25,392 nt of DNA from the NCBI GenBank assembly GCA_038227875.1, contig JBBRPR010000091.1, positions 1 to 25,392 of the forward strand. Reading direction: 5' to 3'. Shown here piece by piece: positions 1-25,392 of this stretch (positions are counted from its first letter, which is position 1; the number at the start of each line of letters is the position of its first letter). Made by a program: the position numbers and the translations under genes. This DNA is from Planctomycetota bacterium. GTDB taxonomy: Bacteria; Planctomycetota; SZUA-567; H5-PLA8. The notes below the pieces were generated by a model, which did not search any database, had not been told where the DNA came from, and saw only the letters and a list, made by a program, of their open reading frames with translations.

Positions 1-618
1 ATCGGTGGACGTGTAGACGTAGTCCCCGGATGCATCCGCGGAAATCCTGGTTCCATCGCTGGACATCGCCACGGCCTGCCAGCTTTTCGTGACGGCTCCG
101 GCCGGCTGGCGCTGCGTCCACGTCGCGCCAGAATCCGTTGATGTGTAAACGTAATCGCCCGACGCACACGCGGACATTTTCGTGCCGTCGCTGGACATCG
201 CCACGGCATTCCAATTCTTCACGACCGCGCCTGCCGGTTTACGCTGCGTCCAGGTCGCGCCAGTGTCGGTGGAGGTATAGACGTAATCGCCGGTGGCGCA
301 GACGACGATTTTCGTTCCATCCGACGACATGCCCGCCGAACACCAGCCGGACAAGTTGTTCGTCGGGTAGCCGTCGCCGTTGGGATTGCGTGGAGTAAAG
401 GTGGCGCCGCTGTCGGTGGAGATGAACACACTGTTGTACGCGGCGCCGAGCAGGATTGTTTTTCCATCGGCCGACATTGCCGAGTAGCGCCAATAGGCAC
501 GCCCGCCGGAAAGATCCTTCGTCGCCCAGGTATATGTTTCCGCCCACGCAGCCGTGGACACCGCGCTCATCGCCAGAACTGCGAAAAAAGAAACCGAAAA
601 CCGATGCTGCATTTTCAT
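1..618 (-). CDS. Secreted BNR/Asp-box repeat (beta-propeller) protein, 5' part; runs off the window edge
   Basis: Manual translation from ATG at 618 is open to position 1: MKMQHRFSVSFFAVLAMSAVSTAAWA (signal peptide), then repeats such as YVYTSTDTGATWTQRKPAGAVVKNWNAVAMSSDGTK with SxDxGxTW Asp-boxes and a 44-aa (132-nt) period. Not in the ORF track because no stop lies in the window. Confidence 0.88.
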   Translation of the reverse strand, partial: MKMQHRFSVSFFAVLAMSAVSTAAWAETYTWATKDLSGGRAYWRYSAMSADGKTILLGAAYNSVFISTDSGATFTPRNPNGDGYPTNNLSGWCSAGMSSDGTKIVVCATGDYVYTSTDTGATWTQRKPAGAVVKNWNAVAMSSDGTKMSACASGDYVYTSTDSGATWTQRQPAGAVTKSWQAVAMSSDGTRISADASGDYVYTSTD

Positions 619-994
619 GTGGGTACCCCCGTCCGACGCGGTCCTGTAGCAGATCTCTTCACTCGCCTGCAAAATGAGGAAGATTCGTCTGTGACTTGAA
701 GTCAATTGCAGCACTACGGGTTCGAGCTGCCGCATTTTGCTTCGTCTTCATTTTTGCAAATCCTTATACAGAAAGACTTTCCGCTCGCCCTCTCGAGAAC
801 AGTCATTGCATCGGACTGAATTTCGAAATGTTTAGGTGGGAAGTGGAAAGAAAGTCAGAATTAGAATTTGGCGCGCGGAGTGGATTGGGCAATGGTCCCT
901 CTTAGGGATCCCGGCAGAGGGAGCCGCAGGGCGGTCTGGCTCTCGTCAGGATGAGACCATTGCATCGCGGCGCGCTTCGAAATACTATCCACGC

Positions 995-2884
995 GTGTCG
1001 ACTTCCTCGCCTCAGACTACGCCCTCCACTCCTTTTCTTGGCCGTCATCCGTGGCTGCTTTCCAGCGCAGCGATCGCGGCGGCGGGACTGGTTTTGCTGG
1101 TGGGCTGCTTCGATGCGGCGTTCAGCACCTACGACGACATTTCCCATTTGAAGGTGGTCAGCGATGCGATCTCGGCGGGGCCGCTGGGATTTTTGAAGCC
1201 GGTGACGACCTGGTCGTACATACCGGTCACGTTCCTGAGCTACCAGTTCGACCGCGCAGTCTTTTCACAGTTGCTGCATCTGAACAACTGGGCTGTCGGC
1301 GTGCGTTTCATGAACTACGTTTACCATGCCTGCGCGGCGGTACTGTTGTTCCGTCTCGTGGCGCGGCTGGGATTTTCGCGCGGGCAGGCATTCGTGGTGG
1401 CTCTGATATTCGCGGTGCATCCGATGGCCTGCGAAACGGTCTCGTGGATCTCCGAGCGCAAAAATGCGCTCGCCGCGCTGTTTGGATTTTTCGCGCTGTG
1501 GGTCTGGATCGGCTGGGGCACCGACCTGGGGCGCACGCGTTCGCCGCGCTGGCGTATCCCGTTCGCGACGCTGCTGTACACCCTGGCGCTGCTGAGCAAA
1601 CCCAGCGCGCTGGGGTTGTTGCCGGTCTTCGGGCTGCTGGAACTGCTGCCGCTGCATACGCCGCGCGAATCGTGGGACCCGATTGCCAAACGACTGAGCC
1701 GCGGCCTACTGCGTTGCCTGCCGCTGGCAATCCTGGCCGTAGCCATTGCAATGCTGAATGTTTCCACGCACGGGCCGGAACTGGTCAAGCCGCCGGGCGG
1801 CACGGTCTTCACGGCGATGCTGACGGACCTGGAGATTGTCTCGCGCTATCTGATCAACTTGATTGCGCCGGTAAACTTGAGCGCCTTCTACTTCGTCAAT
1901 CCGATCGTCTCGCTGAGCGACCCGCGCGTCTGGCAGTACGGTTTGATTTTAAGCGCGCTCGCCGCCGGCACGATTTTCCTCGCGGAGAACCGGGCGCGGG
2001 CAGCGTTCTGCTGGCTCTGGTTTTTCGCGGCGCTGGGGCCGAATCTGAATCTGATCGCGATCCCGCTCTACATGCAGGACCGCTATGCTTACTTGAGCAC
2101 CCCCGCCCTCTTCATGCTGCTGGTCGAAGTCGTCGCGGGTCTGCGTACGCGAATCAAGCTCACGCCGATCACGCTACAACTGGTGGCCGGCGCGTTCGTG
2201 CTAATGCTGGCGGTGTTCTCCGTGCAGCGCAGTTTCGCCTGGTACAACGCGGCCACGATTTTCGCCGACGCGGTCGTCAAGCAACCCCAGTCGGCCAATG
2301 CGCGCTACGCGCTGGGTATGGCCTACGAACAGGCGTCCGACGCCGAGGCGCGCAACGGCAACGCGCAGATGGCGGCGCACTTCGACGAGGAAGCCTCGCT
2401 GCAGTGGCAGGCGGCGCTGGATTCGTGCCCGGACGCGGGGCGCTTCGCGTTTTACGTCGAGATGGCGCAGCGCGTCGGGAGACATCAATCCGAACGCGGC
2501 AACGCAGCACTGGCTGAAAAATACCTGCGCCTGGCCGGATATCCGCCGCCGGGAATAATGCCGCTGCTTCCCCGGACCGAGCTGGCGCTGCGCGATCTGA
2601 TCACCCTTTTCACTTCACAGGGCCGCTTCGACGAAGGTATGGCCTGCGCCTTGAAGCTCACCCAGATTGCTCCCGGTTCGGAAATCAACGCTGTGATCCG
2701 AGCCCGCGCGGCTTTTCTGCTGGCGCAATACAAACAGGCGCACGGCGGCGCTGAAGACGCGAAGAAACTGATCGCACTGGCGCGTGCGGATCTCCTGACG
2801 ATCTCTCCCGATTCGCCCCAATTTGAAACGGCGCAGCAATTTTTAAAGCTGCTGGATCGTTTGGGTGTGGAGCGGAAGGAGTAA
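995..2884 (+). CDS. TMTC-like GT-C fold multi-pass membrane protein (putative protein glycosyltransferase) with C-terminal TPR-like helices
   Basis: Motifs YDD, YxPxxxLSY, NxxxH, FAVHPxxxExVxWISERK, LLSKP and DRYAYL match TMTC-like proteins. Many hydrophobic segments are followed by helical repeats. The start is uncertain: GTG at 995 is preferred over 836. Confidence 0.75.
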   Translation: MSTSSPQTTPSTPFLGRHPWLLSSAAIAAAGLVLLVGCFDAAFSTYDDISHLKVVSDAISAGPLGFLKPVTTWSYIPVTFLSYQFDRAVFSQLLHLNNWAVGVRFMNYVYHACAAVLLFRLVARLGFSRGQAFVVALIFAVHPMACETVSWISERKNALAALFGFFALWVWIGWGTDLGRTRSPRWRIPFATLLYTLALLSKPSALGLLPVFGLLELLPLHTPRESWDPIAKRLSRGLLRCLPLAILAVAIAMLNVSTHGPELVKPPGGTVFTAMLTDLEIVSRYLINLIAPVNLSAFYFVNPIVSLSDPRVWQYGLILSALAAGTIFLAENRARAAFCWLWFFAALGPNLNLIAIPLYMQDRYAYLSTPALFMLLVEVVAGLRTRIKLTPITLQLVAGAFVLMLAVFSVQRSFAWYNAATIFADAVVKQPQSANARYALGMAYEQASDAEARNGNAQMAAHFDEEASLQWQAALDSCPDAGRFAFYVEMAQRVGRHQSERGNAALAEKYLRLAGYPPPGIMPLLPRTELALRDLITLFTSQGRFDEGMACALKLTQIAPGSEINAVIRARAAFLLAQYKQAHGGAEDAKKLIALARADLLTISPDSPQFETAQQFLKLLDRLGVERKE

Positions 2885-2916
2885 ATGGCTGTGAATAAAT
2901 CGAAACTATGACGCGA

Positions 2917-2939
2917 AGCAATTCAAAATTAAGAATTGC
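2917..2939. terminator. Small hairpin between convergent genes
   Basis: gcaattc-aaaattaa-gaattgc inverted repeat between the stops at 2884 (+) and 2979 (-). The stem is short and AT-rich. Confidence 0.3.
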
Positions 2940-2978
2940 CCGGGATGCCCGGTCCGTCCGACAATTCACAACCCCAAG

Positions 2979-3782
2979 TTAGCCCCGGGGAAAACGGCCT
3001 GCAATATTCTTGTAGATGTAACACCCGGCGATGACGAAGCCGAAGATCGAGATCACGATCCGGAGGTTGCGCGGACCAATCGCTTTCGCGCCGCCAGCTC
3101 CGAACAGGGCTCCGCAGGTTGCGCCGACAGCCATCACGGCAGCGACTTTCCATTCGACCAACCCGAGAATTCCAAACAGCACCGCGGCAAAAACGTTGAT
3201 CAGAAACGCGGCGAGATTCTTAAGCGCGTTGACGCGAAAGAGATCGCCGAAGCGCATCACACTTAAACTCGCCAGCATCATGATCCCAATTCCCGCTCCG
3301 AAATATCCGCCATACACCGAGACCATGAACTGCGCGCAAAGCAGAATGCGCCAGGCTTTCGCCGTGTACGTGGGCGTCTCGCCCTCAGGCAGCGGCCGGA
3401 TGCCCAGTCGCTTCATCACCGGTTCGTGTCCGACGAAGAGCACCGCCGCCATCACGATCAGCCATGGGACTACGGCTTCAAAGATTTTCGTCGGCGTCGT
3501 GTAGAGCAGCACGCTGCCCACGGTACCGCCGATGGCGCTGACGATGCAAAACGGCCACGCGAGATGGCGGATATCTTCGAGATACTTGCGGAAGCTCAGC
3601 GCACCCGCGACCGAAGCGGGCCACAGCGCCATGGTGTTTGTCGCATTGGCAATCTTGGGATCGAGGCCGACGACGGAGACGAGCACCGGATATGTCAACA
3701 ACGTGCCGCCGCCGGCGACGGAGTTAATCGCCCCGGAAATGGCCGCGGTGAAGAAGACGATGGCGTACTGAGTGGAGGACAA
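2979..3782 (-). CDS. Sulfite exporter TauE/SafE (TSUP) family membrane protein
   Basis: GAINSVAGGGTLLTYP, ANATN, YGGYFGAGIGI and NALKN motifs, with multiple transmembrane segments. Confidence 0.92.
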   Translation of the reverse strand: MSSTQYAIVFFTAAISGAINSVAGGGTLLTYPVLVSVVGLDPKIANATNTMALWPASVAGALSFRKYLEDIRHLAWPFCIVSAIGGTVGSVLLYTTPTKIFEAVVPWLIVMAAVLFVGHEPVMKRLGIRPLPEGETPTYTAKAWRILLCAQFMVSVYGGYFGAGIGIMMLASLSVMRFGDLFRVNALKNLAAFLINVFAAVLFGILGLVEWKVAAVMAVGATCGALFGAGGAKAIGPRNLRIVISIFGFVIAGCYIYKNIAGRFPRG

Positions 3783-3808
3783 GTTAGATGCGGGGAGTGA
3801 ATGAAGTG

Positions 3809-3844
3809 CTGAGTGCTGAAGCTCGGATGAGTCTCAGCACTCAG
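3809..3844. repeat. REP-like palindrome (ctgagtgctga ... tcagcactcag)
   Basis: Perfect 11-bp inverted repeat at 3809-3819 / 3834-3844, directly downstream of the small peptide ORF. Confidence 0.6.
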
Positions 3845-3857
3845 AACAGTAGAGGTG

Positions 3858-3926
3858 CTATTTCTTCTTGGCCGGCTTCTTCGGCTTCTTAACTTCCTTC
3901 TTACGGCTGTTATTGCCCTTCGCCAT
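3858..3926 (-). CDS. Small Lys-rich peptide MAKGNNSRKKEVKKPKKPAKKK (22 aa)
   Basis: ATG at 3926 with a strong SD (cggaggggtcagtcATG) and TAG at 3858. Lys is almost always AAG. A hairpin follows. Below the ORF-track length cutoff. Confidence 0.75.
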   Translation of the reverse strand: MAKGNNSRKKEVKKPKKPAKKK

Positions 3927-4178
3927 GACTGACCCCTCCGAATAAAGAGTTGTTTGAACAACACCTAAACAAAGACCGAACTGAATCCTAACGCATATTT
4001 TCAGGATGCAATAGGTTTTAAGCGAATAACGGGCAGACTGTTTTAAAGATCAAAAGGTAAAAATTATATAACGCACGCAGCCCGTTAAAGATTCCATTCC
4101 GCCACGTTTCTCCGGCGCAGGCCAAGATTTTATCGTCGGGCTGCCAACCAAAGATACGCCACGTCGAAGTCTTCCGAC

Positions 4179-4216
4179 AAAAAAACGCGCGGCCTTAAAA
4201 TCAGGCCGCGCGTTTT
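4179..4216 (-). terminator. Intrinsic terminator of rplC (probably bidirectional)
   Basis: aaaacgcgcggcct / aggccgcgcgtttt stem with a 7-A run that gives a U-tract on the minus strand, about 20 nt after the rplC stop. Confidence 0.85.
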
Positions 4217-4237
4217 GAATTTCAAAAACGTTTGTGC

Positions 4238-4915
4238 TTACTTCTTGCGCTTGGCTTCCGCATCGGAGATTTCCTTTTCGCGGATCGCGGTGTTGATTTC
4301 CAGGTACGTGCCGTTCGCGCCCGGGACAGCTCCCTTGACCAGCAGAATGTTGTTGGCCGGATCGATGCGGACGACCTGCAATCCGGGGACGGTCACCAGA
4401 TCGTTACCCAGGTGTCCGGGCATCTTCTTGCCCTTCGGCACGCCTTTGTTGATCGAGTTCTGGCGGCCCAATCCACCCGGTGAGCGATGGCGCTTGGAAC
4501 AACCGTGCGACGCCGGCAGACCGTGGAAATGATGGCGCTTCATGACGCCCTGGTAACCCTTACCTTTGCAGATACCGGTGACGTCGACGTAGCGGATTTT
4601 CTCGAGCACGGAGACCGTAATCTCGTCGCCAACTTTATCTTCGGCGGCCTTGCTCAGGCGGACTTCGCGGATGAAATGCTTGGGGCCCGAGCCGGCTTTG
4701 TCGCAGTGGCCGACCATCGGCTTGGAGGTGTTCTTTTCCTTGGCGTCGGAGAAGCCGAGCTGGATGGCGAAGTAGCCGTCGGTCTGATCGTTCTTGACCT
4801 GGAGCACCTTGCACGGACCGCACTCGATGACCGTCACCGGGACGCGGTTGCCTTGCTCGTTAAACACCTGGGTCATGCCGACTTTGCGGCCCAAAATACC
4901 TGTTGTGGAAGACAT
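4238..4915 (-). CDS. rplC: 50S ribosomal protein L3 (uL3)
   Basis: GILGRKVGMTQVF, PVTVIE, DGYFAIQLG, VDVTGICKGKGYQGVMKRH, KGKKMPGHLG and LVKGAVPG motifs. SD ggag precedes ATG at 4915. Confidence 0.98.
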   Translation of the reverse strand: MSSTTGILGRKVGMTQVFNEQGNRVPVTVIECGPCKVLQVKNDQTDGYFAIQLGFSDAKEKNTSKPMVGHCDKAGSGPKHFIREVRLSKAAEDKVGDEITVSVLEKIRYVDVTGICKGKGYQGVMKRHHFHGLPASHGCSKRHRSPGGLGRQNSINKGVPKGKKMPGHLGNDLVTVPGLQVVRIDPANNILLVKGAVPGANGTYLEINTAIREKEISDAEAKRKK

Positions 4916-5026
4916 CGAACAAACTCCCATTCGTCGCAGTGGCTGTCAAGCAGCCGGCCTTGGGTAGCGGTCCAGAGATTCAAGGCTGAACTCACGCGCA
5001 GCCATGGACTTACCCGGAAAGAGGGA

Positions 5027-5054
5027 ATCCTATGTGGGGTAAGGCTGATTACAA
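5027..5054 (-). promoter_or_regulatory. Possible sigma70 promoter for rplC
   Basis: Minus strand TTGTAA-16 nt-TAGGAT, about 110 nt upstream of the start. Consensus match only. Confidence 0.35.
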
Positions 5055-5358
5055 GTGCAATCGCGAAATCCGCCCGTTTATACGCACGCTTCGGGGATAC
5101 CTTTGTGCAAGGTCTCAGGCCTCAATCAGGCAATTCCGACCTGTATCACTGGTGTGAGCATATGGTAAATTTACCATAGGGTCAAAACTGGGCTGATTGG
5201 GAGGTCGTTTATGCTGCTGAAGCATATAAGAGGTAGGATTTTTGCACATTAGAGGAAATAAATGTCGGGTGTTGCACGTCAGAATGCTGTGTCACTGCCC
5301 TGTTGACTTGCGCTTTTCGCTGCCTCAAGATAAGTGGCGAAAACGGGAGAGCTAAATC

Positions 5359-6276
5359 ATGACCCTGTCCAACCTTAAACTGGTCTTTGCGACCGGAGTT
5401 CTGGGCGTCTCGCTGGGCGGCGCACTCCATGCCGCCGAACCGCTGGTCGATGAGCCGATCCAGGTGACGACGTTCGAATTGAAGGACGGCAAGAAGTTCG
5501 CCGCCGTCGCCTACGCCGCGTTGGGCAAGGACGATCTGAAAAGCTACGTGATCACCGAACCCAGCGGCACGCGCTCGATCATCCTCGAAAAGGAGATCGC
5601 CAACCGCAAAAAGGAGACGGTGGCGTTCGTGGATCTCGATGAGCCTTCGCGGCGCGAAGTGCTCCGTCAGCGGCGCATCTCGACGGCCAAGAAAGCCGAC
5701 GCGGAAGCCGCGGCCGCCGAACGAAAATTGATTTCCGACGCGAAGCTCAAGGAATCCGCGTACCGCGCCGCGTTCAACAAATTCAACGACGAATTGATTC
5801 TCGCCACCGACACGCTGGCCAAGGCGCAGGAGATCGTGAAGAACACGCCCGTCGACATCGCGCGCGCCGATGCGCGCTACGATGCGGCGAAGACCGAACT
5901 GGCCGCGACGGGCGGAGGCGCATACCCGCCGCCGTACGCACGCTACACCGGGGACGCGTCGCGAAATGATTATCTGCGTCATGCGATGATTGAAGCGGCG
6001 GAAGACAAGGCCAAGGCGGACACCGCCAAGAAAGAGGCCGAAGAGATCATCGCGCGCACCCAGGAGAAGATGAAGAAACTGCAGGACCGCGCCACGCAGG
6101 CGCAGAAGGAATACGACGCCGCTCAGTTGGAAACCAAGGCGGTGGAAGAGAAGGTCGACAAGGCCGAACACGACCGATTGACCGCGCGCAGCGGACTGAT
6201 CGGCAAGCCCGCGCCTCAACCGCCGCAGGGCGAAGTGGAACGGTCTCCCGAAGAAACCGTCGGTCCGAAAAAGTAG
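5359..6276 (+). CDS. Secreted hypothetical protein: small beta domain plus long coiled coil
   Basis: SD gggag and a signal peptide ending ALHA. An FELKDGK...YVITEPSG beta-rich N-domain precedes an A/E/K-rich helical region. Strong GC3 codon bias. Confidence 0.85.
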   Translation: MTLSNLKLVFATGVLGVSLGGALHAAEPLVDEPIQVTTFELKDGKKFAAVAYAALGKDDLKSYVITEPSGTRSIILEKEIANRKKETVAFVDLDEPSRREVLRQRRISTAKKADAEAAAAERKLISDAKLKESAYRAAFNKFNDELILATDTLAKAQEIVKNTPVDIARADARYDAAKTELAATGGGAYPPPYARYTGDASRNDYLRHAMIEAAEDKAKADTAKKEAEEIIARTQEKMKKLQDRATQAQKEYDAAQLETKAVEEKVDKAEHDRLTARSGLIGKPAPQPPQGEVERSPEETVGPKK

Positions 6277-6306
6277 TTTCCTCTTAAAAATACATCATCC
6301 AATAAT

Positions 6307-6362
6307 ACAGCGGCGCAGGGCGGGCTCCGGTTTTTAACCGGGGCCGGGCCCTGCGTCGCTGT
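6307..6362. terminator. Long hairpin between convergent genes (terminator or REP-like)
   Basis: Outer stem acagcggcgcagggc / gccctgcgtcgctgt plus inner stem ggctccggtt / aaccggggcc. Confidence 0.65.
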
Positions 6363-6400
6363 TTACCGACATTCCTTGCTTGCCGATCTTTCTATTCACT

Positions 6401-6793
6401 TCAATCGCCGATCTTCACCGGGCCGACCTTGATGAACGGCTCGCGCTTTTCGACGATCACTTCACGTTCGCGAACCGGTTCGACGCGGCGTTCGACCACC
6501 ACGGGCGAGGATTCGTACGTTTCGATGTACGTGTCGTCGGGCGAGATGTCGCCATAGACGGTGTATTCGCCTTCCGAGTTGATGCGGGTGGCGGCATCGC
6601 CGCGCAGCACGTATTCACGGTTGTTGTAGAAGCCGACATAATGATCGCCGCGCTTGATGGTCTTCATGCGGTACTCGTGGCCCTTGTGGTTGCCGACACT
6701 CACGCCCGCGTGAACATCAACATCAGCGGCATGAACGGCGGTGAAACAGAAGGCGAACGCTACCGGCAGTGCACACAAATATGAAAATTTCAT
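6401..6793 (-). CDS. Small secreted hypothetical protein
   Basis: SD aaggag, signal peptide ending AVHA, GC3-biased codons, and a VVVERR/EVIVEKRE low-complexity tail. Confidence 0.8.
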   Translation of the reverse strand: MKFSYLCALPVAFAFCFTAVHAADVDVHAGVSVGNHKGHEYRMKTIKRGDHYVGFYNNREYVLRGDAATRINSEGEYTVYGDISPDDTYIETYESSPVVVERRVEPVREREVIVEKREPFIKVGPVKIGD

Positions 6794-7075
6794 AACCCAC
6801 TCCTTTAGTCAAAACCAAGCTGACTGTATTCATCGTACTCGGATTGCGGCTCCGAACTGCCCGAGCGCTTTCCTTCAGCGCACGGAATGAGTTAATGCAA
6901 ACGCGAATCCACCGGGAATCTTTTTGAACAATCAGAGCTTATGCGCCGCGTATAGTGCGAATTGAGGTTTGACGCAGGAGGCAGTTCGAAACAAGAGCTA
7001 TTTTGAATGATTTATGCTGCATGGTCATGCATGGAAACGATGAATTTCGGTGGCGGCCAACCGAAGTCCGGATTG

Positions 7076-7114
7076 TAGCGGATGGGATCGTGATTCGCCC
7101 CGATCCCATCCCGC
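7076..7114. repeat. GTAG-preceded palindrome (REP-like or terminator) after the CDGSH gene
   Basis: Perfect 11-bp stem ggatgggatcg (7080-7090) / cgatcccatcc (7101-7111). Confidence 0.5.
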
Positions 7115-7119
7115 TCACG

Positions 7120-7356
7120 TCAGACCGTCCGGTGGCTTCCATCGCAGAACGGTGAGCCCTTCGTCGCCTTGCACGTACACAACGCGACCTGCTTCTCTGC
7201 ATCGAGCGTGAACTGCTTGGGACTGAAAGAGGTGCCTTTGTGGGAGCCGTCGCAGTAGGGCTGGTTCTTCGACAGTCCGCACGCGCACCAGTAGTACGTT
7301 CCGGCGGCGAGCTTCGTGACGATGGGCGCTTTTCCGGCGACAGTGGGCTTGTCCAT
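7120..7356 (-). CDS. CDGSH iron-sulfur domain protein with two CDGSH motifs (MiNT/CISD3-like)
   Basis: WCACGLSKNQPYCDGSH and LCTCKATKGSPFCDGSH motifs. SD aaggag. Confidence 0.95.
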   Translation of the reverse strand: MDKPTVAGKAPIVTKLAAGTYYWCACGLSKNQPYCDGSHKGTSFSPKQFTLDAEKQVALCTCKATKGSPFCDGSHRTV

Positions 7357-7433
7357 GGGTGTCTCCTTTTCAAAATGGATTTGAGTTCGTTAGTGTAGTG
7401 GTCAGCGACCGAAGCGCTACTCGCTTGCCGCGA

Positions 7434-7506
7434 TGCAGGCGGGACGCCTGGACCACAATTTGGTCTGGCAGGGCGCTAACATTGTGGTGCAGGCGTCCCG
7501 CCTGCA
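7434..7506. repeat. REPIN-like inverted doublet
   Basis: 26-bp arms tgcaggcgggacgcctggaccacaat (7434-7459) and attgtggtgcaggcgtcccgcctgca (7481-7506) with one mismatch. Each arm is itself an imperfect palindrome. Confidence 0.8.
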
Positions 7507-7522
7507 GATTTGAGGACGCGCG

Positions 7523-10500
7523 CTATTGTTTCGGCGCGACGCTGGTGCCGGTGGCGATGGTGTAGACGCCGGCGGTCGTCTGTACGGGCAGCTTGACTTC
7601 GACGTTGCGGGAGCCGTTGGCGCGGGCCTGGTCGAGGTAGATCACTTCAACCAGTTCGCCTTCGAAGAGCGAGAGCGTCTTGGGATCCGGTTCGCCGAGG
7701 TTCAGGTTGGTGCGGATCGCGCCTTCGAAGATGCCGGTCTTCTCGCCGGTCTCTTCCAGCGTCACGACCTTGGTGTCGCCACTGCCGCGGGCCTTGACGG
7801 TGACGGCCAGCTTGTCGCGGCGCTTGTCGGAGAGATTCATGTCGGCGTCCATGACGCGGATCTTCAGCGGTTCGCCGATGGTCAGCGACCCGGATGCTTT
7901 CGCGTTCTCGCCGGTTTTCAGATCCGCGGTGAGTTTGTCGACGACTTCGAGTTTCCCGTCGGCGCCTGCCAGCAGCAGGTCGCCCCAGGTGTCGGGATGT
8001 TCGCTGGTGCGGACGGCGGAGGTGCCGGCCCAATAGTAGTAGAGCGGCGTGCCGGTGCAGATCGAGAGGTTCATACCGATGATGCGGCCGGGCTGCGCAC
8101 TGAAGTTCTTGCACATCTCGAAGGGCAGATGCACTTCCATGGTCCAGCCGTCGGCGGTCTTGGTGGCGGTGCGCTGGATCTGCGCGGAGGTGTAGGTGGG
8201 CATCGAGAGTTCGCCCTTCTCATTGAAGATCGCTTCGCCGCCGACGACGTTGTCGTCGCCCTGCATGCCGAAGGGCCAGATCCAGAACTGCTGCGTCCAC
8301 TTGCTGCCGCGGCCCTTGTCCTTGGTGTTGCGCGCGTCGAAGAAGATTTCAATGGCGTCGCCGTCCCAGAAATTTGCCGGGCGGACTTTGGTGATCTGGC
8401 CGTCGGCGTCCTTGACGTCGTAGAAGAAGTAGATGCCCGTGTTGTCCCAAGCGAGTTTGACGAACTGCGGCTCGACGATTTTCAGATTCGCGCCGGCGCC
8501 GTCGAGTTCCTTGTGCATGGAGACGGCGGGAATGTCCTTCCACTTCTCGGCCTTGCCGTCGAGCTTCATCGGTTCGCGCAGGTACGGAATCGCGGTGAAG
8601 TACTTGGTCGCGAACTTGGGCTTGTACGGATCGGTCTTGGCGGGCACCCCGGCCACTTCGCCGGTCGACGGCGGCGGAACGAGCATCACGCCGTAGCTCA
8701 TGCGGTCCTTGATTTCCTCGGCCGTCGAGGCGTCACCTTCCGCGCCTTTGCGTTCGAAGACTTCGCCCTGCGCGGCGGCCTGGTCGCGCGTGTGGATTTC
8801 ATCGGTGAGCTTGGCGTGTTCTTCCTTGTCGTATTTGTAGAGTCCGCGTCCGCCGCCGGTGCCTGCGCCGCGTCCGCCGGAGTTGCGCGAAATCGCGTGC
8901 TGGCGCAGACCCGCCACGCCGCCGGGACCGCCAGCGTTGCCGCCGAGTCCGTTTCCGCCTGCCCCGCCTGCTCCACCCGCGCCGCCTGCGCTGGCCGAGC
9001 CTGAAGCGCCTGCCGCGCCACCTGCGGCGCCGTTGTTCTTTGCGCCGGCCATGCCGCCGGCTCCGCCGCCATCACCGCTCTCTTCGCCGTCGCCCGCGCC
9101 GCCTTCGAGGAAGCCCATGCGTCCGGCTTTGACATTCTTGCTGAGATTTTTGACGCGAGCCAGCAGCCCGGCGACGTTACCCGTGCCGCCGCCACCCTCG
9201 CCACCGTCGCCCTCGGCGCCGTCCGCGCCCGCAGCACCGGCCGCTCCGGCGGCGCCCGCGGCGCCGTGTTTGCCATGGCGTCCATTCGGGCCGTGCGCGG
9301 CGGCGATGTCCGTGCCGGCGATGCCCAACGCAACGTCGTCTTCACCGGCGTTGTTGGTGACATCGGAGAGATTTTTGTCCGCGAGGCCTTCGACGGCTTT
9401 CTTCAGCTTGTCGCCGACGGCCTTGGAGCGCGCCGCGTTCTTGTTGTCGGTGGCGTTGGCCGCGCCGAGGTTCTCGCTCTTGTCGAGCGCGTCGGTGCTG
9501 GCGTCGCCGGCGTGAGCGAGGCCCGGCACTTTGCTCTTGAGGAGTTCGTTGACCTTCGCGCGCACTTCCGCGACGGCCGCGTCGTCGGTGATGCCATCCT
9601 TGTTCAGCGAGCTGGCGAAGGCGTCGCCGAGTTTCTGGGTCAGGCGCGGCACCGCGTTCTGTTCGAAGTTCTGTTTGAACTTCTCGTCCATGGCGCTCTT
9701 AATTTCGCCGTCCTTGAGTTCCTTCATCACCGCGCGGGCCAGCGCGCTGGGATCGAACTGCGCCTTGTCGGCGCTGTCGCGTGCGGCGGTGGCGGCATCG
9801 GCGAGTTTCTTCGCCGCGTCGGCCGCGTCGGCAACGTTGCTGCCCATGCCGTCGAGGTTGCCGTCCTTGGCGGATTGTTTGGCCGCGCCGATTTTGCCTT
9901 CGGCGGCCTTGCCTTCATTGTTGGCGGCGCCGGCGACCTGGTTGTGGAGATCGTCGCCGAAGGACGAGGCCTTTTCGGCGGCCTTGCCCAGTTTGGCGTT
10001 GGCGTCCTTCAATTCGTTTTCGGCCTGGTTGACGGTGCGCGTTTCGTTGGCGACCACGCGGCCGGACTGCGCATCGCCGGTCTTGCCTGCATTGGCGGCC
10101 GCAGCTTCGGCCTTGCCGATGCGATCATTGATACCCTTGAGGCCCGCAACGGCGGCGTCGGCCTGTTTTTTGGCATTATCGAGATCGGCTTTGGCGGCCG
10201 CTTTGTCCTTGGCGTCGCCCGTGGAGCCGTCGATCGCGCCTTTCAATCCGGCGATGGTGTCGTCGAGTTTCTTCGCGGCATCACCGGCGGCGGCGACATG
10301 TTTGCGCGTGGCGTCGCCGTCACCCTTTGCGGCGGAATCTTTCGCGCCGCCGATCTCCTTCGAGGCGGCTTCGCCGTCATTCTTCACCGCGTTGTCGATC
10401 TTGGCCTTGACGTCCGCCGCGCCGACTTTCTCGCCGGCCTTCTGGATGCCGTCGAGCGCCGACTTGACCTGGTTCTCCGCCTGTTCGATGCCCGCCTCTT

Positions 10501-11332
10501 CGCCTTTCACCAGTGTGCTGGCGCGTTCGGTGGCGTCCTTCTTGGCCTGGGAATTCGTGGTGTCGGCGTTCTTGATCCGTTCGGAAGCCGCAGCGAGGTC
10601 ATCGCGGGCGCGTTCGGCCTGCTTGACGGCGGCGTCGAGGTTGTTCTTGAGATCGGTGCGTTCGCGTTCGACCAGGTTCTTCTCATCGCGCACGATCGCC
10701 GCGCCGGCCTGCTGCAGCGGGACGCCGACGGCGCGTTCGATGTTCTTGCGGTAATCATCGGCGAGCTTCGGGACGATGTCCTTGTCGACGGCATCGATAA
10801 AATCCGCGGCGAGGTCCTTGGCCGCCGAGCCGGAGAGGTCGCGTTCGAGTTCCGTGACCATCGCGCCTTTGACGTCCTGGAGCTTGGCTTCCAGATCCGC
10901 ATCGGAGGCTGTGGCGCTGCCGAGTTCCGTGGCGTAGTTGTTGAGCTTGTCGTCGATGCCCTTGACCACGTCCTTCCAGACCTTGTCCTTGGAGTCGTTG
11001 GAGAGGTCGTTCTGGACGATCTTCTCGAAGTCCTGCTTGATCAGGTCGGCGACTTCCTTTTTGCTCGCTTCCAAGTTGAGCTTCTTGGTCTCTTCGCGGC
11101 CCTTCTTTTCAGCCTCTTTGAGCTGGAGCGCGACGCGCTTTTCTTCTTCGAGCGCCGCGATTTCCGCCTTGTGTTTCACGTACGCCGGCACGCCCCAGCA
11201 GACCAGGAAGCCCAAGTGCGCGCCCGCGGAGAGAATGATGAAGACGCGGAGTTTGGTGATGATGGGGCGCGGAGGCGCGACCACGACGGTGGGTTCGACG
11301 GGCGCGGTCTCGGGTTCGGCGACGGTGGACAT
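7523..11332 (-). CDS. 1269-aa TonB/TolA-like membrane-anchored protein: SxxxH TM helix, long helical region, Gly-rich linker, CBM9-like domain, C-terminal Ig-like domain
   Basis: SD gaggag precedes ATG at 11332. TM segment IILSAGAHLGFL. CBM9/DOMON-like motifs KLDGKAEKW, KLAWDNTGIYF, FWDGDAIEIFFD, GWTMEVHLPF and PDTWGDLLL. The terminal domain has IRVMDADMN and LEETGEKTGIFEG. Lies directly after exbD. Confidence 0.8.
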   Translation of the reverse strand: MSTVAEPETAPVEPTVVVAPPRPIITKLRVFIILSAGAHLGFLVCWGVPAYVKHKAEIAALEEEKRVALQLKEAEKKGREETKKLNLEASKKEVADLIKQDFEKIVQNDLSNDSKDKVWKDVVKGIDDKLNNYATELGSATASDADLEAKLQDVKGAMVTELERDLSGSAAKDLAADFIDAVDKDIVPKLADDYRKNIERAVGVPLQQAGAAIVRDEKNLVERERTDLKNNLDAAVKQAERARDDLAAASERIKNADTTNSQAKKDATERASTLVKGEEAGIEQAENQVKSALDGIQKAGEKVGAADVKAKIDNAVKNDGEAASKEIGGAKDSAAKGDGDATRKHVAAAGDAAKKLDDTIAGLKGAIDGSTGDAKDKAAAKADLDNAKKQADAAVAGLKGINDRIGKAEAAAANAGKTGDAQSGRVVANETRTVNQAENELKDANAKLGKAAEKASSFGDDLHNQVAGAANNEGKAAEGKIGAAKQSAKDGNLDGMGSNVADAADAAKKLADAATAARDSADKAQFDPSALARAVMKELKDGEIKSAMDEKFKQNFEQNAVPRLTQKLGDAFASSLNKDGITDDAAVAEVRAKVNELLKSKVPGLAHAGDASTDALDKSENLGAANATDNKNAARSKAVGDKLKKAVEGLADKNLSDVTNNAGEDDVALGIAGTDIAAAHGPNGRHGKHGAAGAAGAAGAAGADGAEGDGGEGGGGTGNVAGLLARVKNLSKNVKAGRMGFLEGGAGDGEESGDGGGAGGMAGAKNNGAAGGAAGASGSASAGGAGGAGGAGGNGLGGNAGGPGGVAGLRQHAISRNSGGRGAGTGGGRGLYKYDKEEHAKLTDEIHTRDQAAAQGEVFERKGAEGDASTAEEIKDRMSYGVMLVPPPSTGEVAGVPAKTDPYKPKFATKYFTAIPYLREPMKLDGKAEKWKDIPAVSMHKELDGAGANLKIVEPQFVKLAWDNTGIYFFYDVKDADGQITKVRPANFWDGDAIEIFFDARNTKDKGRGSKWTQQFWIWPFGMQGDDNVVGGEAIFNEKGELSMPTYTSAQIQRTATKTADGWTMEVHLPFEMCKNFSAQPGRIIGMNLSICTGTPLYYYWAGTSAVRTSEHPDTWGDLLLAGADGKLEVVDKLTADLKTGENAKASGSLTIGEPLKIRVMDADMNLSDKRRDKLAVTVKARGSGDTKVVTLEETGEKTGIFEGAIRTNLNLGEPDPKTLSLFEGELVEVIYLDQARANGSRNVEVKLPVQTTAGVYTIATGTSVAPKQ

Positions 11333-11360
11333 GAACTCTCCTCGATAGGACGAACTCTTA

Positions 11361-11518
11361 AATCTCACGCAAAGCCGCAAAGGCGCAAAGAACGGCACGA
11401 ACAGAATTTTGTGTTATTGGTCTTACACCGAAATCGCGTTCCACTGGCTGGGTGCGATTCCCGATTCTATCCAAAAGCAGTTGCCGTTCTTTGCGTCTTT
11501 GCGGCTTTGCGTGAGATT
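11361..11518. repeat. Inverted-repeat element (37-bp arms built of cgcaaag units, 84-nt spacer)
   Basis: aatctcacgcaaagccgcaaaggcgcaaagaacggca at 11361-11397 and its reverse complement at 11482-11518, with one mismatch. Confidence 0.85.
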
Positions 11519-11525
11519 GAAAACC

Positions 11526-12020
11526 TCAATTTGTCTTTTTCGGTGCCGCATCGCTGCCCGCATTGCCTGCGTCGACCTGGAAGCTCACGTTGCGGATGCC
11601 GGCGACTTTTACTGCGTTCCAGACTTGCATCACGACCTGGTACTTGGCGTCCTTGTCGCCGGCGATGACGACGGCGGCTTTCTTCTGGGCTTTGTCGCTC
11701 TCATCTTTGTACTTCCTCAGGTCGTCGACCAGTTCGGTCAGGCTGCCGTAGAAGTCTTCGGATTTCTTCGAGCCGCGTTTGGCGACCTGGCCGTCGGCGT
11801 TGACGGCGACCGTCCAGGCGTCTTCAGTCAGGATCGTTTCGGCGGCGGAGTTGGTCTTCAGTTCGGGCAGATTCACTTCCATGCCTTCGATCTGCTTGAT
11901 CGAGGGCGCGGTGATCATGAAGATGACCAGCAGCACGAGCATCACATCGACCATGGGCGTAACGTTGATTTCCGCGACGGCGCGTTTCTTGCCGCCGGTC
12001 GTTCCGGCGCTCATCCCCAT
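11526..12020 (-). CDS. exbD: ExbD/TolR family biopolymer transport protein
   Basis: EINVTPMVDVMLVLLVIFMITAP (with the conserved Asp) and IAGDKDAKYQVVMQV motifs. ATG at 12020 abuts the exbB stop. ExbD versus TolR cannot be resolved here. Confidence 0.93.
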   Translation of the reverse strand: MGMSAGTTGGKKRAVAEINVTPMVDVMLVLLVIFMITAPSIKQIEGMEVNLPELKTNSAAETILTEDAWTVAVNADGQVAKRGSKKSEDFYGSLTELVDDLRKYKDESDKAQKKAAVVIAGDKDAKYQVVMQVWNAVKVAGIRNVSFQVDAGNAGSDAAPKKTN

Positions 12021-12021
12021 G

Positions 12022-12801
12022 TTAGTGGCCCTTTCCCGCGACGGCGACTTCGGCTTCCGCGCGAGCTGGGGACTGGCCTTTTTCGGCGTGCTTGCCATTG
12101 CTGGTGGTGGGGCGGGGTTCGGCGCTGCTCAGGCTGTTCTCACTGCGCACGGCCAGCGCGACGCGTTCGATGAACATGTCGCAGGATTCCTGCAGGCTGT
12201 CCATCTTGGCCAGCAATGCGTTGTAGGCCATCACGGCGGGGATGGCGACGGCCAGGCCCATGGCGGTGGCGATCAGCGCGGCGGCAATGCCCGGCGCGAC
12301 CACGGAGAGACTGGCGGACTTGGCATCACCGAGGTTCTGGAAGGTCGACATGATGCCCCAGACCGTGCCGAAGAGACCGATGAAGGGCGAGGCGCTGGCG
12401 ACGGAGGCCAGGAATCCCAGGCCCCAGCGGATGGTGTTGAATTCGGCCTTGCAGGTGTGGTTCATGCGCTGATGGATCTTGTCGATGTAGTCGTCGGGGT
12501 GGCTGGCGGCGAGGACGCGGGCCTGCGCGGCGGCCTCCATGCCGGCCTTGTAGATGGCGTTGAGCGGCGCCGGGGCTTCGGCGGCGAGGACGGTGACGTT
12601 CATCACGCTGCGGCTGTCGTCGAAGAGCTTGATGAAGGCGTCGTTGTTCTTCTTGGCCTTGGAGATGGCCTTGATTTTCATGAAGATGATCGCCCAGGAG
12701 ACGATCGAGAAAAGGATGAGCATGTAGAGGACGCTCTGTTCGAGCGGACTGGATGAGGCAACCGACTTGGTTACCAGTTCCCACATTGAGGTGTGCATCA
12801 C
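12022..12801 (-). CDS. exbB: MotA/TolQ/ExbB proton channel family protein
   Basis: LILFSIVSWAII, ASASPFIGLFGTVWGIM and PGIAAALIATAMGLAVAIPA motifs. Start is GTG 12801 or ATG 12798. The sequence looks TolQ-like, so the symbol is tentative. Confidence 0.93.
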   Translation of the reverse strand: MMHTSMWELVTKSVASSSPLEQSVLYMLILFSIVSWAIIFMKIKAISKAKKNNDAFIKLFDDSRSVMNVTVLAAEAPAPLNAIYKAGMEAAAQARVLAASHPDDYIDKIHQRMNHTCKAEFNTIRWGLGFLASVASASPFIGLFGTVWGIMSTFQNLGDAKSASLSVVAPGIAAALIATAMGLAVAIPAVMAYNALLAKMDSLQESCDMFIERVALAVRSENSLSSAEPRPTTSNGKHAEKGQSPARAEAEVAVAGKGH

Positions 12802-13080
12802 GTTCCCCCGTTCTGAAGTGTCGCCTGAAAAGTTGATCTACTTGTTATAGCCATACACCGGAGTGGAGTATCTATTGCAACAGAAATGGAAGGCTTGTCA
12901 AAATTTACACTGACGAGTGACTCACCGGCGGTCTTAGACTTCTTTCCCGATGCGAGTCGCGGAGGGGACGGAATTTTGGCGGGTTCGGTACTCCTTCTAT
13001 TGGGGTGGATGTTACGGAATGTTACCAAATGTTACAGGGTCGCGAGTCGCGTCATAGGTGCACGGTGTGAGGAGTAATTC

Positions 13081-13112
13081 ATCTCACGCAAAGCCGCGAA
13101 GCCGCAAAGAAC
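13081..13112. repeat. Third (solo) copy of the cgcaaag repeat arm
   Basis: atctcacgcaaagccgcgaagccgcaaagaac matches 11362-11393 with 2 mismatches. Confidence 0.8.
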
Positions 13113-13152
13113 TGCATTTGATGAGTTCGGTTGTTTTGAAGTTATTCGTGGC

Positions 13153-14019
13153 TCAGCCGAGTCCTCCAAAGCCTGGCTTCTTCCGTTCGATGGTGTGAAT
13201 GAGGGCGTTGGCGTCCTTTTTGAGTTTGCCCACGGAACGGTCGGCGAGTTCCTGGAGCGCTGGGAGCGCTTCGGGGCCGATGTCGATCAGGGCGAAGAAA
13301 CTGGATCCGTCGGGGTCCATTTCCAAGGCGCGCACGAGCGCGGGTGCGGCGTCGGATGCCTCGGGCCCGAAGGTGCCGAGCGTGGCGGCGGCGATGTCGC
13401 GGACGTCGCGCTTGGTGTCAGCCAGGAGGGCGATCAACTGCGCTTTCGCGGTGGGGTGATCTTGTTTCAGGATTTCGAGGACCTTGCGCTCGGCGGCGGT
13501 GATGGCACGTCGGAAACCGGTCATCAGGTTGGGAACTTTGGAGGTGTACTGTTCGAAGACCTTGTCGTCCTTTTCGGCCTGATGGTCGACGATGAGTAGC
13601 GCTGTTCCGGTATCCTCGTTGGTATAGTACTCGTGGCACCACATTGTAAACGGATGCTCGCCCAGTCGCCCCGGTGATCGGTCGTATTGCTTTTCCTCCG
13701 TACACGGAATTGGACTGATTTTCTTCACGTCTTGTTCAGTCCACCAAAAATATCCAGCCAACGAACCCTGCTCCCACTGAAACAGCAGTGTTCCATCACC
13801 TCGTTCCAGATGAGGTTTGAGGTCCTCCCACCCGATATAGCGATTTCTCTTTTTCATCAGCCGTTTGAAGCGCCAGGAACCCATAGCAGTTGCACCGACC
13901 GCAATAGGCCAACAGAAAATCCAAAGCACGCCTAGCACGCAGATCCCTAGCAGGAAAGGCAGCGCGAGGATGCAACCGAAGGGTCGATCGAGTGTTACGC
14001 CGCGTCTTCTTCTGGGCAT
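13153..14019 (-). CDS. Membrane-anchored HEAT/PBS-lyase repeat protein
   Basis: N-terminal hydrophobic segment. C-terminal LIALLADTKRDVRDIAAATLGTFGPEASDAAPAL and ALIDIGPEALPAL HEAT-type repeats. Confidence 0.75.
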   Translation of the reverse strand: MPRRRRGVTLDRPFGCILALPFLLGICVLGVLWIFCWPIAVGATAMGSWRFKRLMKKRNRYIGWEDLKPHLERGDGTLLFQWEQGSLAGYFWWTEQDVKKISPIPCTEEKQYDRSPGRLGEHPFTMWCHEYYTNEDTGTALLIVDHQAEKDDKVFEQYTSKVPNLMTGFRRAITAAERKVLEILKQDHPTAKAQLIALLADTKRDVRDIAAATLGTFGPEASDAAPALVRALEMDPDGSSFFALIDIGPEALPALQELADRSVGKLKKDANALIHTIERKKPGFGGLG

Positions 14020-14085
14020 GGAGCGGGATGTTCCTGCGGGATAGCCGTGGGGTATGCGTCCGTATACGCGATCAGTGATTCTCTA

Positions 14086-15888
14086 TTATATAAAGCAACC
14101 ATTGAGCCCGAAAATCAAGGGAAATCTGGTGAATGAGCTAATTTGAGCAGGAATGAGAGCGAATGATAGCAAATGAGCTGAAATGAGCAGGTTTGAGCGT
14201 AAATGAGCGCGTTTGAGCAGGAATGAGCGTGAATGAGCAGGAATGAGCGTGAATGAGCTATCGAACGACCATTTGATGTTTTTCGAGGTGTATCCAGTGA
14301 TTTTTGTCGGCATGCCTTTGAATCGAAACCAGCCTTCCTTTTCACCGCGAAGGATTTTACACAGAAGTCGATTCCAGCCCTTCTCAACCTGCATGGTAAA
14401 CCAGTGGCAATTATTCCGTCCCAGCGCGTAGGTAAAGCCTTTTGTGTCAGTATACACTTCTTTCCCGTTGCACCAGATTTTCATTCCGCCCCGGTGTTCC
14501 ACTGACAGATCAACCGTTCCCGCTTCGTCAAAATACAGATACGAGTGCGCATAGGCGACCTGATTCGGAGCGGTCCAAAGACTGGGCTCTCCAGCCTTAT
14601 AGTGTGTAATCCAGCCACTCTTCCACTGGTGGTCCTGAACGGACTTACCTTCCTCAGCAGCCATTGCGGCTTCATTAGGCACAGTCTCGCTTTTCAGCGT
14701 CGCTTCGGAGTCCTCTGTGCCAGGGAATGGGCCCAGGATCTGGAACTTTGCACTGTGGCCCTCGTCCAGCATGCCAAAGGTCGAGTAAATAAAGGGCGCA
14801 TTGGGATTGAAATCAAGAGCATCCGGACCGGGTTTGTCGCCAGTGGGCTTGGCCGACTGAATCCGTCCGGTCCCAAATGGACCGTTGAGCGTCACGCTCC
14901 AGGTTTTGGGCGGCTTCGCACCAGCATAAAGCCCCGTCCCGTCGCCACGAAATCCCACCGGATGTTCAAGAGATGGCATGAAGTCGGCATCGCCAAGTAC
15001 GGGCGCCGATCGTTTAGGTGTATCCACTTTCGGATCGCCGGACTCTATCGGCGTCACTTCAGTCAGGGGTGCGTGCTTGTGGGAAAGTGAGATGGCTGTG
15101 CCCGTCAGGGTCACCACTACAATACCGCAGACAAATTTGAACATGACGCTACCACCTTTCAGGGAGGTCGAACCTGTTGAGGAGTTTGCGCCGAAGGTAG
15201 CGGAGCCACTCAATTCACCTTTCGCGGCAAGATGACTAAGCCCGGTGGCCAGACCCGCGGGAATAACATCCTGCGGAGTCGAAGCCATGGCCGTGACCAA
15301 CCCCTCAGCAGTTAATGGGTAGCCCGCATAGTTCAAAGTGGCGCGAAGAGTGTCCAAACCCCGTTTGATTTGATTGCGAACGGTGCTGCTGGGCAGGTCG
15401 AGCATTGAGGCAATTTCGCCGGGTGTAAACCCTTCGCCGTGGCACAACCAGACAGAAACACGGTTCTGCTCCGGCAGATCGTATAGGGCTTCGGACAACA
15501 TTTCCCTGAATTCACTGCTGAGTTCTGTACCTTCGGAAACGGTGGCGGGCAGAGTTGCAGCCGCGCGTTCACGGGCGGTCCTTCGTCTTTCCGTGCGAAT
15601 TTTTTGGCGACAACTGTTCACGACAAAACTCATCACCCATCTCCTTGGCGTGGATTTCCCAGAATGGAAGTCCCCGGCATGCCGCATGATTTCACAGAAT
15701 GCTCCTTGCACGGCGTCCTCGGCGTCGGCGGTATTATTGAGCAGACGTCGCGCCATCCGAAAGGCGGAGTCCGCGTGCAGTCGGAAGAACTCGCCGAGTG
15801 CGGCACGATCATCGTGTTGTGAAAACTGAAGCAACAGATGTTCGTCGGGTTCACGTAGCGTACGCACCGGTGCTTCTTCATCCGTCAT
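14086..15888 (-). pseudogene. Membrane-anchored ECF sigma factor fusion, C-terminally truncated (beta-propeller lost)
   Basis: Sigma2 (DAEDAVQ), sigma4 (LPEQNR...EIASMLDLPSSTVRNQIKRG) and a TM helix are present. It is collinear with 16364..19336 up to NIKWS (about 14266), then reads through a decamer repeat to a fortuitous stop. It could still be expressed. Confidence 0.75.
14131..14260. repeat. Tandem array of 13 degenerate 10-bp units (consensus gaatgagcNN)
   Basis: gaatgagcta atttgagcag gaatgagagc gaatgatagc aaatgagctg aaatgagcag gtttgagcgt aaatgagcgc gtttgagcag gaatgagcgt gaatgagcag gaatgagcgt gaatgagcta. Confidence 0.95.
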
Positions 15889-16121
15889 CGTGATCGCTCC
15901 GCGTCAACTAATATTAAAGGGCCGCTAATCGTATTGGCGTCTCAAGAATTCTATGAATTATCAACGAGTTGCTCACGTTAAATCGGCGCGTGTCGAGGTG
16001 CGATGTTACTTAAAGGCGAACGACTCCATCGGCTGTCCCTCTGGTGGTACAACTCACAAGCCCTCTTATTGCCGAGTTGGCCTTTGGAGGCCGCACAATC
16101 CGATACGAATCAGATCGATGA

Positions 16122-16259
16122 GCTGATTTATGGTTTTCCAAGCTCTTTAGCACATCCAGAACGCTAGAGGAAATTCAGATAGATATCACCGGAGTGACTA
16201 AGCTTGAACTGGAGACTAAGTGCAGTGGCGATGATAGTTCGCACACGCATTATGAATAA
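16122..16259 (+). pseudogene. Possible NPCBM/NEW2 carbohydrate-binding domain fragment
   Basis: Reads ADLWFSKLFSTSRTLEEIQIDITGVTKLELETKCSGDDSSHTHYE*, which resembles the NPCBM C-terminal strands (vDvtG..LeL). No start codon, and an in-frame stop lies just upstream. Confidence 0.4.
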
Positions 16260-16363
16260 AAACAGAGTTGAAGAACTGAAGCCTCCGTTGGACTTAAATC
16301 GAAAACCTCTCCCAAGCGCTATAGGGTCGAATTGATAGGGTGCCTTGCCCTCGCCTGGCGACA

Positions 16364-19336
16364 TCAATGTTTGGCCTCGTCCTGGATGCAGTAAAGGTTT
16401 GCTCCGCCGCGCAGGTAAATTCTATTGCCATCGAATACAGGCGAAGCGAAGAAACTTTCCTGGCTTACGAATTCAGCATCTATTGATTCAATATAATTGA
16501 ATCCAGCTTCCTTGTATTGCGGTCCAGGCTCCACAATCACGACACCTCCAGTATTCTCAGTAATGAATATATTTTTTCCGCCAAGTGTGGGGCTGGCACA
16601 GATGCCCCAACTCCCACGGTTGCAGTTCGTGTATTTATCGAGCCGCTTGCGATACAGCTCCTTTCCGTCTTTCACATCCACGGCGATGATTAAGCCCATT
16701 TCGTCAACGGCATAGAGTACATCCTTCACCAGCAACGGTGAGCTGATGTAGCCTGCGTGGTAGAGTGGGCCGAGTCCCGCCCCGGGACTTTTCCAGAGCT
16801 TCTCAGCCTCAAGCATCCCATCGGGTTTGACTTTCAACCGGGCCGCCGTCAGGTCGAAAAAGACAGTGTCACCGGCCACCACCGGCGTGCTGCACGCGCC
16901 GCCACCAAACATGCCATCATTTGCAGCGCTCTGCCACAGCACCTTGCCATCCGCCAGCGAGAAAACGGAGTGATTCACCACCACCGGAGCAGTGCCGACC
17001 TGCATGGCGACAGGAGAACACCCCATGCCCCAACCCAGATCCCGGCTCGGCGCTTTGTATTCCCATATCGTCTTGCCCGTCAGCGCATCTAATGCAATCA
17101 TCGAGAGGCCGAACGTGCAGATCAGCCTGCCATTGGCAAGGACTGGAGAAGCATGATTGCCGTGCTCGGGTGCGCCAAGCAAAAGGTTGCGAACCCATCG
17201 GATTTCTCCCGCCAGATCGTAACAACAAACGAGGTTTGCTCCGACATCGCGTCCGCCCCCAAAAGTGGCGTAGACATACTCTCCGTCGCTGCTCGGCGTA
17301 TAGTTGGCTGTACCGGCGTCATTTTCCTGCATGCGTGGATATAACTTACGGTCCAACTTCATGAACTCGCCCTCGATCTTGCTGGCCAAACCTCTCCGCC
17401 CTCGGCCGTTATTAACGATCGCCTCCTGTTGTTCCCAGGTGGGTCCTGCAGGCGCGACTGCATTATTAATGAGTTTTACGACGTCCTTATCGGACTGTCG
17501 CAGTTGCTCGACCAATGGCTTGATGACACTCTCGATTTCCGGATGTGCTTCCTTGTCTTTTGGTGAGACCGCATCGAAGAAGGTGTGCGATTTCATCCAA
17601 AGAACTTTTCCGCTTTGCCTGTCGAGACATAAAAGATCCGATATCCCCGCGGTCACGAACAGTTTGTCGCCGACCACGCAAAGCGAGGCGCAACTTCCCC
17701 CGGGCATGCGTGTGGTCCATGCCAAATTGTGGCTGTCGTATTCGATCGGCATTTTCGGCCTCAGATAGGCCGCGAAATGCCACTGCGACTGTTTGGGATT
17801 GTTGCCCACATTCGCCACCGCCTTGTCGCACGCAACCTTGACCAGCAGCGTGTTCCAACCGGCTTTCAGTGCGATTTCAGTGTTGGGCCGCCAGGGATCC
17901 CTGAAATTTCCCTTTACCGGAATTCCATTTAGCCACACCTTCAAGGCCTTGCCAGCTACCCACATTTGCATCAGGAGCTTGCCATCGGTGGGCGAGTAAA
18001 GACGCGTGAATCCATAGCCCACCTGTTTGTCGAGTTCGCCGAAAGCCCAGACAAAATCGACATTGGGCTTATCGCAGGTCCCCTCGTTAACCGCCTGATT
18101 GTTCTGTGTTTCGATTCCAACATGCACTTTCTTCCAGACACCGACTCCGGCCTTGTCCCCGGCATTGGGATCAAGCGTTGCATCCTCCGTGATGAATGCC
18201 TGCTCGATGTCCTTCTCTGGATCTGTCACCGCAAATGGCCCGGCCACCAGCCAGTCTTTGATGATGCCCAGTTCCAGGCGCGCGCCAGACACAGTCGTAT
18301 TCTTGTCTGGCCGGGTGTTCTGGTATCGGATCTCATGAGTCAGGCCCTTTGCCCAGCGTCCCCATTCCAGCGGTGGCGTGGCACCCGGATAGCGGCCGGA
18401 CCCATCACCGCGCCAGCCGATTGGCCGTTGGAGCGAAGGAGAAAAGTCAGGCGAGCCCAAGAGGGCTTTGTCGCTTCCGGAAACAGGCGCCGTCGGCTTA
18501 TCGCCGGCTCCCCGCGCGTCCCCGGCGTCGGCGGCCTGAACGGCCAGGGATGGCTTGCGCGTAGCCACGTACGCTGTTACGGCCGTCAGCGTCAGCGTCA
18601 GCGCCAACGCCACGACGGCGACGCCTTTAAACGCGAATCCGGAGGCCGCCAGCGCTGAGCTTCCCTTGGCGACTGCGAGTGCCTGGCTACCAAGCGCGGC
18701 TAGGCTCGCGGGGGCCGGAGCCAATGGAGCGGTGGCGACCAGTGCGGCCATCGCCGACGTGGATGCGACCACGTATCCGCGCGCGACCAGTTGCGTCCGG
18801 ACCATCTCGATGCCGCGATGAGAATGATCGCGAACCGTGCTGACCGGCTGGGCCAGAGCGCCCCCGATTTCCTCAAACGACAACTGCTCGAGAAAATGCA
18901 GCCAGACTGGGACACGGTAGGGCTCAGGCAGCTCGCGAACGGCCTGCACTGCTTCGTCGCGGAGCTGCGCCTCGTCGGCGGCCTCGTTATCCCGTCGCGC
19001 CGCGGAGAGTTTCAGCTCGCGCCGATGACGCCGCGCTTCTTCGCGAACCTTGCGTTGAACGGAATGAATAACGATGCCCATGAGCCATCCTCGCACTGAT
19101 GTTCCCCGCCGCTCATCGAAGCGGCATTTGTGGGAGACGATTTGGAGGAATGCTGCTTGGACGGCGTCTTCGGCGTCCGCGGCGTTGTGGGTCATGGCCA
19201 GCGCCAATCGATAGGCACTGTCGCTATGCCGCGCAAACAACTCGCCTAACGCGTCGGGGGCGCCCTTGGCACCGAAGCGGCGCAAAGCGTCGAGATCGCT
19301 GGGTTGAGACTCGGCTACGTCCTGGCAACTCTCCAT
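16364..19336 (-). CDS. Membrane-anchored ECF sigma factor with extracytoplasmic PQQ/BamB-like beta-propeller and inserted beta-sandwich domain
   Basis: Sigma2 DAEDAVQAAFL, sigma4 LPEPYR...EEIGGALAQPVSTVR and TM GVAVVALALTLTLTAVTAYVA. Propeller motifs LCLDRQSGKVLW, ASPVLANG, ALDALTGKTIW and ASPVFDGNRIYLRG. SD gggag. Confidence 0.9.
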   Translation of the reverse strand: MESCQDVAESQPSDLDALRRFGAKGAPDALGELFARHSDSAYRLALAMTHNAADAEDAVQAAFLQIVSHKCRFDERRGTSVRGWLMGIVIHSVQRKVREEARRHRRELKLSAARRDNEAADEAQLRDEAVQAVRELPEPYRVPVWLHFLEQLSFEEIGGALAQPVSTVRDHSHRGIEMVRTQLVARGYVVASTSAMAALVATAPLAPAPASLAALGSQALAVAKGSSALAASGFAFKGVAVVALALTLTLTAVTAYVATRKPSLAVQAADAGDARGAGDKPTAPVSGSDKALLGSPDFSPSLQRPIGWRGDGSGRYPGATPPLEWGRWAKGLTHEIRYQNTRPDKNTTVSGARLELGIIKDWLVAGPFAVTDPEKDIEQAFITEDATLDPNAGDKAGVGVWKKVHVGIETQNNQAVNEGTCDKPNVDFVWAFGELDKQVGYGFTRLYSPTDGKLLMQMWVAGKALKVWLNGIPVKGNFRDPWRPNTEIALKAGWNTLLVKVACDKAVANVGNNPKQSQWHFAAYLRPKMPIEYDSHNLAWTTRMPGGSCASLCVVGDKLFVTAGISDLLCLDRQSGKVLWMKSHTFFDAVSPKDKEAHPEIESVIKPLVEQLRQSDKDVVKLINNAVAPAGPTWEQQEAIVNNGRGRRGLASKIEGEFMKLDRKLYPRMQENDAGTANYTPSSDGEYVYATFGGGRDVGANLVCCYDLAGEIRWVRNLLLGAPEHGNHASPVLANGRLICTFGLSMIALDALTGKTIWEYKAPSRDLGWGMGCSPVAMQVGTAPVVVNHSVFSLADGKVLWQSAANDGMFGGGACSTPVVAGDTVFFDLTAARLKVKPDGMLEAEKLWKSPGAGLGPLYHAGYISSPLLVKDVLYAVDEMGLIIAVDVKDGKELYRKRLDKYTNCNRGSWGICASPTLGGKNIFITENTGGVVIVEPGPQYKEAGFNYIESIDAEFVSQESFFASPVFDGNRIYLRGGANLYCIQDEAKH

Positions 19337-19459
19337 AATTGAACTCCCGTATCGTTGAAGTCATGGGAGATTCGCCGCAGCGCGCGAACCCAGCGGAGAA
19401 TTCTGAAAATTTTATAGCGAGTATTGTAACGACCCTGCACATCCTCAATTAAGGTCTTT

Positions 19460-22400
19460 TTATTCGATCTCGATTGCCTGCAAGATGGCGTCGTTATCGC
19501 CTGTCGCAGTGATCCTAATGATTATCTCTCCGTTTTTATCAGGTGCGATATCCTCGACGCGCACGTCCGCGGCCGAGTTTATTTGTCCCGCCGCTGTCGC
19601 AGGATCCCAATTCTCCCGCGCGCGCAGGCCGTTCACGTCAATATTCATTGGACGCTTGCCCGCTTCCGGCAGCCAGAGTTCCGCGAACTTCAGATGGACG
19701 GCGTACAGCCCCGGAGGCACCGCGAATCGATAGGTGAGTGCTTTTCCGCTGCGTGCTGTGTGGTACAAAGCCTGATCATACATCGTGGGCGATGCCTGGG
19801 AAACTGGGACCTTCTGCTCCAGCACGCTCCCGCCCGTTCCGTTTCGGTCCGGAGACCAGACGACGCCGTTCCAGTCCACAAAGCTTTTTTCACTTCCGCA
19901 ATCCACATGAATCTCCGGCTTGATCTCCGGAAGCACTTCGATTGCCTGCACCATCGCCTCGTCCGTGACTTTCGTCGGCTCCCATCCGCCACTGAAATGC
20001 AGAACCAGCATTCCTTCCGCATCCGGCGTGAGACAACGAAGCACTTTCTCATAGGCCAACTTCGGCCCTCGCGCAGCCTGGCAAACATCGAAATTGGTAA
20101 GCACCCGCCGCCCATTGACGTCCAGATTCATTGGCCGTTCAAAATACCATTTGTACTGTGTCTCCGCGAATTTCAGGCGGATGCTGTAGATCCCCTGCGA
20201 TACCGGAATCGCATAAGTGAAATCCGTGCCAACGCGCCCGGCTTGATACAGCGACTGATCATCTTGCGTCGGTTGAGCCGACGCAATGATTTCTTTTGAC
20301 TGCATTGAAGCGCCACCTGTGAAGAACCGGTCCTGGGACCACACATTCCCGAGCTTGTCGGTGTAGGGTTGGCTGGCGCCGCACAGGATACGGACAATTG
20401 AATCGCCGAGCGCGGCCTGCGGCTTCTCCTCGGCGTAGAGGATACGCGGCATCCATGAGACGATCTCTTCCCGGTCGGTGGACGCACGATCGAGGACAAA
20501 ACGGACCACATCACCTTTGGCGACTTCCAGTGTGAGATCGTGCTGCGAGCCCAACAGATCCGCCGCCTTTGCCTCGGCCCAGCCGTCCTTCGGCCAGACC
20601 GGTTTCACACCGAGGAGTATCCGGACTCGCAACGTGGGTCCTGCCCGGCGCTGATACTCTTTCATTGCGCGGCCCACGATGCGGACCGTTCCCGGTTGCG
20701 GAGCCGTCCAGGCACGAACGCACTGTGCATTCGCACTGGCAAGCTGCCACCCGCGCCCGACCCGGGCAGACTGTTCACCTTCCCAATATCCTTCCGCGCC
20801 GCCCCGCTGCCTGGGAGTTCCACCCCTGTTGCCCGCCGGACTGCCGGCTGGAGCAATCCATTGCATCGGCTTGAAAACGGTTCCATCTGTCGTCGTCTCG
20901 GCGCTCCAGCCATCGCGGCCGGCTGTGGAAAAAAGACCACCCAAGGCAGGATATTCCAGCGTGGCATCGCCAGCGCGCCGTGCGCTGGTCCATTCGCTGA
21001 CGTTGCCGTCGCCGTCAACCGTACGTACAGCATAGGAAGCCGACGGATCCCACCCTTCGGAGTGATCAAAAAAATACGTACCCACACTGGCTTTACCGAG
21101 AACGGTTTCACCGCGCCGGATCTCATAGTAACTCAGCCAGTTGTCGTCCGAGCCGGGCGACCAATAGATACCGACGCCGGCATGCCCGATATTGCTTTCC
21201 CGACGGGACAAGACCCGTGAAGGAGCCTTCGGAGGTGCAGTGTCTGTTCCACTGCCGGGTCGATTGGGCAGGCCAAGGTAAACCAGTTCGCCTGGTGGCT
21301 GCTTTTCAATCACGATACCTTTCGCCATCAAGTCGGCCCCGGTGCGTGAGGTGACAACCGACTTCGAATCAAATCCCACAGTGTATCTGTAGTCCGGCAA
21401 GAGTCCGCGCGGAAAAATCGTGACGGCTCCCGGCGCCAAGTGTCTCAGGATGATGCAGGCCTTCTTCCGATCGTAGCTGGTACGCTGCATGTAAAATTGT
21501 TCTCCATCGCCCGTGACCATGGGATGGAACATCAACGACCATCTTCCACTGACGCCTTCTCGCGTGAGGAAATTGTAGATTTGTCCCAGCCGCCGGATCT
21601 GTTCCAGATCGGGAGCCGAGACCGACTGGTCCCAGGCTGGAACGAGCGCCAGCGACTGGCGTGCATCTTCCGGTCTGTAGCCGCCGCCAGTGTAAAATGG
21701 CGGCATGATATCCATCCACTTGTCTGGAATTTCGAAGTAGGAGACATAATGACTGGCGTGCATGCCACCGCCGTTCATGCCCCACCCGGGATCGGCCAAC
21801 ATGTTGATGTCGGTTCGGCGCTGGACCTCAAACATGTGTGAGTACTTGCTGCCGCAATTGGTCGTGTGGAACGAAGCGCGCGGATTCTTCTTCAGGAACG
21901 CACTGACCTGCTCTCGCTGCGCACGATCGGACCAGTCGTTGTAATCGGTGCGCCACTGGAAATTGCCCCACGCCGCAACTTTGTTGTCCATCACCCCGGG
22001 GCTCGGATAGCCGTTGAACCAGAGCAACCATTTCATATCCATCTTGGCAAGGTAGCGCACCGTGTTGGCGAAGTCCGGTCCCTCGAAGAAAGGCGCAACA
22101 TAATAGTTGTCCGCGTTGAGCGACCAACCGGCGTCATCCCACAGCAGCGTCATCCCGGCCGTGCGCATCAAGTCCGGAACCGTCAGGTCCATGTTCAGTC
22201 GACCGGCCCAGTTCTCCTGCAAATTTGGAGGGTTGTTGTACCAACCCGGCGCCCATAGCATCCGGCCGAACCAGTCGTGATGCGTGTAATCCCACATGTA
22301 CTCGTACTGCCATGCGAATAAATGTTGCGCCATGTCATCCAAGTCGCCAGCAAACGTACACAAGGTAACAGCCGGCGCTTGTACCTTCTGCTTTGCAGCC

Positions 22401-23788
22401 AGACTGCTCAGGTTCAACCCGCGCAAATGCACGAGGGTGGTGTTGCCGTCGCGAGTCACAGACATCCCTTTTGCACCGGAGTCATCATCCTGCTCAGCAA
22501 ACCAGCCATCGTTCGCCGTCCCGGTCCGCCGCATCACCATGTATGGCATGAAATCGGCGCAACCGCCCCCACCGGACAACACGCTTTTATATCCGGGTTT
22601 GACCGGAGCCGTTCGCATGACACCAGCATTGGGCGAGTTGTCCGCACCCGTCATCCAGGAGTGCTGCCACTCAGCGGTCGCGTCTGAATCGAGAGGAAAA
22701 GCCAGTCCGGTAAATTCCGAAACGGCGAACGCCGTCGCGCCCGTGTTTTCAATATCGAGCCATTGCCGCAGCACGCTTGAGTGCGGGAATGCCACGATAT
22801 GCAAGCCCACGCGCAGGGATGAGCGAATCAGGACCATATCCAATTGAACCGCCGGCCGGCCACCAGAATCAATCTCAAGACATTTGGCGGATTCCAGGGT
22901 CCATTGAGCGGCACGCTCCGTTTCCTTCTGTAAAGCCGCTCGTCTCGTCTCCGGGTCCATCTTATGAACTACAAACACCTTCACTTTGATCGGATTCGCA
23001 CCGTCTGGCGACAGTGCAGCGGAGCCCTTGACCTGCACCGTCCCATCCTTGGGAGCCACCCAAATCCGGGCGGCCGCGCACGTCGGGGAGGGATGCATGG
23101 CAGAAGGCCCGATCCATGGCACATCACCCGCTGCCCGATCACCGCTGGCCTGGCTGGCCACTCTGACTCTGCCCTTTTCGTTTGCTAAATTCAGGTTCAG
23201 GAAATCGTCCAGCGGCGCCAAAATGCCGGCGTCCGCCTTCAAGACATCGTAGAACCAAATCGGACCCTGGCCCAACCCGCTGTCATCGGTCGAGGCATAG
23301 CGCTCGTCTGCGCCATACTGTATTGTGACCGGCCAACGCGTAGTCGTGCTGGCGTAGTTGCCGCCGTGTTCCACCGAAAATCCAATACGATCTCCTTTCT
23401 TTACCGTCACACTCAAATTCTCGCTGGCTGGATCCGCGGTCTCACCCTTCTTCAGATTCTTTTCCCACAAAGATTGGATGAGGATGTCCCCAGGCACGGA
23501 GCTCCGATCGAAGGCAAACGGCGCCAACGCTGCATCCCGCTTCAGATATTCGACAGCGGGTTGAATTGTGCGGTTCTTGAAGCTGAGCAGTCGGAACTGC
23601 CCGTCCTTGGCCTGGAAGACCAATTCAATTGCCTTGGATCCAATCGCCCACTCCGTACCATCTGCACTGCCCCGCGCGTAGGCATCGCCTACCACAACTT
23701 CATTGGTAGCCGCCGCGCAGACACCTGCGACCAAACACAAACAAACAGGTATCAGCTTGGGAACGCGTAGTCTGCGTGTCATTGTCAT
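19460..23788 (-). CDS. Secreted multidomain GH36-like (clan GH-D) glycoside hydrolase with FN3, two related beta-sandwich domains and two malectin domains
   Basis: Signal peptide from ATG 23788 or 23782. GH36N-like LRQWLDIENTG. Barrel motifs WDDAGW, KWLLW, WRTDYN and NCGS. GH36C-like GLLPDYRY...TGADLMAKGI. FN3 WSPGSDD...YAVRTVDGDGNVS. Two malectins (LYQAGR/LYHTAR, LKFAE, AIE). Confidence 0.78.
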   Translation of the reverse strand: MTMTRRLRVPKLIPVCLCLVAGVCAAATNEVVVGDAYARGSADGTEWAIGSKAIELVFQAKDGQFRLLSFKNRTIQPAVEYLKRDAALAPFAFDRSSVPGDILIQSLWEKNLKKGETADPASENLSVTVKKGDRIGFSVEHGGNYASTTTRWPVTIQYGADERYASTDDSGLGQGPIWFYDVLKADAGILAPLDDFLNLNLANEKGRVRVASQASGDRAAGDVPWIGPSAMHPSPTCAAARIWVAPKDGTVQVKGSAALSPDGANPIKVKVFVVHKMDPETRRAALQKETERAAQWTLESAKCLEIDSGGRPAVQLDMVLIRSSLRVGLHIVAFPHSSVLRQWLDIENTGATAFAVSEFTGLAFPLDSDATAEWQHSWMTGADNSPNAGVMRTAPVKPGYKSVLSGGGGCADFMPYMVMRRTGTANDGWFAEQDDDSGAKGMSVTRDGNTTLVHLRGLNLSSLAAKQKVQAPAVTLCTFAGDLDDMAQHLFAWQYEYMWDYTHHDWFGRMLWAPGWYNNPPNLQENWAGRLNMDLTVPDLMRTAGMTLLWDDAGWSLNADNYYVAPFFEGPDFANTVRYLAKMDMKWLLWFNGYPSPGVMDNKVAAWGNFQWRTDYNDWSDRAQREQVSAFLKKNPRASFHTTNCGSKYSHMFEVQRRTDINMLADPGWGMNGGGMHASHYVSYFEIPDKWMDIMPPFYTGGGYRPEDARQSLALVPAWDQSVSAPDLEQIRRLGQIYNFLTREGVSGRWSLMFHPMVTGDGEQFYMQRTSYDRKKACIILRHLAPGAVTIFPRGLLPDYRYTVGFDSKSVVTSRTGADLMAKGIVIEKQPPGELVYLGLPNRPGSGTDTAPPKAPSRVLSRRESNIGHAGVGIYWSPGSDDNWLSYYEIRRGETVLGKASVGTYFFDHSEGWDPSASYAVRTVDGDGNVSEWTSARRAGDATLEYPALGGLFSTAGRDGWSAETTTDGTVFKPMQWIAPAGSPAGNRGGTPRQRGGAEGYWEGEQSARVGRGWQLASANAQCVRAWTAPQPGTVRIVGRAMKEYQRRAGPTLRVRILLGVKPVWPKDGWAEAKAADLLGSQHDLTLEVAKGDVVRFVLDRASTDREEIVSWMPRILYAEEKPQAALGDSIVRILCGASQPYTDKLGNVWSQDRFFTGGASMQSKEIIASAQPTQDDQSLYQAGRVGTDFTYAIPVSQGIYSIRLKFAETQYKWYFERPMNLDVNGRRVLTNFDVCQAARGPKLAYEKVLRCLTPDAEGMLVLHFSGGWEPTKVTDEAMVQAIEVLPEIKPEIHVDCGSEKSFVDWNGVVWSPDRNGTGGSVLEQKVPVSQASPTMYDQALYHTARSGKALTYRFAVPPGLYAVHLKFAELWLPEAGKRPMNIDVNGLRARENWDPATAAGQINSAADVRVEDIAPDKNGEIIIRITATGDNDAILQAIEIE

Positions 23789-24368
23789 GGTGTTTTTTTC
23801 ATTCACGTTCGAGGGTTCCTTATCACCTGATTGAAAATTTATGTTGCACCACCTTAGACCTTGTCTCACACCGCACCAGACATAAGACGTCTTATCTGTT
23901 TACCCCACGTGGACTAGCTATGGAGATGTTTTTTGTTTCTCTCATAAGTGAAACATATTTGGGTATCGAAAGAAGAGTAGAAGTGAGCGTTTTATCGGGT
24001 ATTCGGCGTCTTGAAACTCTGCCGCGAGGCAGGTTTCCTGCAAAACCAGGATTCAGCTGAATTTCTATACATGGGCGCTACTGCCGGACATGAATGAAAC
24101 GTTGATCATTGATTCGCTTGATACTGGTAAGATGGGATGGCCGGGCCGCGGCAGAATCGGTAAAGGAGCTGACCGTTCTGACTCGGTTGGGCCAGGAATT
24201 TTCAACTTAGGGATCATTGAATCCCGAACCAATATGCAGAAAATATGAAATGCCGCGTTACTCGAACGCGTCAAAGCAACTAGAACTACTTGTTAACGAC
24301 TTGGTGAGCATTACAAAAAGACAAACTATTGAATTTGAGCGTTCCCCAGTCTTAGGAACACAGCCTGC

Positions 24369-25208
24369 TTGAATGATTCTGCCTCCGCCCCTTTACCGCG
24401 CCGCCGCCTTTTCCGATTCTCGCTCTTCTCCCTGCTCCTGTTGGTTCTGGCCATTGGCGATGGGGTAACGGTATGGTGGCGTTGGGAAGCATGGCGTCCC
24501 CTGAAGAAGATATCCATACGGGACACGCGGGCACAGTATTCCTTTTCCACTGATCAGACCCGGCTGCTTTACTTGGGAGACGGAAATTCGCTCGTTGTCG
24601 ACGTCGAATCTGGCAACGTTTTGGACCGGGATCGGCGTGGCGTCGCGCTCTCTCCGGACGGAAAGCAGATTGTCACGTGCGATAGTTATACCGCGCAGCT
24701 CATTCTCTCTGATGTGGGAACAAAGACCCGCACGAGTGGCAATGTCCTCATCGAACAATTTCAGTATTCGAATACCTTTGTCATCTTCTCCAATGACAGT
24801 AAAGCGCTGTTGTATACCTGTGAAGGCCAGCCATTGAAACTGTGGAATGTGAGCGAAAAGCGCGCCATCAGTCTGCAGTCTCCGCTGCCCCTCCAAGTGC
24901 AGAACGCCGGTTTCACACCAGACAGCAGACTGGTCTATGCACTGGGCAGTGATGGCGCATTGCATTTCTGGGACGGAATGACCGGAGAGCATCATCGCGA
25001 AATTCCAGCCGCCGGGCACGCGATTGAGTTGGCAGTGATGGCGCCGGATTCGCGCACTGTGCTCGTCGCGCGCGAAGGTTACGCCGATATTTTCTCGCTC
25101 GATACATTGAAAGCCGTCGCGCATCTGGCTCCACACGAGGATCATATATTTGCTGCGGCACTCTCGCCCAGCGGCAAGCTTGCCGCGACGGCTAGTGTAG
25201 TGTATTGA
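24369..25208 (+). pseudogene. Membrane-anchored WD40-repeat protein truncated by an IS insertion
   Basis: RRRLFRFSLFSLLLLV N-terminus and WD40 blades (SPDGK, FSNDSK, LKLWN, FTPDSR, LHFWDG). It ends mid-repeat at LAATAS, exactly where the IS end begins. Confidence 0.75.
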
Positions 25209-25392
25209 AAATAGAGTGACCTATGACAGCGCAGACATGTTTCCCTTATCAAGGAGGATGAAGCATGCGCGTAGCGCGAACGGTGACACTGGACGACGAT
25301 CAACGACAACAATTGCAGCAATGGTCGCGCGGACGCAGCACCGCCTACCGGCTCGTCAAGCGCGCCGAAATTATCCTTTTGGCCGAAGGGGG
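25193..25392 (+). mobile_element. IS630-family insertion sequence, left end
   Basis: CTAG/TA target-like site at 25192-25195 followed by GTGTAGTGTATTGAAAATAG, then a transposase start. The right end lies outside the window. Confidence 0.75.
25265..25392 (+). CDS. IS630-family transposase, 5' part
   Basis: SD aaggagg, then MRVARTVTLDDDQRQQLQQWSRGRSTAYRLVKRAEIILLAEG, a typical IS630 N-terminus (L..w.r......lv.RA.IILL). Confidence 0.85.
   Translation, partial: MRVARTVTLDDDQRQQLQQWSRGRSTAYRLVKRAEIILLAEG

Follow-up and report, generated by a model that had tools for sequence, protein, structure and literature searches.

A putative TolA/TonB-like force transducer with a CBM9-fold and Ig-like head, encoded with ExbB/TolQ- and ExbD/TolR-like motor subunits in a Planctomycetota genome

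The window, that is, the whole stretch of 25,392 nucleotides that was analysed, contains three minus-strand genes in the order exbB-exbD-X. This order, named in the original prediction, was confirmed by ORF calls and by Pfam matches of the three products (PF01618, PF02472 and PF06452, respectively). The features of the locus are as follows, in window coordinates.

7420..7514, minus strand: long hairpin just past the stop codon of X, from the fold of 7400-7525
7523..11332 (stop codon included), minus strand: X, putative TolA/TonB-like transducer of 1269 aa with a CBM9 and Ig head
7571..7963, minus strand: terminal Ig-like domain of X, residues ~1124-1254, with the signature DxDMN ... EETGxxTGxFEG ... 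YxDQ
7964..8602, minus strand: CBM9-fold domain of X, residues ~911-1123, from PF06452, the predicted model, Foldseek and VIA-align
8753..9262, minus strand: Gly-rich linker of X, residues 691-860, 33.5% Gly, with the conserved island AGLLARVKNLSKNVKAGRMGFLEG
9263..11179, minus strand: Ala/Lys/Asp-rich arm of X, residues 52-690, delimited by composition
11189..11251, minus strand: single N-terminal transmembrane helix of X, residues 28-48, containing S35 and H39 and followed by the conserved WGVPAY
11345..11525, no strand assigned: dispersed inverted-repeat element in the exbD-X spacer, with two ~37-nt arms ~85 nt apart
11526..12098, minus strand: exbD/tolR-like motor subunit gene, longest ORF 190 aa, PF02472
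12022..12801, minus strand: exbB/tolQ-like motor subunit gene, 259 aa from GTG 12801 (ATG at 12798), PF01618

As exbD homologs begin with MGMS, the likely start of exbD is ATG 12020, one base past the exbB stop, giving a product of about 164 aa. The ORF of X spans 7523-11398 from a GTG, and its 1269 aa were counted from ATG 11332, the position of the start in all nine homologs of X in the alignment. Public annotations name the relatives of X either 'hypothetical protein' or 'sugar-binding protein'. Translation and composition agreed with the layout originally predicted for X (1269 aa, a single N-terminal transmembrane segment, an Ala/Lys/Asp-rich stretch and a Gly-rich linker), and a Pfam scan of 18 ORFs in the window likewise found no TolB, Pal or TonB-dependent receptor among them.

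Two repeats flank X. The exbD-X spacer is 193 nt here, as opposed to a few tens of nucleotides in relatives, because it contains an inverted-repeat element; this element gave 120 matches over many contigs of the same genome and is no part of the machine. The hairpin on the other side (-66.4 kcal/mol for 7400-7525, z -5.98, equal stability in 0 of 200 shuffles) is a copy of a dispersed palindromic repeat with 34 matches in the genome, and a sub-threshold Rfam match flags it as a hairpin only. It is likely to form the 3′ end of the operon.

The ExbB product (12022-12801) was assigned to PF01618 with an E value of 2.1e-35 and the ExbD product (11526-12098) to PF02472 with an E value of 2.3e-28. 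In NCBIfam, the best matches were TolQ for ExbB (TIGR02796, 199 bits, under the 221 cut-off) and TolR for ExbD (104 bits, under the 127 cut-off), and among PDB sequences ExbB scored 116.6 bits against TolQ vs 103 bits against ExbB. Residues S32, T146, T179 and P188 of ExbB were invariant in all 28 X-linked ExbB sequences compared, as were the transmembrane D51 (long-ORF numbering), T47 and P48 of ExbD in 27/27 sequences. In motors of this type, the transmembrane Asp of ExbD/TolR and two pore Thr of ExbB/TolQ have assigned roles, and a TM1 Ser and a TM3 Pro face the transducer, contacting its Ser/His in the solved TonB and TolA complexes (PMC12905483). The Asp, both Thr, the TM1 Ser and the TM3 Pro of the ExbB/TolQ-ExbD/TolR 5:2 motor are all kept at this locus. 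The ExbB proteins linked to X across the family fall into two deeply divergent types.

The N-terminus of X reads ...LRVFIILSAGAHLGFLVCWGVPAY..., with the S35 codon at 11228-11230 and the H39 codon at 11216-11218, exactly where the Ser and His of an SxxxH motif had been predicted. S35, H39, G47, P49 and Y51 were invariant in 10/10 aligned close sequences. The SxxxH motif lay within the anchor helix in 35/36 genomic loci with a readable N-terminus, the arms being otherwise unalignable, and in 64/69 full-length-like representatives from an independent library. As controls, none of 10 other CBM9_1 proteins examined from the same genome carried an SxxxH-type anchor, signal peptides being found instead, while the genome's own TonB carried SxxxH. 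A search with region 20-260 of X for other heads on the same anchor yielded seven matches, all from the same family and six of them with CBM9_1 on record. Relative to the full Ser-x3-His-x6-Leu-x3-Ser pattern, X keeps the Ser and His and has Trp46 and Ala50 at the Leu and Ser positions. As for the D-box or motor box, an ExbD-binding strand 10-15 residues past the helix, only the conserved WGVPAY was found directly after the helix; helix-type sequence starts next, with no disordered stretch after the anchor helix. A predicted complex of two ExbD chains (residues 36-190) with X residues 24-100, run without controls, returned a score of 0.00 and a mark of 0.32.

The pairing of X with a motor was then followed across genomes. 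The exbB-exbD pair lies directly upstream of X in 16/16 evaluable close loci and directly downstream in 16/18 evaluable distant loci from Planctomycetota, Verrucomicrobiota and Lentisphaerota, one further distant locus being cut by a contig end. In five further genomes, an ExbB match was present on the same contig within ~4 kb of each of the 10 X-type genes, and each X copy has its own motor. Apart from exbB-exbD, no neighbour of X was conserved across the loci surveyed, and no conserved outer-membrane partner gene was found beside it. The arrangement recurs in dozens of genomes and is not due to chance, and the design recurs across the Planctomycetes-Verrucomicrobia group. A survey of neighbourhoods and motif had been proposed with the original prediction, and conservation of both SxxxH (35/36, 64/69) and exbBD linkage (16/16, 16/18) across a large family supports it.

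The two distant relatives without an adjacent motor, L055 and L066, together with the want of a clear D-box in X, would fit a protein that is a static anchor, namely an inner-membrane-tethered periplasmic lectin or scaffold whose adjacency to exbBD reflects co-regulation or assembly rather than the transmission of force. Against this, a polar Ser-x3-His is kept in a lone membrane helix (35/36 and 64/69) despite unalignable arms, the ExbB contact residues are invariant, and L055, the relative in which Tyr replaces the His of SxxxH, is one of the two that have no motor beside the gene. We consider a static role quite improbable. By analogy with TonB and TolA, X is probably a motor-coupled transducer.

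Residues 53-690 of X consist of 20.1% Ala, 12.5% Lys and 11.1% Asp, with 52 Gly and runs free of Gly and Pro of up to 66 residues. This region contains only 6 Pro, and a Pro-rich domain II like that of TonB is absent. No internal repeats were detected in the arm by BLAST self-comparison. The linker island AGLLARVKNLSKNVKAGRMGFLEG was conserved in the alignment of close homologs. At E values up to 10, Pfam returned only sub-threshold MG2 and GerPC matches for the arm, the linker and the Ig domain; NCBIfam returned only a sub-threshold Firmicu-CTERM match on X (18.8 vs the 50 cut-off), residues 1-879 gave nothing meaningful against PDB sequences, and the ESM Atlas gave no usable match. As TolQ and TolR were the top NCBIfam and PDB matches and the arm is Ala/Lys/Asp-rich and of helix type rather than Pro-rich, the motor and arm are, judged from their sequences, closer to TolQ-TolR-TolA than to ExbB-ExbD-TonB, and X itself is best read as more TolA-like than TonB-like. 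We speculate that the long arm would suit an enlarged periplasm.

The sole Pfam family in X was PF06452 (CBM9_1; E 2.4e-13, 50.8 bits vs the 23.4 cut-off), covering residues 925-1123. The last 390 residues were modelled with a mean pLDDT of 90.2 as a CBM9 fold followed by an Ig-like domain. The CBM9 model resembled 1i82_A in Foldseek (E 3.9e-10, TM 0.72) and VIA-align (Z 19.6, rmsd 2.6 over 179/189 residues, 21% identity), and a profile search of PDB found 1i82 at an E value of 1.6e-14. The Ig-like domain, with the sequence DADMN ... EETGEKTGIFEG ... YLD, matched the Nitrosopumilus S-layer protein 8c8k_A in VIA-align (Z 15.0, rmsd 1.8 over 116 residues, 24% identity), and the profile search of PDB found the same chain at an E value of 1.1e-9. 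No Pfam match to TonB_C (PF03544) or to a TolA C-terminal family was obtained in X, either with the whole protein or with pieces at E values up to 10, and no vWA family was found by Pfam in X, the modelled head being CBM9 plus Ig-like. TonB and TolA C-terminal folds were also not among the fold-search lists for the head, an absence that by itself is not proof. The true TonB_C of this genome is located elsewhere (70 bits). The Pfam match, the model and the VIA-align result agree with the predicted CBM9-like and Ig-like head in place of TonB_C.

Thirteen columns of the Ig-like domain were invariant in 29 sequences. Domains of this type are also present in giant repeat proteins, where as many as 47 stretches matched, and in giant TPR proteins beside other ExbB-ExbD pairs. 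On a bolder view, the domain may mark a wider motor-linked periplasmic set in the PVC group, comprising X and the giant TPR proteins and acting on one common envelope structure.

The aromatic residues that form the sugar clamp of CBM9 are, we take it, Trp71 and Trp175 of the Thermotoga module. In a profile alignment of 40 sequences, X has W at the first clamp column, which is aromatic in 39/40, and the second is W in 13, F in 8, Y in 7, S in 9 and other residues in 3, X being one of the nine with Ser. Most family members have an aromatic residue at both columns. The Ser at the second column makes sugar binding by X itself doubtful. That the target of X bears carbohydrate, either an envelope glycan or a substrate polysaccharide, is a possibility to which we give slightly less than an even chance.

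Members of the X family were found in 14/201 sampled Planctomycetota genomes and 2/151 sampled Verrucomicrobiota genomes, counts that each include the centre genome and rest on the scoring of only 9 to 12 candidates in each genome. Because the distribution is this patchy, a universal housekeeping role is unlikely. Some genomes have paralogs, with five X-type genes with a full Ig domain in one of them (G100). A library search gave 601 representatives at E values up to 1e-30, part of which are unrelated Ig-repeat giants. Cultured carriers include Cerasicoccus maritimus and C. fimbriatus. In the genome studied here (88% complete), no TolB or Pal was found above the cut-off, the best matches being 83.5 bits vs 343 for TolB and 73.7 bits vs 125 for Pal.

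Taken together, these observations are best explained, with a probability of roughly 0.6, by a dedicated proton-motive machine of three genes, exbB-exbD-X, in which X is the arm that transmits force. By analogy with the TonB-ExbBD and TolAQR complexes of known structure, the stator would be ExbB5-ExbD2, in which the invariant Asp of ExbD and two Thr of ExbB would serve to convert proton flow into movement. The N-terminal helix of X would sit on the rim of the ExbB pentamer, with Ser35 and His39 packed against the ExbB TM1 Ser and TM3 Pro. The pull would run along the ~640-residue Ala/Lys/Asp-rich arm and then the ~170-residue Gly-rich tether to the CBM9 and Ig head, which would stand in place of TonB_C/TolA-III and grip a target located at the cell wall or outside it.

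Two jobs for such a machine, energised polysaccharide handling and Tol-like tethering of the outer layers, come out about equal, and each is proposed only tentatively. In the second, X would do the work of TolA in bacteria that lack TolB-Pal; its head would grip a peptidoglycan, outer-membrane or S-layer component, and the motor would use X to retain the outer layers or pull them inwards as the cell grows and divides. The motor best matches TolQ and TolR, the gene order is like that of tolQ-tolR-tolA, every copy of X comes with a motor of its own, as is the case in Tol, the Ig-like domain is similar to those of S-layers, and no TolB or Pal passes the cut-off in the genome. The arm resembles domain II of gamma-proteobacterial TolA as described in PMC12204202, the supplement of which reports no pal in Planctomycetes. 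However, X lacks TolA-III and has no CpoB-, TolB- or Pal-like neighbour, the family occurs in only 14/201 and 2/151 of the sampled Planctomycetota and Verrucomicrobiota genomes, and some genomes have several paralogs (five in G100). Patchiness and paralogs are more in line with an accessory function than with a core function, and we regard the TolA stand-in as possible yet rather unlikely.

Gliding in Myxococcus uses a TolQR-type Agl motor with TonB-like Glt proteins, and a motor driving a lectin/Ig adhesin arm in surface movement or adhesion has also to be weighed for X. The occurrence of the Ig-like domain in giant repeat proteins, which is typical of surface layers or adhesins, is in keeping with this idea, as is the gliding role that the authors of the vWA-headed class suggest for their family (PMC12204202). 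It is nevertheless very unlikely, as X has no part that crosses the outer membrane, its conserved neighbours include no Glt-like or secretion genes and the genome has flagellar genes. A further version of polysaccharide handling, a 'lectin-headed TonB', would have the arm grip a polysaccharide directly and haul it into the periplasm, or across it, with no TonB-dependent barrel involved; we hold this to be improbable. Receptor-independent 'selfish' polysaccharide uptake has been described in Planctomycetes, with a mechanism that was called unknown in 2018 (PMC6474216). If the direct grip were true, it would supply the energised step for this uptake.

To our knowledge, the proton-driven force transducers of the Ton and Tol systems had only one kind of head until 2025. 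In that year a vWA head was proposed by computation (PMC12204202). The best reading of the X sequence is a third head type of the TonB/TolA class, after TonB_C/TolA-III and vWA, made of a carbohydrate-module fold and an S-layer-type Ig domain. If this is so, the Ser/His anchor would be a portable means of coupling on which widely differing working ends can be mounted, and the poorly understood PVC envelope would gain a concrete, testable energy-coupled machine; should the head bind glycans, this would be the first Ton/Tol-type motor acting on carbohydrate rather than protein. Since Cerasicoccus carriers are cultured, knock-outs and ligand screens are feasible.

Among known systems, the locus shares with TolQ-TolR-TolA the motor-motor-transducer gene order, the single N-terminal helix with Ser-x3-His, motor proteins that score highest against TolQ/TolR, though under the NCBIfam equivalog cut-offs, and a long Ala/Lys/Asp-rich domain II of helix-favouring composition. 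Unlike TolA, X has a CBM9 and Ig head in place of TolA-III, lacks the Leu and Ser of SHLS, and has a far longer arm and an extra Gly-rich tether; unlike in Tol-Pal, tolB, pal and cpoB are all missing from the window, and no TolB or Pal exceeds the cut-off in the genome. With ExbB-ExbD-TonB it shares a motor of the 5:2-type family with the essential Asp and Thr, and the Ser/His anchor. X differs from TonB in that its domain II is not rich in Pro (6 Pro in 638 residues), TonB_C is missing and no TonB-dependent receptor adjoins it, and from the Ton system in that a separate motor accompanies every copy of X; a normal TonB, with both SxxxH and TonB_C, is encoded in the same genome.

Transducers with a vWA head and an SHLS anchor, encoded beside tolQR-like genes, have been described from the PVC group, among others (Williams-Jones et al. 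2025, Mol Biol Evol 42:msaf138; PMC12204202). X resembles them in the anchor helix, the head that is neither TonB_C nor TolA-III, the tolQR-like neighbours and the occurrence in Planctomycetes and Verrucomicrobia, but has a CBM9 and Ig head, a domain II of ~800 residues vs ~100, a single exbD in place of two and an operon that lacks a TPR gene. The term 'CBM' is absent from the main text of PMC12204202, and the only CBM9 in its supplement is a flanking gene at a Fibrobacteres locus; neither the full-text literature searched nor a term search of that supplement yielded a transducer described as having a CBM9 or DOMON head. The original prediction of a separate class of proton-motive machine stands as regards a motor-linked transducer without TonB_C, whereas the class is not wholly separate, given the vWA-headed transducers.

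The fold of the CBM9 domain is that of the family 9 module of Thermotoga maritima Xyn10A (PDB 1i82), but in X it is carried on a transducer arm anchored in the inner membrane rather than being part of a secreted glycosidase, and it has Ser at the second clamp tryptophan column of the Thermotoga module. The Ig-like domain shares both its fold and the signature DxDMN ... ETGxxTGxFEG ... YxD with the S-layer Ig domains of Nitrosopumilus maritimus (8c8k), which occur in many copies in an archaeal surface lattice, whereas a single copy ends the membrane-anchored bacterial X.

In the window, exbB, exbD and X were found head to tail in one orientation, all on the minus strand, and the order exbB-exbD-X of the original prediction was confirmed by the ORFs and their Pfam families (MotA_ExbB, ExbD and CBM9_1). 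The features of the locus are as follows.

12022-12801, minus strand: exbB; Pfam MotA_ExbB, E 2.1e-35
11526-12098, minus strand: exbD; Pfam ExbD, E 2.3e-28
11345-11525: dispersed inverted-repeat element in the exbD-X spacer; two inverted arms of ~37 nt, ~85 nt apart
7523-11332, minus strand: X, 1269 aa; sole Pfam family CBM9_1, E 2.4e-13
7420-7514: long hairpin directly past the X stop; fold of 7400-7525 at -66.4 kcal/mol, z -5.98

The start of X was set at the ATG where 9/9 homologs begin in the alignment. The true start of exbD is most likely the ATG at 12020, one base past the exbB stop, because exbD homologs begin with MGMS. The exbD-X spacer is 193 nt, and since the arms of its element have 120 matches across many contigs of the window's genome, the element is, judged by its sequence, a REP- or MITE-like dispersed element. 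The hairpin past X represents another dispersed repeat, palindromic and with 34 matches in the window's genome; its sub-threshold Rfam match to mir-612 was rejected as mere hairpin likeness. From the head-to-tail layout, the spacer element and the stable hairpin past the X stop, the locus looks like a three-gene operon. As predicted, no TolB, Pal or TonB-dependent receptor was detected among the 18 window ORFs scanned with Pfam.

The sole strongly hydrophobic helix of X spans residues 28-48 (LRVFIILSAGAHLGFLVCWGV), and translation placed Ser35 and His39, the predicted Ser-x3-His (SxxxH) docking motif, at the expected codons. Composition agreed with the predicted A/K/D-rich arm and Gly-rich linker: residues 53-690 contain 20.1% Ala, 12.5% Lys and 11.1% Asp, with 6 Pro, 52 Gly and runs of up to 66 residues free of both, and residues 691-860 are one-third Gly, interrupted by a conserved island. 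The last 390 residues, modelled from a 40-sequence alignment, gave a mean pLDDT of 90.2 and a pTM of 0.87. On this model, the CBM9 fold was recovered with the Thermotoga CBM9 module 1i82_A by Foldseek (E 3.9e-10, target TM 0.72) and VIA-align (Z 19.6, rmsd 2.6 over 179 residues), and the terminal Ig-like domain best matched one domain of 8c8k_A, the S-layer protein of Nitrosopumilus (24% identity; Z 15.0, rmsd 1.8 over 116 residues). The two independent fold searches agreed on both domains, and a profile search of PDB sequences returned the same pair. No TonB_C or TolA C-terminal family matched X, searched with Pfam in separate pieces up to E = 10, in line with the claim that X does not end in TonB_C. 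Each checkable detail of the predicted locus was borne out.

The head has the fold of a sugar-binding module. In a profile alignment of 40 X-family members, two columns were inspected which we take to align with the clamp tryptophans of the Thermotoga module. The first is aromatic in 39/40 members; the second is W/F/Y in 28/40 and Ser in 9/40, including X. We hold it possible, at a little under even odds, that the target of the X head bears carbohydrate.

A word-indexed search identified nine X relatives of similar length, and the 10-sequence alignment shows no variation at Ser35, at His39 or in the G-P-Y after them. Scanning a single genome for each species yielded 42 loci. About half align to full-length X (the close group) and come from Planctomycetota, several labelled Phycisphaerales, Tepidisphaerales or Brocadiaceae; the others align to the C-terminal module only (the distant group) and come from Planctomycetota, Verrucomicrobiota, Lentisphaerota and one bin labelled Anaerolineales. 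Among all 36 proteins with their start on the contig, the window's X included, 35 carry SxxxH within a single N-terminal helix, the sole exception being L055 with Ser-x3-Tyr. The motif is this widespread although distant-group arms, rich in Glu, are unalignable with that of X. When 1.84 billion cluster representatives were searched exhaustively with a profile, 10015 matched at E <= 0.001 and 601 at E <= 1e-30. Among the best 150 matches, 93 contain the whole module once, at the C-terminus, and 69 of these 93 are full-length-like (>= 850 aa with a Met start). An N-terminal helix is present in 67/69 and SxxxH within it in 64/69; the other five comprise two proteins lacking the helix, probably through wrong starts, and one each starting MH, carrying AxxxH or carrying SxH.

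As controls, 10/10 other CBM9_1 proteins examined from the same genome have signal peptides and no SxxxH anchor, and the genome's ordinary TonB carries SxxxH. These ten ORFs span 640-1347 aa, the genome having 22 CBM9_1 matches in total; the TonB has no ExbB match on its own contig. The X family occurs in 14/201 sampled Planctomycetota genomes, including 3/3 other genomes of the window's family, and in 2/151 Verrucomicrobiota genomes, centre genome counted, all of these being lower bounds because only 9 to 12 candidates were scored per genome. A universal housekeeping role for the family is unlikely.

All-against-all ORF clustering of the 42 loci and the window left exbB and exbD as the only conserved neighbours of X; the remaining clusters were antisense shadows of these genes or were present in five loci or fewer. 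In the close group, exbB-exbD lies immediately upstream of X in 16/16 loci with upstream DNA, five further loci cut by contig ends being outside the count. In the distant group (21 loci), X comes first and is followed directly by exbB-exbD, the reverse of the close-group order, and the motor is present in 16/18 judgeable loci; in L062 the contig ends within a gene that begins like exbB, and L051 and L065 were not judgeable. The predicted linkage to exbBD and conservation of SxxxH therefore held across this survey. In five more genomes, 10/10 X-type genes had an ExbB match on the same contig within ~4 kb by coordinate reading, and in genomes with two to five X copies each copy has a separate motor. 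Only two judged relatives lack an adjacent motor: L055, in which the anchor His is replaced by Tyr, and L066, which keeps SxxxH and adjoins heparinase-like, GH95 and other sugar-related genes. Energised handling of polysaccharide as the job of X is favoured by such glycan-active neighbours, which include a malectin-domain protein in the window, and by the patchy distribution, the paralog expansion and the lectin-type head.

Upstream of exbB, the window (14086-19336, minus strand) encodes ECF sigma factors with large fused C-terminal regions of 600 and 990 aa, the latter with a PQQ-type propeller. Related fusion genes adjoin the X operon in 3/42 other loci (L028, L040 and L049) and may simply be common in such genomes.

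The window's motor proteins are closest to TolQ (NCBIfam 199 bits versus 132 for ExbB; PDB 116.6 versus 103) and TolR (NCBIfam 104 versus 53 for ExbD; PDB 47 versus 41), with all NCBIfam scores below the equivalog cut-offs. Among X-linked motors, ExbD keeps its transmembrane Asp in 27/27 sequences, and ExbB keeps four residues in 28/28: both pore Thr, Ser in TM1 and Pro in TM3. According to a 2026 review of cryo-EM structures, the transducer Ser and His touch a conserved Ser and Trp in TM1 of ExbB/TolQ and also connect to a Pro that is conserved in TM3 (PMC12905483). As known-interface residues are kept in the X anchor and in ExbB, both sides of the interface are conserved. In a tree, the X-linked ExbB sequences form two deep types. 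The window's ExbB clusters with two paralogs encoded in the same genome (support 96/93), and the three loci with the X closest to that of the window, L025, L027 and L029, have an ExbB of the other type, only ~20% identical to the window's. The motor therefore seems, from these sequences, to have been exchanged in the course of the family's history, and the X anchor seems able to function with different motor lineages. The window's genome has seven MotA/ExbB-family loci, flagellar MotAB among them. The TolQR-like motor, one per arm, the lack of TolB and Pal matches above cut-off in the window's genome and the S-layer-type Ig domain favour a Tol-like role for X in gripping the outer layers, a job we consider about as likely as polysaccharide handling.

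Taken together, we consider X a motor-coupled transducer with a probability of roughly 0.8. By analogy with TonB-ExbBD and TolAQR, protons would flow through an ExbB5-ExbD2 stator, Ser35 and His39 would carry the X helix on the rim of the ExbB pentamer, the arm and Gly-rich tether would relay the movement to the head, and the head would grip something at or beyond the wall.

A profile search with the Ig-like domain alone found just three further sites in the window's genome, which all fall within two TPR proteins of 764 and 2677 aa.

Contig 1 of the window's genome, 26500-46400 (locus L098): two Ig-bearing TPR proteins and a second ExbB-ExbD pair, the TPR genes directly upstream of the pair

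Among five other genomes searched, a ~760-aa TPR-size ORF and a giant ~2600-2700-aa ORF followed by ExbB recur once in G066 (contig 1) and twice in G202 (contigs 85 and 128). Over the six genomes, 4/7 Ig-bearing non-X loci are motor-linked, the other three having no ExbB on the contig. In PMC12204202, too, the PVC vWA systems have an uncharacterised TPR gene as a neighbour. Thus, the X-type Ig-like domain may be a component that motor-linked periplasmic proteins of the PVC group have in common. Past the second ExbB-ExbD pair, a 131-aa ORF (L098 13960-14355) is headless: its single membrane helix reads AVVVH and is followed by a tail rich in Pro, Lys and Ala; from its sequence it looks like a TonB-like stub, and a DUF4159 protein is encoded after it. 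Giant proteins of 1500-7800 aa (P0013-P0035 and others), in which the domain is matched by 9 to 47 segments, are presumably surface-layer or adhesin proteins.

X is neither a TonB nor a TolA: TonB has a Pro-rich region and TonB_C, both absent from X, and TolA has a TolA-III domain and TolB/Pal partners, both absent for X. The membrane end of X is TonB-like and TolA-like, while in arm and motor the system is closer to Tol. RefSeq names the Cerasicoccus relatives of X 'sugar-binding protein'. No CBM9- or DOMON-headed transducer is mentioned in PMC12204202, in its supplement by term search, or in full-text literature searches, the Fibrobacteres entry of the supplement mentioning CBM9 as a flanking gene; X is therefore rated a probable TonB/TolA-type transducer variant with a head type not in the searched literature. 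The closest published idea is the class of vWA-headed transducers that PMC12204202 derived from structure predictions in 2025. Both have an SHLS-type helix, a foreign head, adjoining tolQR-like genes and a PVC distribution, whereas the X operon has a single exbD and no TPR gene, and X itself differs in its head fold and in a middle region eight-fold longer.
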